Shown: one piece after another, positions 1-64,000 of the stretch
Position numbering within the stretch: position 1 is the first letter of the stretch
Layout of the letters: every line of letters begins with the position of its first letter
Source of the DNA: Calditrichales bacterium
GTDB taxonomy: Bacteria; Calditrichota; Calditrichia; Calditrichales; J004
Length of the DNA stretch: 64,000 bases
Direction: 5' to 3'
Assembly (NCBI GenBank): GCA_015493745.1
Contig: WGCN01000023.1
Span: 38,568 to 102,567, forward strand
Notes under the pieces: generated by a model
Told to the model about the DNA's origin: nothing
The model's database searches: none
The model's input: the letters and a program-made list of their open reading frames with translations, nothing else
Program-made: the position numbers and the translations under genes

Positions 1-1
1 G

Positions 2-1243
2 GTACGGGATCCCTTTCAACTGACCCAGGAACTGGTATCCAGAATTATCACCCTGGATGCCGAAATTACCGCCAGTACGGCCAAGATAAACACCCTGCAG
101 GATGTGGTTGCCGAATATAACGCCAAGTTGGAGCAGCTGCCCAACAAGGTTTTGGAAATGGCCCGTTTAAAACGGCGTCAGTTGGTGGATGAGCAAACTT
201 TTGTGATGATGACCAAAAGGCTGGAAGAAACGAAAATACAGGAAGCCGGGCAACGCAAGGAAGTGCGGGTGATCGATGAGGCCATTGAGCCGCTGTTTCC
301 CACAAAGCCCAAGAAAAAACTTAACCTGGCCCTGGGGCTGGTGCTCGGTCTGGGTCTGGGTATCGGCATTACCTTTTTGCGTGAATACTTTGACAATTCC
401 ATCAAGTCACAGGAAGAGCTGGAACAGCTTGGGTTCAATATACTGGCCACCATTCCGCGTATCGAGATGAGCAAGGTGGAAGAAAAGCTGGAGGCCCGCA
501 TGAGCAAGCTGGGGCCGATGGAAGGCAAGCGTATCGAAGCCCGTTTGATTACCCATCTCGATCCCAAGTCGCCCGTATCGGAAGCCTACCGCTCCCTGCG
601 TACCAATATCCAGTTCAGCTATGTGGATGAGAAGATCGGCGCGGTGCTGGTAACCAGTTCCGGCCCCAAGGAGGGTAAATCCACCACCTCGGCCAACCTG
701 GTTATTGCCATGGCCCAGTCGGGTAAAAAGGTGGTCTTGATCGACGCCGACCTGAGACGTCCGGTGGTGCACAGCATTTTCGGCCTGGAAAAAGATGAAG
801 GTCTGACCAACTATCTGATGGATGATATCAGCTTTGAACAGATGATTAAACCATCCATAATGGACAACCTGTATATCATCCCCAGCGGCGTTTTACCGCC
901 GAACCCTTCCGAGCTTTTAGCATCGGAGAAGATGAAGGCTTTATTGATAAAGCTGCGTGAGGAATTTGATTTTATCCTGTTTGATACCCCACCGATCATT
1001 GCCGTGACCGACGCGGCCATTTTGTCCACCATCGTCGATGGTGCCATTCTGGTTGTTTCCTCCGGTCACACAAATTATGACGCCCTTGTGCGCGCTAAAT
1101 CACTTCTGGATGCGGTGAATACCCGTATACTGGGCGCCTTGCTCAACGGAGTGGAAGTGGGCGGTATGTATGGTTCCTATTATTACTATTACTACCACCA
1201 TTACTATTCCAAACCGGGCGGGAAGAAAAAGCGCCGTTATTAA
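2..1243 (+). CDS. Polysaccharide co-polymerase / BY-family protein-tyrosine autokinase (Wzc/EpsB/CapAB-like); 5' end cut by window edge
   Basis: Frame is open from nt 2, so the Met at 104 is internal. TM helix LNLALGLVLGLGLGIGITFL; Walker A SSGPKEGKSTTSANL; Walker A' VVLIDADLRRP; Walker B FILFDTPP; C-terminal Tyr cluster YGSYYYYYYHHYY plus a basic tail. Confidence 0.85.
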   Translation, partial: VRDPFQLTQELVSRIITLDAEITASTAKINTLQDVVAEYNAKLEQLPNKVLEMARLKRRQLVDEQTFVMMTKRLEETKIQEAGQRKEVRVIDEAIEPLFPTKPKKKLNLALGLVLGLGLGIGITFLREYFDNSIKSQEELEQLGFNILATIPRIEMSKVEEKLEARMSKLGPMEGKRIEARLITHLDPKSPVSEAYRSLRTNIQFSYVDEKIGAVLVTSSGPKEGKSTTSANLVIAMAQSGKKVVLIDADLRRPVVHSIFGLEKDEGLTNYLMDDISFEQMIKPSIMDNLYIIPSGVLPPNPSELLASEKMKALLIKLREEFDFILFDTPPIIAVTDAAILSTIVDGAILVVSSGHTNYDALVRAKSLLDAVNTRILGALLNGVEVGGMYGSYYYYYYHHYYSKPGGKKKRRY

Positions 1244-1330
1244 CGGCTAATTGAAATTTTATTCTCAATTTTAATTAAATAGAACCGAGAACACATTCAT
1301 TCTAATTGATAAAGTGCAAGGAGCGCGATA

Positions 1331-2650
1331 ATGAAGATTGCGGTTGTTGGAACCGGATACGTGGGTCTGGTAGCCGGTACCTGTTTTGCGGATACCGGAA
1401 ACGAAGTCACCTGTGTGGATATTGACGAAAAGAAGGTAAATGACCTGAATAAGGGACACGTGCCCATTTATGAACCGGGCCTGGAAGAGATGATTAAGCG
1501 TAATGTGCGCGAGGAACGTTTGTTCTTCACCACGGATATTGCTAAAGCGGTAAAAGAATCGACCATCATTTTTATAGCCGTGGGCACGCCCCCGGATGAG
1601 GACGGGTCGGCCGATCTGAAATATGTACTGGCTGTGGCCCGGGACATCGGAAAGAACATGAACGGCTTTAAGGTCGTGGTGGATAAAAGCACCGTACCCG
1701 TGGGCACCGCCGATCGCGTTACCGAGGAGATTAAGAAATATACCGATCATGATTTTGCCGTGGTTTCCAATCCTGAGTTTTTAAAAGAGGGTGCGGCCAT
1801 CTCCGATTTCATGAAACCGGATCGTGTGGTCATCGGCACAAGAAATGAAGAGGCCGCGGAAATTATGCGCAACCTTTATGCGCCTTATGTACGTACCGGT
1901 AAGCCGATTATCGTTATGGATGAGCGCAGCGCCGAGCTGACCAAGTATACGGCCAACGCCCTGCTGGCCACCAAAATCTCCTTTATGAATGAGATTGCCA
2001 ATCTGTGCGATTTGACCGGCGCCGATGTGGACATGGTGCGCAAGGGCATCGGCAGCGATGTACGTATCGGACCCTATTTTATCTTTCCCGGAACCGGTTA
2101 CGGTGGCTCCTGCTTTCCCAAGGATGTGCAGGCCATCATTAAAACCGCCGATGAATATGGACTCGACCTAAAGATATTAAAAGCGGTCGAAAGTGTGAAT
2201 GCCGCCCAGAAGACGGTACTTTTCAGTAAAATTAAAAAGTACTTTAATAACGATCTGAAAGGCAAAACCGTCGCCATGTGGGGCCTGAGTTTTAAACCGA
2301 AAACCGACGACATGCGCGAGGCACCGGCAATCGAGATGGTAACCGCCCTGAATGAGGCCGGTGTAAAGGTACAGGCGCATGATCCCGAAGCCCTGGAAGA
2401 GGCCAAATGGCGTTTTGGCAAAAGGGTCAACAATGGCATTACCCTGCATGACAAACGTTATGAAGCCCTGGAGGGGGCCGATGCTCTGGTGATCATGACC
2501 GAATGGAATGAGTTCCGTGAACCGGATTTTTATCTGATTAAGGAAACTCTGTCTCATCCGGTGATATTTGACGGCCGGAATATTTATAATCCGAAAAGAA
2601 TGAAAAAATATGGCATTGACTACTTCTCGATTGGTCGGCCGCAAAATTAA
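1331..2650 (+). CDS. ugd: UDP-glucose 6-dehydrogenase
   Basis: 439 aa. Rossmann start [14 protein letters not shown]; catalytic-Cys region [11 protein letters not shown]; AAGGAG RBS upstream. Length and order of motifs are typical of Ugd. Confidence 0.9.
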
Positions 2651-2667
2651 AATGAGGGTTTGTAAAG

Positions 2668-3978
2668 ATGGATTTACTCAAACGAATTGAACAGAATGAA
2701 GTTGTGGTTGGTGTGGTTGGCCTGGGCTATGTCGGCCTGCCCCTGCTGATGGAATTTGTGGAACAGAATTTTAAAACCATTGGCTTCGATATCGATAAGA
2801 AAAAAGTGGATATGCTTAACGACGGCAAATCCTACATCAAGCATATTGCCGAGGAACGTGTTAAGGAAGTGCGTGATTCCAAGCTGTTTGAAGCCACCAC
2901 GGATTTTACGCGTATTAAGGAAGTGGATTGTGTGTTAATTGCCGTGCCCACGCCGCTGACCAAACACCGTGAACCCGACATGTCTTATATCATCGGCACG
3001 GCAAAGAATCTGGCGCCCAATATCCGCAAAGATCAATTGATTGTTCTGGAAAGCTCCACCTATCCCGGTACCACCGAAGAGGTGCTCAAGCCGATACTGG
3101 AAGAGAGCGGGCTGAAAGCCGATGTCGATTTTTGGGTGGCCTTTTCACCGGAACGGGAAGACCCCAATAACCCCAACTTTAACACACGCACCATCCCCAA
3201 GGTGGTAGGCGCCAATACGGAATATGCCCGTAAACTGGTACAAAACCTGTATGAAAAAGTAATTGTTAAAACGATTCCCGTTTCCAGCAGCCAGGCGGCG
3301 GAAGCCACCAAATTGCTGGAAAACATTTTCCGCAGCGTCAATATTGCCCTGGTGAACGAGATGAAGATGATTCTTGACCGTATGGGGATCGATGTCTGGG
3401 AAGTGATCAATGCCGCCAAGACCAAGCCTTTCGGTTATATGGCCTTTTATCCCGGTCCGGGACTGGGCGGGCACTGTATTCCCATCGATCCGTTTTATCT
3501 GACCTGGAAAGCGCGTGAATTTGAAATGAATACCCGCTTTATCGAACTGGCCGGCGAGGTAAATACCCACATGCCGTTCTGGGTGATCAATAAAGTGATG
3601 GATGCCCTGAACAATGAAGGCAAAAGCCTGAAGGGTTCCAGGGTGCTGGTATTGGGCGCGGCTTATAAAAAAGATATCGACGATCCGCGTGAATCCCCCT
3701 CCTTTAAACTGATGGAAATCCTGCTGGATAAAGGGGCCGAAGTGGACTACAATGATCCGCATGTGCCCGTGCTGCCCAGCATGCGTCACTATGATATCAA
3801 GCGTGAAAGCGTGGAACTGACTCCGGAAAACCTGGCCTCCTATGATTGTGTGCTGATTTCCACCGACCATTCCGCTTATGATTTTGACTTTATTGTCAAG
3901 CATTCGAAACTGCTGGTGGATACGCGTAACGCCACGGACAGTGTCAAAGGCGAAAAGAAGAATGTTGTAAAGGCGTAA
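2668..3978 (+). CDS. Nucleotide-sugar dehydrogenase, UDP-N-acetyl-hexosamine dehydrogenase branch (WecC/Cap5O/TviB-like)
   Basis: 436 aa. Rossmann VGVVGLGYVGLPL; catalytic GLGGHCIPIDP. Paralogous to, but clearly distinct from, the upstream ugd. Confidence 0.8.
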   Translation: MDLLKRIEQNEVVVGVVGLGYVGLPLLMEFVEQNFKTIGFDIDKKKVDMLNDGKSYIKHIAEERVKEVRDSKLFEATTDFTRIKEVDCVLIAVPTPLTKHREPDMSYIIGTAKNLAPNIRKDQLIVLESSTYPGTTEEVLKPILEESGLKADVDFWVAFSPEREDPNNPNFNTRTIPKVVGANTEYARKLVQNLYEKVIVKTIPVSSSQAAEATKLLENIFRSVNIALVNEMKMILDRMGIDVWEVINAAKTKPFGYMAFYPGPGLGGHCIPIDPFYLTWKAREFEMNTRFIELAGEVNTHMPFWVINKVMDALNNEGKSLKGSRVLVLGAAYKKDIDDPRESPSFKLMEILLDKGAEVDYNDPHVPVLPSMRHYDIKRESVELTPENLASYDCVLISTDHSAYDFDFIVKHSKLLVDTRNATDSVKGEKKNVVKA

Positions 3979-3998
3979 AAGTCTTTTAAAAAATAAAA

Positions 3999-4030
3999 GC
4001 CCGGTCTGTTTCAGGCCGGGCTTTTTGTTT
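3999..4030. terminator. Bidirectional rho-independent terminator between convergent genes
   Basis: 10-bp stem gcccggtctg/caggccgggc with loop ttt. It is followed by tttttgttt and preceded by aaaataaaa. Confidence 0.7.
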
Positions 4031-5218
4031 TTAAGGAATATAGCCGTGCTCCAGGTTCAACAGAGAGTTGCGATCGTCAAATTGTTTATTCCAGCGTTGA
4101 TCAATGGAATAGACCAGGCCGAATTGCAGCCGGGTTTCACTACTGCCGTACAGATTTTTCAGATCGCCGTTGAAGCGGGCATGCTGTAGTTGCACGGTAA
4201 GGTCGAAATTTTCACCCAGCCGGTAAAAGAGATTGGATATAAGCTGCCATTGATCGCTGGCCGTTGATATATCCGGAAAGGTCTTGTATCCGGCGGAAAG
4301 CGCCCATTGCAGGGTGGGACGTTCCAGTTTACGGTATAAGAATCTCAGGGAGCCGAAAACGGCGGTGGAGCGGGCCCGGGTTAGATCATAATAAGTGGCG
4401 ATTCCCCGGATATCATCAAAACCGCGATTGTAGATGGCCTGGAAGCGCGCGTCCCAAAAGTAAAGCGGATCCGCTTTAATATTGATTATGGCCGAAGCCA
4501 GGATGTTGATAAGCGTTTTGTCCAACTGGGCGGAGTAGCCCCGCCGGTCGGTCAGAAAGTTGTTAAAACTGAGGCCAAGCTGTTGCACAAAGGGCCGGTT
4601 CCATATCTGTGTTTCCGGGACGAGATATTCAAAGGCAATGCCAACGGCATTCAGGCTGAAGTCGGTTTCACTTGTGCCGCCGCCCTGAGGTGTTTTGGTG
4701 AAATGCTCGCCGTGAACGCGCAGCCAGTAGCGCTGGCCGAACAAGCGGGAGACTTCGATGACATTGCCATATTGGTTGTCCTCGGTATTCTCACCCGAGG
4801 AAAAGGGGTTGAGCACATCGGTAAAGGGCAGGGCGTCATCATCGCGCAGGGTGGGGAATTCGATCAGCGTGCTGAGCACCCGTGACCGCCCCATCTTTAG
4901 CACATGGTTACGGTTCTCCAGTTGCAGGAAGGTCTGATGAAAGAAAACCTGACCCAGATCGGAGTCGGCATCGGGAAACTGCATGCCGATAACCATTTGT
5001 CCGCGAAAGTTACTGTACAGTTTTTGACGGAATCCCAGTAACAGCCCGGTATCGGAAAAATCGTTAACCGAGCTTGTTTTTTGGCTGCCGCTGATATCGG
5101 TATTAAAGGACATCACCCCGCGCGCGCCCAGTTGTATTTCCGGGCTGACCTGGGCCGTCGCGCCTTGCGTAAGGGCGGTTGCTAAGATGAAAAATAAAAA
5201 TCTTTTTATGATACGCAT
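4031..5218 (-). CDS. Putative outer-membrane beta-barrel protein, CopB/PcoB-like by position only
   Basis: 395 aa. Signal peptide MRIIKRFLFFILATALTQGATAQ; amphipathic beta-strand-like, aromatic-rich sequence. It lies 40 nt downstream of, and co-oriented with, the multicopper oxidase. Confidence 0.5.
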   Translation of the reverse strand: MRIIKRFLFFILATALTQGATAQVSPEIQLGARGVMSFNTDISGSQKTSSVNDFSDTGLLLGFRQKLYSNFRGQMVIGMQFPDADSDLGQVFFHQTFLQLENRNHVLKMGRSRVLSTLIEFPTLRDDDALPFTDVLNPFSSGENTEDNQYGNVIEVSRLFGQRYWLRVHGEHFTKTPQGGGTSETDFSLNAVGIAFEYLVPETQIWNRPFVQQLGLSFNNFLTDRRGYSAQLDKTLINILASAIINIKADPLYFWDARFQAIYNRGFDDIRGIATYYDLTRARSTAVFGSLRFLYRKLERPTLQWALSAGYKTFPDISTASDQWQLISNLFYRLGENFDLTVQLQHARFNGDLKNLYGSSETRLQFGLVYSIDQRWNKQFDDRNSLLNLEHGYIP

Positions 5219-5258
5219 TTTTTTCTCCTGAAGGTTTGTAAAACGAAAGAAACCATTC

Positions 5259-6449
5259 TTATTCGTCCAGGGCGACGATGGGCAGGCTTTTCAGTCCCAT
5301 CTTTTGCGCCATCATGTTCAATTTTGTCTCCTCTGCCGGCAGGTCTTCGTAAACCAGAGCCAATAGGTTGCCGCCCGGGTATAGCCCGTTATTGGTCACC
5401 CGCCGTGTATCGTGATCGTGGAAGGTCCATATTCCGCGATTTTTACCTTCGATGATGATATCGATCGTTTTGCCCGGACTCAGGCGCAGGGTGTTGCGCT
5501 GCCAGGGTTGCGGCACGGGCAGGCCGTCATCGGCCACCTGCCAGAAGTCATGACCGTGCAGATGCAGGTAGTGTTCTTCCGTGCCGGCGTTAATCAGCCG
5601 CACACGGATATTCTCATCCTCGGTGATAAAGAGCGCCGGGGTGGAGGGGTAGGATTTGCCGTTTACGGTAAACCAGTTGGGAACCGGCAGGTCATCCGGG
5701 GCGCGGCGGTTAACCACATAGGGGGGCTGATAGCCGTTTTTTACCGCATCCTCAAACTCTTTTTTAGTGTCAAAGACGGCGAAACGTTCCTTGTTAAACC
5801 GGCCGGTTTTCATCATGTACATCCGTTCCTTCATGCGTTCCAGCATACTGTTCATCTCCTCGCGCAGAAAATTAACATCATGAGCGGAGTAGAGCAGCGT
5901 ATACTCCCTTTTATAGGGAAAACGGCGCGGGATGGGGTCTTCAGGGTCATCGATGATAAAGCTGCCGTACATACCCGCCTGCATGTGCAGCAGGGTACCC
6001 CAGTGGCAATGATAAAAGTGTGTGCCCTCGGGTTCGGCGGTAAACTCATAAACAAATTCCTGACCCGGCATTACCGGCATCTGAGTCACATAGGGTACGC
6101 CGTCCATGCGCCAGGGCACATGCAGGCCGTGCCAGTGGATGGTGTGGTTCAATTCCGTTTTGTTTTTAAAGATGACCCGCACCTTGTCCCCCTTGTTGAC
6201 ACGTATTTCCGGACCGGGCACCTGGTTGTTGAAGGCCAGGGTGTGTATCCTGAATCCCGGAACAATTTCCTGCTGGTGGATGTCGATAAAAAGATGGAAC
6301 TCCTTTACATCCCCGTCCATGACGGGTTCCAGCACATAAGGATATTTTTGCTTGTTGGCCGCTTTGAACGGTTTTCCAAGTAAAGTTCCCGGTAACAGGG
6401 CTCCGGCGGTTATCAGCCCCGAAGTTTGAATAAATTCTCTTCTTTTCAT
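5259..6449 (-). CDS. Tat-exported multicopper oxidase, two-cupredoxin-domain size
   Basis: 396 aa. Twin-arginine signal MKRREFIQTSGLITAGALLPG. Copper-ligand motifs HWHG, HCHWGTLLHMQAGM, HLHGH and FHDHD. CAGGAG RBS. Confidence 0.85.
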   Translation of the reverse strand: MKRREFIQTSGLITAGALLPGTLLGKPFKAANKQKYPYVLEPVMDGDVKEFHLFIDIHQQEIVPGFRIHTLAFNNQVPGPEIRVNKGDKVRVIFKNKTELNHTIHWHGLHVPWRMDGVPYVTQMPVMPGQEFVYEFTAEPEGTHFYHCHWGTLLHMQAGMYGSFIIDDPEDPIPRRFPYKREYTLLYSAHDVNFLREEMNSMLERMKERMYMMKTGRFNKERFAVFDTKKEFEDAVKNGYQPPYVVNRRAPDDLPVPNWFTVNGKSYPSTPALFITEDENIRVRLINAGTEEHYLHLHGHDFWQVADDGLPVPQPWQRNTLRLSPGKTIDIIIEGKNRGIWTFHDHDTRRVTNNGLYPGGNLLALVYEDLPAEETKLNMMAQKMGLKSLPIVALDE

Positions 6450-6947
6450 ACAGAACTCCTGGTAAGTGGCGTTTTTTGCAAAGTGTAGGTTTTCAATAAT
6501 ATAGAGGAAGGAATAGGAAAAAAAAATAATAATTTTATTCTTGAGATTGCGGGAAAATAAATCACTACCTTTAACCTTTTAATCGCGTGGAAGTCATAAT
6601 CCCGGCATTAGTGTCCGGCCCGGCACGGGAAGTGAACAAGGGGCTTGGTAATGAATTTACCTTCCCGCCCTGTAAATGGCACCGGCCGGGAGCCGTGTTG
6701 TTTATATGCTGTTTTGCATAAACTCTTTTTTACCGAACACAAAAGAAGACCGGTATGCGAAATCGGGTTGGAGCTGAGTTGATCGCGGATATTTTGGGCG
6801 GTTGCTCTCTATCCGGGTATCGCGGGATTCCCGTGCCCTTGTTACTTTATGTTGTTTCGTAAATCAAAATATATTCTGTCCGCGGGACGATTGTGTGGGC
6901 GTTTTTGCCCCTTTATATGTAAATTAGTCATTTGTGGGAGTCTTAAG

Positions 6948-7139
6948 ATGAAAATATCGATTGATGAAAAGCTGCTGATTGCGCTGGAAGAGCACCGAAA
7001 AGAGACGCCGTTTAAGGATATCTCCGAACTGATTCACTTTATTTTGCAGGATTATTTGCTGGCGCAGGAAAATGATACGGTCATGGATGATGGCAAAAAA
7101 GAACTGGATGACCGTCTGCGTGACCTGGGATATATGTAA
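6948..7139 (+). CDS. Small acidic hypothetical protein (possible ribbon-helix-helix fold)
   Basis: 63 aa counted from the internal ATG, which has GGGAG 7 nt upstream. The stop overlaps the next start (TAATG), suggesting translational coupling with the PHP gene. Confidence 0.45.
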   Translation: MKISIDEKLLIALEEHRKETPFKDISELIHFILQDYLLAQENDTVMDDGKKELDDRLRDLGYM

Positions 7140-8005
7140 TGGCCGTTGATCTGCACAGTCACACCACTTTTTCCGATGGTACCCTGAGCCCGGAGGAGTT
7201 GGTGGCGGAAGCCCTCCGGCAAAAGCTAAGCGCTCTGGCCGTCACCGACCATGATGAAACGGGTGGGTGTCTCCCGGCCATGAAAGCCGCCCGTGATACC
7301 TCCCTGCGGCTAATTCCCGGTGTGGAGCTGAGTATCGATTATCCCTTGCCGGGTAAGGCCCATATGCATGTGCTGGGCTTGTTCATCGATCCTGAGAATG
7401 AGTGTATAAGGAGTGGCCTGGCGGAATTGAGCCGGGCGCGGGAGGAAAGGGCGGAACGTATTATCCGCCAGCTTAACGACAAAGGCATGGCGCTTTCCAT
7501 TGATGAACTGAAGGAACTGGCCGGTGGCGGCAGCATCGGACGGCCCCATATCGCCACCCTGATGCACAGGCATAAGTATGTATCATCCGTCTGGGAAGCT
7601 TTTGATAAATATCTGGCCAAGGGTAAGGCCGGTTATGTTTCCAAAAAGAAGCTTACCTTTAAAGAAGCCGCGGCTATGATTCATGAGGCCGGCGGACTGG
7701 TGATCCTGGCCCATCCCGTTAGTCTGAATCAGAAAAACTATAACGGCTATACGCGCATCTTTCGTGAGTTGCGTGGCCAGGGGCTGGATGGCCTGGAGGC
7801 TTACTATTCCAACCATGTATGGAACATGACCCGTTTTCTGTTGGAAGCGGCACACAAGCTGGAGTTGTGCGTTTCCGGCGGCTCGGATTTTCACGGCACG
7901 GTTAAGCCGGACATACAGTTGGGCCGGGGGCGGGGTAATCTGTATGTTCCCGATGCACTGATTGAGGATCTTTTACGGTACCGGAAAGAAAAGTATGGCC
8001 ATTGA
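7139..8005 (+). CDS. PHP-domain phosphoesterase (TrpH/YciV family)
   Basis: 288 aa. N-terminal DLHSHTTFSDG metal-ligand motif, VTDHD, LAHP, GGSDFHG. Confidence 0.85.
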   Translation: MAVDLHSHTTFSDGTLSPEELVAEALRQKLSALAVTDHDETGGCLPAMKAARDTSLRLIPGVELSIDYPLPGKAHMHVLGLFIDPENECIRSGLAELSRAREERAERIIRQLNDKGMALSIDELKELAGGGSIGRPHIATLMHRHKYVSSVWEAFDKYLAKGKAGYVSKKKLTFKEAAAMIHEAGGLVILAHPVSLNQKNYNGYTRIFRELRGQGLDGLEAYYSNHVWNMTRFLLEAAHKLELCVSGGSDFHGTVKPDIQLGRGRGNLYVPDALIEDLLRYRKEKYGH

Positions 8006-9377
8006 CCGTAAAATGTTTGTGCTGGGTCTGGATTGTGCCGCGCCCCGGCTGCTGTTTGAAAGGTGGAAAGAGGTGCTGCCCCATTTTGCCTCCCTGATGG
8101 ACGGGGGGCTGTATGGCCCCATGCGGAGTTGCGATCCTCCCATAACCGTGCCGGCCTGGAGCGTGATGACCACCGGCGCCGATCCCGGGGAACTGGGCGT
8201 TTACGGTTTTCATAACCGGGCCTCCCATAACTACTTTGACCATTTTGTTGCCAATGGCAGCCATATACGGAAACCGCGCCTCTGGGATATCCTCTCCGCT
8301 GCCGGCCGGCAGAGCATCGTCATCGGTGTTCCGCAAACTTTTCCGGTAAAACCACTGCGCGGCTATATGGTGGCCGGTCTTTTGGCCCGTGACAGCGATA
8401 ATTTTACCTGGCCCGCCCGGTTAAAACAATCCCTGCTCAAACATGTACCGCATTATCGCACCGATATAAAGGATTTTCGCCATACATCGCCGGAGATGCT
8501 GCTAAAGGCGCTCTATAAAATGACCGCGGCCCGTTTTAAATGGGCGCAACACATGCTGAAACATTATCCCTGGGATTTTTTTATGTTGGTGGAGATCGGT
8601 CTGGATCGCCTGCATCATGCCTTTTGGCATTATATGGATGAGGAGAGCCCCTACCATCAAACAGACAACCCCTATCGACAGGCTATTCGTGACTATTATC
8701 TCTTTCTGGATGAAGAACTGGGACGTCTGTTGAAAATTCTATCACCCGCTACCGATGTTATGATTGTTTCCGATCATGGGGCGCAAACCATGAAGGGGCT
8801 TTTACGGATCAATCAGTGGTTGATAAACGAGGGCTATCTGGTGCTTAAAACATCTCCGGGAAATTCGCGGCGGTTGGATGCAGCCATGATAGACTGGGGC
8901 AAAACACAGGTATGGGCGGATGGTGGTTATTACGCCAGGCTTTATTTCAATGTACGGGGAAGAGAGCCGTTGGGTGTGGTGCCGCCCGCTTCGCTTCCGG
9001 CCCTTAAGGCGGAGTTGGAAAAAAAATTAAGTCAACTTAAGATCAGCGGAAATATACCGGTTAAGGGGCGGATAATCGATCCCGGCGAAAGCTACCGGGA
9101 AGTGGAGGGGATAGCGCCCGATTTAATGCTGTATGTGGGGGAGCTGGCTTATCGGGTCAGTGCTTCCGTGGGGGGGGCAGAGAATATTTTCACCTTGAAT
9201 AATGATACCGGGCCCGATGGCGCCAATCATGACTTTGACGGTATCTTCATATTCAAGGGCGAGGGAGTTGCCCGTGGAAAGTTGACTCGCTGTGATATAT
9301 ATGATGTGGCGCCAACCATCCTGGCGCGCATGGGACAAGCGCAGGTCGGGGATATGAAAGGACGGGTATTGGGATGA
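7995..9377 (+). CDS. Alkaline-phosphatase-superfamily protein (type I phosphodiesterase/nucleotide pyrophosphatase-like), cytoplasmic
   Basis: Start taken at MAIDRKMFVLGLDCAAP. Nucleophile region PPITVPAWSVMTTG; VSDHG metal motif; no signal peptide. Overlaps the PHP gene by 11 nt. Confidence 0.75.
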   Translation: MAIDRKMFVLGLDCAAPRLLFERWKEVLPHFASLMDGGLYGPMRSCDPPITVPAWSVMTTGADPGELGVYGFHNRASHNYFDHFVANGSHIRKPRLWDILSAAGRQSIVIGVPQTFPVKPLRGYMVAGLLARDSDNFTWPARLKQSLLKHVPHYRTDIKDFRHTSPEMLLKALYKMTAARFKWAQHMLKHYPWDFFMLVEIGLDRLHHAFWHYMDEESPYHQTDNPYRQAIRDYYLFLDEELGRLLKILSPATDVMIVSDHGAQTMKGLLRINQWLINEGYLVLKTSPGNSRRLDAAMIDWGKTQVWADGGYYARLYFNVRGREPLGVVPPASLPALKAELEKKLSQLKISGNIPVKGRIIDPGESYREVEGIAPDLMLYVGELAYRVSASVGGAENIFTLNNDTGPDGANHDFDGIFIFKGEGVARGKLTRCDIYDVAPTILARMGQAQVGDMKGRVLG

Positions 9378-10702
9378 TGAACACCGCTCCCGTTGTAGTG
9401 ATTGCCCTGGATGGCGTTCCCTTTTCCTTGCTAAAAGGTTTTTTTGAACGGGGTAAAATGCCGCGCTTAAAACAGCTGGCGGGCCGCGGCGCCTTTAAGG
9501 AAATCGTTTCGGTTCAGCCGCCTCTTTCGGCTCCGGCCTGGGCCTCCTTTTTAACCGGGGGGCCTCCCCATGAGCATGGCATACTCAGTTTTACCGAGCG
9601 CGATGCACGCAGCCTGAACTGGTATACCCCTAATGCCGCTCACTTGCGGCGGCCCACACTTTTGCAAAAGCTGTCCGACAGGGGCAAGCGTGTTTTTAGC
9701 ATGAATGTTCCGGTTACTTATCCCCCCGGCAAGATAAACGGAATTTCCATTTGCGGCTTTTTGGGGCCGGATTTGGATCAGGGTGTTTATCCGCCCTCGG
9801 AAGTTCCTTTTCTGAAAAGCAGCGCCTACCGCATCGACAGCGATGTGAACCTGGCCAAAAAGGATTTGGGCGCTTTTTTGGAAGATTTGCATACGGTGCT
9901 GGATAAACGGCTGGAAATAGCGCGTCATTATGCTCTTCGTGAGCGGTGGGATCTGTTTATGGTGCATATTATGGAGACGGACCGGCTACATCATTTCACC
10001 TATGAATCCTTCCGCCGGGGCGATGGCGATATGATCCGTTTGTATGATGACCTGTATGGGAAGGTCGATCGTTTTATCGGCTGGATGGTGGATAATCATC
10101 CGGAAGACAGCCGGTTTGTACTGCTTTCCGATCATGGCTTTACGGTTTTAAAGCGGGAAATTTATCTTAATCACTGGTTGTGGCAACAGGGCTATCTACG
10201 CTTCACGCATCCGCGCCCGGCCAATTTACATCATATCCACGCGGACAGCCGGGCCTATAGCCTCTATCCGGGCCGTATTTATATCAACCTGTCGGGTCGG
10301 GAGAAAAACGGGCGGGTGACGGCCGGTGAATACGAGCATCTGCGCCATGAACTGACCGATCGTCTGTTGACTTTGAGAGACCCCGTGGACGGTAGGCCCG
10401 TGATCAAAGAGGTACTTCCGGGGGAAAGTGTTTACGCTGCCGTGGAGTTAACTGCCTTACATGATCCGTTGTTTTCTTTTTATCCCGATTTGTTGGCTGT
10501 CGCACATCCGGGTTATGATCTTAAAGGTATCTTATGGCATCCCGAACTGGCGGCAAAAACCGTATATAACGGTATGCATGGCTTTGATGATGCTTTTCTA
10601 ATTTCAACTGAGTCTGCCGTGTGTCAAAGATCCGGCTCCATCGTCGATGTGGGCCGGGAGGTATGGGCCTTGTTTGATGAAGAGGACGGTGTTCCGGCTT
10701 GA
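9374..10702 (+). CDS. Alkaline-phosphatase-superfamily protein (type I phosphodiesterase-like), paralogue of the upstream gene
   Basis: 442 aa. VIALDGVP, PPLSAPAWASFLTGGPPHEHGI, LSDHGF. ATGA start/stop overlap with the upstream gene. Confidence 0.75.
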   Translation: MMNTAPVVVIALDGVPFSLLKGFFERGKMPRLKQLAGRGAFKEIVSVQPPLSAPAWASFLTGGPPHEHGILSFTERDARSLNWYTPNAAHLRRPTLLQKLSDRGKRVFSMNVPVTYPPGKINGISICGFLGPDLDQGVYPPSEVPFLKSSAYRIDSDVNLAKKDLGAFLEDLHTVLDKRLEIARHYALRERWDLFMVHIMETDRLHHFTYESFRRGDGDMIRLYDDLYGKVDRFIGWMVDNHPEDSRFVLLSDHGFTVLKREIYLNHWLWQQGYLRFTHPRPANLHHIHADSRAYSLYPGRIYINLSGREKNGRVTAGEYEHLRHELTDRLLTLRDPVDGRPVIKEVLPGESVYAAVELTALHDPLFSFYPDLLAVAHPGYDLKGILWHPELAAKTVYNGMHGFDDAFLISTESAVCQRSGSIVDVGREVWALFDEEDGVPA

Positions 10703-10788
10703 TAGGAAAGATTCTCTTTTGGGAATAAAATTGTTTTGAAACTTATTGTTATTCCCGTAGATTTTTAGGATCGAATTCGTGGAGTATT

Positions 10789-11295
10789 ATGAAAAAATGG
10801 TATGTGTTGTACACCCGTCCCCGGCATGAAAAAAAAGTCCGGGATGGCCTGGAAGAGAAGAGTATTGAAGTTTTTCTGCCGTTGATCACCAAAACAGCGA
10901 TATATAAAAACCGTAAAAAGAAGAGTGAAGTCCCTCTTTTTGCCAGTTATGTTTTCAGCCGTTTTGACTATAAAGACCGTTTTTCCGTTTTGGAAACCCA
11001 CGGAGTGATCAAGCTGGTAAACTTTAAAGGGCAACCGGGTATTGTGCCTGACTGGCAAATCGAATCATTAAAACTGATGATGGAAAACCCGGAGAGCTTA
11101 CAGCTTGAGAACTATTTTCGGCAGGGTGACCTCGTGGAAGTGATTCATGGCCCTTTTAAAGGGATGCGGGGAACGGTCATGAACCGGAAGGGAGAAACCA
11201 GACTGGTGATAACCATCGACGGGATTTTGCAAACCCTGTCGGTAGAAATTGACAGCGACAGTGTGGAAGCCTGTAAAGCGGAGGAACCTGTATAA
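10789..11295 (+). CDS. NusG-family transcription antiterminator (UpxY/RfaH-like)
   Basis: 168 aa. NGN domain start KKWYVLYTRPRHEKKV; KOW motif GDLVEVIHGPFKGMRGTV. Confidence 0.8.
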   Translation: MKKWYVLYTRPRHEKKVRDGLEEKSIEVFLPLITKTAIYKNRKKKSEVPLFASYVFSRFDYKDRFSVLETHGVIKLVNFKGQPGIVPDWQIESLKLMMENPESLQLENYFRQGDLVEVIHGPFKGMRGTVMNRKGETRLVITIDGILQTLSVEIDSDSVEACKAEEPV

Positions 11296-11567
11296 TGCTA
11301 TTCCCCCGGCCTGAAGAGAAAGACCTTGCCGTTAAACGTTTTGGCTATCTGTTGTCCCTGGCGGCCATGGTAATTGCCAATGTCGGCATTGTAAACGAAT
11401 GGCCCAGCACTCCCATCTGGTTTTTGGTAACCATGTATCTTTTGCTGGGCAGCATGTGGATGCCGCAGTTGATACGCCCTTTTTACAGATGGTTTGGCCA
11501 CTATATTGTAAAACCGGACGATATATCCGATAAAAAGCCCCCGGATGATCTGTTCAATAGAAATTAG
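11295..11567 (+). CDS. Small membrane protein (hypothetical)
   Basis: 90 aa with two hydrophobic helices (YLLSLAAMVIANVGIV, IWFLVTMYLLLGSMW). Its start overlaps the upstream stop (TAATG). Confidence 0.5.
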   Translation: MLFPRPEEKDLAVKRFGYLLSLAAMVIANVGIVNEWPSTPIWFLVTMYLLLGSMWMPQLIRPFYRWFGHYIVKPDDISDKKPPDDLFNRN

Positions 11568-11575
11568 AAGGAATT

Positions 11576-12298
11576 ATGTACAAAGACAGTAATCTTCGTA
11601 CCATTTTAAAAACCATCTCCTGGCGTTTTACGGCCACGGCCACCACCATTACCCTGGTTTATCTTTTTACCGGTCAGATTCGTACGGCCATAGAAGTGGG
11701 GCTTCTGGAGCTTGTGGCCAAGATGATCATCTACTATCTGCATGAGAAGGGTTGGGCGCGGTTGAAGTTTGGCCGGGTGGAGATACCGGCCTATGTCATC
11801 TGGATTACCGGCATGCCTTATTCGGGTAAAACCACCCTGGGGAATATGCTTGCCGAAAGCCTGGAGAAGGATCAGCGAAAAATCCAACGCCTGGACAGCC
11901 ACACGGTACGGTCGCTTTTCCCCGAGACGGGATTCACGCGCGAGGAAGTGAATCGGCATATTAAAAGGGTGGGGCATCTGGCTTCGATTCTGGAAAAGAA
12001 CGGCATCATTGCCATTGCTTCCTTTGTTTCGCCCTATACGGAGAGCCGGGAATTTGTACGCGGTCTTTGCCGCAATTTCGTGGAAGTGCATCTTAAGTCG
12101 ACCGCGGAGTTTGCCCGTCAGTTTGACAAGGAAGGTTTTTTCGATCGAATTGCCAAAGGAGAGCTCCGGGATGTGCCCGGTGTGGATAAGCCCTATGAGT
12201 ATTGTGAAAAAACGGAGCTGAGCTTTGACATGCGACAGCATTCCTTGCAACAGGTACATGACGCCGTACTGACATATGTAAAAAAGGCCTATAATTAA
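11576..12298 (+). CDS. cysC: DUF2061 membrane domain fused to adenylylsulfate (APS) kinase
   Basis: N-terminus LKTISWRFTATA...KMIIYYLHEKGW is DUF2061-like. P-loop ITGMPYSGKTTLGN and IAIASFVSPY are typical of APS kinase. Confidence 0.8.
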   Translation: MYKDSNLRTILKTISWRFTATATTITLVYLFTGQIRTAIEVGLLELVAKMIIYYLHEKGWARLKFGRVEIPAYVIWITGMPYSGKTTLGNMLAESLEKDQRKIQRLDSHTVRSLFPETGFTREEVNRHIKRVGHLASILEKNGIIAIASFVSPYTESREFVRGLCRNFVEVHLKSTAEFARQFDKEGFFDRIAKGELRDVPGVDKPYEYCEKTELSFDMRQHSLQQVHDAVLTYVKKAYN

Positions 12299-12414
12299 TC
12301 CTTTTTTTTATGATCGGAAAAAGAGCATGATCCGCCATATCCTGTATTTTTTTTTATCCCGCACGAGTAATGGATTAGAGTCGTTAAATCATCTTATGAG
12401 TTTGTGAGTATATT

Positions 12415-13869
12415 TTGAAAGTTGGATTTATCTCATCGGAAGTTTATCCGTTTACAAAAACCGGTGGATTGGCCGATGTAAGCGGCGCCCTTGGTAAGTA
12501 CCTGGGAGAAAACGGGGTTGACATCCGTGTAATTACACCGCTTTATGCCCAAAGCAATGTACGTTCGGCGGATTTTCATCCGGTTGATTTTCTTCAGGGA
12601 CTCTCCGTTTCCTTTAACCACCGGAAGCTTTATTACTCCGTGTACACCGCGATCCTTCCCGGATCGTCTACCCCGGTTTATTTTATTGATTGTCCGGAGT
12701 TATACCACCGGGACAGTATTTATACCAACCATGAAGATGAGTATCTCCGTTTTGCTTTTTTAAACAGAGTATCCATAGAGATTTTTCAATACATGAACTG
12801 GGCTCCGGATATCATTCATTGTAATGACTGGCAAAGCGCGCTGATCCCGCTCTATTTAAAAACCTTATATAAATGGGACAAGCTGTTTAAAAATACACGT
12901 ACGCTATTGACCCTTCACAATGTGGGCTATCACGGTAACTTCCCTTTACATGTGGTACATGAACTGGGACTGACCGATTTTATGCCCCTGCTGGATGATT
13001 TTGATACCCGGCAGGGACGCTTTAACTTTCTTAAAACCGGGGTTATTTATGCGGATATGTTAAGTACGGTCAGTAAAACCTATGCGCGGGAAATCCAGAC
13101 GCCGGAATATGGCCATGGCATGGAGGCCATGCTGGCTTACCGCAGTCAGCGGCTGGTGGGTATAGTCAATGGTGTGGATTACACGGAGTGGAATCCGGAA
13201 ACGGACAGGGAAATCTGCAAAAACTATGGCCTGAAGACACTTAATTTAAAGGCGGAGAATAAGGCCTGCCTGTTGAATGAATTGAAAATGCCGTATCATT
13301 TTCAGCAACCGCTCATAGGCATGGTAAGTCGTTTGGTAGAGCAAAAGGGCGTCGATCTGATCGCGGAAGTTATGGAGGGCTTGCTGGAGGATTTTTCTTT
13401 CCAATTGATTGTGCTGGGCAGTGGCGAAGAGCGTTATGAGCGATATTTTTATGGATTGCAGGCGCGCAACCCGGAGCGGGTATTTTTTTATAGCGGGTAT
13501 AACAACACCCTTGCTCACCGGATTGAGGCCGGCGCGGATATATTCCTGATGCCCAGCAAATATGAACCCTGTGGCCTGAACCAGATATATAGCCTTAAAT
13601 ATGGTACCATTCCGGTTGTCCGGAAGACCGGGGGGTTGGCCGACACGGTAAAGGCTTATGATTGGCAAACGCAGCAAGGTACCGGTTTTGTTTTTGAACA
13701 TTATAATGCCGCCGGTTTACGGTGGGCCCTGGAACATGCCCTTAATACCTATGCCCATCCGGAGGCCTGGATGAAAATTCGCATACAGGCCATGAAAGAG
13801 GATTTCTCCTGGGACAGGCAGGTTCGGGAATATCTTAGTCTGTATCAAAAACTGTTAAAAATGGATTGA
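12415..13869 (+). CDS. glgA: Glycogen synthase (ADP-glucose type)
   Basis: 484 aa with a TTG start. N-terminal SEVYPFTKTGGLADV; C-terminal MPSKYEPCGLNQIY and TGGLADTV. Confidence 0.9.
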   Translation: MKVGFISSEVYPFTKTGGLADVSGALGKYLGENGVDIRVITPLYAQSNVRSADFHPVDFLQGLSVSFNHRKLYYSVYTAILPGSSTPVYFIDCPELYHRDSIYTNHEDEYLRFAFLNRVSIEIFQYMNWAPDIIHCNDWQSALIPLYLKTLYKWDKLFKNTRTLLTLHNVGYHGNFPLHVVHELGLTDFMPLLDDFDTRQGRFNFLKTGVIYADMLSTVSKTYAREIQTPEYGHGMEAMLAYRSQRLVGIVNGVDYTEWNPETDREICKNYGLKTLNLKAENKACLLNELKMPYHFQQPLIGMVSRLVEQKGVDLIAEVMEGLLEDFSFQLIVLGSGEERYERYFYGLQARNPERVFFYSGYNNTLAHRIEAGADIFLMPSKYEPCGLNQIYSLKYGTIPVVRKTGGLADTVKAYDWQTQQGTGFVFEHYNAAGLRWALEHALNTYAHPEAWMKIRIQAMKEDFSWDRQVREYLSLYQKLLKMD

Positions 13870-13941
13870 AACAATATTCAGATATAATCATTAGCTATAT
13901 GATGACAAAATGATTAAATTCTACGACTCTTTAAATTGTTC

Positions 13942-14296
13942 GGGGACGATACTGGATTCGACGGGCGAGTGAAGGGTGTAAACTGCGATTCGGGATCCCG
14001 GTTATCCCGTGATTAACCGGAAAAGCACATAAGTGCCGATAATAATTACGCACTGGCAGCTTAATTGACTGTCACGTTTCTCCTTCTCCAATTCACCGGG
14101 GTTGGATGAAACGCCAAATTGGGTGGATTAAACAGGGTTCATGCCTGTGGTTCTCTGTTTAACATTTACAGGCTGGTCAGCGTGTGTGGAGGGTGGTCGC
14201 GCCTGCAGGCTGACAAGAATTAAGCGATCACTATAATCGTAGATGTTTACATTGGTCCTCGTCCGGACCCGGGTTCAACTCCCGGCGTCTCCACTA
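13942..14296 (+). ncRNA. ssrA: tmRNA (SsrA), tag reading frame 14035-14064 encoding ADNNYALAA
   Basis: 5' ggggacgatactggattcgacggg; internal gcc gat aat aat tac gca ctg gca gct taa; 3' tRNA-like end ggacccgggttcaactcccggcgtctcca. Acceptor ggggacg pairs with cgtctcc. The CCA is not fully encoded. Confidence 0.9.
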
Positions 14297-14303
14297 AATT
14301 TTT

Positions 14304-14331
14304 ACCCGGCTTGTAAAAGGCCGGGTTTTTC
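14304..14331 (+). terminator. Rho-independent terminator after ssrA
   Basis: 7-bp stem acccggc/gccgggt followed by ttttt. Confidence 0.7.
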
Positions 14332-14373
14332 GTAAGCTGCATAAACGGGAGGGAAAAGGAGAGAGCGTAAGCG

Positions 14374-14517
14374 ATGAGCGGTACTGTTTTTTTGGTAATA
14401 CTTATTGCCGTTTTTCTGTTTTTTATGTACTATTCCCATGGTGAAGCGCGAAAGAGTGCTCTGAAAAGAAAGCGCATGATCGAGCGAATAAAAAACCGCC
14501 ATTCAGATGAATTTTAA
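14374..14517 (+). CDS. Possible 47-aa single-pass membrane peptide (below the ORF-track cutoff)
   Basis: AAGGAGAG RBS about 9 nt upstream of the ATG. Sequence MSGTVFLVILIAVFLFFMYYSHGEARKSALKRKRMIERIKNRHSDEF is one hydrophobic helix plus a basic tail. Confidence 0.3.
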   Translation: MSGTVFLVILIAVFLFFMYYSHGEARKSALKRKRMIERIKNRHSDEF

Positions 14518-14582
14518 GTTGACAGAAAATAATAGAGTGCGTATATTCAAGGCTCAAAATTGATAACTGATTTATGATTTAA

Positions 14583-14656
14583 GCGAGAGTAGCTCAGCTG
14601 GCTAGAGCACAACCTTGCCAAGGTTGGGGTCGCGGGTTCGAATCCCGTCTCTCGCT
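14583..14656 (+). tRNA. tRNA-Gly (anticodon GCC)
   Basis: The cloverleaf can be drawn by hand: acceptor gcgagag/ctctcgc, D stem gctc/gagc, anticodon stem caacc/ggttg with loop ttGCCaa, T arm gcggg-ttcgaat-cccgt. 74 nt. Confidence 0.9.
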
Positions 14657-14850
14657 CTTTTTTATTTTAAGATTTTTTCTTTGAAAAAGGGTATATCTTC
14701 CTTCCCTCATACATATTTCCGGCAAAAAAAATTTATAATACGAACATACGCCTGAAGTAGATAGGGTTGAGGGAGTATGGTTTCTGGTGCTCGTCCGGAC
14801 GGTCTGGATCAAAGAAAAAATCATCGTCACGTTTCCCCGGTTTCCCTAAG

Positions 14851-15004
14851 CGGGCCAGGTGGTTAAGGGAGAGGTCTGCAACCCGCCTTTGGCGGGCGAA
14901 TCCGGTCTCGCAATAGAAAAATTAGGCGACGTACCCAAGTGGTTAAGGGAGAGGTCTGCAACCCGCCTATGGCGGGCGAATCCGGCCTCGCAATAGAAAA
15001 ATTA
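14851..15004 (+). repeat. Two tandem tRNA-Cys-derived units (14851-14923, 14924-15004) with a GC hairpin replacing the anticodon 3'/T-arm 5' region
   Basis: Unit 2 matches tRNA-Cys positions 1-37 exactly, then continues cccgcc-tat-ggcggg-cgaatccggcctcgc-aatagaaaaaatta. Unit 1 is the same from the D loop onward, with loop ttt. Confidence 0.8.
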
Positions 15005-15077
15005 GGCGACGTACCCAAGTGGTTAAGGGAGAGGTCTGCAAAACCTTTATGCGCCGGTTCGAATCCGGCCGTCGCCT
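15005..15077 (+). tRNA. tRNA-Cys (anticodon GCA)
   Basis: Acceptor ggcgacg/cgtcgcc, 3-bp D stem ccc/ggg, anticodon stem gaggt/acctt with loop ctGCAaa, T arm gccgg-ttcgaat-ccggc, discriminator U. 73 nt. Confidence 0.9.
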
Positions 15078-15080
15078 CGA

Positions 15081-15326
15081 ATGTGTTACACGGTGTATGT
15101 TCTGGTAAGCGAACGCGATCATCGTCGTTACATCGGTTGTACAAGAGATTTGTCCCGCCGTTTGGAAGAGCACAATCGTGGCTTGGTTAAGTCCACCCGT
15201 CATCGTCGTCCGCTGCGCCTGGTTTACCGGGAGGAGTTTGAGACGAAGACCGAAGCACTCGGACGGGAACGGTTTTTCAAGACGGGACAGGGCCGATGCT
15301 GGCTAAAAGAAGTGGCCGGGGTGTGA
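15081..15326 (+). CDS. Small stand-alone GIY-YIG nuclease-superfamily protein, copy 1
   Basis: 81 aa. YTVYVLVSERDHRRYIGCTRDLSRRLEEHN gives the GIY / YIG / R..EH core. The ATG lies 3 nt after the tRNA-Cys discriminator, and there is no SD. Confidence 0.8.
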   Translation: MCYTVYVLVSERDHRRYIGCTRDLSRRLEEHNRGLVKSTRHRRPLRLVYREEFETKTEALGRERFFKTGQGRCWLKEVAGV

Positions 15327-15370
15327 GAGGTCTGCAACCCGCCTGAGGCGGGTGAATCCGGCCGTCGCCT
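15325..15370 (+). repeat. Truncated tRNA-Cys-derived unit (anticodon 5' strand + GC hairpin + perfect tRNA-Cys 3' end)
   Basis: Sequence gagaggtctgcaa-cccgcc-tga-ggcggg-tgaatccggccgtcgcct begins at the stop codon of GIY-YIG copy 1 (it overlaps the last 2 nt of the tga) and ends 3 nt before copy 2. Confidence 0.75.
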
Positions 15371-15373
15371 CGA

Positions 15374-15619
15374 ATGTGTTACACGGTGTATGTTCTGGTA
15401 AGCGAACGCGATCATCGTCGTTACATCGGTTGTACAAGAGATTTGTCCCGCCGTTTGGAAGAGCACAATCGTGGCTTGGTCAAGTCCACCCGTCATCGTC
15501 GTCCGTTGCGTTTGGTCTGTTCGGAGACCTACGAAACCAGGGCCGAAACGCAAAAGCGCGAGCATTATTATAAAACAGGTCAGGGGCGTGTCTGTTTGAA
15601 AGAAGCGGCGAAGGTATAG
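15374..15619 (+). CDS. Small stand-alone GIY-YIG nuclease-superfamily protein, copy 2
   Basis: 81 aa. The first ~46 codons are nearly identical to copy 1 and the C-terminal third is diverged. The ATG lies 3 nt after the tRNA-3'-end mimic. Confidence 0.8.
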   Translation: MCYTVYVLVSERDHRRYIGCTRDLSRRLEEHNRGLVKSTRHRRPLRLVCSETYETRAETQKREHYYKTGQGRVCLKEAAKV

Positions 15620-15672
15620 ATAAATAAAATCTTGCCCGCCATTGAACAATAAAAGCTGATAAAAAATTCCGT

Positions 15673-15760
15673 GCCGGGATGGTGGAATTGGTAGACACAA
15701 GGGACTTAAAATCCCTCGGGAGGTAATCCCGTGCCGGTTCGAGTCCGGCTCCCGGTACCA
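15673..15760 (+). tRNA. tRNA-Leu (anticodon UAA), CCA encoded
   Basis: Acceptor gccggga/tcccggt; anticodon arm aggga-ctTAAaa-tccct; long variable arm; T arm gccgg-ttcgagt-ccggc; ends in acca. Confidence 0.9.
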
Positions 15761-15770
15761 GTAAGAAAAG

Positions 15771-15802
15771 GGCTTTGGAGTTTAATCCAGAGCCTTTTTT
15801 TT
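15771..15802. terminator. Rho-independent terminator (bidirectional) after tRNA-Leu, facing the convergent kinase gene
   Basis: 9-bp stem ggctttgga/tccagagcc, then tttttttt. There is a T-rich run on the opposite strand as well. Confidence 0.75.
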
Positions 15803-15860
15803 GGTCTTATCCGCAGATAAAAATATTTTAAAACAGGAAAATAGTTTTTACTGAAGGGTT

Positions 15861-17834
15861 TTACTTATCCAGTATGCAGCGCACCTTGTTGAGTAAATCC
15901 GATGGCGAAAACGGTTTTTGGATAAATTCGGTATTGGGGTTTAATATACCCTGATCATCAATGGCGTTGTCGGTATAGCCGGACATATAGAGTACTTTTA
16001 CATTCGCACGCATATTGGGCAAGTTCTCAATCAACTTCCTGCCTCCCATCTCGGGCATAACCACATCGGTTAATATCAGGTCTATTTTATCACCATGCTC
16101 CTTGAAAACTTCCGTTGCCTGCACCCCATTTAAAGCATAAAGAATATTGTAACCGTATGTCTCCAACATTTCGCATACGAGTTCCCTTACGGCTTCTTCA
16201 TCTTCAACAACCAAAATGGTTTCATGGCCATGCATATTTTTTTCCGTGTTTGGGCCGGGTGTGGAAGAGATGTTTCTATCAATGTCTTCTTCCGCGTGCA
16301 TAGGAAAATATATGTAAAAGGTTGTCCCCATTTCAAGCGTACTTTCCAGGGTAATGCCGCCATCACTCTGTTTTACTATGCCGTATACCGTGGAAAGTCC
16401 CAGACCGGTTCCCTTATCCTTGGGTTTGGTAGTAAAGAAAGGATCAAAAATTTTATTCTTTGTATCCTCATTCATTCCGGTACCTGTATCCTGAACCGAG
16501 AGGCCGACATATTGCTGATTATAATCTTTCAACTCCAGGGTAGAGCACTTTAGTTCTTCTTTTTCGGCAATGAACGTACTGATGGTTAAGTCGCCCCCCT
16601 CGGGCATGGCGTCACGGGCATTGACACACAGGTTCATTACAACCTGCCCGATTTGATGCTGATCCGCTAAAATAAATAAAGGAGCATCATGTAATTCGAT
16701 ACGCAGGTTAATATTTTCACCGATCAGACTGGAGAGCATTTTATAAAGGTCATGGATGAGGTCGTTCAGATCAAAAAGCTCGGGTTTTAGTATCTGCTTG
16801 CGGCTATACGCCAATAATTGTCCGGTGAGAGCGGAGGCCCGTTTGGCGGCCTTGTCAATCTCCTGGGCCGCCCGCACCATCGGTGTACCGGCAAGATGCG
16901 ATATCAGTCTGTCCGTATACCCGCTGATGACGATTAAAAGATTATTAAAATCATGAGCGACCCCTCCGGCTAACTGCCCGATGGCTTCCATTTTATGGGC
17001 CTGTTGGAGCTGGGCTTCCAGATTCTTGTTTTCGGTAATATCTTTGCCGACACAGATGATCAAGAAGGGCTGATCCTTGTCATCCTTGATGTTGGATGTT
17101 GATACATAGTATGGAAAAGGACTACCATCCCGTTTTGTACAGCTTATTTCACCTTGCCAGTTATGATTTATACTCTCCGGAATAATCACCTCTTTAAATA
17201 CATTCGGATTGTCCTCATGGCAAAGATCATTGATGTTAGAACTGTTAAGGCTGTTAAGGGGATAGTTGAAAATATTATAAAACGCTTCATTGGCAAAGAT
17301 AATTTTTCCGTCCAGATCAATGATTGAAAGTCCTTCTCCAATGCTCATCATGGCATGGGCCAGCAGGCTCATTTCTATTTCATTGCGTTTTTCCGCGGTG
17401 ATGTCTTGCATACGAACAATAAAAAAGGTTTCCTCATCAATACGCGTGGCCGTGATATGAATTTCAAGCAAAACCCGTTTCTGACGATTGTCGGACAGGC
17501 TTAACTGCAAAGACTGTGTCGATTTATTTTCGGTAAGGCTGGTGAGCTGAAGCTGGTTCATGACACCAAGTACTTCACTCCGGTTGGGCTCCTCAAACAG
17601 GGTTTCAATGGTATCACCGGGTTGCGGAGGTTTGGCAAACATGTCGTGCGTTAAAGTATTACACAATAGCAGAACTCCCTGGTAATCCAGTAACATCATC
17701 CCGTCCGGAGACTGGTTGAACACAGCTTCGAGTAATTGATTTATTTTTTGAGAAAGCTTTTTTACTTGGGAGGATAAATAGCTGTCTTCTTCGATCATGT
17801 CTGCATTCGAGTTTTTCATAACATCCTTATTCAA
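15861..17834 (-). CDS. Hybrid sensor histidine kinase (PAS x2-3, HisKA, HATPase, C-terminal receiver)
   Basis: 657 aa. H-box GGVAHDFNNLL; N-box NLCVNARDAMPEGG; G1 VQDTGTGM; G2 GTGLGLSTVYG. Receiver: ILVVEDEEAV ... DLILTDVVMPEMGG ... QKPF. Confidence 0.85.
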   Translation of the reverse strand: MNKDVMKNSNADMIEEDSYLSSQVKKLSQKINQLLEAVFNQSPDGMMLLDYQGVLLLCNTLTHDMFAKPPQPGDTIETLFEEPNRSEVLGVMNQLQLTSLTENKSTQSLQLSLSDNRQKRVLLEIHITATRIDEETFFIVRMQDITAEKRNEIEMSLLAHAMMSIGEGLSIIDLDGKIIFANEAFYNIFNYPLNSLNSSNINDLCHEDNPNVFKEVIIPESINHNWQGEISCTKRDGSPFPYYVSTSNIKDDKDQPFLIICVGKDITENKNLEAQLQQAHKMEAIGQLAGGVAHDFNNLLIVISGYTDRLISHLAGTPMVRAAQEIDKAAKRASALTGQLLAYSRKQILKPELFDLNDLIHDLYKMLSSLIGENINLRIELHDAPLFILADQHQIGQVVMNLCVNARDAMPEGGDLTISTFIAEKEELKCSTLELKDYNQQYVGLSVQDTGTGMNEDTKNKIFDPFFTTKPKDKGTGLGLSTVYGIVKQSDGGITLESTLEMGTTFYIYFPMHAEEDIDRNISSTPGPNTEKNMHGHETILVVEDEEAVRELVCEMLETYGYNILYALNGVQATEVFKEHGDKIDLILTDVVMPEMGGRKLIENLPNMRANVKVLYMSGYTDNAIDDQGILNPNTEFIQKPFSPSDLLNKVRCILDK

Positions 17835-17935
17835 TTCGAAAAGCCGTTTTTAGTTGATTAGACTAATCATTTGTGATTCACTTTCGACTTAGACATTATA
17901 TATCTTAAGGTTCACCGGGAGATTGGCAAATAATT

Positions 17936-19534
17936 ATGATTCGTGTGAAAAATGGTCTGTTTATCATATTTTTCCTGTTTATTTCCGTGGCCGGTGCTCA
18001 AACCGGTGCCTTGTCCGTTTCCGGTACGGATTCAGCAAAAACAGCTCTGAAAAACGGCTTATCCGCTATGTTGATGCTGATGAAAAACGGGAAAAAGGAT
18101 CAGGCTTTTTTATGGTTTAAGCAACACTACTATCAACTACATCAATATCGCCTGTTACAGGATTCCCTGCTGAAGGCACTATATGTACAACCCATACCGT
18201 CCGATTCCTTTTCCGCTCCGGTGGCGGCTGAGACAGATTCGGTGAAAATTCGCCAGGCTATTCGCCGCCAGATAAGATCCCTGGCGGCGGCCCTGGAGGT
18301 AAAACCGGCCACGGTGGTACCGGATAGCTTCATTCATAACATTGAACGCTATATCCATCTTTATCGAAAGAACAAGACCTACCATGACTATTTTGAAAGG
18401 GTGGTCGTAAAATCGCGGAAGTTCATTCCCGCTTTTAGTCCCCTGTTTACCCGCTATGGTTTTCCCGAGGAGCTGATCTATTTTATAGCGGTTGAGTCGG
18501 CGTTCAATCCCAATGCCATTAGCAAAGCCGGGGCCGCGGGTATGTTTCAATTTATGCCGGCCACCGCTCGCGAATATGGGCTCACGGTTACGGAAGACAG
18601 GGATGAACGTTTTTGGGTTATGAAGTCGGCCCGGGCCTCGGCGGAGTATCTCAAGGATCTGTTTTTAGAGTTGGGGGATATAAATCTGGCTTTTGCAGCC
18701 TATAATACCGGCCCCAATAAAATACGGCGTGTACTGAAAAAGTTAAGCACTATCCGTCACCGAACCTATTGGCAACTTATTTCCGGAAGTGAGGATTTGA
18801 AATCCGAAACCAAAGAGTATCTGCCTCAGATATATGCAGTGATGACCCTGGCCAACCCCGAAAACGCCGCTTCTTTTGGCTTTCCGGATATCCCTTTTGT
18901 TGACACCACCTCCGCCAAACGGTTCAGGGTAAGAAATTTCCAGGTATTAAACCGGATAGTTAACAGCGTTCAGGGCGCAGAGGAGCAGCTTCTAAAGCTT
19001 AATCCGGAGCTGTCATCAATCGATCAAATCCGTCAAAATAACTATCAGGACTACCCCTTGTTTGTACCCGGGAATATGAATGTGCCCACTGAAACGGAAG
19101 GTGATGCCCCCCCGGTGGCCGAAAAAAAGAAAGAGATTGTTAAAAAGAAAAAGAAAAAAAAGATACACCCGGGCTTTGATCCCGGACGGGTTGTGGCCAA
19201 AGAGATATATCACCCGGGAGACACCTTGATCTACAGGGTGCAGCGGGGGAATACCCTGTCTATGTTAGCACGTATGTTTCAGGTGCGGGAAACCCGAATA
19301 AAAAAAATTAATGGCATGAAGTTTAAGTCCCTGCGCAAGGGAACCCTTTTAAAAATTCCTGTCAACGTACCGCTGGAAGTGCTGCATTATCAGATGCCCC
19401 GTAGCGAGCGCTATATCCGGTTGGCGGAACGGTTTGGTGTGAGTGCTTTCGACTTAAAGCATATCAACCGAAATAAGAGTGCCACCCTGGCGGCGGGGGA
19501 TACGGTGCTGGTGATTCGTCCCTATAAACCCTGA
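17936..19534 (+). CDS. Lytic murein transglycosylase with LysM repeats (MltD-like)
   Basis: Signal peptide MIRVKNGLFIIFFLFISVAGAQ. SLT core IAVESAFNPNAISKAGAAGMFQFMPATAREYGL and AYNTGPN. Lys-rich linker, then two C-terminal LysM-like repeats. Confidence 0.8.
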   Translation: MIRVKNGLFIIFFLFISVAGAQTGALSVSGTDSAKTALKNGLSAMLMLMKNGKKDQAFLWFKQHYYQLHQYRLLQDSLLKALYVQPIPSDSFSAPVAAETDSVKIRQAIRRQIRSLAAALEVKPATVVPDSFIHNIERYIHLYRKNKTYHDYFERVVVKSRKFIPAFSPLFTRYGFPEELIYFIAVESAFNPNAISKAGAAGMFQFMPATAREYGLTVTEDRDERFWVMKSARASAEYLKDLFLELGDINLAFAAYNTGPNKIRRVLKKLSTIRHRTYWQLISGSEDLKSETKEYLPQIYAVMTLANPENAASFGFPDIPFVDTTSAKRFRVRNFQVLNRIVNSVQGAEEQLLKLNPELSSIDQIRQNNYQDYPLFVPGNMNVPTETEGDAPPVAEKKKEIVKKKKKKKIHPGFDPGRVVAKEIYHPGDTLIYRVQRGNTLSMLARMFQVRETRIKKINGMKFKSLRKGTLLKIPVNVPLEVLHYQMPRSERYIRLAERFGVSAFDLKHINRNKSATLAAGDTVLVIRPYKP

Positions 19535-19775
19535 ACCGGATGGTGAAATATCAACATATTTTAATATTGTGGCCAAATTTCACATACTTTATTTAAGTAA
19601 TCTTGCCAATATTTCTCATAAGTCTAATAGATACAATGACATATGAAAAATTAAAAAATATTTAAAATCGACTTAAGAAGCCGGGGCACCCTACGACCAA
19701 TGAAGTAAAGCAAAGAAAACGAAATAACATTCGTTAGTAGTTTTAACCTTAATTAACCTAAACAAGGAGGTTAAC

Positions 19776-20597
19776 ATGGCAGTAGGATTAACCCGCGTTG
19801 CATCGAACATTCAGGCTATGCAGTCACTGTACAACCTGAATAAGACAAACGCCAACATTGCCGATCGTCAAATGCGTCTTTCCAGTGGTAAGCGTATCAA
19901 CTCTCCCGGCGATGATCCTGCCGGTTATCAGCTTTCCCGTGGTTTGGAAACACGTCGTCGCGGTTTGGAAACCGCTCTGGACAACGTGTCCAATGCCCAG
20001 GCTATTTTGAACATCGCCGATGGCGGTTACCAAAATATCATGGACATTCTGCAAACCATGAAGCAGAAAGCCACCCAGGCAGCGGATGGTAGTTTGAGTA
20101 GTACGCAGCGTACCGCCATTAACGACCAGTTTGTCGCATTACGTTCCGAGGTGGATCAGATTGTTACCGAGACCACCTTTAACGATACCGCTCTGATCGA
20201 CGGTACTTTCAGCGTCTCTTTCCAGACGGGTGAAAATGCATCCGAAACCCTGTCCGTGGCTTTGAGCAGTGCCACTTCCACAGGCCTGGGCATTAACGAC
20301 CTGGCTATGAGCACGCAGGCCAGCGCCTCCGCTGCCATCACCGCTTTGGACACCGCTATTAACACCCTGGCCAGCCGGGCGCAGGATGTGGGTGAATACA
20401 AGTCGCGCCTCTCCGCGAAGGAAAATACCCTGGGTATTGCCATCACCAATACGGAGAACGTCCGAAGTACAATAGAAGATGCGGACTTTGCCAAGGAACA
20501 GATGGAAGTTCTGAAAGCACAGATCATGCAGCAAACCGCGGTAGCGTCACTGTCACAAGCGAACTCCGCCCCGCAGTTGGTTCTCTCGCTCTTCTAA
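19776..20597 (+). CDS. fliC: Flagellin
   Basis: 273 aa. N-terminus SNIQAMQSLYNLNKTNANIADRQMRLSSGKRINSPGDDPAG; C-terminus MQQTAVASLSQANSAPQLVLSLF. Strong AAGGAGG RBS. Confidence 0.9.
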   Translation: MAVGLTRVASNIQAMQSLYNLNKTNANIADRQMRLSSGKRINSPGDDPAGYQLSRGLETRRRGLETALDNVSNAQAILNIADGGYQNIMDILQTMKQKATQAADGSLSSTQRTAINDQFVALRSEVDQIVTETTFNDTALIDGTFSVSFQTGENASETLSVALSSATSTGLGINDLAMSTQASASAAITALDTAINTLASRAQDVGEYKSRLSAKENTLGIAITNTENVRSTIEDADFAKEQMEVLKAQIMQQTAVASLSQANSAPQLVLSLF

Positions 20598-20626
20598 CGG
20601 AACGGATAGACAAGAATACCAAAACA

Positions 20627-20655
20627 GGTAGGGGAGTGAGCTCCCCTGCCTTTTT
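20627..20655 (+). terminator. Rho-independent terminator after fliC
   Basis: 10-bp stem ggtaggggag/ctcccctgcc, loop tgag, then ttttt. Confidence 0.8.
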
Positions 20656-20676
20656 GCAATAAAACAGGAGATGAAG

Positions 20677-21006
20677 ATGTACGCAGCAACACTCGAAAAA
20701 AAAGTTCAACGGAAACCGAATCCTTATCTTACGCAAAAGATCATGTCCGCCAGCCCTCAGCAATTGATTTCCTATGTGTATGATGCCGGTGTGAGCGCCT
20801 GCGCTCAACAGGACCGGGACCGTGCTTTACGTGTTGTACAGGTACTCATCAACTCCTTAAACTTTGATTACAAAGAAATCAGCACCAGTTTTTATAATAT
20901 TTACCGATATATTAATAATTCTTTGTCCACGGGCGATTTTGCCGAGGCAAAGAAATATTTTGAAGACCTTAAAACCATCTGGTCGGAAAATATGAATGTA
21001 GTCTAA
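20677..21006 (+). CDS. fliS: Flagellar export chaperone FliS
   Basis: NPYLTQKIMSASPQQLISYVYD and LINSLNFDYKEISTSFYNIYRYI follow the FliS pattern. The second ATG was chosen for its spacing to AGGAG; 20671 is also possible. Confidence 0.8.
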   Translation: MYAATLEKKVQRKPNPYLTQKIMSASPQQLISYVYDAGVSACAQQDRDRALRVVQVLINSLNFDYKEISTSFYNIYRYINNSLSTGDFAEAKKYFEDLKTIWSENMNVV

Positions 21007-21024
21007 CAACCATAGGGTAACATC

Positions 21025-22509
21025 ATGGATGTGACATCGTTATTTGCCAATCAGGGGTCGGTTCAATATCTGGTAGACCAGTTTATGCGCTTCGAGCAGG
21101 AGCCGTTACAGATTCTGACAGGCAAGAAGAGTAAACTCAACTCCACCAACCAGCTTCTTTCCGATTTGGATTCGAAGCTTTCGGCGTTACAGGCGAGAAC
21201 CAAGCGCATGACCGATACGTTTACCGATTATTTTGCCGCGCGCACGGCTCTCTCTTCCAATACGGATGTATTGAATGCCAGCGCGACTTCCGCCGCAAAG
21301 GTGGGAACGCATTCCATAACCGTGGATCGCCTGGCCAGCGCCGATACGCGGGTTTCTCAACAATACGACAGCACGGCCTCCGGCTTTACATCCTATACCA
21401 CGGATCAAACATTTACCATTGAAGTGGCCAGTCCCACCGATGCCGACCCCAATAACCGGGTTAGCATCAGTGTAACCGTGGCGGCCAGTGCCTTTACCGG
21501 AGACAATGAAAGCGTGCTTAAGGCCATCAGCACCGCCGTGGATTCGGCCATGGATGACGCGGTGGCCAATGATGTTATAAAAAACGAAGAACGTGTGAAC
21601 GCCTCCGTGGTCAGTGAGGAAAACGGAAAATCCCGCCTGCAGTTTATCAGCGCCAACAGCGGTTATACCTACCGCATGGATTTTGGTGCCAGCACCCTGT
21701 TGGACGACTTACAGATTAACGCCGGCGTTCAGGCTTCGGGCACGGCGGGCGGCTATATGTATACGGTGGGCACCAGTGCCTCCACATCCGAGCTGAACTC
21801 TAAGTTTACCCTGGACGGGCTGACTTATTACCGGGACAGCTCCAATGTTGATGATGCCCTTCAGGGTCTGACCCTGAATCTGAAAAATATTTTCGCCTCG
21901 GAGGAAACGGTAACCGTATCCACCGACTATGAAGCGGTAAAGGGCGAGGTGCAGGGCTTTATTGATGCCTTTAATGAATCGATAAATTTTCTGCGAAAAG
22001 AAACACAATATAATGCCGGTACCGAATCCCGCGGCGCCCTGGCGGATGATCTCAAGTACCGAACCATTTCGCTGGATCTGCGTGATATTGTTTCCAGCGA
22101 GGTGACCGATATAACCTATAGCGAATACAATCTGCTGTATGATATCGGGTTGGAGATGGATCAGCAGGGTAAACTTTCCATCAAAGATGAAGATAAATTT
22201 AAAACCGCGGTTGAAACAAATTCGGAATATGTATCCGACCTTTTTAACGGTTCGGACGGTATCGCCACCCGAATAAATGATTATCTGGAAGGCTATATAA
22301 AAAGCGGTGGAACCATTTCACAAAGCAAGAAAAACATATCCAACCAAATTTCAACATTGGATACGCGAATTGATCTGGAAAATACCTTATTGGATCAAAA
22401 AAGGAATCAGTTGACAAAAGAGTTTGTCGATCTACAAGCCGCAATGAGCCGGGTGCAGAATCAACAGCAATTTTTCAGCATGTTTTCCGCCAGTAATTTT
22501 GGCTTTTAG
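21025..22509 (+). CDS. fliD: Flagellar filament cap protein FliD (HAP2)
   Basis: 494 aa. N-terminal VDQFMRFEQEPLQILTGKKSKL...LSALQ; C-terminal coiled coil LDQKRNQLTKEFVDLQAAMSRVQNQ. Confidence 0.85.
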   Translation: MDVTSLFANQGSVQYLVDQFMRFEQEPLQILTGKKSKLNSTNQLLSDLDSKLSALQARTKRMTDTFTDYFAARTALSSNTDVLNASATSAAKVGTHSITVDRLASADTRVSQQYDSTASGFTSYTTDQTFTIEVASPTDADPNNRVSISVTVAASAFTGDNESVLKAISTAVDSAMDDAVANDVIKNEERVNASVVSEENGKSRLQFISANSGYTYRMDFGASTLLDDLQINAGVQASGTAGGYMYTVGTSASTSELNSKFTLDGLTYYRDSSNVDDALQGLTLNLKNIFASEETVTVSTDYEAVKGEVQGFIDAFNESINFLRKETQYNAGTESRGALADDLKYRTISLDLRDIVSSEVTDITYSEYNLLYDIGLEMDQQGKLSIKDEDKFKTAVETNSEYVSDLFNGSDGIATRINDYLEGYIKSGGTISQSKKNISNQISTLDTRIDLENTLLDQKRNQLTKEFVDLQAAMSRVQNQQQFFSMFSASNFGF

Positions 22510-22518
22510 GAGGAAATT

Positions 22519-22887
22519 ATGAGTAATTTTATCATAAACGATGTCGTACCGGCACCTCCGACCGTGGAAGCGGTGGGGAAAATAGAACAAAGTGCCAAAG
22601 TTAAAGCGGAAGTAAAAAAAGAGAGTCAGGCCCGTTCCGATACGGACTCCGGTGGTGCAAAAAAAGAAAACAATCTGGAAGAGATCATCAGCCGCACCAA
22701 TAAGGTGGCTTCCGCCTATAATAACCAGATCTCATTTGAGATCGCGGAACAGGGCGACCCGCCGGTGGTGGTGATCAAGGATAAGGAAAGCGGGGAGGTC
22801 ATTCGCCAGATTCCCGCCGAGGAGATGGTGAACCTGAACCGTAAAATGCGGGATTTGGTCGGTATGATGTTTAACGGGAGGATATAA
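22519..22887 (+). CDS. flaG: FlaG family protein
   Basis: 122 aa. C-terminal PPVVVIKDKESGEVIRQIPAEEMVNLNRKMRDLVG is the FlaG signature. AGGAGG RBS. Confidence 0.75.
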   Translation: MSNFIINDVVPAPPTVEAVGKIEQSAKVKAEVKKESQARSDTDSGGAKKENNLEEIISRTNKVASAYNNQISFEIAEQGDPPVVVIKDKESGEVIRQIPAEEMVNLNRKMRDLVGMMFNGRI

Positions 22888-22889
22888 AC

Positions 22890-23321
22890 GTGTTCCAAAA
22901 AGATACTCAAAAACCAAAAAGTCTGGAACATGTGTTGCAAACGGAGCTGGACTACTTTAATTCCGTTCTGACTATTTCACAAAAAGTGGCCGGCCAGGTG
23001 GAAAAACTACCGGTAAAGGTTCTTTCCGAAATGGTGGATTACCGGAAAGAGTGGATCGAGAAGATTCAGGAACTGGAAGTGCAGCGTAAAGATTTCGCCC
23101 GCTCCGCTGTTAGTGATAACAGCCGGAAGTTGATGAAGCAGATTTCCAATATTGCCGGTCAACTGGTTGAGATCGATGATAAAATATATAAAAATCTGGA
23201 ACGCCGTAAGCTGGCCTATGTGGAACAGTCCGCGGCGGTGGCCGGCAAAAGCGACTATGCCCGGAAAGCGGAAATCCAGGTGAAAAATACCATTAATCGA
23301 ATAAACATAATTCAGGAGTAG
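22890..23321 (+). CDS. Hypothetical flagellar-locus protein (possible FlgN/FliT-type chaperone)
   Basis: 143 aa with a GTG start 8 nt after GGAGG. Predicted all-helical, coiled-coil-like sequence. Sits between flaG and flgM. No diagnostic motif recognised. Confidence 0.45.
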   Translation: MFQKDTQKPKSLEHVLQTELDYFNSVLTISQKVAGQVEKLPVKVLSEMVDYRKEWIEKIQELEVQRKDFARSAVSDNSRKLMKQISNIAGQLVEIDDKIYKNLERRKLAYVEQSAAVAGKSDYARKAEIQVKNTINRINIIQE

Positions 23322-23325
23322 GAAA

Positions 23326-23682
23326 ATGGGTCCCATTCGAAATTTATTTTCAACATCTCCTGATCTAAAACGAACGGATTCGGGAAAAAAGGCCGGGAAG
23401 GCAGAGTCTTCGTATCAGAAGAATGATGCTTTGAACAAAGTGGCCGGAAATGGTGCGGGAAAGTCGGATCAGGTGGAAATCTCAACGGAAGGACGTCAGC
23501 TTTTATCTTTAAAGGCGGAAGCGCAAAAATATATTTCCGATGTGAAAAACAGCCGGGCCGTAACCGCCCAGGAACTGGAAGGCATCAAGGAAAAGATCGC
23601 CTCAAAACATTATTTTAATGATGAGGTCATTGAAAAAGTAGTGGATAAGATGATGAATATTTCCGGTAACTTCGGTGAATAG
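23326..23682 (+). CDS. flgM: Anti-sigma-28 factor FlgM
   Basis: 118 aa. Disordered N-terminus, DQVEISTEGRQL, and C-terminal helix LEGIKEKIASKHYFNDEVIEKVVDKMM, typical of FlgM. Confidence 0.7.
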   Translation: MGPIRNLFSTSPDLKRTDSGKKAGKAESSYQKNDALNKVAGNGAGKSDQVEISTEGRQLLSLKAEAQKYISDVKNSRAVTAQELEGIKEKIASKHYFNDEVIEKVVDKMMNISGNFGE

Positions 23683-25212
23683 TCAGACATGATCCGGTAA
23701 AACGTAGGCGTTATCCAGAATAGCGCGTACGGTTTCCAACAGTTCTTCGGACTGGAAGGGTTTTTGCAGGAAAGGAACACCCGGTTCGAGGCGGTTTGTA
23801 TAGGCGCTGATCAATAAAAATTTTAGTCCGGGTGCCTGTTTTTCCAGTATAAGCTTTAACTCGATTCCCCCAATCTCCGGCATAACAACATCCGATATCA
23901 CCAGATCGATTTCTTTGTTACGGGTTTCAAAAACATCCAGGGCTTTGGCCCCATTGTGTGCGATATATACCTTATAACCGTAAAGCTCCAGACTCTCCTT
24001 TAAAAATATAATAAGATCCGCCTCATCTTCCACCAGCAGAATGGTTTCCGAGCCATGCAGTTTTTTTTGGGCCGGTTTTACACGGTTCTTCCTTTTGGGC
24101 TCGGCATAGAAAGGAAAATACATATCAAAGGTTGTTCCTTCGCCCAGGCGGCTGGTACACTCAATGAAACTGTTATGTTGCTTTAACAGGCCGTAGACAA
24201 TGGACAAACCCAGGCCGGTACCGTAGCCCACATCTTTTGTGGTATAAAAGGGTTCAAAGATTCTTTTTAAAACATCTTCCGGAATGCCCATTCCCGTATC
24301 GCGAATGGAAAGGTGTATATAGCGTCCCGGCGTTATCAATCCCGAGGGAGTCAACCGTTCCCGGTCGACCGTTATGTTGGCCGTTTTTATGATCAGCGTG
24401 CCACCGTCGGGCATGGCGTCCCGGGCATTGATGCACATATTGGTAATAATTTGATCCAGGGCGCTGGGATCGATTTTTATAATGTTAAGATTCTTCTGTG
24501 TTTCGATGATAAACCGTATATCTTCGCCCAGATAGCGTTCCAGCAGCTTTTGGTTGCTGCGGATAATTTTATTGATGTCGGTTTCCTTGGTCGTCAGCCG
24601 CTGATTGCGGCTAAAGGCCACCAGCTGCCGCACCATATTGGCCGTGTTGTTGGCCTTTTGGTAAATGGTTTTAATGGAAGAGACCGCCTTGTGATCCTCG
24701 GGAAGTTTACGCAGGGTAAGCTCGGCCAAACCGCTGATACCGGCCAGCACATTGTTGAAGTCATGGGCGATGCCTCCGGCCAGTTGCCCCACCGCTTCCA
24801 GCTTTTCAATTTGTGACAGTTTGTTCTCCAGTTGCTGGTGCGCGCGTGTATCCTTACCGAAGATGAGCAATACTTCCTGACCGTTATAGCGGCCGGTGGA
24901 ACAGGTTGATTTTAAGGGAATTTCCTTTCCATCGCTGGCACGGATGTTCAGTGTTAATTCAAAGGGCTCTTCTTGCTTGTCCAGAAACAGATTCAATTCA
25001 CGATAAGAGTTGTGATCCAAAAGTTGCGAAATATCCTTTTCCATCATCTCCCGCAGGGGGTAACCTAAAAGAGACAAGGCTCCCTGACTCATATTTTGTA
25101 TATGAGTAGGCATGTTCATATCGCTTAGCTTAATGATAAGCAGAGCGTCGGAAGTGTATTTTAATATCTGGTATAATACGGTATCGTGACCGTTGTTTGG
25201 CTTTTCTGTCAT
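23683..25212 (-). CDS. Hybrid sensor histidine kinase (PAS, HisKA, HATPase, receiver)
   Basis: 509 aa. GGIAHDFNNVL; NMCINARDAMPDGG; IRDTGMGI; GTGLGLSIVYG. Receiver: ILLVEDEADL...DLVISDVVMPEIGG...QKPF. Confidence 0.85.
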   Translation of the reverse strand: MTEKPNNGHDTVLYQILKYTSDALLIIKLSDMNMPTHIQNMSQGALSLLGYPLREMMEKDISQLLDHNSYRELNLFLDKQEEPFELTLNIRASDGKEIPLKSTCSTGRYNGQEVLLIFGKDTRAHQQLENKLSQIEKLEAVGQLAGGIAHDFNNVLAGISGLAELTLRKLPEDHKAVSSIKTIYQKANNTANMVRQLVAFSRNQRLTTKETDINKIIRSNQKLLERYLGEDIRFIIETQKNLNIIKIDPSALDQIITNMCINARDAMPDGGTLIIKTANITVDRERLTPSGLITPGRYIHLSIRDTGMGIPEDVLKRIFEPFYTTKDVGYGTGLGLSIVYGLLKQHNSFIECTSRLGEGTTFDMYFPFYAEPKRKNRVKPAQKKLHGSETILLVEDEADLIIFLKESLELYGYKVYIAHNGAKALDVFETRNKEIDLVISDVVMPEIGGIELKLILEKQAPGLKFLLISAYTNRLEPGVPFLQKPFQSEELLETVRAILDNAYVLPDHV

Positions 25213-25419
25213 TATACTTTTGTTATTAGTGGAATTCGCTTTTACTCATCGCATCTATCGGCAGGCCGGAATAAACAATTAGCCGGGCGGGCAATGAAAG
25301 AAGAATTCCCGGTAATTTTATCCTTAAAACGGACTAAAATGGTATTTTTTTCGTTCTGATTTGAGTGATAGCCAAAAAAGCCGATGATGTGTGTTCTGAA
25401 ATAATAACCATAGAAGACA

Positions 25420-25902
25420 ATGCGACACATATTAATCATAGATCGTGATTCTACAACACTGAACGACATCTCCCGCCTGGTAACGGCTCTTAATTTTGAA
25501 CCGGTTGTTCTTTTTAATCTGAATTCCCAGAACAACATCATTCGTGATGAAATTGCCGTCATTTTTATGGATATCGAAACCAGAATATCCAGTCCTAAAG
25601 ATGTTATAAACTATTTTAACTCCGCCAGTAAAGTGAAAAACGGTCACCGTATTCCGGTGGTTTTTATGTATTCCAATGTGGATTCCAAGCTGGTCAAAGA
25701 GGCGCGTGAGTTACCGCATGATGCCGAGTTGAAAAAGCCCTTTACCCTCGAGAAGTTGTTTGAACTTTTGGAAAAACAACTGGACCTGGGCTCGATTGAA
25801 TATGAGCAGTTTACCAATGAATATCGTCTGAAAGAGATGAAGGATTATGCGGAAACCATGGAAAACTGGCTTGAAAAATTTGGCTCTATACTGGAAAGTT
25901 AA
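25420..25902 (+). CDS. Receiver-domain-like protein (divergent CheY-like) with a C-terminal helical extension
   Basis: 160 aa. ILIIDRDS, VIFMDIE, ELKKPF lie at the expected acidic-pocket, phospho-Asp and Lys positions. Confidence 0.55.
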   Translation: MRHILIIDRDSTTLNDISRLVTALNFEPVVLFNLNSQNNIIRDEIAVIFMDIETRISSPKDVINYFNSASKVKNGHRIPVVFMYSNVDSKLVKEARELPHDAELKKPFTLEKLFELLEKQLDLGSIEYEQFTNEYRLKEMKDYAETMENWLEKFGSILES

Positions 25903-25904
25903 TC

Positions 25905-27365
25905 ATGGCTAAAAAAAAGAGATTGCTTCTAAACAATGGATTGTTGGAAGTAACCGAATTATGGGGCGGTCGTGTCGTAATGGGAGAAATACGTTACGGT
26001 AGCGCCAAAAAAACCGAGATTAAAACCAGTATACGTAATAATGGATACCGCTACGGGATTCTGGAAAGTAGCCTGGACATGCTGGAGGCCGGGCATAAAG
26101 GGCAGATTCCCATCGCTAAAGCGGAGTTGGATGAAGACCCGGGCAAGCCGTGGTTTCATTTCGAAGACGCCCTGAATGACTCCAATTTTAATACCTGGAT
26201 TGAACAGGGCAGTTTTGATTCCATAGACTTTACCTATCCGGTTAAAAAAGATGAACGACTGATGAGCCTTTCGCAAAGGCCGTATCGTTTTCTGCGTTTC
26301 CCCAATGGAGAGCAGGAGTTTATAAGTGATCTGGCCGATCGTGACATCTCTATTTACGCCGGAGAAAATACCTTTGTGAATGAACAGGGCAGCGCGGTTC
26401 ACTCTTTGATAGACGGACATGCCCACAGAAGCATATACGGTACCGTCGCCGTATATCCTCTGCGCAAAGTTAAAAACATCGGGAAAATGCATGGCCGTGT
26501 GGAGTTTGAGAATACCCTGGAGGTGGAGCAGGATGTGCGCAGCGGCTCCCGTATCTCCATACCTTCAAATCTTATCGTGCATGGGGTCATTCGCTCTTCC
26601 TATGTATATGTGGCCGGAAATATTACGGCGGAATTCGGCCTGGAAAACATGCAAAAGCTGGAACACTCCCGTATCTATTCCGGACAATCCATATTGACCA
26701 ATTCCATAAAACATTATCCTGTTTGGGCCGGTATGTTTATTATGGTACGACAGTCCATCGATCACTCCACGGTACAGGCCATAAACAGCATTGTTGCTCC
26801 TGTGGTTAACGGATCGGAGATACGTGTTGGTACTAAACTCTATTCCCGGAATATAGAGAATCGTTCCCAGATCTACCTGGGGCCCGATTATGTAGTTGAT
26901 CCGAATCTTAAAAATATAAAAAACTTTCATCGTCAGCATGAAAAGAAACTATTTGATGCCTTTATGCGCCTGGATGAAAAGCAACTGGAGGTGGAGTTTA
27001 CCAAAAAGAAAGCCCTCAGCCACCTGGCCAAGCTGAATAAGCTTTCCAAATCCAGCATATCCTCCGATGTGTTACTAAGCCGTTTTTTTGTGAATATTGA
27101 GGAAGATTTACAAAAATTCCGTCGTGAAATCGATAAGTGCCAGGAAACCCTTCTGGTTTTCCAGGAAGAGTTAAGGCAATTGAATTTTTATGAATCCCAT
27201 ACCCGTACCAATAAAAAACCGGAAATTATTGTTGTCGGGAAAATAACCCCCGGATGTACCATTCACGCCCCGCACCAAACGCTTCGTATCCGTGAGACAA
27301 TGGAACATGTATCCATCTCCCTCAATCAGGCCAGCGGCACGCTTGATATCAGCCCTCTTTCATAG
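25905..27365 (+). CDS. DUF342/FapA-like protein (divergent)
   Basis: 486 aa. Beta-helix-like repeats (LIVHGVIRSSYVYVAGNITAEFG..., VNGSEIRVGTKLYSRNI) followed by a coiled coil. Same overall layout as the clearer DUF342 at 41988. Confidence 0.55.
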   Translation: MAKKKRLLLNNGLLEVTELWGGRVVMGEIRYGSAKKTEIKTSIRNNGYRYGILESSLDMLEAGHKGQIPIAKAELDEDPGKPWFHFEDALNDSNFNTWIEQGSFDSIDFTYPVKKDERLMSLSQRPYRFLRFPNGEQEFISDLADRDISIYAGENTFVNEQGSAVHSLIDGHAHRSIYGTVAVYPLRKVKNIGKMHGRVEFENTLEVEQDVRSGSRISIPSNLIVHGVIRSSYVYVAGNITAEFGLENMQKLEHSRIYSGQSILTNSIKHYPVWAGMFIMVRQSIDHSTVQAINSIVAPVVNGSEIRVGTKLYSRNIENRSQIYLGPDYVVDPNLKNIKNFHRQHEKKLFDAFMRLDEKQLEVEFTKKKALSHLAKLNKLSKSSISSDVLLSRFFVNIEEDLQKFRREIDKCQETLLVFQEELRQLNFYESHTRTNKKPEIIVVGKITPGCTIHAPHQTLRIRETMEHVSISLNQASGTLDISPLS

Positions 27366-27462
27366 TGATATAGAATTAACCACTCTTAACATTATAGTAT
27401 AGTTTTGTTTTTGTTTTTCCGTTAATAGGAGGATAACGGTATCCTTTCTATGGAGAAAATGT

Positions 27463-29724
27463 ATGAGCAACATACTGAATGATGATAAGGAAATTCTTAT
27501 CGATTTTATAAATGAGAGCAATGAAGCGCTGGAAAAAACAGAGCTGGTCTTATTAGGTCTCGAAGAAAATCTTTCCGCCGGCGGAGAGGTTGATGAAAAC
27601 GATATCAATACCATCTTCAGAACTTTTCATTCCATTAAAGGCAGTGCCGGGTTTATAGGCCTGGTGGGTATGAATCACTTAACTCATGAAGCGGAAACAT
27701 TGCTGGACAATATACGCAAGGGAAAAACCAATCTTCAAAAAACACATATCGATATCTTTCTGGAAGTAAGTGACACTCTGATGATGATGATGAATCATCT
27801 GCATGAAAACTTTTCCGAGGAAGGTTTTCCCGGAGATATCGACGAATTAAAGCAAAGAATCATCAAACTGATAGAAGAGACGGCGCCGGTTGCCCCAAAA
27901 GATAAATCCCGTGGCGGGGCCGGTAAAAAAACAAAATCTTCCGCTAAATCCTCCGGGAAGACAAAAGAGGAAGAAAAGCCGGCCGTGACGGATAGCATGG
28001 TAGACGCTCTGATCTCACCCGAATTGGTTAAACAGTTTGTCGTTGATGCCTCGGAATTGCTTGATGGCATGGAGCAGGATCTGCTTGCCCTGGAAAAAGC
28101 GCCGGATACCATGGAACTGATAGAAAGTGTTTTTAGAAACATGCACAGCCTGAAGGGAAATGCCGGTTTTTTTAACTATAGTGACATCAGCCAGGTTTGT
28201 CACCAGGCGGAGACTTTTTTGGATATGGTGCGTTCCGGCAATGTTCAGGCGGAGTCTAACCAGATATCCCTGATTTTGCAGGTGTTGGATTTCCTGCGCA
28301 TCGCCATCGAAAATCTTGATAACGGTAAACCGCCGGTCATTAGTGGTAAAATCGGCTTACTCGATCTGATGACCGATGTTTTTGCCCTGGATACGACGGA
28401 AGAGCCGGAAACGAATGAGACTCCTTCAAAAGAGGAAGTGAAGCGGGCTGCCGAAGAGAATAATGAACAAAAGCCTGAAGTAAAGGCCGTTAAGGACGCA
28501 ACTCAGGTGAAAAGCAAGCCGGTGGCCAAGCCCAGTGTAAAGCCGCACTCTTCCATGAGCGATGTAATCCGGGTTGATGTGGAAAAACTCAATAAACTCA
28601 TGAACCTGGTGGGCGAAATTGTTATATCGGAATCCATGGTTTCCCATAATCCCGATCTCCGCGGACTGGAACTGGAAAGCGTGGAGAAATCGATAAGTTA
28701 TTTGCAGAAAAACGTGCGGGAATTGCAGGAATTAGCCACGGCCATGCGTATGATTCCCCTGAATGGTCTGTTTAGCAAGATGAAACGACTGATACGTGAT
28801 CTGGCGACCAAGAACGGTAAGAAGATAGACCTGATAATAAATGGTGGAGAAACAGAAGTAGACCGCTCCGTGCTGGAACATATATCCGACCCTCTGGTGC
28901 ATATCCTGAGAAATTCGGCGGATCATGGTATTGAAGTTCCCGAAGCCCGGAAGAAGCGGGGAAAAACGGAAACCGGACGGATTGAACTTTCTGCCAAACA
29001 GGTCGGGGGGGAAATATGGATTGTTGTCGAGGATGACGGCAACGGTTTGAACAGGGAAAAAATTCTGAACAAGGCGTTGGAGAAGGGGCTTATAACGGAA
29101 AACGATATGGATATGCCCGATGAAAAGGTCTGGAACCTCATCTTTCAGCCCGGATTCTCCACAGCGGACCAGGTATCTGATATTTCCGGACGCGGCGTGG
29201 GGATGGATGTGGTGGTGCGTAACGTGGAAAAAATTCGCGGACGGGTGGAAGTGGACAGCATGGACGGCAAGGGCACACGCGTTAACCTGCGCATCCCCTT
29301 AACCACGGCCATCGTGGATGGCATGCTGATGCGTGTGGAAGAGACCATTTATGCCATTCCCACCCTGGATATCAAAGAGTCCCTGCAGGTCGGTGATCAG
29401 CATGTCGTGGACTTAATGGATGGTCAGGAAGTTATAAAAATACGCGAGCAGTTAATTCCGATTCTACGCCTGCATGAGTTGCATGAGCTGAGCTTTAAAG
29501 CAAAACCCCTGTCCGAAGGCATTGTGGTGGTGACGGAAAAAGGGCCGCAGGGCATAGGCTTTCTGGTTGATGAAATTTTGGGCCAGCAGCAGTTGGTGAT
29601 CAAGCCCCTGCCCGGCTATCTGGGCAATATAAGAGGGGTCTCCGGCTGTGCCGTGTTGGGCAATGGCGAGATATGTCTTATTCTTGATCTGAGTAATTTA
29701 ATAAAAATGGTGGAAGTTAAGTAG
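27463..29724 (+). CDS. cheA: Chemotaxis histidine kinase CheA with two HPt domains
   Basis: 753 aa. HPt1 [13 protein letters not shown]; HPt2 [13 protein letters not shown]; dimerisation region; HATPase ([27 protein letters not shown]); C-terminal CheW-like domain. Confidence 0.9.
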
Positions 29725-29732
29725 GAGTCAGT

Positions 29733-31460
29733 ATGTTTTCATTTTTTAAGAACAAGTCCCCGGCATCACCTCCGGATTCCACCGCAGCCGGTTTTACGGA
29801 AGTAAAACTCCGGCGCCGGAAACGTACCTATCCTCCGGGAAGGATCACGGTGAGCGATGCTGAAATACGCGAGGAAATAAAATTCCTGGGCTTAAGTGAA
29901 CATGATCTGGGCGTCGTGTCTGCCTGGAAAGACGTGGCTATGGAAAACATGGAAGAGCTTATTGACGCTTTCTACGGCCATGTCCAGAAATTCCCGAAAA
30001 CCAAAGATATCCTCAACAAGCACTCTTCGGTGGAACGGCAGCGTCCCTTGCTGACCCGCTATGTACAAACACTTTTTTCCGGTATTATTGATGATGACTA
30101 CCTGGAGTCCCGCAAGCGGGTAGGGATTGTGCATGAACGTATTGACCTGAGCTCCACCTATTATATTGCCATGTATGAAACAATACGTTCCGTTTTTATC
30201 GGTACCCTCAAGGATATATGCGCCTCGGAAGAAGAGATTCAGGATTTCAGTGAATCTTTCAATCGTCTGATTCAGGTGGACACCGCCCTGACCATCCGTG
30301 CTTTCAATACGGCGCGACTGGAAAAAGTTGAATGCGAACGAACAAAACAAGCGGAACTGCTGAGGAATTTAAAAAATGAAGTACTGAATATCTCGGAAAG
30401 TGCCCATAAAGGGCGCCTGTCGGAGAGAATCGATTCTCAAAAGTATGAAGAGGAAGTACGTGAAGTGCTGGACTCTTTGAATGAGATGATGGATGTCATA
30501 CTCAAACCGGTAAACGAAGCGTTAACCGTCTTAAAGGAAATGGCCCGGGGCAATCTGGATGTCAGAATGCGTGGTGATTATCAGGGAGATCATCAACAAC
30601 TGCAGCAGGCGTTGAACACAACCATTGATAAACAAAACGAATTGTTGTGGTCCATCTCCTCCGCCGTAAAACAGGTGGCCAGCGGTTCTTCGCAGGTTTC
30701 GGATGTGTCGCAATCACTTTCCCAAAGCACGACGGAACAGGCCAGTTCCCTGCAGGAAATTACGGCCTCGTTAACGGAGATAGACGGGCAGGTTCATCAG
30801 AATGCCGACAACTCTGAACAGGCGCATAAGCTGAGCCGGGAAACACAACAAAAGGGCGAGCAGGGCAAGGAACGCATGGCCCGTATGTCCGAGGCGATGG
30901 ATGAAGTGAAAAAATCTTCGGATCAGATCGGTAAGATTATAAAAGTGATTGATGAAATTGCTTTCCAGACCAATCTGCTGGCTCTGAACGCCGCCGTGGA
31001 AGCCGCGCGCGCGGGGGTTCACGGAAAAGGATTTGCCGTGGTGGCCGAGGAGGTACGCAACCTGGCACAGCGTAGCGCCAGGGCCGCCAAAGAAACCACC
31101 GAGTTGATCGAAGGCAATAATGATAAAGTGAACAACGGTATCCGCTTTGCCGGTGAGACCTCCGTGGTATTTAATGAAATCGTAAACGCCATTGATAAAA
31201 TAAGTGTATTGATTGATGAGATATCCATGGCCTCGCGGGAACAAAGCCAGGGCTTGAAAGAAATGAATGCCGGCCTGTCACAAATTGACCGGGTCACCCA
31301 GGATAATACCGCCCTGTCGGAAGAGAGTGCCGCCGCGGCCGAACAACTGTCATCCCAGGCCGAGGAACTTAAAAACCTTGTTTCCCGCTTCAGGCTGGGG
31401 AAGGGCCATGCCTCGCGCGGAGAAGATGAGAGAAGCACAACAATTTTTGAATATAATTAA
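29733..31460 (+). CDS. Soluble globin-coupled methyl-accepting chemotaxis protein (HemAT-like)
   Basis: 575 aa with no TM segment. N-terminal sensor-globin pattern: LGLSEHDL...[12 protein letters not shown]...[22 protein letters not shown]-terminal MCP tip [42 protein letters not shown]. Confidence 0.8.
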
Positions 31461-31474
31461 AACAGGAGTGGAGA

Positions 31475-31978
31475 ATGGAAGCAGTAGAAGAAGCTGTTGT
31501 TTTGGAAACGAGTGACAACGCTTATAGTGAAGGACAATTTTTAACCTTTATGATTGGCGAGCAGCAATACGGGGTGGAGATAAAATATGTAACCGAAATC
31601 ATCGGTATACAGAATATAACCGATCTTCCCGACTTACCCCATTTTATGAAAGGAATCATCAACCTGCGCGGCAAGGTTATTCCGGTTGTGGATGTACGTC
31701 TTCGCTTTGGAATGGAAGAGCGCGCCTATGATGAACGCACATGTATTATCGTGGTGAGCATCAATGATACCAATGTCGGTCTGGTTGTGGATACCGTGGC
31801 CGAGGTTATGAATATTCCCGCGGAGAATATTGAGCCGCCGCCCAAGGTGAACAGCCGGGCCAATGGAAACCGTTTTATCCACGGATTGGGCAAGGTACAG
31901 GACAATGTACAGATTCTGCTCGATACGCAAAAACTTCTCTTCGATGAAGAGCTGGAACAACTGACAGCAATAACATAG
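31475..31978 (+). CDS. cheW: Chemotaxis coupling protein CheW
   Basis: 167 aa. FLTFMIGEQQYGVEIKYVTEI...GIINLRGKVIPVVDVRLRFG. Confidence 0.9.
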   Translation: MEAVEEAVVLETSDNAYSEGQFLTFMIGEQQYGVEIKYVTEIIGIQNITDLPDLPHFMKGIINLRGKVIPVVDVRLRFGMEERAYDERTCIIVVSINDTNVGLVVDTVAEVMNIPAENIEPPPKVNSRANGNRFIHGLGKVQDNVQILLDTQKLLFDEELEQLTAIT

Positions 31979-32023
31979 GGTGGCCGCGGCTTGCTCCAGT
32001 AGTTGGCCGGGCCAGAAGTTAAG

Positions 32024-33871
32024 ATGACAATAGGAAAAAAATTCAGAATATTTTGCACCGCTTTTGGCCTGGTGGTGTTGACGGCGGCCGTGGTGGGTCT
32101 GACCGTTTCGGAAGGCTATGAGACCTTTATTTACGGGCTGGCCTTTTCCATTATAATGCTTATAACGGTTGGTTATGGCATGTTGGCTAAAATGCTTTTA
32201 TCGCCTTTGGCCGTTTTTGAGGCGCGGGCGCGACAAATAGCTGAGGGCGATCTGGACTGCCGCATTCCCTTTGAGGGTAACGATGAGCTGGGCAGCCTGG
32301 CGGCTTCCATAAACAGCATGGTGGACAGGCTCAACCGCAACCATAAAGAAGATCAGGGCTATATCCATGAGGTGGAACAGGTTTTGACCGATGTTTCGCA
32401 GCTGGTGGATGAACTGAAGAACGGCCGGCTGAACAGGCGGACAACGGTGACGACCTCATATGAAAATCTGCGCGATCTGCAGAATGGTCTTAATGATGCC
32501 ATTGATACCCTGGTGACGCCCATAATTCAGACAAGTACCCTGCTGGAAGAATATGCCCGGGGCAACCTGCAGCGCAACATGGTACAGCTTCCCGGTGAAC
32601 TGTTTGAACTAACGCGGGCCATCTCCGATATACGTCTAAACCTGAGCAACCTGACGGAAGATAGTAAAAAACTGGCTTCTGCCGCCCTGGAGGGTGACTT
32701 TTCCATCAAAGGGGAAGCGGACAGGTATAGCGGGCAATACCGGGAAGTTATCGATGCCCTGAATCAGCTTTTTGAACACATGCTGAAACCCCTGCATGAG
32801 GCGGACAGTATTATCGCGGAACTTTCCAAAGGCAATTTTGCCGTTTACTCACAGGGACGTTATCGTGGGGAGCATGCCCGTCTGCATGAAACCCTGAACC
32901 GTACCATCACCGACTTTAACCGTCTGCTGGGACAAATATCCGCTCTCAGCCGTCAGATAAATGATGGCGTATCTCAAATAGCCGAGAATAATGAGTCCCT
33001 GGCCCATGGCGCCACCCGTCAGGCCGCTTCCATTCAACAAATCTCCTCCGCTATTGAAGAACTGACCAATAAAACGCATTATAATTCGGAAAATGCCGAC
33101 CAGGCCAATAATCTGGTCCGTAAAACAAAATCCTTTACGGAGTCGGGTAATGCGCGTATGCACGAAATGTTGAATGCCATGAATGAAATCAGCGGCTCTT
33201 CGGAAAAAATATCAAAGATTATCAATTCCATAGAAGAGATTGCCTTTCAGACCAATCTGCTGGCTCTGAATGCCGCCGTGGAAGCAGCCCGGGCCGGTGT
33301 GCATGGCAAGGGCTTTGCCGTTGTCGCGGAAGAAGTACGTAACCTGGCCCAACGAAGTGCCCGGGCGGCCAATGAGACCACGGAACTGATCGAAGATACG
33401 GTAAGCAAGGTACAAAACGGGACAAAAATCGCCAACGAGACAGCGGGAGCTCTTGAACAAATTAGCGGTCAAATCAGTAAGGTTTCCGATTTGGTTCAGG
33501 AGATTACCCACTCCTCCAAAGAGCAGACGGAAAATATAGTCGAAATTCAAAGCAGCATCCGTGAAATCGATGGGGTGACCCAGGAAAATACGGCCAGTGC
33601 CGAGGAAAGCGCCGCCACTTCGCAGGAAATGGCGTCACATGTAAAACGTCTGCAACAGATGATGGCCCGCTTTAAGCTGGATCCGCGTTTTTTATCTCAA
33701 ACTCTTCCTGCCCGTGTAGCTCCGGCGGCGGATGATATAAAGGAAACATTTACCACGCAGACGGCATCAGGAAAAGAACATAAAAGCGCCCCGGTTGGGG
33801 CTCAGGAAGCAGGCGGCGAAAGTGAGGCCATTAATATTGAACTTGATGATCATGAATTCGGTGAGTTCTGA
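32024..33871 (+). CDS. Methyl-accepting chemotaxis protein, membrane-anchored, multi-HAMP
   Basis: Two N-terminal TM helices with almost no periplasmic loop, repeated HAMP-like segments, and the same MCP tip class as 29733. The ORF-track start at 32003 is TTG; the ATG at 32024 is preferred. Confidence 0.85.
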
Positions 33872-34551
33872 TTGCCGGCAAGCCCTTTGCCCTGCTGCTA
33901 ACCCGGGTGACCGGCGAAATGTACAATGGATGGGTCTTTGTGCCGATCCTTTCTCCTTTTAACGATAGCCATTAGATTGGCCGGACAGGGTTTGTATGTT
34001 TTTTCCCTCCGATACTTTCCCCGTTTCCGGGGAGCGGCCGTGCCCCGGTGGCATACAAAGAAAACTCCGTATTAAAGAAAAAATGAATGGGAACAGATAA
34101 AAACTCTATGCCGCCTTGGTGGGTAATACCTGTTTATGAGGGAATGATGGCGGCGGCAACGCTGTTCCAACAAAGCGGGCAACCGGTTTGCCGGTAACTC
34201 TTAACGTAAATATGCGCATCTGCCGGATGGCAATAGGTCTGTTCAAGCCTATGAATCCGCTTATTCTTCATCCCCCGTTATGTGATCTCCTGGCTAAAGG
34301 GCAAGCCCGTTTTAATACAAAAACAACAACGGAAAAGCGGGCCATCGTTGTCTTGAGAACCCGTGTGGAGGGGTTCAGATTCCCGGAAAAATAGTACATA
34401 CGGATCGGAATTTGTCTTAAGCCGGGTTCATTTTTCGTCATCTCCGAACGATTGGTTTAAAAATAGTCACCTGTAAACTTTTCATCAAGAGTTGTTTGAT
34501 ATCACTCGAATAATGGGGTGTAAATTAATTTAAATCATGGAGGATTTAATA

Positions 34552-35088
34552 ATGCGCAAGGTAACGATAACACTGATATTGCTGTTTACTTTTCTCAGCG
34601 GTCAGCTGTGGGCCAAGAATGCTACGGCGGCCCAGTTTTTATATATGGTTAGCAAGGTACTTCCGGAGAAAAAGAATGTTTCCATATTCTTACCGGCCGA
34701 ACTACTCTCCAGGGAAAAGCCGAAAATTGAGCGGGCGGCGGCAACATTTGGTCTTAAGGTAAAATTATTTCTAATAGAAACCGCACGCTCCCTGGGGGAG
34801 GGCTTTAAGCAGATAAAAAATGATGAGGTGCTTATCGTGTATGAGTCCGACGTGACCAGCGTTAAAAGCAGCCGTTTGTTTATTCTGAAAAAGTGTAAGG
34901 AACGCAACATCCCGGTGGTGACGCCGATGGAGGAGTACAGCAAGGCCGGCGCCTTTTTGGGCATCATTGTCAATGAAAAGTTTAAAATGAAGGACCTGTT
35001 GGTCAACGTACAAAACTATGCCGAGTATGCCCCAAAGTTTACGGAAGAATTTAATGTGGCAATTGGTGTAACCCAGGTAATCAAATAA
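34552..35088 (+). CDS. Exported hypothetical protein, YfiR/DUF4154-like (tentative)
   Basis: GGAGG 8 nt upstream of the ATG. Signal peptide [34 protein letters not shown] and the C-terminal [22 protein letters not shown] resemble the YfiR pattern, judged from memory only. Confidence 0.4.
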
Positions 35089-35108
35089 ATATCAACGAGG
35101 GGTTTTTG

Positions 35109-37301
35109 ATGAAGTACAGTCAGTTGCAGCTAAAAGGGAAGATGTTGGCGGTATTCGTACCGGCCTTAATTGTTATGATTGGGGTGGGTCTGACCATTAT
35201 CAATAGTATAACCAGCAACGCGTTGGATCAGAATTTAAAGCGGTCCATTGAAATTGTAAGCAATATTGCCGCCGGGAGTGTGGAAACCGGCCTGGAGTTT
35301 GCCGACAATGAAACCGTGGCTTCCGCTCTGAAAAACTTTACCGAAGATGATCAGGTTTCCTACCTCGAAGTCAGAAATGCCGATGGAGAAAATGTTTACC
35401 AGTTCCGGCGAGACGGTTTTGAAGACCTTGCGGGTAAGGATCTGTCCTCCTATGAATCCGATGACGAAATATTCAGCAGCAAACCGGTTCTGTCCGGGAA
35501 AGAGAAAATCGGACAGGTCACGGTCGGTATATCCCTGCAGGCGCGGAATGAGGCCCTGAGCTATGCCAAGAATATTTTCTTTTTACTCTCGGCCGGAGGT
35601 GTTATCCTGCTGGCCCTGCTGTTACTGGTTCTGTCCGGTCACTTTAGCCGCCCCATCCGCCAACTGGCCGAAATCGCCCGCAGCTTAAGCGAAGGGGATG
35701 TTGACCAAAATGTGGATTTTAGGAGTGGTGATGAGCTGGGCACCCTGGCGGACGCCTTCCGGGATATGATTGCCAGCATGAAAGAGAAAGCGCATATCGC
35801 CGATGAGATATCCCAGGGTAATATTGATGTCGAGTTTGATAATCTGCACAAAAATGATATGGTGGGCCAGGCCATGCAAGCCATGAAGCGGCGTATCGGT
35901 TATATGGTGCGTGATGTTCATATGCTGGTACAATCCGCCCTGGAAGGTGATTTGAAAAAACGTGCCGATGCCGAGATGCATCGCGGGGAATTTGCCGAGA
36001 TCATCCGCGGGGTGAATAAAACCCTGGATGCCTTTAATGAGCCGGTAAGCCTGGCGGCGGAATATATTGCCCATATTGCCAAGGGAGATATTCCCGAGCC
36101 GATAGCCCGGAATTTCAAGGGTGATTTTGCCCCCTTGATGGACAATCTCAATAAATCCATCGCCGCCATAAAAAAACTTATCGATGACGCCCGTCTGACG
36201 GCCCGTTATGCCCTGGAGGGCAATCTCAGCTTCCGGGCCGATGTGGAAGATCACAGCGGTGACTACCGGAAAATCATCGAAGGGCTGAATGATACCGTGG
36301 AGGCAACCATCGCTCCCATCAATGAGGCCATTAATATTTTGGAGCACCTGGGGCAGGGGAACTTTACCGTTGAAATGACCGGTGACTATAAGGGAGATCA
36401 CGCCCGTCTGAAGGAGGCCCTCAATAAAACCATTGAAAATATCAGCAATACATTGCAACGGGTTTCCAGCGCATCCGATCAGGTCAATTCCAACGCGGTG
36501 CAGGTATCGGCCTCCAGTCAGTCCGTTTCCGAAGGGGCCTCGGATCAGGCCAGTTCCCTGGAAGAGATTGGCGCCTCCATGGTGGAAATCAGCAGCCAGT
36601 CCAAGCGCAACGCCGAGAATGCATTAAATGCCAAGAATATTTCCGAGAGTTCCCGGGCATCCGCAGAAGAGGGTAACCATCAAATGACGGAGATGCTGGA
36701 AGCCATGAACGAAATCAACAGCTCCTCCAATGAGATATCGCGTATCATCAAGGTGATAGATGAAATTGCCTTTCAGACCAATCTTCTGGCTTTAAACGCG
36801 GCGGTGGAAGCGGCCCGCGCCGGCGTGCATGGCAAGGGCTTTGCCGTGGTGGCCGAGGAAGTACGCAACCTGGCCCAGCGCAGTGCCAAGGCCGCCCGGG
36901 AAACCACCGAGCTTATCGAAGAATCGGTGAGCCGGGTGGAAAAAGGCACTCATATCGCCTCCCAGACGGCGGAAGCGATCAACTCCATCATCCGTGGCAT
37001 TACCGAATCCACCGATCTGATAACGGAAATTAACGCCTCATCGCAGGAGCAGGTATCGGCCATTGAAGAGGTTAATAATGCCTTGCAGCAAATCGATCGT
37101 GTTACACAGTCCAATACCGCCTATGCCGAGCAAAGCGCGGCCACGGCGGCGGAACTCTCCGCTGAAGCCGATAGACTGCGTTCGCTGATACGGAATTTTA
37201 CACTAAGAAACAGCGGGGAAGAATCCGCCTTTGAGGGGGAGACCGCCGATGCCGATTCCTTTGGTGAAAAGTGGGATGCTTTTCCGGGTGGGATGAATTA
37301 A
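35109..37301 (+). CDS. Methyl-accepting chemotaxis protein with a periplasmic sensor and a poly-HAMP array
   Basis: TM1 [20 protein letters not shown], a ~130-aa periplasmic domain, TM2, several HAMP-like repeats, and MCP tip [42 protein letters not shown]. Confidence 0.85.
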
Positions 37302-37303
37302 AG

Positions 37304-38155
37304 ATGGAAGCCATGGTCTCTCAGGATATTATTCTTACTCATCAGGAGTATAAAAAAATCGCCCGGCTGGTGTATGACCGTTTCGGCATACACCTGGGGG
37401 ACAAAAAGGAGTCCCTCGTAAGCAACCGCTTACGCAAGGTGTTGCAGGCCGGGGGGTTTGCAACGTTTGACAAATATTATCAGCACCTGATCACCGACCG
37501 CAGCGGTAAGGCGCTGGATGTGTTAATCAATAAGATATCCACCAACCTGACCTTTTTCGGGCGGGAGGCGGAACATTTTCTCTATTTAAAAGATACGGTT
37601 ATTCCCGCTTTTTTAGCATCAGGTGTTTTTAAAAGCGATAAAAAACTGCGTATCTGGTGTGCCGGATGTTCCACCGGGGAAGAGGCCTATACCCTGGCGA
37701 TTTCCGCCCGGGAAGCCCTGCGACAGGCCCGGGCCGATATTGATTTCGCTGTATTGGCCACGGATATTTCCGGGCGGGCGCTTGCCGTTGCCGAAAAGGG
37801 GATCTATAACGCGGAAAATGTTGAAAAGATGGATCGCGCCTGGCTGAAAAAATATTACAGTAAAACCGATGGCGATACCTTCGCTGTTAATCGTGAGATC
37901 AGAGAGAAGGTGCTGTTTCGCAGACTGAACCTGATGCGCCCGGAATTTCCTTTTAAAAACAGATTCCATGTTATCTTTTGCCGCAATGTGATGATCTATT
38001 TTGATCAAAAAACACGCCAGGAACTGACGGTCAAGTTCCATAAATATATACATGATGAGGGATATCTCTTTATCGGCCATTCCGAGAGTCTGGGGCGGGA
38101 TAATGCCTATTTCTCATATGTAAAGCCCGCTGTTTACAAAAGGAGTAAAGGATGA
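37304..38155 (+). CDS. cheR: Chemotaxis methyltransferase CheR
   Basis: Start taken at MEAMVSQ, just after the MCP stop. SAM motif RIWCAGCSTGEEAYTLA; ATDIS; IFCRNVMIYFD. Confidence 0.9.
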   Translation: MEAMVSQDIILTHQEYKKIARLVYDRFGIHLGDKKESLVSNRLRKVLQAGGFATFDKYYQHLITDRSGKALDVLINKISTNLTFFGREAEHFLYLKDTVIPAFLASGVFKSDKKLRIWCAGCSTGEEAYTLAISAREALRQARADIDFAVLATDISGRALAVAEKGIYNAENVEKMDRAWLKKYYSKTDGDTFAVNREIREKVLFRRLNLMRPEFPFKNRFHVIFCRNVMIYFDQKTRQELTVKFHKYIHDEGYLFIGHSESLGRDNAYFSYVKPAVYKRSKG

Positions 38156-39201
38156 ACCCTACCCGTGTTCTGATAGTGGATGATTCGGCCTTGGTGCGCA
38201 ACCTGCTTTCCCGCGGGTTGGACATGTACGATGATATTGAAGTGGTGGGCACCGCCAGCGATCCCTATAAGGCGCGGGATATGATTGTAAAAACCAAACC
38301 CAATGTGCTAACCCTGGATGTGGAAATGCCGCGCATGGACGGGCTGGAGTTTTTAAAAAAGCTGATGCCGCAGTATCCCATGCCGGTGGTCATGGTCAGT
38401 TCCCTGACGGAAAGCGGTTCGCGCATCACGCTCGACGCCCTTTCCGCCGGGGCGGTGGACTTTGTCTGCAAGCCCCAGTCCGATGTTTCCCACGGGCTGA
38501 GCGGCATGATGAACGAGCTCCATGACAAAGTGAGAATGGCCTCATTTGTTGATGTGTCCCACTATAAAAATCGTCAGTATAAAGCTACCGCTGATGTACA
38601 AAAAGTAACCGCCCTCAGTAAAACCACGGATAAGGTCATTGCCATCGGTGCTTCCACCGGCGGGACGGAAGCCCTGAGGCAGGTGCTGACCGCCCTGCCC
38701 GCCACCACACCGGGCATTGTTGTTGTTCAGCATATGCCGGAAAAGTTTACGAAAATGTTTGCCGACCGTCTAAACGAATTGTGTGAAATGCAGGTGAGTG
38801 AAGCCCGGTCGGGGGACCGTGTCTATAATGGGCGCATCCTGGTGGCTCCGGGAGGCAAGCATCTGCAGTTGATGCGCTCCGGCGGGGAATACAAGGTGGT
38901 GATAAGGGATGGCGCCAAGGTATGCGGGCACAAGCCCTCGGTGGATGTCCTGTTTCGTTCCGTGGCCCGTGCCGCCGGCAGTAATGCCATCGGCATCATG
39001 ATGACCGGCATGGGAAGTGATGGGGCGGATGCCATGGTTAAGCTGCGTGAAGCGGGCGCCCGAACCCTGGCCCAGGATGAGGCCAGCAGTGTGGTGTTTG
39101 GCATGCCTAAGGAAGCCTTTGAAAGAGGCGGCGCCGAAAAACTGGTGGCCCTGAAAAATATTCCGGGAAAGATTAAAACTCTATTACAGGAAATGGATTG
39201 A
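38152..39201 (+). CDS. cheB: Chemotaxis methylesterase/deamidase CheB (REC + CheB domain)
   Basis: 349 aa. RVLIVDDSALVR...LTLDVEMPRMDG; catalytic IGASTGGTEAL, VVQHMP, MTGMGSDG. ATGA overlap with cheR. Confidence 0.9.
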   Translation: MNPTRVLIVDDSALVRNLLSRGLDMYDDIEVVGTASDPYKARDMIVKTKPNVLTLDVEMPRMDGLEFLKKLMPQYPMPVVMVSSLTESGSRITLDALSAGAVDFVCKPQSDVSHGLSGMMNELHDKVRMASFVDVSHYKNRQYKATADVQKVTALSKTTDKVIAIGASTGGTEALRQVLTALPATTPGIVVVQHMPEKFTKMFADRLNELCEMQVSEARSGDRVYNGRILVAPGGKHLQLMRSGGEYKVVIRDGAKVCGHKPSVDVLFRSVARAAGSNAIGIMMTGMGSDGADAMVKLREAGARTLAQDEASSVVFGMPKEAFERGGAEKLVALKNIPGKIKTLLQEMD

Positions 39202-39686
39202 TGAATGTGATCAATGTAGGTGTCGGTGAAATCGGGGTTTCCGACAAGGCCGGTTCGGTGGTTAAAACCTATGCCTTGGGGTCGTGCGTGGCTTTGATAT
39301 TTATTGCCCCAAAATATAATGCCGTGGGGTTGGCACATATCGCGCTTCCCGACTCCACATTTTCCAATGGTAAATCGAAAGAGCTCCCCGGTTATTTTGC
39401 CGATTTGGCCATACCCAAATTGATCGAGGAGTTTAAAAAACTGGGGGTAAAGAAAAACTCCGAAGTGGTGGTTAAAATGACCGGCGGGGCCAAGATTATG
39501 GATCCCCAGGGACGGTTTAACATAGGCAAGCGCAATGTACTGGCGGCAAAAAAGATACTATGGAAATACAAGCTGGGCGCCATTAAGGAAGATGTGGGGA
39601 AAAATTTCAGCCGCACGGTCAGCGTATCGGTGGATACAAAAGATATTGTTGTTTCGTCACCGGGCAGGGGCGAATGGAAACTTTAA
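39198..39686 (+). CDS. cheD: Chemoreceptor glutamine deamidase CheD
   Basis: 162 aa. VKTYALGSCVALIFIAP...VGLAHIALPDS with conserved Cys/His. Overlaps the cheB stop. Confidence 0.85.
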   Translation: MMNVINVGVGEIGVSDKAGSVVKTYALGSCVALIFIAPKYNAVGLAHIALPDSTFSNGKSKELPGYFADLAIPKLIEEFKKLGVKKNSEVVVKMTGGAKIMDPQGRFNIGKRNVLAAKKILWKYKLGAIKEDVGKNFSRTVSVSVDTKDIVVSSPGRGEWKL

Positions 39687-39702
39687 CTAACTGGGGTAAG
39701 GG

Positions 39703-40086
39703 ATGAACCGAATACTCATCGTCGATGATTCATCAATGGCCCGCACCTTGATCCGGCGCAGCCTGGAAGTGTGTGGTTTTGATGATTTGAACGTTTTAGA
39801 AGCCTCGAACGGGGTGAATGCAATGGAGGTTTTAAAAAACAATCCCATTGACATGGTTTTTACGGATCTGAATATGCCGGAAATGGATGGTGAAGGATTG
39901 TTGAAGCGCATAAAAAGTTCACCCCGGTTGAATCATATCCCGGTGGTGGTGATCTCCAGCAAGAAAAGCTCGGCCACGGAACGGAAACTGATTGCCGACC
40001 ACGCCGTGGCGGTGCTGGCCAAGCCTATCGTTTTGCCGGAGCTGAATGAAGTTTTGGAACATTCATTGTCAATAGAGAAAAACTGA
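39703..40086 (+). CDS. CheY-like single-domain response regulator
   Basis: 127 aa. RILIVDDSSMAR, DMVFTDLNMPEMDG, VLAKPI. Confidence 0.85.
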   Translation: MNRILIVDDSSMARTLIRRSLEVCGFDDLNVLEASNGVNAMEVLKNNPIDMVFTDLNMPEMDGEGLLKRIKSSPRLNHIPVVVISSKKSSATERKLIADHAVAVLAKPIVLPELNEVLEHSLSIEKN

Positions 40087-40093
40087 GGTGTAT

Positions 40094-40564
40094 ATGAGTT
40101 TTAATATTGATGCTGTCGGTGAAGAATTGACCGACGCGGTAACCGAAGCTTTTGAAAACATGGCTTTTGCCGAGGTGGAAAGTTGTGAGGATGTTGAAAC
40201 CCTGCCTTCCGGTATTGACGCCTATTGCGTAACGGTGGATACGCTGAATCCCTTTAAAAGCAAGGTGGCAATTATCATAGACCGGGAAGCTTCCGAGGAA
40301 CTGGTGATGGATATGTACGGCGGGGATATCGAAGACGTTAACGAAGAGATCATGAACGACGCCCTGGCCGAAATCGGCAATACCGTCGTGGGCCGCTTTC
40401 TTTCCCGGGTGGTGGATGAAGGACAGGAGTTTAGTCTGGGCTTTCCGGAGTGTGAATTATATGACGGGGCCAGGTACAACCGGCAAAAAAATGATCATAC
40501 CCGTTTATATGATCTGGATATCGATGATTACCATATCTACTGTATTCTTGAGTCCCGCAATTAA
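40094..40564 (+). CDS. CheX/CheC-family CheY-P phosphatase (tentative)
   Basis: Single D-x3-E-x2-N motif (DALAEIGN) followed about 21 residues later by Pro (LGFP). CheX-like size. Sits between two cheY genes. Confidence 0.65.
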   Translation: MSFNIDAVGEELTDAVTEAFENMAFAEVESCEDVETLPSGIDAYCVTVDTLNPFKSKVAIIIDREASEELVMDMYGGDIEDVNEEIMNDALAEIGNTVVGRFLSRVVDEGQEFSLGFPECELYDGARYNRQKNDHTRLYDLDIDDYHIYCILESRN

Positions 40565-40655
40565 ATGGACAAATGTTGTACAGAAAACAAAATACCATTT
40601 AAAGCGGAAAATCATTGCCGAGTGTTGATATATAATTTGTAACAGGAGATACATT

Positions 40656-41033
40656 ATGGAAGATAAAAAAGTAATCTTTGTGGAAGATTCCCCCACCATG
40701 AGAAGAATTATCATGAATTCTCTGAATAAGATAGGAATAAGCCAAATCATTGAAGCGGAGAACGGGGTGGACGCCCTGGAAAAAATTGGTGATCAGGATG
40801 TGGATATGGTAATTACCGACTGGAATATGCCGGAAATGAATGGCGAAGAACTGGTTAAGGAGTTGCGTGGCAACAGTAAATACAAAGAAACACCGATTCT
40901 GATGATTACCACCCGGGGTATGCAGGATGATGTTATGTCGGCCATTAAAATGGGCGTAAACGGATACATAGTGAAGCCTTTTACTCCTGAAGTTCTTAAG
41001 AAAAAAATGGGTGAGATTTTTAGCGCCTCCTAG
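40656..41033 (+). CDS. cheY: Chemotaxis response regulator CheY
   Basis: 125 aa. VIFVEDSPTMRR, DMVITDWNMPEMNG, MITT, GYIVKPFT. Confidence 0.9.
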   Translation: MEDKKVIFVEDSPTMRRIIMNSLNKIGISQIIEAENGVDALEKIGDQDVDMVITDWNMPEMNGEELVKELRGNSKYKETPILMITTRGMQDDVMSAIKMGVNGYIVKPFTPEVLKKKMGEIFSAS

Positions 41034-41048
41034 ATGAAAGGAAGATAA

Positions 41049-41699
41049 ATGGCTTTAGCGATAAACTCTATTGACGACGTGCTGAAACATATTGAGGAAA
41101 TCCATAACTCTATGGAGTTCAATGAAGAGCTTTTTCCCATAGTGACGGATCTGTTCAAGTTTCTGCAGGATATGATTCCCATCTTGTCCGAAGCAAATAT
41201 CTCCGTAAAGGAGAGTACAAATCATTTACCTACAGCCTCTGATAACCTGAACAGTGTCAGCCAGACTACTGAAAACGCCACACATCAGGTTCTGGATCAG
41301 GTGGACAACATCGCCGGGAAACTGGAGGATTTACGGCGGATGATTCAGGAGGGGGGCGATAAGGAGAAACAGCTTGCTGTTTTGGATGAAGCAACCAATG
41401 ATGTGAATGAGATCGTTTTTGCTTTCCAGTTCCAGGATATTACCACCCAGCAACTGGAGCATACCAACCGCATATTGACGGCGGTACACGAGAAGTTCCA
41501 TACATTGTTTGAATCCTTCGATGTTATGCGCAACAACAGCTCCCTGGGGGCGGAAGTGGCCAAGGCGATTGAGAATGAGTTTCAGAAGGAAATGAGCAAG
41601 CATTTGAAGGATGTGGAAAGTTTTCAGAAACGGACCGAAGACATTATACATCAAAACCATGAGTTTTCGCAGGAAGATATTGACAGCTTTTTTAAGTAA
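41049..41699 (+). CDS. CheZ-like CheY-P phosphatase (remote)
   Basis: 216 aa, helical. FQFQDITTQQ matches the CheZ active-site D-x3-Q (FQDLTGQ in E. coli). Immediately downstream of cheY. Confidence 0.6.
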   Translation: MALAINSIDDVLKHIEEIHNSMEFNEELFPIVTDLFKFLQDMIPILSEANISVKESTNHLPTASDNLNSVSQTTENATHQVLDQVDNIAGKLEDLRRMIQEGGDKEKQLAVLDEATNDVNEIVFAFQFQDITTQQLEHTNRILTAVHEKFHTLFESFDVMRNNSSLGAEVAKAIENEFQKEMSKHLKDVESFQKRTEDIIHQNHEFSQEDIDSFFK

Positions 41700-41710
41700 G
41701 GGAAAATCAT

Positions 41711-41980
41711 ATGTCCATGTTCGATGAACTTACGGTTGAAGAACAAAAAAACACTTTTAAACTGCGCCGGAACCGGCACAGCAGTTCGATTATCAAAAGT
41801 AAAGATATACAGATTAAATCTACAAAAGTCATCAATCCGTTCGAGAATAGCCATATACCGGCGAACAAAGGTAAAATTACACCTCTTACCGAATCCGGAG
41901 AAGTAATTGGTTTTATTTATCAGTGTTCATGCGGTGAAATTGCCAAAGTAATTTTTGACTATGACGAATCCTTAGAATAA
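41711..41980 (+). CDS. Hypothetical small protein
   Basis: 89 aa, tightly packed between the CheZ-like and DUF342 genes. No motif recognised. Confidence 0.4.
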   Translation: MSMFDELTVEEQKNTFKLRRNRHSSSIIKSKDIQIKSTKVINPFENSHIPANKGKITPLTESGEVIGFIYQCSCGEIAKVIFDYDESLE

Positions 41981-41987
41981 TACCGAC

Positions 41988-43409
41988 GTGAAAAAAATAC
42001 GTATCCATATAGCGGATGATAAATATACAGCCTATGTTACCATCCTGAGCGATCCGGAACATTTTCCCACCACGGGGGAAATACTTACCCGTTTAAAAAA
42101 CGCGGGTGTGGTCTTCGGTGTGGATGAAAAGCTGGTTGCGGAAATGGCCCAAAAGAAACGCTCCGTAACCATGCAGGCCGTGGCCCGTGGGCGGCACCCC
42201 CGGGGGCGCCTTCACTGGAAGGTGGATGTGAGCACCACCCGGAAACCCTATATCACTTCTAAAAATCGTGCCGATTTTAAAAATCTCAGCCAGAACAATT
42301 ATATCGAAAAAGATCAGCTGGTCGCTGTCGTCTTCCCGGCGGATAGCGTGCAACCGGGGAAGAAGGTCACCGGAGAAAACGTGGAGCCGGCCGGTATTTA
42401 TAATAACATTCCCGATTCGGCGGATTTCTATCTTGACCAGGACGGGAAAAGTCTGCGTGCCGCCCGTTCCGGGTATCTGTTTCGCAGTATCGACCGGGTA
42501 CAGATATCCGAGGTATACCACATCAAGGGGGACGTGGGCTATGGTACCGGCAATATCAAGGTAAACGGCCCCGTGGTGATCGATGGTGATGTACGCTCCG
42601 GCTTCAGGGTGGAATCGGATTCAACGATCATTGTCAACGGATCGGTTGACGCCGCCAACATCTATTCCTCACATGGAGATATCATCATCCGTGATGGAAT
42701 ACTGGGGCAGGGCCGGGCAAAGGTTTTATGCGGTGGGGCCTTAAGTTGCGGTTTCGCCCAGGATGCGCACCTGGCTGCCCGCCAGGACATTATTCTGGAA
42801 AACTACGCCATTAACTGTGTGGCCACGGCCGGTGGTTTTGTGCGGGTCAATGCCACGGAAGGGGTCATACGCGGAGGTACCATTACCGCGGAAAAAGGTA
42901 TTTTTACCGCCAATGCCGGTAACGAGCGTGGCGTTTCGACGGACCTGATCATCCGTCACTACTCCGAAAATAATGGCAGCAGCCGTTTATGGAAGCTGAG
43001 TAAAACACGGACGGAAACCGTTAAGAGAATTTCGCTGCTGGAAAAACGCAAGCTTTTTCTGGATGTGCTCAAAGAGAAAAAAGGCTCCTTGTCCGAAGAA
43101 AGAAAAGCTGAACTTGAAAACATAAAAGAAGAGATGCACATCCTGGTTGAAAAAAGAAAAGAGCTGGATCAGGAAGAGATTGAGCTGCAACAGTCGGTGG
43201 TTAAAGAGCATGTTTCGAAAGAAGTCCGCATTTCCGGCACTCTTTACCGGAATGTTCATATCGATATCGGTGGAAGGCACTATACCAGCATGGCCGATTT
43301 ACAGGGTGTACGTATTTTCAGGGTAAAAGATGAAATATTAATCGAGTCACTCAGGGAAACCCACCGGGACTACAATATTTTTATTCCTGATAAGACAAGC
43401 GAAAGGTAA
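41988..43409 (+). CDS. DUF342/FapA family protein
   Basis: 473 aa with a GTG start. GDVGYGTGNIKVNGPVVIDGDVRSGFRVESDSTIIVNGSVDAANIYSSHGDIIIRDG is a beta-helix repeat typical of DUF342. C-terminal coiled coil. Confidence 0.75.
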   Translation: MKKIRIHIADDKYTAYVTILSDPEHFPTTGEILTRLKNAGVVFGVDEKLVAEMAQKKRSVTMQAVARGRHPRGRLHWKVDVSTTRKPYITSKNRADFKNLSQNNYIEKDQLVAVVFPADSVQPGKKVTGENVEPAGIYNNIPDSADFYLDQDGKSLRAARSGYLFRSIDRVQISEVYHIKGDVGYGTGNIKVNGPVVIDGDVRSGFRVESDSTIIVNGSVDAANIYSSHGDIIIRDGILGQGRAKVLCGGALSCGFAQDAHLAARQDIILENYAINCVATAGGFVRVNATEGVIRGGTITAEKGIFTANAGNERGVSTDLIIRHYSENNGSSRLWKLSKTRTETVKRISLLEKRKLFLDVLKEKKGSLSEERKAELENIKEEMHILVEKRKELDQEEIELQQSVVKEHVSKEVRISGTLYRNVHIDIGGRHYTSMADLQGVRIFRVKDEILIESLRETHRDYNIFIPDKTSER

Positions 43410-43413
43410 AACC

Positions 43414-44814
43414 ATGACCGATACAGCTTTATCCGAAGAAAAGTACAAAATCCTGGTTATAGATGATGAGCCGGATGTGCTGCAAACCATTGCCGACAGC
43501 ATCCGCTCGGATAGCTATCTCATCGAAACGCAAAGCGATCCGCGGGTGGCGCTAAGCCGTCTGCAAACGGAGCGCTACGATCTTGTACTTACGGATCTGA
43601 TGATGCCGGATGTGTCGGGGATGGATATCGCCAAATTTGTATGTCATGACCTGGAGGGTGATTGCGAGGTGGTGGTCATAACCGCCCATGCCACTCTGCA
43701 AACCGCCATTGAATCCCTGCAAATGGGCGTTTATGATTATATTCAGAAACCTTTTGACGCCGATGAACTGCGGGTGGTGGTGAGGCATGTTACCGAAAAA
43801 CTGACCCTGCAACGGCAAAATCAGCGGTTGACCGCTAAAAACAACCGTCTGCTCAATCATCTCTCCACCCTTCAGGATATCAGCAAAATACTTTATCAAC
43901 TCAGCGATGAAGACGCGGCGGGGGAAATGGTTTTGGATACCATGATCGAATACTTCAACCTGTCCCGGGTGGCATTGCTGAAAATGGATTCAAAAAGCGG
44001 ACGTTTCCGCTTCAGCCTTCAAAAAGGTTTTACCGGAGAGTGGTCCGGTTTCTCCTTTGCGCCGGAACAGGCGCTCAATGGGCAAATACCCGGCAAATCC
44101 GGACCGCTCCATGTTGATATCCGTCACGGATCCCTAACGGTGGGGGATGACCATGTGTATAATGTTGAAAACGGGCGGCTCACCTTAGTACCGGTGGTCT
44201 TTCAGGAAAGAATACAAGCCTGGCTGGCCTGCTTTATTGAAAAAGAACATCCGCATCTGCCGGAGGATATCGATACTCTGTTAACGATTCTGGCCAATCA
44301 CATCGCCCCCATCGTAAACGGTGTGGGAGAAACTCTGCGCGGGGGATATAATGATCAGCTTCTTTTCGAACATATACAAAGCCATGTGAAGGAGGCGGCT
44401 CATTTATTACGGCCGGTCGGTTTCAGCCTGTTCCGTTTTGATGTGATCTATGAAGGGGACAAGCCTTTTCTTATCCGTGATGCGCTGGAGTCGATACAGA
44501 TAAAAATTCGCGCCCTGGTAGAGGAGCCGGTGGAGGTGGTTTGGCGATCGGTGGATACGGTGCTTTTTATTCTGCCGGAGAAGGATTATTTCCTGAGTGA
44601 ATCTTTTAGCCGTGACTTGATCGAGGAAATAGAACACTATATCAAAAACGTGAATGCCCCTTTTCATGTAATCACCAGCTATGCCTGCCTGGGGTATCCC
44701 GAATGTGGCGATGACGCAGCGGCCTTGTTGTGGCGTTTATGGGTAAAAATGCTGCAGGATGGCCTGAACGCACATCGTGATTTTCTGGAAAAAGGGCTGT
44801 ACGAAAAGAGTTGA
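43414..44814 (+). CDS. Response regulator: REC + GAF-like region + degenerate GGDEF-like C-terminal domain (inferred)
   Basis: 466 aa. KILVIDDEPDV, DLVLTDLMMPDVSG, IQKPF. The C-terminus has FSLFRFDV ... RSVDTVLFIL (where RYGGDEF would be) ... TSYACLGYP. Confidence 0.65.
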   Translation: MTDTALSEEKYKILVIDDEPDVLQTIADSIRSDSYLIETQSDPRVALSRLQTERYDLVLTDLMMPDVSGMDIAKFVCHDLEGDCEVVVITAHATLQTAIESLQMGVYDYIQKPFDADELRVVVRHVTEKLTLQRQNQRLTAKNNRLLNHLSTLQDISKILYQLSDEDAAGEMVLDTMIEYFNLSRVALLKMDSKSGRFRFSLQKGFTGEWSGFSFAPEQALNGQIPGKSGPLHVDIRHGSLTVGDDHVYNVENGRLTLVPVVFQERIQAWLACFIEKEHPHLPEDIDTLLTILANHIAPIVNGVGETLRGGYNDQLLFEHIQSHVKEAAHLLRPVGFSLFRFDVIYEGDKPFLIRDALESIQIKIRALVEEPVEVVWRSVDTVLFILPEKDYFLSESFSRDLIEEIEHYIKNVNAPFHVITSYACLGYPECGDDAAALLWRLWVKMLQDGLNAHRDFLEKGLYEKS

Positions 44815-44815
44815 C

Positions 44816-45370
44816 ATGAGTATTAATAAAACCATTCTGGTCGTGGATGATGACTTCAGTCTCCTGGAGATGATCAACGAAGGGCTGACGGAGCAGGGGT
44901 ATCATGTGGTGGCCTCGGTAAACCCCGAGGATGCCCTGCAACGGATAAAAGAAGTTGATATCCGTTTTGCCCTGATCGATTATGACCTGTGTGTACCGGA
45001 GATGAATGGTATCGATCTGGCAAAGAAGATACGTTTTACCCAGTCCGATGTGATTGTGCTGATCATGACCGGCTACCAAAATATAAAATATGCCGTGGAT
45101 GCCATGCGCAATTATAAGTTTGACTATATGATCAAACCTTTTCGTATTGATCAGGTTATATCCTCCTTTGAGCGCTCTTTGCGTGAATATGAACTCCTGG
45201 AAGAAAATAAGATGTTGTATCGTAAAATAGTGGAGCTGGAAACGGAGTGTGAGCGATTGAAGGAGGCCCGGGAAGAGGAACATACCATGCGTACCATCAG
45301 TCAGGCATCAAAAAAACTTATATCCAACACCAATGCCGCCGATATATATAAGCGGCAACAGAACTTCTAA
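44816..45370 (+). CDS. Response regulator (REC + C-terminal coiled coil)
   Basis: Start taken at MSINKTILVVDDDFS, 2 nt after the upstream stop. ALIDYDLCVPEMNG, MIKPF. Confidence 0.75.
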   Translation: MSINKTILVVDDDFSLLEMINEGLTEQGYHVVASVNPEDALQRIKEVDIRFALIDYDLCVPEMNGIDLAKKIRFTQSDVIVLIMTGYQNIKYAVDAMRNYKFDYMIKPFRIDQVISSFERSLREYELLEENKMLYRKIVELETECERLKEAREEEHTMRTISQASKKLISNTNAADIYKRQQNF

Positions 45371-45402
45371 TACCCAAACACTTAAAACAGAGAAACGAAC
45401 TA

Positions 45403-46764
45403 ATGGCCAAGACTGTACTGATAGTTGATGATGATGATGATCTTCGGGAAATTGTAAAAGAGACACTGGACAACGATGCCTATGAGGTATATGATGCGGA
45501 TTCGGGTGACAAGGCCTTGAAACTGATGGAAGAAAACAGTTATGACCTTATCATTAGCGACCTGATGATGCCGGGTATAAAAGGCCTTGATCTGCTAAAA
45601 AAAGTAAAAGAGCATTATCCTCAGACCGGGGTATTGCTTATGTCGGCCTATGGCACCATCGAAACCGCGGTGGATGCCATGAAAGAAGGCGCTTTTGATT
45701 TTATCACCAAGCCCTTTTCCATTTCGCATATCGAATCGCGTGTTGAACGCTTTTTTGAATATGAATCCCTGAAAAAAGAAAATATCAGTCTGAAGAAAAA
45801 ACTGGCGCAAACCCGTCAGGCCAACAAGCTGGTGGGGAACAGCAGTGTTGCCGAGCAGATTAACTTCCACATCGGTATTGTGGCCCGCAGCGATGCCCCG
45901 GTATTTTTGCAAGGAGAGAGCGGCACCGGTAAGGAGTTGATTGCCGAAGCCATTCATAACCAGAGTGACCGCAGTCAAAAACCTTTTTTAAAAATAAATT
46001 GCGCCGCCGTACCCGATACGCTCTTTGAAAGCACCCTTTTCGGTCATGAAAAAGGCGCTTTTAGCGGAGCCTATAAATCCCAGAAAGGTATATTTGAAGA
46101 ATGTGACGGGGGTACGCTGCTTTTGGATGAGGTTACCGAGATTCCCTATAATATGCAGGCCAAGCTTTTGCGGGTTTTACAGGAGATGAAAATTGTCCGC
46201 GTGGGTACAACATCGGAAATTCCCGTCGATGTGCGAATTATCGCCGCCACCAACCACAATATCACCGAACAGATCCGTGAAGGGAAATTTCGCGAAGACC
46301 TCTTTTTTCGTCTGAATGTCTTTCCCATCGATGTGGCTCCCTTAAGGCACCGCAAAGAGGATATTCCTCTTTTGGTGGAAACATTTCTCAATAATTTTAA
46401 AAAGAAATATAAATATACGGAAAAGGTTTTAGATCCTTCCTGCATGGATGTTCTGCTCAATTATAATTGGCCGGGAAATATCCGTCAGTTACAGCATGTG
46501 ATCGAACGGGCCATACTTTTTTCAACCGATGAGCCCCGCATCCGGGCCGAGCACCTGAAGTTTGAAGAGGATTTCAGCAAGGGGAGCAAAGACGCTTTCT
46601 CTCCTGAGAATATTGTACCGCTGGCAGAGATGGAGAAAAGGATGATTTTTGCCGCCTTGCAAAAAACAGGTAACCACCGCAATCAGGCGGCGGAGCTTTT
46701 GGGCATAACCGTGCGTACCCTGCGCAATAAACTCCATCAGTATGAAGAGAATGTTTTAGAATAA
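45403..46764 (+). CDS. Sigma-54-dependent transcriptional activator (NtrC family: REC + AAA+ + Fis-type HTH)
   Basis: 453 aa. LIVDDDDDL, DLIISDLMMPGIKG, Walker A GESGTGKE, the sigma-54 contact loop ESTLFGHEKGAFSGA, and C-terminal HTH AAELLGITVRTLRNKL. Confidence 0.9.
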   Translation: MAKTVLIVDDDDDLREIVKETLDNDAYEVYDADSGDKALKLMEENSYDLIISDLMMPGIKGLDLLKKVKEHYPQTGVLLMSAYGTIETAVDAMKEGAFDFITKPFSISHIESRVERFFEYESLKKENISLKKKLAQTRQANKLVGNSSVAEQINFHIGIVARSDAPVFLQGESGTGKELIAEAIHNQSDRSQKPFLKINCAAVPDTLFESTLFGHEKGAFSGAYKSQKGIFEECDGGTLLLDEVTEIPYNMQAKLLRVLQEMKIVRVGTTSEIPVDVRIIAATNHNITEQIREGKFREDLFFRLNVFPIDVAPLRHRKEDIPLLVETFLNNFKKKYKYTEKVLDPSCMDVLLNYNWPGNIRQLQHVIERAILFSTDEPRIRAEHLKFEEDFSKGSKDAFSPENIVPLAEMEKRMIFAALQKTGNHRNQAAELLGITVRTLRNKLHQYEENVLE

Positions 46765-46792
46765 AATTCCGGATTTATTTTTTGTTTACCGT

Positions 46793-46831
46793 AAAGCCGG
46801 AGAAGACCCTTTGGGGAGGGCTCCCGGCTTT
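46793..46831 (+). terminator. Possible rho-independent terminator after the sigma-54 activator gene
   Basis: Imperfect long hairpin aaagccggag...ctcccggcttt, followed by gtttccttt. Confidence 0.45.
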
Positions 46832-46957
46832 GTTTCCTTTCCGCTCATTCCCCTTTCCTTAAAACAAACTACAATTTCTGCTCAGTTGGATAAAAACCCT
46901 TTAGAGTCGATCCGCCGTGTCCGATTAAATATAAAAACCTAACAGGAGATTGTTTTG

Positions 46958-47362
46958 ATGCGGGCGCTTATAGTGGAAGACAATTTTACAAATCGGAAAA
47001 TCCTTCAGAGATTTTTAAAGGATATATCCGAAACCGATATTGCTGTTGATGGTGTTGAGGCCGTTGCCGCTTTTAAAACCGCCCTGGATGAAAAAGCTCC
47101 TTATGACGTTATTTTTCTGGATATAATGATGCCCAATAAGGATGGCATGGAAGTACTCCGGGAGATACGTCAATATGAGCAGGAACTTGGTATTATGGGG
47201 CTGGACGGCGTCAAGGTCATTATGACTTCCGCCCTGGAAGGAAATCATGATATCCTGAATGCCTTTAAGGCCGGATGTGAGGCTTACATCGTTAAACCCT
47301 ACACCCGGAGTGATATAAACTCAAAGCTGGCTGAACTTGGCTGCCTGCATGAGGTAAGCTGA
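46958..47362 (+). CDS. Single-domain response regulator (CheY-like)
   Basis: RALIVEDNFTNR, DVIFLDIMMPNKDG, IVKPY. First gene of the second chemosensory operon. Confidence 0.85.
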   Translation: MRALIVEDNFTNRKILQRFLKDISETDIAVDGVEAVAAFKTALDEKAPYDVIFLDIMMPNKDGMEVLREIRQYEQELGIMGLDGVKVIMTSALEGNHDILNAFKAGCEAYIVKPYTRSDINSKLAELGCLHEVS

Positions 47363-47366
47363 TTAT

Positions 47367-47798
47367 ATGCTGATGTATAATGTCAACCGGACAAAAAACG
47401 GTCTGCGGTTTGAGTTCAGCTCGAACTATGTGTATGTGGATAAGACGGTGGAGAGCTGTATTAATTTTGTACGGGAACGTAGTTTGGATATCAGTGAATT
47501 CGACTTGTCCATAGCCTTGCATGAAGTGCTGTCCAATGCCGTACGGCACGGCAACAAAGAAGACCCTACAAAAAATGTTTTATGTAATCTGTTTTGGGAG
47601 AAGGATATGCTACAGATCGAAGTCCGCGATGAGGGACAAGGGCTTTCATCCGGCGATGCGATGAAGAGAAAGTCCGGCGTACTTGAGCCCCATGGCATGG
47701 GGATGTCAATTATTGAGGGACTGGATTTTGAGTGCCAGTATGTGTGTGAAAAAAATATTGTTCTACTTAAGAAGAAAGTAAAAGTACATTCAAATTAA
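47367..47798 (+). CDS. Anti-sigma regulatory factor, serine protein kinase (RsbW/SpoIIAB-like HATPase)
   Basis: 143 aa. N-box ALHEVLSNAVRHG; VRDEGQGL; GMGMSIIEGL. Confidence 0.7.
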   Translation: MLMYNVNRTKNGLRFEFSSNYVYVDKTVESCINFVRERSLDISEFDLSIALHEVLSNAVRHGNKEDPTKNVLCNLFWEKDMLQIEVRDEGQGLSSGDAMKRKSGVLEPHGMGMSIIEGLDFECQYVCEKNIVLLKKKVKVHSN

Positions 47799-47808
47799 GA
47801 GGGGAAAA

Positions 47809-48087
47809 ATGAGCCAAACCATTACAGTACAACCGGACTATAACATCACCGTTTCCAGCAGCGATGTTTTAAAGGATGAACTACTACGCCATATCCGGGA
47901 GGGAGCCGACCATATTGTTGTTGATTTTTCACAAGTGAAAATCATTGATTCAACCGGTCTGAGCGTCTTGATATCTACCCATAACACCATTAAGGATAAA
48001 CATCCTCTGGAGTTGGTTAATGTTTCGGATGACATAAAAAAGCTGCTGGCAATTACCCGTCTGGATAAACATTTTCAGGTAAACTAA
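47809..48087 (+). CDS. STAS-domain anti-sigma-factor antagonist (RsbV/SpoIIAA-like)
   Basis: 92 aa. HIVVDFSQVKIIDSTGLSVLIS (Ser in a DSxG context) and LLAITRLDKHFQV. Confidence 0.8.
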   Translation: MSQTITVQPDYNITVSSSDVLKDELLRHIREGADHIVVDFSQVKIIDSTGLSVLISTHNTIKDKHPLELVNVSDDIKKLLAITRLDKHFQVN

Positions 48088-48128
48088 ACGGGCAGGTTGA
48101 GTTTGTATATAATCAAGAGGGCAATAAG

Positions 48129-51100
48129 ATGGCCATGATCGAAGACGATGAAATCGTTCGAGTGTTTATCGAGGAATCCACGGAACATCTGGATGGTATA
48201 GAAAGCGATTTCCTTGAAATAGAAAAAGATGGCGCCAATATGAATGTTGATCTGATCAACAAGGTTTTTCGCGCCATACATTCCGTAAAAGGGGGAGCAG
48301 GTTTCCTGGGGCTGGATAAAATAAAAGAGCTGGCCCATGAAATGGAAAACCTGTTGAATCTTATGCGGAATGGGGAACTGATTCCCACGCCGGAGATTAT
48401 CAGCATACTTCTTTCCGGAAACGACAAGCTAAATGAGCTTATTACCCATTTTGCGGAATCCAATGAAATGGATATCGCCGAAGAGGTGGTGATGCTCAAG
48501 GGAGCCACAACCGCGGCATTACCGGATGAAGAAAAAGACAGTGTCGAGATCGAAGAGAAAATATGCCTGCCCAACGGCTATCATGTTTTTTGCGCTAAAA
48601 AGCTGGAACTGGACCAGGCACAAAAGGCGGGACGTATCCTTTACCTGGCGGAGTTTGATCTGCTGCGCGATATCGAACGTAAAAATAAAACACCGTTGGA
48701 TATCATTCGCGAAATCCAGCAGGCCGGCCAACTGGTGGAGAGCAAAGTGGATGTTGACGCCATCGGCACTTTGGATGTCTTGAATAATAATATGAGAATC
48801 CCTTTTTATGTCCTCTTTGCTACCGTTCTGGAACAGGATCTGGTGGGCAAGCTGATCAACCTGGATGACTCCCATATCTATTATTTTAACAAGGAACGGA
48901 ATATTTTTCCCGTGGCCGCAGCCAGTGAAGCAGCCGAGGAACTCGCCGAAAACCTGAAGGAACCTGAGGTTGCCTCTCCGGCCCCGCAAGCGGAAACGCC
49001 ACCGGAATCCGCCAGGGTCATTGAGGAAAGCAAACCGGCTGAGGCGGCACCGGAAGTGCCTAAAAAAACCGCGCCGGTAAAAAAGGCTCCCGTGCACTCT
49101 GAGAAAAAGGCTGCTTCCAAAACCGCCAAGCCTCCGGCAAACACGGCGAAGGAGAGTCATCCGACCTTTGTGAATGAAACCCTGCGCGTAAATTTGAAAG
49201 ATCTGGATACCCTGATGACCCTGGCCGGGGAGTTGGTGCTTACCCGCAATCAACTGTTGCAAACCCGCAATCAAAATGATCCAAAGGAGCTGGAGAATGC
49301 CATCCAAAGGGTAGACCTGATCACCTCCGAACTGCAGGAAGCGATCATGGCCACGCGCATGCAACCCATTGGCATCGTGTTTAATAAATTCCAGCGGGTG
49401 GTACGCGATCTTTCCAAAAAATTGAATAAAAAAACCGAACTGATCATCGAGGGTGAAGGCGTGGAGATGGATAAGACCATCATTGAGGCCATTGGTGACC
49501 CTTTGACCCACCTTATACGTAACTCGGTGGATCACGGAATTGAGGATATAGAAACCCGGGCGGCTCTTGGGAAATCACCAACAGCCATCCTGCGTCTGAG
49601 TGCCCTGCATGAAGCCGGCCAGGTGGTCATAAAAGTCGAGGATGACGGTGGCGGCATTGATCCCGAAAAAATAAAAACCAAAGCCATAGAAAAGGGCTTT
49701 ATTTCCCAGGCTGAGTTGGATGAAATGAGTGACAATGAGGTTCTGAAGCTGATTTTCCGTCCCGGATTCTCCATGGCCAGGGAGGTGACCGAAATCTCCG
49801 GCCGCGGTGTGGGCATGGATGTGGTCTTTAGCAATCTCTCCAAACTGGGGGGAACGATTGATATTCAGTCCAAGGTCAATGTGGGGACCACCATCAGTAT
49901 CAAACTGCCCCTGACCCTGGCTATTATTCCATCGCTTATCGTGCGGGTGGATGACGATCGTTTTGCCTTGCCCCAGGTAAATCTTGTGGAATTGGTAAGG
50001 GTTGCGGCCGGGCAGGCGGCCAATAAGATAGAAAAGATAGACAATGCCGTGGTGATGCGTTTGCGTGGCGCTCTGCTGCCATTGATAGATCTGCGCCAGG
50101 TGCTGCAGGGCAAGCAAAACGGCTTTATTAACCTTGAGGAAAATAATCAGGCCACCAATATTGTTGTGGTTAATGCCGGCAGCTTTAATTACGGTATCAT
50201 CGTGGATGATCTGTTGGATTCCGAAGAGATTGTGGTCAAACCGCTGGGAATACATCTGCATCATCTGGAAACCTATGCCGGAGCCACCATTTTGGGTGAC
50301 GGGCGCGCGGCTCTGATCCTCGATATCGTCGGCATCAGTAAGGCCATGAAACTGAAACCGGTTAAGCAGAAGCAGGATGAGGAAGAAAAACAACTTGAAA
50401 ACCTGTTGGGTCAAAAAGACAGTCAATCCATGTTGCTGTTGAGTAATGGCCATGATGAGCAGTTTGCCATACCCCTGGGGCTGGTTTCCCGGATTGAAAA
50501 AATCAGGAAAGAAGATTTGGCTGAAACCAGCGGACGCCGGGCCCTGAAATACCGTGGCGGTACGCTGGTCGTTCTGGCCATTGAGGATGTGGCCCCGGTG
50601 AAACCGCGTGTGGAAACGGACACTCCTTATGTGGTGGTTTTTAAATATGGCGGAAAAGAAGTGGGCGTGGTTGTCTCTCATATCATAGATGTGGTGGATT
50701 TCCTCACGGATATTGATGAGGATACTTTCCGTCAGCCGGGTATCGTCGGCTCCTCCATCATCATGGATCAAATTACCTTGTTGGTGGATTTATACGGCCT
50801 GGCTGCTGCCGCCATGCCGGAACGTTTTGTCGAACTGGAAGAAGAAGAACAGCGGGCCAGAGTCCATAAGAAAAGTACCATACTTATTGTGGAAGATTCC
50901 AAGTTTTTCCTCAATCAGATAAAAGGCTTTACCGAAGACGCCGGTTACAATGTCGTAACGGCTCTTGATGGAGTGGAAGGTCTTGAACGACTGGATTCCA
51001 TGCAGCGTGAGATTGACTTGATATTAACCGATATTGAAATGCCCAATCTGGACGGGATAGGTTTTACCCGTGAGGTCAGAGCCAAGGAAGAATTTCGCAA

Positions 51101-51251
51101 CATGCCGATTCTGGCCCTGACATCCGTGGCCGGGGATGAAGCCGAAAAGGTGGCCCTGGAAGCCGGGATTGATGAGTACCTCATTAAACTGGACCGGGAA
51201 AAGGTATTGGCAAATATTGAAAACTATCTAAAAAACGGACGTCAAAACTAA
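48129..51251 (+). CDS. cheA: Hybrid CheA-type histidine kinase (HPt, Pro/Ala-rich linker, dimerisation, HATPase, two CheW-like domains, C-terminal REC)
   Basis: 1040 aa. FRAIHSVKGGAGF; [27 protein letters not shown]. Two CheW-like segments (RFALPQVNLVEL..., QFAIPLGLVSRIE...). Receiver: ILIVEDSKFF...DLILTDIEMPNLDG. Confidence 0.9.
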   Translation: MAMIEDDEIVRVFIEESTEHLDGIESDFLEIEKDGANMNVDLINKVFRAIHSVKGGAGFLGLDKIKELAHEMENLLNLMRNGELIPTPEIISILLSGNDKLNELITHFAESNEMDIAEEVVMLKGATTAALPDEEKDSVEIEEKICLPNGYHVFCAKKLELDQAQKAGRILYLAEFDLLRDIERKNKTPLDIIREIQQAGQLVESKVDVDAIGTLDVLNNNMRIPFYVLFATVLEQDLVGKLINLDDSHIYYFNKERNIFPVAAASEAAEELAENLKEPEVASPAPQAETPPESARVIEESKPAEAAPEVPKKTAPVKKAPVHSEKKAASKTAKPPANTAKESHPTFVNETLRVNLKDLDTLMTLAGELVLTRNQLLQTRNQNDPKELENAIQRVDLITSELQEAIMATRMQPIGIVFNKFQRVVRDLSKKLNKKTELIIEGEGVEMDKTIIEAIGDPLTHLIRNSVDHGIEDIETRAALGKSPTAILRLSALHEAGQVVIKVEDDGGGIDPEKIKTKAIEKGFISQAELDEMSDNEVLKLIFRPGFSMAREVTEISGRGVGMDVVFSNLSKLGGTIDIQSKVNVGTTISIKLPLTLAIIPSLIVRVDDDRFALPQVNLVELVRVAAGQAANKIEKIDNAVVMRLRGALLPLIDLRQVLQGKQNGFINLEENNQATNIVVVNAGSFNYGIIVDDLLDSEEIVVKPLGIHLHHLETYAGATILGDGRAALILDIVGISKAMKLKPVKQKQDEEEKQLENLLGQKDSQSMLLLSNGHDEQFAIPLGLVSRIEKIRKEDLAETSGRRALKYRGGTLVVLAIEDVAPVKPRVETDTPYVVVFKYGGKEVGVVVSHIIDVVDFLTDIDEDTFRQPGIVGSSIIMDQITLLVDLYGLAAAAMPERFVELEEEEQRARVHKKSTILIVEDSKFFLNQIKGFTEDAGYNVVTALDGVEGLERLDSMQREIDLILTDIEMPNLDGIGFTREVRAKEEFRNMPILALTSVAGDEAEKVALEAGIDEYLIKLDREKVLANIENYLKNGRQN

Positions 51252-51261
51252 GGTATGTAAA

Positions 51262-51726
51262 ATGAAAAGAAATGAACAGGAATGGATGGAGCTGACCATA
51301 TTTCAGGTGGCGGATGTTAGCTGTGCGATGGATATCCTGAATATTAAGGAGATAATTAAACATCTGGAAATAACCCGGGTACATAACGCCCCCCCCTATA
51401 TCCGGGGCGTGGCCAGCCTGCGCGGTGAAATTATCACCGTGGTGGATGTACGGGAAAAATTCGGCTTTGACCCCATCCCCTTAAACGAGGATATGCGCAT
51501 AATCGTTACCTCTTACCGGGGGGAGAATACCGGCCTGCTTGTGGACAGGGTGTTGGATGTACATATGGTGGATGTGGATGCCATGGAACCGCTGGCTTCA
51601 AATATTAACGGTATCAACCGCGATTTCTTTTCCGGAATTTACAAAATGGAAAGCGGCCTGGCCGCGGTTCTAAATACCGAGGCTTTACTGCAGGGTGACT
51701 CTAAACTAAACGAACATGTGCGCTAA
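51262..51726 (+). CDS. cheW: CheW-like coupling protein
   Basis: 154 aa. LTIFQVADVSCAMDILNIKEI...GVASLRGEIITVVDVREKFG. Confidence 0.85.
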   Translation: MKRNEQEWMELTIFQVADVSCAMDILNIKEIIKHLEITRVHNAPPYIRGVASLRGEIITVVDVREKFGFDPIPLNEDMRIIVTSYRGENTGLLVDRVLDVHMVDVDAMEPLASNINGINRDFFSGIYKMESGLAAVLNTEALLQGDSKLNEHVR

Positions 51727-51741
51727 AAAGGAAGGTGCGAA

Positions 51742-53406
51742 ATGTTTAAGAATCTTAAAATAAAATATAAGCTTTTCGGAGGTTTTTTTCTGGCATTTCT
51801 GATTCTGGCCATTGTGGCTCTAAAATCCCAATTCGCCTTAAATACCATTCATGACAAAGAAGCCCAGGTGAATCAGATGGATTTGATTCAGCAATTATTT
51901 CTTAAAAAAATAACCGATCACTATAAATGGGTGAACAGGGTAAATGAAGATATCGTCAGGCAAAGCAACCGTCTCAATGTGACAACAGATGACCATTCCT
52001 GCTCTTTGGGAAAATGGCTGTATGGAGCCGACCGGCAAAAAACGGTAAATATGTTCCCCGAACTAAAGGCGGTTGTGAAGTCGCTGGAAGAACCCCATGC
52101 CCGCTTGCATCAGTCCGCCATCGGCCTGGAAAAATTGATGCAGCTTAATGTGAATCCGGTAGCCCTGTCCAACTACTACAAAAACAAAACAAAACCCGCT
52201 TTGTCCGAAGTGCAGGCCGGGTTGGAAAAAGCGGTGGAACTATTGAACCGCGACCGGGAAAAGGCGGGCGTTGAGTTGGAAGCCATTCAAACTTCGGCCA
52301 TAAGCTGGGGATATGGCTTGCTGCTTTTTGCCGCTTTTGCCTTTATCTCCCTGAGTATTCTGCTGGCCAATATGATCGTAAAACCGCTGGGTGAAAGTGT
52401 TGAGTTTGCCAAGGCCATTCAGAATGGCGATTTAACCGTTACCATGTATAGCGACCGGGAAGATGAGATCGGTGAATTGCAGACCGCCCTAAGCGAAATG
52501 GGAGCCAACCTGAAATCCCTGTTGGGCGATGTTTTAACCTACTCGGATCAATTATCCGGAGCTTCGGAACAGATGAATCAGGCCGCGGGGAAAATGTCCG
52601 AGGAGACGGCACAGGTTAATGAAAAATCCCATACGGTGGCCTCCGCGGCGGAAGAAATGAGTGTGACCATGAAGGATGTTTCCTCCGCCAGTGAACAGGC
52701 GACCGCCAATATAAACCATGTAGCTTCCTCCGCGGAACAGATGAGCGCGACCGTATCCGAGATTGCCCATAATTCGGAGAATGCCCGGACTATTACGGAA
52801 AAAGCTGTGAAGTCGGTTGAACATGCTTCGGCCAAGGTGGCTGTTTTGGGTGAGGCTGCCCGCCAGGTTACGCAGGTGGTTGAAGTGATAAATGAAATCA
52901 GTGAGCAAACAAAACTGTTGGCATTAAATGCCACCATCGAAGCCGCCCGGGCGGGTGAGGCCGGAAAGGGTTTTGCCGTTGTGGCCAATGAGGTTAAGGA
53001 ACTGGCCAAGCAAACAAACGACGCCATCGGGGAAATCCGCTCCAGGATTGAAGCCATACAAAATTCCACGGACGACACGGTCGCTGAAATCAGTAGCATA
53101 AGCCGTGTTATTGGGGAGGTTAACGATACGGTTAACAATATTGCCACCGCGGTGGAAGAGCAATCGGTAACGACGAGCGATATTGCCAATAATGTAAAAG
53201 ATGCCGCCTTCGGGCTGACCTCCGTTGCCGATTCCGTAACACAAACGGCACAGGCATCGCAATCCATTGCCGCGGATATCTCCCTTGTTAACCAGACAAA
53301 CGATATGGTACTTCAGGAAAGCATGATCGTCAGTGAAAATGCCGGGGAGCTGGCGGAAATGAGTGAGCAATTACGTTCCATCGTAAAACGTTTCCGGTTG
53401 AATTAA
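51742..53406 (+). CDS. Methyl-accepting chemotaxis protein with a CZB-type (Zn-binding) motif in the predicted periplasmic domain
   Basis: 554 aa. TM1 (res ~11-27); HYKW-x23-CSLGKW-x26-HARLH; TM2 ([25 protein letters not shown]); HAMP; MCP tip [39 protein letters not shown]. Confidence 0.85.
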
Positions 53407-53428
53407 CCTTAACAGAGGTATCCTAGCA

Positions 53429-55072
53429 ATGACGATTAAAACAAAACTTTTTGCCGTGATTTTTGTCTTGGCATCGATCGGTTTTTTCATGTTTCTGATG
53501 AATTGGCAACTCAGTTCATCCCAGGAACTTGACGCGCGGGTCATCAATATGGCCGGACGCCAACGGATGTTGAGCCAAAAACTGACTAAGGAACTGGTGG
53601 CCTATGTGGAAAGAAAGGAACGTACGGGAATTCCTCCGCGGGAATTGAAAAAGTCCATACTGGAAACAAGTACGATTTTTGACAAAACCTTAAACAGTCT
53701 TATCTCTTCCGGCGACGTTCCTTCAACGCTTTCTTTGGACGGCCCGCAAATTTATTTACCGGCCGCGGAAAAGGAAATACAGGGAGCCCTTAGGGATGTG
53801 GCTGCCGTATGGGCTGATTTTGCGCCGCATATCCGGAAAGTGTTGTCCGATGATATCGACTTTAACTCCCTGGATTGGATTATTGACCATAATATGGAAC
53901 TGCTATCCAAAATGAATATTGCCGTCACTCTTTTTCAAAAAGCATCCGAGGACAAGACGGCTCTGGCCCTTACCTTTCAAAAGGCCAGCGCTTTTGTCGG
54001 TTCGCTGATTTTCTTTCTGGCGGTCTATCTGATTATCGGGATTATAAAAAAGATCAATGCGCTTAAAGAATATGCCGAAGCGCTGGGAACCGGGGATTTT
54101 ACCGTAGAGGCCCCTCCCGTTTCCGAAGATGAATTGGGGCAAACGGTATCCGCAATCCGCGAGATGGCGGAAAATATAAAGCATCTGGCGGGGGATATTA
54201 AGGAGAACAGTGAGTTGGTTTCCGGGTCTTCCGAAGAGCTGATTCAAATGGCCCGGGAGCTTATCAGCAACTCCGGCAATCTCAATGAAAAAGTTACATC
54301 CCTGGCCTCGGCTTCGGAACAACTGAATGTAAATATGAAAGACTCTTCCGACCGGGTGGGGCATTCCAGTGATAATTTAAGCGAACTGAACCGCACCATA
54401 AACGATTTGCAGAGCACGGTTCAGGGTATTGCCTCCAATACGGCCAAGGCCAAGCAGCTGACCGATGATTCCGTTGAGAAAGTGGAAACGGCCAGCACCA
54501 GCATCTCCGCCCTAAGCACGGCTGCCCGGGAAATCAACATGGTTATCGATATGATTGTGGAGATTGCGGAGCAAACAAAACTACTGGCGTTGAACGCCAC
54601 CATAGAGGCGGCACGCGCCGGGGAGGCGGGTAAGGGTTTTGCCGTTGTCGCCAATGAAGTGAAAGAACTGGCCAAACAGACAAACTCGGCCACCGAAAAC
54701 ATACAAAAACGTATTACCGCCATGCAGGATACCACTAAACAGACCGTTTTGGATATCGAATCCATTTCCGGCTCCATCCGTGAGGTGAGTACGATCGTGC
54801 ATTCCATCTCCGCGGAGGTGGATCATCAAAACGAGGCCACAAACGGCTTTGCCTCCAAGGTGACCGAAACCCACCAGGCCATGCAGGATATTAGTATGGG
54901 CGTTTCCGAGATCGCCGATGTCACCCGGGCCATCGTGGAGGATATTTCGACCGTTCACCGGGAAAGTTCCCAGGTGGATAGTACCGGTCATCAGCTTTCC
55001 GGCAAAGCGGATCAACTGGTGAGCGTAAGTGAAAGACTTAAAAAGGGCTTAACACACTTTAAACTTAATTAA
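53429..55072 (+). CDS. Methyl-accepting chemotaxis protein with a PilJ/NarX-type N-terminal sensor
   Basis: 547 aa. TM1; [18 protein letters not shown] box; TM2; HAMP; same MCP tip class as 51742. Confidence 0.85.
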
Positions 55073-55086
55073 GGGGCGGAAAGTTG

Positions 55087-56193
55087 ATGGGCCGTAAAAA
55101 GATAAAAGTACTGATTGTTGACGATACGGTTCTGTACCGGAAAATCATTCGCGATACCCTGGCCTCCTTTGAGGAGGTGGATGTTGTGGGCACGGCGTCC
55201 AACGGTAAAATCGCCTTGTCTCAAATAACGGCGCTTAAGCCGGATCTGGTAACACTGGATCAGGAAATGCCGGAACTCAACGGTGTACAGACACTGCGCA
55301 TGCTCAAAGCCTTTAACGGCAAAATGCCGGCCACGGTCATGGTGTCCGCTCATACCACCAAAGATGCCGCCGTTACCATGCAGGCCCTGGAACTGGGAGC
55401 TTTTGATTTTATCACCAAACCCTCAGGTGCCTCCATGCAATCTAATATCACGGCATTGGAGCGGCAATTCAAACCCATCTTGCAGGCCTATGCCGTTAAA
55501 AGCAATCTCGGCCGCGCCCCGGTTGTGTCGAGAAAAGTCCCGGGCGAGACTCCGCCGCCGGGGGGAAGTATTGATCCGGAGACCTTTACCGGACAGGCCA
55601 TTCAAAGTAATCTGCGCCCCGAGGCCGTAGCCATCGGTATTTCCACCGGCGGGCCCAAGGCCCTGGCTCAGGTTATCCCTTTACTTAAAACCGGCCTGAG
55701 TCAGCCTGTCTTTATTGTACAACACATGCCGGCCATGTTTACCAAAGCGCTTGCGGATTCCTTAAATGAAAAGTCATCATTACTGGTAAAGGAAGCGGAA
55801 AACGGTGAAATCGTTACCCGGGGCCGGGTTTATATCGCCCCCGGTGGCAAACATATGAAGGTGGTGAAAAGCCTGGGGGGTCAGGTCACTATTGAAATTA
55901 CGGATGATGCCCCGGAGAATTTCTGCAAACCGGCCGCGGACTATCTCTTTCGCTCGGTTGCCGATGTTTATGGGAAAAAAACATTGGGGGTGATCATGAC
56001 CGGCATGGGCCGTGACGGTGTTAAAGGGCTGCAGGTGTTAAAAAAGAAAGGGGCGGCGGTTCTGGCTCAGGATAAGAAAACTTCGATTGTTTTCGGTATG
56101 CCGATGGAAGCCATTCGCGCCGGGGTCGTTGACCAGGTGGCGCCGTTGTCTTCCCTGGCCGGTGAAATAAACCGAATATGTACCGGTATTTAG
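55087..56193 (+). CDS. cheB: Chemotaxis methylesterase CheB (second copy)
   Basis: IKVLIVDDTVLYR, DLVTLDQEMPELNG; IGISTGGPKAL, IVQHMP, MTGMGRDG. Confidence 0.9.
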   Translation: MGRKKIKVLIVDDTVLYRKIIRDTLASFEEVDVVGTASNGKIALSQITALKPDLVTLDQEMPELNGVQTLRMLKAFNGKMPATVMVSAHTTKDAAVTMQALELGAFDFITKPSGASMQSNITALERQFKPILQAYAVKSNLGRAPVVSRKVPGETPPPGGSIDPETFTGQAIQSNLRPEAVAIGISTGGPKALAQVIPLLKTGLSQPVFIVQHMPAMFTKALADSLNEKSSLLVKEAENGEIVTRGRVYIAPGGKHMKVVKSLGGQVTIEITDDAPENFCKPAADYLFRSVADVYGKKTLGVIMTGMGRDGVKGLQVLKKKGAAVLAQDKKTSIVFGMPMEAIRAGVVDQVAPLSSLAGEINRICTGI

Positions 56194-56208
56194 ATAAGGC
56201 TGAATTAT

Positions 56209-57051
56209 ATGTTAAAACTTTCGGGTAACGAACTCACGGTGATATCGAAGTTTGTGCGTGATTTGAGCGGGATTGTTCTGGATTCGTCCAAATCCTATTT
56301 GGTTGAGAGCCGTCTGGGGCCGCTGGCGGAAGAGTATCAATGTAAAAATTACAGTGAGCTCTATTTTAAGGCCCGTCAGGATCCGACTAAGCGGATCGCT
56401 AACCGCATTGTGGATGCCATTACGACCAATGAGACTTTCTTTTTCAGGGATAACAGCCCGTTTGAGTTATTGCGGCACAAGGTGATCCCCGATTTGATAG
56501 ACCGCATCATGGACGGGCCGCGGTCATCCTTTCCCGCAATGAAAATCTGGAGCGCCGCCTGCTCTACGGGGCAGGAAGTTTATAGCGTGGCCATCATATT
56601 AAAAGAGTTGCTGGGTGATGATATAAAACGCTGGCGTATTCAGTTGGTGGGTACGGATATCTCCGATGCGGCCATTGCCCAGGCCAGTTACGGGCGCTAC
56701 AATAAAACGGAAATTGCCCGGGGATTGCGCCCGGATCAGTTGAAAAAATATTTTGAAGAGCATGAGAATTATACCAAGGTGCGCGATGAAATAAGATACC
56801 TGGCTAATTTCAGACGGTTGAACCTTTTGGAACCCTTTGGCTTTATGGGAAAATTTGATATCATACTTTGCCGCAATGTGGCTATTTACTTTGATATGGA
56901 AGACCGGAAAAGCCTTTTTAACCGTCTGGGGGATCAGCTAAACCCCAAGGGCGCTTTGATCATCGGGGCCACCGAATCCCTGTTTGGAGTAAGTGACCGC
57001 TATGAAAGAAAAAGTTATATGAACTCCGTGTTCTATCAAATCAAAGATTAA
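56209..57051 (+). CDS. cheR: Chemotaxis methyltransferase CheR (second copy)
   Basis: 280 aa. TTNETFFFRD, KIWSAACSTGQEVYSVA, GTDIS, ILCRNVAIYFD. Confidence 0.9.
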   Translation: MLKLSGNELTVISKFVRDLSGIVLDSSKSYLVESRLGPLAEEYQCKNYSELYFKARQDPTKRIANRIVDAITTNETFFFRDNSPFELLRHKVIPDLIDRIMDGPRSSFPAMKIWSAACSTGQEVYSVAIILKELLGDDIKRWRIQLVGTDISDAAIAQASYGRYNKTEIARGLRPDQLKKYFEEHENYTKVRDEIRYLANFRRLNLLEPFGFMGKFDIILCRNVAIYFDMEDRKSLFNRLGDQLNPKGALIIGATESLFGVSDRYERKSYMNSVFYQIKD

Positions 57052-57064
57052 TTAATTGTAAGAG

Positions 57065-58699
57065 GTGCACGTGTACGCGGATATAGATACCCAGGACTAT
57101 ATTGATGAGATTGTAGATAACATCAGAAAAAAGGACAGGATCAAAGCCGACTTGGTTATTGCCCACATTGCCCAAATGGGGGCGGATGTCCAGCGGAAAA
57201 TGCTTCAGGCACTGGCCCGGGAGAATACCGATTTTACCGTCAGCTATATTATTCATCTGTTGGAGATCGCCTCCACCCTGGACATTGCAGAGGATGAGAT
57301 CATAGAAACCCTGCAGGATATGTTGTTGCAACGACCGCAGAATATCCGCTTTTTACTGGAAAACCCGGTACTGTCGGACAAATTTGATATCATCGACTTA
57401 ATTGCCGAACTGCAATATGACGGAGCGGTACCCTATCTGCTGGAGCGCCTGAATAATGAGCAGGATCAGAAATCAATCATTCGTATCATCAGAGCCCTGG
57501 GTAGTATTGGCGATCCGGAAGCGGTAACCAGTCTTAGTGAATACCTCTATTCCGAAAACCGGCCCCTCATCATGGCGGCCATCGATGCCTTGAAGGAAAT
57601 AGCCAGCTCCAATGCCATCGAAGCCCTGACCGAACGTATCGGCACCGATCATGAAATTGATGTGAAGATAGTGGATATTTTTGCTCTGATTCAGGATGAG
57701 GCTTGCCTGAAAGCTTTGAACCGCGTATTAAAAACGGGCGATCCCATTTTAAGAAATTATGCCAAAACAAAGCTGATTCAGATCGGCCCCAAGGTGGTTC
57801 CGGTCATTATTGATAATCTGCGTGATGATGATTCCGAATTTGTCATCCACTCCTTAAATATTTTGGGCATGCTGGGCGATGCCAGCGCCGTAAATGCCAT
57901 ACGTCAACTGTTGTTTGACCATCCTCCCAACGGAAATGTGCGCTTTGCCGCTTTTGAGGCTTTGGGCATGTTGCCTATCCTGAAGGGGATTTTTGTGCTG
58001 TCCAATGGTCTTTCCGATGAAGTCGACCTGGTTCGTAAAGCGGCCGCCCGGGCCATTGACCGCAATAATACCAGCATGCTCAGATCGGGAATCCGCAATC
58101 TGATACGGAAGGGTGACGCCGAGGCCCGCAATATCGTGTCGGCCTTTATAGATGCCGAAGCAGACTCCATCTTTAGAAATATGATTATGGAAAGCCCCTT
58201 TAAGGAACTGGCCATGGACTATCTGATCCGGGATGCTCATCCGGACTTGAAAAAGCATTTTGGTGATTTATTGCGGCAGATCGGTTACAGTGATTTGGCG
58301 CAGGAAATTGTCCCGCAAGCGGAAGATGACCGGAAACGGCTTAATATTATCGTGGTGGATGACTCGCGTATGCTGCTCAAAGTCTATAAAAGCAACCTGC
58401 ACGATATCGGATACGCATCACGCCTGTTTGAATTTCCCGAAACCGCTCTGGAACATATTCTGGCCGAGAAACCGGATCTGGTTATCACCGATCTGAATAT
58501 GCCCAAGCTCACCGGCATTCAGTTGACCGAACGGATACGGGAAAAGTACCCGGCCGGGGAACTGCCGATTTTACTGATAACAACCCAGACCGATCAGGAT
58601 GAAACCGCAACCGCGTATAAGGCGGGTATATCGGATGTGATCTATAAGCCCTTCACAAAGGAGCAGTTAAAGAAAACGATAGATAAACTGGTGGGATAG
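57065..58699 (+). CDS. HEAT/PBS-lyase-repeat protein fused to a C-terminal receiver domain
   Basis: 544 aa with a GTG start (57071 is also possible). Repeated AVPYLLERLN...ALGSIGDPEAV / AAIDALKEIASSNAIEAL / VIHSLNILGMLGDASAVNAI units. Receiver: LNIIVVDDSRML, DLVITDLNMPKLTG, IYKPF. Confidence 0.75.
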   Translation: MHVYADIDTQDYIDEIVDNIRKKDRIKADLVIAHIAQMGADVQRKMLQALARENTDFTVSYIIHLLEIASTLDIAEDEIIETLQDMLLQRPQNIRFLLENPVLSDKFDIIDLIAELQYDGAVPYLLERLNNEQDQKSIIRIIRALGSIGDPEAVTSLSEYLYSENRPLIMAAIDALKEIASSNAIEALTERIGTDHEIDVKIVDIFALIQDEACLKALNRVLKTGDPILRNYAKTKLIQIGPKVVPVIIDNLRDDDSEFVIHSLNILGMLGDASAVNAIRQLLFDHPPNGNVRFAAFEALGMLPILKGIFVLSNGLSDEVDLVRKAAARAIDRNNTSMLRSGIRNLIRKGDAEARNIVSAFIDAEADSIFRNMIMESPFKELAMDYLIRDAHPDLKKHFGDLLRQIGYSDLAQEIVPQAEDDRKRLNIIVVDDSRMLLKVYKSNLHDIGYASRLFEFPETALEHILAEKPDLVITDLNMPKLTGIQLTERIREKYPAGELPILLITTQTDQDETATAYKAGISDVIYKPFTKEQLKKTIDKLVG

Positions 58700-58703
58700 C
58701 CGC

Positions 58704-59108
58704 TTAGGAAATCAGCTTAAGTTTTTTTAAAGCCCTTACCACATCATCTTTGGAAAAGGGCTTGGTGATATAATAGTCACAGCCCAGGTCATAGGCCTGC
58801 TGAAGGGTACCGGGGTGGGTGACGGATGAAATGATAACAATTTTACTACGCTCATCTTCACTTAAATGAATCTCTTTCTCAAATTCCCGGATATGCTTTA
58901 ATACTTTCAGGCCGTTCATCTCCGGCAGATAAATGTCAAGGCAGACCAGGTTAAAAGCTTCCCCGTTAAAAAAATACTCCGCATATATTTTTAAAGCCTC
59001 TTTGCCATTATTGCTAACCCTGAAAGTACCATAAGGCTCAATAAACCTTTCGATCACTCTCTGAATGAGAAACACATCCTCAACAATCAGGGCTCTTATA
59101 TTTTTCAC
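58704..59108 (-). CDS. Single-domain response regulator (CheY-like)
   Basis: 134 aa. RALIVEDVFLIQ, NLVCLDIYLPEMNG, YITKPF. Confidence 0.85.
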   Translation of the reverse strand: MKNIRALIVEDVFLIQRVIERFIEPYGTFRVSNNGKEALKIYAEYFFNGEAFNLVCLDIYLPEMNGLKVLKHIREFEKEIHLSEDERSKIVIISSVTHPGTLQQAYDLGCDYYITKPFSKDDVVRALKKLKLIS

Positions 59109-59391
59109 GTTATTTTTTCCGGTTATATCAGTTCCATTGTCTATCGGCAGATTTCCGGAAAATTTTATTTTCGATTTTCAGAAACCTGTTCACGAAGGGC
59201 AAAAGCATATTGGGCGCCGTGAAGATTAAGCCGGACAGTGCCGGGAGGAAGTTTTTATCCTGCAAACGGAAAGTTTTGCCGTAGCGTTTGTCTCCGCTGA
59301 GGTGTTTAGTGGTTTCCCCAAAAAAACAATACCTTCTTAAATTCTTTAATAATAAAGGTTTATATCCGCCGATGCGTCGTTACTTTTTGTT

Positions 59392-59407
59392 TGGCACAGC
59401 TTTTGAC
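59392..59407 (+). promoter_or_regulatory. Candidate sigma-54 (-24/-12) promoter upstream of flgB
   Basis: TGGCAC-agctt-TTGA versus the consensus TGGCAC-N5-TTGC. It lies ~25 nt upstream of the flgB ATG at 59432. An NtrC-type activator is encoded in the window. Confidence 0.35.
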
Positions 59408-59431
59408 TTGTAAAAGATGAAAGGAAGAAAG

Positions 59432-59800
59432 ATGAAGATATTCAATACGGAAAAAATACAGCTTTTTAAAAAGGCGCTTAATGTGTATGACAAGCAACAT
59501 AAGGCCATTGCCCAAAATGTTGCGCATGCGCATGATAATACATACCGCCCCGTAAAAACGGATTTTTCTGAACAGCTGCAAACCGCAGTGGCGGAAAAAT
59601 TGAAAAAGACCGACCCGCGTCATCTCAATTCAAGAGGGCCGGGGGAGTTTCCATCCCTGGAGAAAACCAGGGAACGGGTTGATTTAAACAAGGAGATGGG
59701 GGCTTTGGCGGAAAACCAAATCCGTTTTGATTTTGTAAGCAGGATTTTAAGCAGAACCTATAAAAGTTTAAACACCAGTATTACCGGTAGAACAACTTAA
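59432..59800 (+). CDS. flgB: Flagellar basal-body rod protein FlgB
   Basis: KAIAQNVAHAHDNTYRP (rod N-terminal motif). The ATG with an AGGAAG RBS is preferred over 59417. Confidence 0.85.
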   Translation: MKIFNTEKIQLFKKALNVYDKQHKAIAQNVAHAHDNTYRPVKTDFSEQLQTAVAEKLKKTDPRHLNSRGPGEFPSLEKTRERVDLNKEMGALAENQIRFDFVSRILSRTYKSLNTSITGRTT

Positions 59801-59811
59801 GGAGTTCATGG

Positions 59812-60300
59812 ATGAAAACAGAAGGCATTTTATCAGCTATTGATACAACCATGGGGGGATTGTCCACCCAGATGAAACGCCTGCGGCTTATTTCTGACAA
59901 TATTGCCAATGCCGACCGTATTGCGGATAAAAAGGGAAAAGTATATAAAAGGCAGATTCTTGTTCCCGAGGGCCGGAACTCTGTCAGAAAACCGGATTTT
60001 GGAGACCGTTTGTCACTTAGTATGAAAAAAACGGCCCAGGGGCATTTTAATAATGTTGAGCGTCGCTTAGGAGGGTTGAAGGACGGCCGGAACGATTATG
60101 AGGTTATACAGCAGGAAAGTACCCTGCGTGTGTTCGAACCCAATAACCCCATGGCGGATAAGGACGGATATGTGGAAAAACCCGATATAAATGTTGTTGA
60201 GGAGATGGTTGACATGATCTCGGCAACGCGTATATATGAAGCTAATATAAGCGTCATGGAAGCGGCGAAAAGTATCGCCAAGAAGTCCATGGAGATTTAG
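59812..60300 (+). CDS. flgC: Flagellar basal-body rod protein FlgC
   Basis: 162 aa. LRLISDNIANADR; C-terminal VVEEMVDMISATRIYEANISVMEAAKSI. Confidence 0.9.
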   Translation: MKTEGILSAIDTTMGGLSTQMKRLRLISDNIANADRIADKKGKVYKRQILVPEGRNSVRKPDFGDRLSLSMKKTAQGHFNNVERRLGGLKDGRNDYEVIQQESTLRVFEPNNPMADKDGYVEKPDINVVEEMVDMISATRIYEANISVMEAAKSIAKKSMEI

Positions 60301-60301
60301 C

Positions 60302-60592
60302 ATGAGGATATCAGGAGGTCTGTCCGATTTATACGGACCGGAAAGTTATCGCCGTCAGGAGCCTAAAGTTCAAAGCGAGGCGCCGGAGAACAAAGCAAAA
60401 CCGGAGGCGCTGCAGGCGGGCCGCCGGGCTACAGCGGAAGATATTCCCCTCAGAAGCGTGTTGAGTACCCGGGAACTGAATACGCTGGAAGCTTTCTTTG
60501 GCGACCCGAACACCGCCAGGCAAACCCTGTACGGCGGTCATGGTCAGCCTAAAAATGTACACTCAGGAATGTTACTGGATGTGAAAGGATAA
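60302..60592 (+). CDS. Hypothetical protein inserted between flgC and fliE
   Basis: 96 aa. The ATG is 1 nt after the flgC stop, with GGAG 9 nt upstream. No motif recognised. Confidence 0.5.
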   Translation: MRISGGLSDLYGPESYRRQEPKVQSEAPENKAKPEALQAGRRATAEDIPLRSVLSTRELNTLEAFFGDPNTARQTLYGGHGQPKNVHSGMLLDVKG

Positions 60593-60595
60593 AGC

Positions 60596-60916
60596 ATGTC
60601 AAACGTAGACCCATTAGGATCGGTAAACCTACGCGAGCTTTTAAGCCGGAACACTCCGGTTCAGGGCGGGCAACAACAGGACAGCAAGGATAAAAAAGCG
60701 GATTTTGGTGATACCATCTCCGAATTTATCGATTCTGTCAACGATAAGGCCAGGGAGGCCGGAAAAAAATCGATGGATATTGTTCAGGGAAAATCAGACA
60801 ATATTCAGGAAGCGATGGCCGCTCTGGAGGAGTCGGGACTCAGTTTTAAACTGATGGTTGAAATTCGAAATAAACTGCTGGAATCCTACAAAGAAGTTGA
60901 ACGGATGTCGGTATAA
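60596..60916 (+). CDS. fliE: Flagellar hook-basal body protein FliE
   Basis: 106 aa. FGDTISEFIDSVNDK...AALEESGLSFKLMVEIRNKLLESYKEVERM. Confidence 0.85.
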   Translation: MSNVDPLGSVNLRELLSRNTPVQGGQQQDSKDKKADFGDTISEFIDSVNDKAREAGKKSMDIVQGKSDNIQEAMAALEESGLSFKLMVEIRNKLLESYKEVERMSV

Positions 60917-60935
60917 ATCTAAACAGGAAAGATAA

Positions 60936-62513
60936 ATGAACCAGCTTGTTGCTCAATTAACACAATTTGTAATGCAGTTCACGCCCAAACAACGGATTAT
61001 GGTGACGGGAATTGCGCTTGTTTTTCTTTCGGCCGTTGTGGCTATGCTGATGTGGGCAAATCGTACCGAATATGAACTGCTTTTTACCAATATGGATCCT
61101 CAGGACGCCTCGGAGGTCGTGACCGATCTGGCAAACGATAAAATAAAATACCGTCTGGAAAACGGGGGTACCACCATCTATGTGCAGCAGGATATGGTGG
61201 ATGAGTTGCGCATACGTTTCCACAATATGGGTGCCGGTGCCAACCAGCCCCAGGGCTGGGATGATATTTTTGATCCCGATAAAAACAATATCGGTGAAAC
61301 CACCACCATGATGCGTATAAAAACCCTGCGCGCCCTGGAAGGAGAACTGGAAAAAACCATAAATATGATGACCTGGGTCAAGGGCTCACGGGTACACCTG
61401 AATATTCCCGACCGGCGTTTGTTTGAACAGGATCGTAAAGGCTCCGCCAGCGTAACCCTGATCCTGTCACGGGGCGGTGTTTCGGAAAAGCAGCTCTTAA
61501 GCATTCCCCAGATGGTGGCCCACAGTGTGGAAAATATCGCTCCGGAGGATGTGACCGTGGTCGACTCACACGGGAACCTGCTGTATAACGGTGAGAACGA
61601 CAACAATCTGGGGCAATCCGGTACCCAATGGGAACTGACCAAAAATGTCGAGAAGGAGATGAACCAGAAAATCCGCACCATGCTGGAAGCCTTTGTCGGT
61701 TACGGCAATGTCAAGGTGCAGGTCGGGGCGGAGCTGAATTTCGATCAGGTCAGTAAAACCATTCAGGACATCGATCCGGATGATGTGACCGTGGTCAGTG
61801 AAGAAATCATCAACGAATCGACCCATGATAATACCGACTCCTCTTTGGCTACGGCGGAAAACAGTACCACAAATTATGAGTTTAGTAAGGTTGTGGAGAA
61901 TATCGTGACCGGAACCGGAAATATTAAAAGGCTGACAGTCTCTGTGTTAGTCAACGGTCAATTTAATACCACTACGGATGCCAATGGCGATGAAGTCAAG
62001 GAATATCAGCCCCGCTCCCAGGAAGACCTGGATAAATTGACGGCCCTGGTAAAAAATGCCATAGGTTATAATGAGCAGCGCGGTGATCAGGTGGTAGTGG
62101 TCAATATGCCCTTTGCCGAACAGCCGGTATACGAAGACAGCTTTATGGATATTTTTAAATCCCCCGAATTATGGAAACAACTGCTAACCTACATCCTGGT
62201 AGGCGTGGGACTGTTTATGGCCTTTACCCTGATCAAAGGGCTGATGAACAGCGAGGCGACCAGCAAAATATTATTGCCGATTGAAATCCAACAAAAGGCG
62301 CTTATGGAAAAAACTAAAACGGAACGTATGCAACTCGGTGAGGAAAAAGAGTCGGAAATGGATGAGAATGACTTTATTTCCAAGCTCAGCCCCGAGGCGC
62401 GTGCCCGTATGCGGGCCAATGATAAGATGACCACCGAGGTGGTGAACTTTGCCAAAGATAACCCGGATCAGGCCACATCTTTGATGCGCGCCTGGTTAAC
62501 ACAACAAGGATAG
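60936..62513 (+). CDS. fliF: Flagellar MS-ring protein FliF
   Basis: 525 aa. N-terminal TM IMVTGIALVFLSAVVAMLMW, EYELLFTNMDPQDASEV, second TM LLTYILVGVGLFMAFTLI, C-terminal FliG-binding tail. Confidence 0.9.
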   Translation: MNQLVAQLTQFVMQFTPKQRIMVTGIALVFLSAVVAMLMWANRTEYELLFTNMDPQDASEVVTDLANDKIKYRLENGGTTIYVQQDMVDELRIRFHNMGAGANQPQGWDDIFDPDKNNIGETTTMMRIKTLRALEGELEKTINMMTWVKGSRVHLNIPDRRLFEQDRKGSASVTLILSRGGVSEKQLLSIPQMVAHSVENIAPEDVTVVDSHGNLLYNGENDNNLGQSGTQWELTKNVEKEMNQKIRTMLEAFVGYGNVKVQVGAELNFDQVSKTIQDIDPDDVTVVSEEIINESTHDNTDSSLATAENSTTNYEFSKVVENIVTGTGNIKRLTVSVLVNGQFNTTTDANGDEVKEYQPRSQEDLDKLTALVKNAIGYNEQRGDQVVVVNMPFAEQPVYEDSFMDIFKSPELWKQLLTYILVGVGLFMAFTLIKGLMNSEATSKILLPIEIQQKALMEKTKTERMQLGEEKESEMDENDFISKLSPEARARMRANDKMTTEVVNFAKDNPDQATSLMRAWLTQQG

Positions 62514-62516
62514 ATT

Positions 62517-63566
62517 ATGCCTGAAGAAACTGCCCTGGCGACCCAGGAGTCCAAAGCGGAAGTCCCTTCCGTTTCTTTGCGTCCGATTCAGAAAATTGCC
62601 CTGATGATGATTGCCTTCGGTCCGGAGATTGCCGGTGAGATAATGCGCAATTTTACCGAAAAAGAGGGTGAGAAGATTTCCATTGAGATTGCCAAGCTGA
62701 ATAACGTACCCGTGGATGTTCTGAGCACGACCATCGAAGAGTTCTATCAAATGATGCAGGCCAACCAGTACATCATTCAGGGTGGGTTGCATTATGCCAA
62801 AGAAGCTCTGGAAAAAGCATATGGCCTAAAAAAGGCGGAAGAGATACTCAAACGGGTGGAAGCAGCCACGGAAGTGAGCGCTTTTTATCTGCTGCAAACC
62901 GTGGACGACAAACAATTACTTAACTTTTTACAGAATGAGCATCCGCAAACAGCGGCACTGATACTGGCAAATCTAAAACCGACACAGGCAGCCAGTATTC
63001 TTTCCGAACTGCCGGAGGAATATCAGTATGAAATCGCCTACCGGGTGGCCACGATGGAAAAAACATCTCCCGAGCTTATCGAGGATATCGAGGATGTATT
63101 ACGTGAACAGATGGGCAGCATCTTTGGCGGCGGATTGAGTAAAACCGGTGGTGTGGATACGGTCGCCGAAATCCTTAACTCCGTCAGTCGCACCGCGGAG
63201 AAAAATATTCTTACCAACCTGCGTGAGCGTGATGCCGAGCTGGCCAACGAGATTAATGACCTGATGTTTATTTTTGAAGATCTGATCGCCATGCCGCCGG
63301 CAACCATTCAGATGATCCTGAAAGAGGTGAATTCCAACACGCTGGCCCTGGCGCTTAAGGCCACTTCCCCCGATTTGCGTGACAAGATTTTTGATAACAT
63401 GTCCGAGCGTGCCGCGGCCATGCTCAAGGAAGAGTTGGATTACATGGGGCCGGTTCGCCTTAAAGAGGTGGAGAATGCGCAAAAGGATATACTGGATATC
63501 GCCCGCAGACTGGAGGAAGCAGGTGAAATACAACTGACCCGCAGCGAAGAAGAGGAACTGATATAA
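62517..63566 (+). CDS. fliG: Flagellar motor switch protein FliG
   Basis: 349 aa. QKIALMMIAFGPEIAGEIM, EHPQTAALILANL, MFIFEDL, C-terminal RLKEVENAQKDILDIARRLEEAGEI. Confidence 0.9.
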   Translation: MPEETALATQESKAEVPSVSLRPIQKIALMMIAFGPEIAGEIMRNFTEKEGEKISIEIAKLNNVPVDVLSTTIEEFYQMMQANQYIIQGGLHYAKEALEKAYGLKKAEEILKRVEAATEVSAFYLLQTVDDKQLLNFLQNEHPQTAALILANLKPTQAASILSELPEEYQYEIAYRVATMEKTSPELIEDIEDVLREQMGSIFGGGLSKTGGVDTVAEILNSVSRTAEKNILTNLRERDAELANEINDLMFIFEDLIAMPPATIQMILKEVNSNTLALALKATSPDLRDKIFDNMSERAAAMLKEELDYMGPVRLKEVENAQKDILDIARRLEEAGEIQLTRSEEEELI

Positions 63567-63568
63567 CA

Positions 63569-64000
63569 ATGGGGCAGACCGTAATTAAACTGGGGCGCAA
63601 GCTTAAAGGGGTAAAAGATCACAATGTCTACCGGCATCAGGCATTTGATAAGGATATCGGTAAGGATGTGCCGGAAAAAAGTCCCGGACAGATCATTGAT
63701 GACGCCCGCAAGATTAAAAGGCTTGAAGACCGGATTCATCTGTTGGAGATTGAACTGCAAAAGGCCCGGGAAGAGTCCTTTAAGGCCGGATACGATGAAG
63801 GGAAACAGCGTACCCTGCAAGAGGCGCTGAACCGTATTGAAGCGGTGAAACTGGAGATGCAGCAACAGGAAGAACATTTCCGGGAAACACTGGAAAACCT
63901 GGAGCGCCCCTTGCTGAAACTGGCCAAGGAAATGGCCACGGAAGTGATACGCATACATCTGGAAGAAAAAAATGCGGCCGATGAGGCCTTGAAAGAACGT
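63569..64000 (+). CDS. fliH: Flagellar assembly protein FliH (3' end cut by window edge)
   Basis: Open frame of 144 codons from the ATG 2 nt after the fliG stop to the window end; it is not in the ORF track because it has no stop. Coiled coil plus ESFKAGYDEGKQ, typical of the FliH N-terminal half. Conserved fliF-fliG-fliH order. Confidence 0.7.
   Translation, partial: MGQTVIKLGRKLKGVKDHNVYRHQAFDKDIGKDVPEKSPGQIIDDARKIKRLEDRIHLLEIELQKAREESFKAGYDEGKQRTLQEALNRIEAVKLEMQQQEEHFRETLENLERPLLKLAKEMATEVIRIHLEEKNAADEALKER

Follow-up and report, generated by a model that had tools for sequence, protein, structure and literature searches.

We examined a cluster of tRNA genes within a 64,000-nt stretch of a Calditrichales contig (the window). 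Between tRNA-Gly and tRNA-Leu, the cluster holds two disabled copies of tRNA-Cys (units A and B), an intact tRNA-Cys gene, and two genes for small GIY-YIG proteins (GIY-1 and GIY-2) separated by a third, shorter tRNA-Cys remnant (Table 1). The order tRNA-Gly, tRNA-Cys, tRNA-Leu was also found in the syntenic Calditrichota loci L087 to L089. Apart from the two GIY genes, no ORF with family support was identified in 14845-15672.

Table 1. Features of the tRNA-Cys/GIY-YIG locus, in window coordinates.
Feature	Position	Strand	Basis
Promoter-like site TTGACA-17-TATATT (11/12), 5' of tRNA-Gly	14519..14547	+	consensus match alone
tRNA-Gly(GCC), conserved upstream neighbour	14583..14657	+	ARAGORN, Rfam
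Unit A, 80-nt tRNA-Cys pseudo-copy	14845..14924	+	direct repeat families D2-D4, sequence reading
Hairpin CCCGCC-TTT-GGCGGG, in unit A	14882..14896		sequence; family-wide motif test
Unit B, 80-nt tRNA-Cys pseudo-copy	14925..15004	+	sequence, direct repeats
Hairpin CCCGCC-TAT-GGCGGG, in unit B	14962..14976		sequence; family-wide motif test
Intact tRNA-Cys(GCA), no encoded CCA	15005..15077	+	Rfam (67 bits), ARAGORN, fold
'cga' spacer, tRNA-Cys discriminator to GIY-1 ATG	15078..15080	+	sequence
GIY-1, 81 aa, stand-alone GIY-YIG, Slx1-like/UPF0213 branch	15081..15326	+	ORF list, Pfam, fold
tRNA-Cys remnant, 46 nt	15325..15370	+	sequence, repeat family D3
Hairpin CCCGCC-TGA-GGCGGG, in remnant	15338..15352		sequence, motif test, fold
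Second 'cga' spacer, within 293-nt repeat unit	15371..15373	+	sequence, direct repeats
GIY-2, 81-aa paralogue	15374..15619	+	ORF list, Pfam
tRNA-Leu(UAA), conserved downstream neighbour	15673..15760	+	ARAGORN, Rfam, synteny
Probable intrinsic terminator GGCTTTGGA...TCCAGAGCC + T8, closing the unit	15771..15803	+	sequence reading; conserved in L128

The intact tRNA-Cys folds as a cloverleaf (z = -2.3), and its bounds were placed at 15005-15078 by ARAGORN and at 15005-15077 by Rfam, with the discriminator U73 at 15077. As a previous reading of the DNA, made from the letters alone (the sequence-only reading), had claimed, each GIY ORF starts at an ATG (15081 and 15374) 3 nt 3' of the end of tRNA-Cys or of the remnant, encodes 81 aa and has no Shine-Dalgarno (SD) motif, the 15 nt 5' of each ATG (CGGCCGTCGCCTCGA) containing no GGAG, GAGG or AGGA. 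The intervening 'cga' also opens the native 13-nt spacer between tRNA-Cys and tRNA-Leu (cgatcatttgtgt) at an empty site, L087.

All three incomplete copies in the window carry a 15-nt hairpin, CCCGCC-NNN-GGCGGG, that stands in for tRNA nt 38-56. Unit B consists of an intact nt 1-37, the hairpin, nt 57-66, TCGC and a spacer; unit A has a degenerate 5' end, with homology from 14855, and is made up of tRNA nt ~11-37, the hairpin, nt 57-66, TCGC and the 13-nt spacer AATAGAAAAATTA. The remnant joins nt 25-37, the hairpin, a single T and nt 57-73 (GAGAGGTCTGCAA-CCCGCCTGAGGCGGG-T-GAATCCGGCCGTCGCCT), and shares 2 nt with the stop codon of GIY-1; an identical kind of remnant module precedes each GIY copy in locus L001. 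A GAGGTC/GGCCTC stem around the hairpin of units A and B was considered as a structured RNA and rejected (z = -0.18 versus shuffled sequences; absent in the remnant).

The sequence-only reading had taken the remnant for a mimic of a tRNA 3' end. This piece of tRNA-Cys is not called as a tRNA: ARAGORN made no call there or at the two upstream pseudo-copies, and an Rfam search of 13500-16500 (E ≤ 1) returned a tmRNA and three tRNAs, with no family on the pseudo-copies, remnant or hairpin. That reading had mentioned neither this rejection by the tRNA callers, nor the pseudo-copies at 14845-15004, nor the hairpin.

The two GIY genes lie in a 293-nt tandem repeat (15061-15316 versus 15354-15609, 83% identity). 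Codons 1-46 of GIY-2 specify the same protein as those of GIY-1, and codons 47-81 are strongly diverged, giving C-terminal halves of an 'a' type in GIY-1 (ending AGV) and a 'b' type in GIY-2 (ending AKV). The two cases of a 3-nt leader are units of this one repeat and not independent, and their significance thus rests on comparative data. A 22-nt likeness of tRNA-Gly to the EEHNRGL coding region of both GIY genes (D5, 73-77% identity) was judged to be due to chance.

The GIY-YIG proteins

Both ORFs matched the GIY-YIG family in the Pfam search that the sequence-only reading had proposed (PF01541; 52.2 and 51.0 bits, E = 7e-14 and 2e-13, against a cut-off of 22.6 bits). The GIY / YIG / R..EH core is retained, as that reading had noted, with all catalytic residues present in both window ORFs; a 48-sequence alignment shows no variation at Y17, G19, R27 and E63 and at least 90% conservation at Y6 and H31. 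The AF2 model (pLDDT 96.3; elements E3-10, E16-21, H24-32, E45-53, H56-66, H69-79) has the beta-beta-alpha-beta-alpha fold of the GIY-YIG superfamily. NCBIfam yielded just one sub-threshold match, to a group I intron endonuclease (19 bits versus 56).

By sequence, the best matches were 1zg2 (9.6e-15) and 1ywl (3.3e-14), followed by SLX1 (7e-6) and I-TevI (4e-3), and Foldseek matched the model to 1zg2 and Slx1 at E ≤ 1e-3, to I-TevI at 0.25 and to UvrC at 1.7. The 81 aa include no auxiliary domain, the sole Asn is N32 of the EHN motif, and the C-terminal helix (KTGQGRCWLKEVAGV) contains no Asn; lack of a C-terminal Asn and of an auxiliary domain are the published criteria for the Slx1-like branch (PMC1564403). 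The absence of a DNA-binding extension, also recorded by the sequence-only reading, thus points to the Slx1-like/UPF0213 branch and away from classical homing enzymes, and by sequence and fold the protein is nearer to this branch than to that of UvrC or of I-TevI. It is under purifying selection, with its catalytic residues kept and dN/dS values of 0.1-0.23 against relatives.

tRNA genes, broken copies and hairpins across bacteria

A word-indexed protein search gave 6 relatives and an exhaustive search 7312 matches at E ≤ 1e-3; loci were retrieved with alignment A3, alignments A1 and A2 being too diverse. In 80 genome loci from more than 15 phyla, including CPR/Patescibacteria, Acidobacteriota, Bacteroidota, Chloroflexota and Calditrichota, we identified a same-strand tRNA within 100 nt of 67 of the 87 homologous genes, upstream in 26, downstream in 39 and on both sides in 2. 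None of the 87 has an opposite-strand tRNA at that distance, and by a rough estimate less than 1% of random genes would have a tRNA so near. For the other 20, some of which are at contig ends, no tRNA was found within 100 nt. The neighbourhood survey that the sequence-only reading had called for thus ties the subfamily to tRNA genes; a position a few nt downstream of the tRNA, as that reading envisaged, is not general. Across the family, gene and tRNA may overlap by up to 23 nt or lie as much as 99 nt apart; the 28 genes with an upstream tRNA have gaps of 1-99 nt, 15 of them at or below 14 nt. The 39 ORFs with a downstream tRNA follow a 5' tRNA fragment with hairpins and run into the tRNA, often stopping inside it at U8-A9-G10 (with a 10-nt overlap in L004, L011, L027, L038, L042 and L077).

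In 55 of 69 tRNA-gene pairs, the far side of the gene, away from the tRNA, carries another, interrupted copy of that tRNA; with an unrelated tRNA as control, the figure is 8 of 69. In each genome locus sampled, the gene is associated with a single tRNA gene or a few, not with tRNA loci generally. The GIY proteins group in clades by the tRNA that they accompany (Cys, Gln, Arg, Asn, Pro, Tyr), even where their hosts belong to different phyla, a pattern that looks like horizontal spread. Loci within one clade, such as those at Acidobacteriota tRNA-Arg, may be vertical descendants, and these counts are not numbers of independent events; most loci come from MAGs, in which repeats break or may mis-join assemblies.

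The tRNA breaks carry, across the family, a covarying hairpin NNNGCC-NNN-GGCNNN. The outer triplets, of which we found 12 different ones, are fully complementary in 98 of 113 GCC-N3-GGC sites near GIY genes (chance 1.6%), the hairpin density is 3.95 per kb near GIY genes versus 0.54 per kb elsewhere in the loci, and the breakpoints adjoining hairpins cluster at tRNA nt 25-38. The GIY locus, with its three copies, is the sole place in the 64-kb window where the full hairpin was found; CGCC-N-GGCG matches number 11 versus 4.7 expected, these three included, and the remainder are bare 10-13-mers at about chance level. Loops and their reverse complements are about equally common (TCC 11 and GGA 9, AAA 10 and TTT 9), which argues for an orientation-free palindrome acting at the DNA level. 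No consistent flip of the hairpin between paired copies could be demonstrated, and we make no claim of a flip/flop.

At the syntenic loci L087, L088 and L089, tRNA-Cys lies 13-17 nt from tRNA-Leu, with no GIY gene and no pseudo-copies. The same site is occupied in the window and in L001, L002, L086, L128 and L006, and the GIY genes with their tRNA copies (hereafter the cassette) are an insertion relative to the syntenic genomes. The near-identical strain L128 has three upstream units, one more than the window, and a single GIY gene of the GIY-2 type; L001 has at least three GIY units, and L086 the same kind of pseudo-copy array as the window. All permutations of the cassette modules were found among 51 metagenome loci, and footprints without a GIY gene occur in L138, L106 and L114. 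L123 apparently has neither tRNA-Cys nor GIY between two repeats, possibly through a true deletion, possibly through a collapsed assembly; this locus was not used as evidence. In some loci (L070, L026 and, as AATAGAAAAATTA, the window) the upstream flank of the tRNA is co-duplicated, which fits local tandem duplication as well as import. As one of its options, the sequence-only reading had proposed that the tRNA pieces are target-site copies of a cassette inserted at tRNA-Cys; the empty sites, the far-side fragments, the clades by tRNA and the variation in copy number all support this option.

The nuclease might instead be a host housekeeping factor for tRNA loci and be co-expressed with them for that reason. 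It could, for instance, resolve R-loops or secondary structures that form at heavily transcribed tRNA genes, or favour tRNA gene conversion; the tRNA fragments would then be a side effect. The wide phylogenetic spread, the purifying selection on a protein with conserved catalytic residues, the constant co-orientation with tRNAs and the structure-specific Slx1 nucleases as closest structural relatives would suit such a role. However, we regard it as improbable, given that the gene is patchy among close syntenic relatives, differs in copy number between near-identical strains, has decayed in the third copy of L001, is missing from the footprints, is tied to one or few tRNA genes per sampled locus and groups by tRNA identity across phyla.

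We additionally considered whether the tRNA pieces could be attL/attR scars of integrase-driven islands or prophages, with the GIY genes as unrelated passengers. tRNA fragments are common at island ends (PMC9897764), a tyrosine integrase gene lies downstream of tRNA-Leu in L001, and in the viral locus L141 the GIY gene is preceded by a fragment from the 3' part of tRNA-Arg. L141 was, however, the only match in 2.9 million viral contigs, which suggests that phage carriage is not the rule; the window insert is only ~0.75 kb with no recombinase, 5' and 3' parts of the tRNA are both duplicated and are interrupted by hairpins, unlike integrase att sites, and in dozens of loci the fragments lie a few nt from the GIY ORF with no integrase in the 1.5-kb flanks. 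This origin thus appears very improbable.

Expression of the GIY-YIG genes

The promoter-like site before tRNA-Gly is a candidate promoter for the entire tRNA/GIY transcription unit. On the + strand from this site (14519) to tRNA-Leu, our scan called no further promoter-like site and no terminator-like site; the probable terminator beyond tRNA-Leu was missed by the terminator scan because of one stem mismatch. Co-transcription with the tRNA is plausible, given this arrangement and the co-orientation of all 67 nearby tRNAs, and read-through from the tRNA operon is the most likely mode of expression for the GIY genes. An SD core was found in about half of the long ORFs of this genome, making its absence at the GIY ORFs somewhat notable.

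This absence, together with the universal co-orientation with tRNA, would also suit translation from a GIY message whose 5' end arises when RNase Z or P processes the tRNA 3' end, leaving no leader or one of 3 nt, with the mimic kept in front of GIY-2 as a required part of this process. Every GIY copy in the window, L128 and L001 lies 3 nt after ...GGCCGTCGCCT, and the many short upstream gaps in the family, examples of which read without an SD, could be explained in the same way. However, across the family the ORF start does not regularly abut a processable tRNA 3' end: what precedes the ATG in the larger class of 39 genes is a 5' tRNA fragment with hairpins, and the upstream gaps are widely spread. 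In the remnant, the 5' strands of both the acceptor stem and the T-stem are missing, and the predicted fold is the 6-bp hairpin alone (z = -0.66) and not that of a tRNA, so that the remnant is on paper a poor RNase P/Z substrate; its presence is fully accounted for by the 293-nt repeat unit, and the hairpin pseudo-copies at 14845-15004 have no ORF after them. We therefore consider this explanation unlikely. Judged from the loci compared, the 3-nt leader is a local by-product and not a family feature, and processing-coupled translation is not required by the data.

A candidate mobile cassette and its relation to known systems

We consider it probable that the locus is an instance of a widespread mobile, recombinogenic tRNA-cluster cassette with a minimal Slx1-like nuclease, its mobility being deduced from its distribution. 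Such a cassette would have three modules: a gene of ~80 aa for a stand-alone predicted GIY-YIG nuclease; an intact tRNA gene copy abutting one end of this gene, always on the same strand; and, on the other side, at least one disabled copy or fragment of this tRNA, in which a stretch, mostly within nt 25-38 (the anticodon arm), is swapped for the 15-nt hairpin NNNGCC-NNN-GGCNNN. In the window, the cassette would have entered between tRNA-Cys and tRNA-Leu, and then been amplified and reshuffled by recombination between repeats, leaving two pseudo-copies, tRNA-Cys, GIY-1, the remnant and GIY-2. The GIY gene presumably has no promoter of its own, and dependence on read-through from the tRNA operon would explain its position a few nt from, or overlapping, the tRNA and the frequent absence of an SD, the 3-nt leader being a probable by-product of such packing.

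Under the cassette model, the nuclease may nick or break tRNA gene DNA, and repair or recombination would then copy the cassette in and regenerate one intact tRNA, the flanking tRNA copies providing the cassette with its own homology arms for a universally conserved target. Target choice may come from this flanking tRNA homology or from DNA structure. The hairpin would be a functional part at the DNA level, whether as an end, as a structure to be recognised or as a break in homology that makes the insertion stable, and is presumably not a tRNA processing mimic. A regenerated intact tRNA should remain a target; unless cutting is rare or depends on structure, the model is incomplete.

More tentatively, the nuclease and the 15-nt GCC-NNN-GGC hairpin could together represent a minimal element of a new class, recognising DNA by structure and not by sequence, although we hold this doubtful at present. 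Heavily transcribed tRNA genes might expose cloverleaf-like or cruciform DNA, which would be cut at the base of an arm or of the acceptor stem, so that the tRNA gene is duplicated wholly or partly and an arm is exchanged for the hairpin of the element. The flanking tRNA copies would act as universal homology arms, allowing entry at the same tRNA gene across unrelated phyla without a recombinase, and the basic mobile or recognition unit would be the hairpin, not the ORF.

If confirmed, the cassette would be a very small selfish element of ~0.3 kb, an 80-aa nuclease and a 15-nt hairpin, with the most conserved genes in biology as landing sites. It would give a genomic role and candidate substrates (tRNA gene DNA, the hairpin) to the stand-alone bacterial Slx1-like/UPF0213 proteins, for which we found no defined role in the searchable literature. 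It would also account for recurring tRNA pseudo-fragments, for MAG contigs broken at tRNA clusters and for mis-called, N-terminally extended ORFs, and provide a natural system for the expression of a protein gene within a tRNA operon from very short, SD-less leaders. Tool builders, moreover, might take an interest in a compact nuclease that comes with a defined hairpin partner.

This kind of cassette, widespread in bacterial phyla, is apparently undescribed: the literature on GIY-YIG genes at tRNA genes that we searched, in which few subscription journals were represented, covers phage Seg enzymes and mitochondrial introns and describes no such arrangement. One of the closest described parallels is SegB of phage T4, a free-standing GIY-YIG homing endonuclease gene in the T4 tRNA gene cluster (PMC2330249). 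In both cases a GIY-YIG gene lies between tRNA genes with no intron or intein, is present or absent between relatives, and is thought to be inherited through DNA breaks with co-conversion of the flanks. In contrast, Seg enzymes exceed 200 aa and have DNA-binding domains, where the cassette protein is a bare catalytic domain of 81 aa; duplicated, hairpin-interrupted tRNA copies occur in the cassette and not at SegB loci; and members of the cassette family reside in bacterial chromosomes and hardly ever in viral contigs, unlike the phage SegB. The cassette thus has the same-site presence and absence of a free-standing homing gene and no dedicated DNA-binding recognition domain.

In sequence and fold, the cassette protein is best matched by the UPF0213/Slx1-like proteins BH0048 (1zg2) and EF2693 (1ywl), which are likewise minimal domains. 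Among its PDB relatives, a substrate is to our knowledge known only for eukaryotic Slx1, namely branched DNA. The 'Slx1 non-Eukaryota' cluster of Dunin-Horkawicz et al. (2006) was regarded as comprising probable repair enzymes, with mention of a methyltransferase link and a TrmH fusion and not of tRNA adjacency, tRNA fragments or hairpins (PMC1564403).

Integrase islands and prophages also insert at tRNA genes (Williams 2002 and Reiter 1989, reviewed in PMC9897764), often at the anticodon-loop sublocation, and, like the cassette, carry a replacement part, so that one intact and one partial tRNA flank the insert. The cassette differs in having no tyrosine or serine recombinase and an insert of 0.3-0.8 kb versus 5-100 kb, and in that either the 5' or the 3' part is displaced and the fragments are hairpin-interrupted, often in tandem arrays. 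No recombinase was found within the repeat-bounded element, and most of the 1.5-kb flanks hold no integrase, that of L001 lying beyond tRNA-Leu.

Two further groups of elements resemble the cassette in their logic. According to Paquin, Laforest and Lang, endonuclease ORFs in fungal mitochondria reportedly replace the terminus of a gene, leaving the displaced end as a pseudogene, and mitochondrial GC-cluster and double-hairpin elements are small GC-rich palindromic hairpins associated with mobile ORFs. These systems share with the cassette a nuclease ORF with a replacement piece of its target and GC-rich hairpins, and differ in their organelle hosts, protein-coding targets and enzyme size; we do not claim kinship between their hairpins and those of the cassette. 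REP/RAYT and IS200/IS605 elements depend on hairpins and HUH/Y1 enzymes, and, as in the cassette, short GC-rich imperfect palindromes are linked to one small nuclease gene. REPs are dispersed genome-wide; the cassette, unlike REP/RAYT, has a GIY-YIG enzyme, and its hairpins were seen, in the 64-kb window, only in the tRNA pseudo-copies beside the gene. The covariation of the stems indicates, as for REP/RAYT-type elements, that the folded form of the DNA matters.

Nuclease genes and disabled tRNA-Cys copies in the window

We confirmed two 81-aa GIY-YIG genes in the window, here termed GIY-1 and GIY-2. As the sequence-only reading had described, the tRNA-Cys ends at 15077 and the ATG of GIY-1 follows at 15081, after 'cga'. 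The same trinucleotide precedes the ATG of GIY-2 at 15374, and neither start codon has an SD-like purine run within the 15 nt ahead of it. Both ORFs have clear GIY-YIG domains (PF01541, 7e-14 and 2e-13), which bears out that assignment. The two cases are not independent, as they are successive units of one 293-nt tandem repeat (83% identity). Codons 1 to 46 of the pair encode the same protein (pS 0.09), and in codons 47 to 81 synonymous changes are saturated (pS 0.88); the pair is a mosaic produced by recombination or gene conversion.

Two 80-nt units upstream of the tRNA, A and B, had been overlooked in that earlier reading. The locus has three copies of the 5' half of tRNA-Cys, and in three places a 15-nt triloop hairpin with a 6-bp stem replaces tRNA-Cys nt 38-56. 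Neither ARAGORN nor the Rfam tRNA model (E<=1) called any of these remnants.

Features of the locus, in window coordinates
Feature	Position	Strand	Details
tmRNA	13942-14294		tag peptide ADNNYALAA
intrinsic terminator	14304-14326		clean; just after tmRNA
47-aa ORF	14374-14517	+	MSGTVFLVILIAVFLFFMYYSHGEARKSALKRKRMIERIKNRHSDEF; between tmRNA and tRNA-Gly
promoter-like site	14519-14547	+	TTGACA-17-TATATT; ahead of tRNA-Gly
tRNA-Gly stretch	14604-14625		22 nt; D-stem to anticodon arm
inverted repeat	14671-14684, 14809-14822		GATTTTTTCTTTGA / TCAAAGAAAAAATC; perfect, 14 nt
unit A	14845-14924	+	80 nt; degenerate before nt ~11; through A37, hairpin, nt 57-66
unit B	14925-15004	+	80 nt; tRNA-Cys nt 1-37, CCCGCC-NNN-GGCGGG, nt 57-66
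signature hairpins	14882-14896, 14962-14976, 15338-15352		
tRNA-Cys(GCA)	15005-15077	+	Rfam 67 bits; ARAGORN; discriminator U at 15077
293-nt repeat	15061-15316, 15354-15609		
GIY-1	15081-15326	+	81 aa
sequence before GIY-2	15325-15373	+	GAGAGGTCTGCAA-CCCGCCTGAGGCGGG-T-GAATCCGGCCGTCGCCT-cga
GIY-2	15374-15619	+	81 aa
EEHNRGL-coding regions	15167-15188, 15460-15481		in GIY-1 and GIY-2

The arms of the inverted repeat stand 124 nt apart in the interval from tRNA-Gly to the first pseudo-copy of tRNA-Cys, and the right arm is also found in the near-identical strain L128. The tRNA-Gly stretch is 73-77% identical to the EEHNRGL-coding regions, probably by chance; elsewhere (e.g. L016, L023), C-terminal codons of the nuclease gene truly derive from tRNA 5' fragments. 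The tmRNA and its tag peptide are common to the Calditrichota relatives L086-L089. The 47-aa ORF, a single hydrophobic helix with a basic tail, probably encodes a real small membrane protein, since its position and sequence are conserved in related Calditrichota loci (L086, 5980-6123; L087, ~5938-6078).

The AF2 model of the nuclease (pLDDT 96.3) has GIY-YIG topology, and its nearest solved structures, by both sequence and fold, are the UPF0213 proteins BH0048 and EF2693, followed by the structure-specific nuclease Slx1 of eukaryotes, with I-TevI and UvrC far more distant. The family conserves the catalytic Tyr, Tyr, Arg, His and Glu, and the ~80-aa protein contains neither a C-terminal Asn nor an extra domain, consistent with the earlier remark that it has no DNA-binding extension. 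Values of dN/dS across relatives (0.1-0.23) indicate that the protein is maintained. In lacking both it fits the 'Slx1-like, non-eukaryotic' cluster described by Dunin-Horkawicz et al. 2006 (PMC1564403), who make no mention of tRNA gene adjacency for it.

Partner tRNAs across the family

An exhaustive protein search identified 7312 cluster representatives at E<=1e-3. We retrieved 80 genome loci, from Calditrichota, Ignavibacteria, Elusimicrobia, many CPR/Patescibacteria lineages, Acidobacteriota, Bacteroidota, Chloroflexota, Planctomycetota, Verrucomicrobiota, Spirochaetes and others, and assessed 87 GIY genes for nearby tRNAs. The sequence-only reading had raised the question of whether this subfamily systematically adjoins tRNA genes: 67 of the 87 have a tRNA within 100 nt, on the same strand in every case, where we would roughly estimate less than 1% for a random gene. 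The tRNA lies upstream in 26, downstream in 39 and on both sides in two. Abutment is tight, with upstream tRNAs ending 1-99 nt before the start codon (15/28 within 14 nt), and downstream tRNAs either overlapping the ORF by as much as 23 nt or starting up to a few tens of nt beyond it; an overlap of 10 nt recurs.

The partner tRNAs are diverse (Arg, Asn, Gln, Cys, Pro, Ser, Tyr, Trp, Ala, Ile, Met, Leu, Val and Gly), and UPGMA clustering groups the proteins largely by accompanying tRNA, across phyla. We identified clades of Cys (the window, Calditrichota, Ignavibacteria, Elusimicrobia), Gln (CPR and MAGs labelled Gammaproteobacteria) and Arg (Acidobacteriota, Dormiibacterota), with further clades of Asn, Pro and Tyr. 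The close relative L001 carries at least three tandem units of remnant, hairpin, 3 nt and GIY gene ahead of the same tRNA-Leu. In an unrelated metagenome (L004), a 55%-identical homologue sits on tRNA-Gly, with a 5' tRNA-Gly fragment and a perfect palindrome upstream, a stop codon formed by U8-A9-G10 of the intact tRNA, and three 37-nt units after it, each with the T-arm swapped for a GC hairpin.

Among 2.9 million viral contigs we found one match, L141 (IMGVR_UViG_3300026551_000083, 1440-1820). Upstream of its GIY gene lies a 3' tRNA-Arg fragment; downstream come a D-arm fragment, TCCGCC-TCA-GGCGGA and then a 3' fragment. No intact tRNA was called at L141, which may represent the border of a prophage or chromosomal DNA binned wrongly. 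Many database proteins of the family exceed 81 aa (e.g. P0007, 214 aa; P0020, 205 aa; P0014, 655 aa), with N-terminal extensions of 20-60 aa or two GIY stretches. Gene callers have likely read through tRNA or remnant sequence or fused tandem copies, and family annotation is therefore probably often wrong.

Disabled tRNA copies and the signature hairpin

In 55 of 69 tRNA-GIY pairs, the flank of the gene opposite the tRNA carries fragments of that tRNA, against 8/69 in a control with an unrelated tRNA, and most of those listed are 100% identical. The blocks inserted between fragments, or replacing parts of the tRNA there, are almost always a 15-nt hairpin, often in side-by-side pairs (e.g. TCCGCC-NNN-GGCGGA, CCCGCC-NNN-GGCGGG, TGCGCC-NNN-GGCGCA, CTCGCC-NNN-GGCGAG, GTCGCC-NNN-GGCGAC). 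We examined every GCC-N3-GGC site within ~150 nt of GIY ORF ends, without selecting for pairing: the outer three positions pair at 98/113 sites (chance 1.6%), with 12 different outer triplets, and the stem thus covaries. Such sites number 3.95 per kb near GIY genes and 0.54 per kb in the remainder of the loci, and at least one paired-stem hairpin is present in 53/81 loci. Breakpoints next to hairpins concentrate at tRNA nt 25-38 (anticodon arm), and the break in the Cys clade comes after A37, the very position seen in the window. Since loops and their reverse complements are about equally frequent, a DNA-level palindrome fits better than a strand-specific RNA signal.

Longer hairpin variants also occur (L013, 1391-1475 and 1860-1917; L007, L021, L073, L077, L083), including CCCGCCAA-N6-TTGGCGGG, CCTGCCTG-ACGG-CAGGCAGG and CCCGCCA-GAGTCTGG-TGGCGGG, sometimes with three inside one tRNA pseudo-copy, and the hairpin family is more diverse than the simple motif counted here.

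These data bear on the earlier proposal that translation depends on tRNA-type processing, for which the tRNA mimic before GIY-2 would be retained. Co-transcription and near-leaderless messages are plausible, but such dependence is not required: the commoner class has its tRNA downstream of the gene, spacing varies across the family, identical hairpin-bearing pseudo-copies occur where no ORF comes next, and the remnant, which has no strands to form an acceptor stem or T-arm, folds into the hairpin only (z = -0.66).

Insertion at tRNA genes and relation to known systems

Glycogen synthase homologues place the window in a Calditrichota genome. Syntenic relatives share the order glgA, tmRNA, small ORF, tRNA-Gly, tRNA-Cys, tRNA-Leu and histidine kinase. 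At L087, L088 and L089 a mere 13-17 nt separate tRNA-Cys from tRNA-Leu, and both GIY genes and tRNA-Cys pseudo-copies are absent; these are empty sites. The L087 spacer (glgA 71% identical to that of the window) reads cgatcatttgtgt, indicating that the 'cga' of the window is the start of the native spacer. In the closer relative L086 (glgA 84%), the upstream pseudo-copy array is present and the contig ends within it.

A metagenome scan for the junction of GGTCTGCAA with CCCGCC-N3-GGCGGG identified 51 loci, jointly presenting all arrangements of the three cassette modules (nuclease gene, intact tRNA, disabled copies), with the GIY gene after or before tRNA-Cys, or in two copies; the 37 with a flanking tRNA in the mapped stretch lie in tRNA-Gly/Cys/Leu or tRNA-Gly/Cys/Val clusters. 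Footprints of a tRNA-Cys fragment and hairpin adjoining intact tRNA-Cys, with no GIY gene (L138, on the 654-kb contig Ga0209777_10000002; L106; L114), look like traces after loss of the nuclease gene. L128 carries one GIY gene, again 3 nt after tRNA-Cys, together with three units upstream. In L001 the third GIY copy is missing a conserved motif and seems to be decaying. The cassette is an insertion of variable copy number. The empty sites, far-side fragments and copy-number variation support the alternative raised by the sequence-only reading, in which the tRNA pieces are copies of the target site brought by a homing-type cassette that inserts at tRNA-Cys.

L123 (VAPC010275371.1, 341-775) resembles L108 (VAPA010916963.1) minus the segment between two 'cys20-37 + hairpin' repeats, including tRNA-Cys and the GIY gene, through either repeat-mediated deletion or assembly collapse. 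In L001 (GCA_027006225.1), a tyrosine integrase gene (1041-2042, - strand) replaces the PAS histidine kinase found after tRNA-Leu in the window, so a separate island has probably integrated at tRNA-Leu in that genome.

We consider the locus a probable selfish, tRNA-gene-nesting cassette, and hold each mechanistic step less firmly. The GIY gene would be read through from the tRNA operon: no + strand promoter or terminator was called from the promoter-like site ahead of tRNA-Gly until after tRNA-Leu, where a terminator-like hairpin with a T8 run can be read. The short SD-less leader would then follow from packing of the gene against the tRNA, and as about half of this genome's long ORFs carry an SD core, a nuclease gene may tolerate weak initiation or even benefit from it. 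For insertion, the nuclease would break tRNA gene DNA, and the tRNA copies on its two flanks would supply homology arms for recombination with a target that is universally conserved, leaving the cassette in place, one intact tRNA regenerated and the other copy disabled. Fidelity residing in the arms would explain how a domain without a DNA-binding module stays tied to one tRNA. Tandem arrays could arise from repeated cutting or unequal crossing-over between repeats, and the hairpin would be a DNA-level component, serving as an end, a recognition structure, or a homology breaker that prevents cassette loss by direct-repeat recombination. Against the insertion model, the regenerated tRNA should stay cleavable. 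The tRNA upstream flank is also duplicated in L070, L026 and the window (AATAGAAAAATTA), which fits local duplication as well, and within a clade many of the loci may descend vertically from a single event.

The cassette bears a looser likeness to hairpin-dependent REP/IS200 systems and to mitochondrial mobile ORFs with GC hairpins. Closest are the UPF0213/Slx1-like protein family, homing genes of the free-standing GIY-YIG type, for example segB within a tRNA cluster of T4 (PMC2330249), and islands driven by an integrase, which split a tRNA gene and then restore it (PMC9897764). In none of these systems does a bare 80-aa Slx1-like nuclease occur together with duplicated tRNA copies and a conserved triloop hairpin in place of tRNA arms, and we found no published description of the cassette in the literature searched, of which coverage was incomplete. 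We rate it with the nuclease-driven selfish cassettes at tRNA genes; a categorically new, structure-guided element is the less likely reading, though a realistic one.
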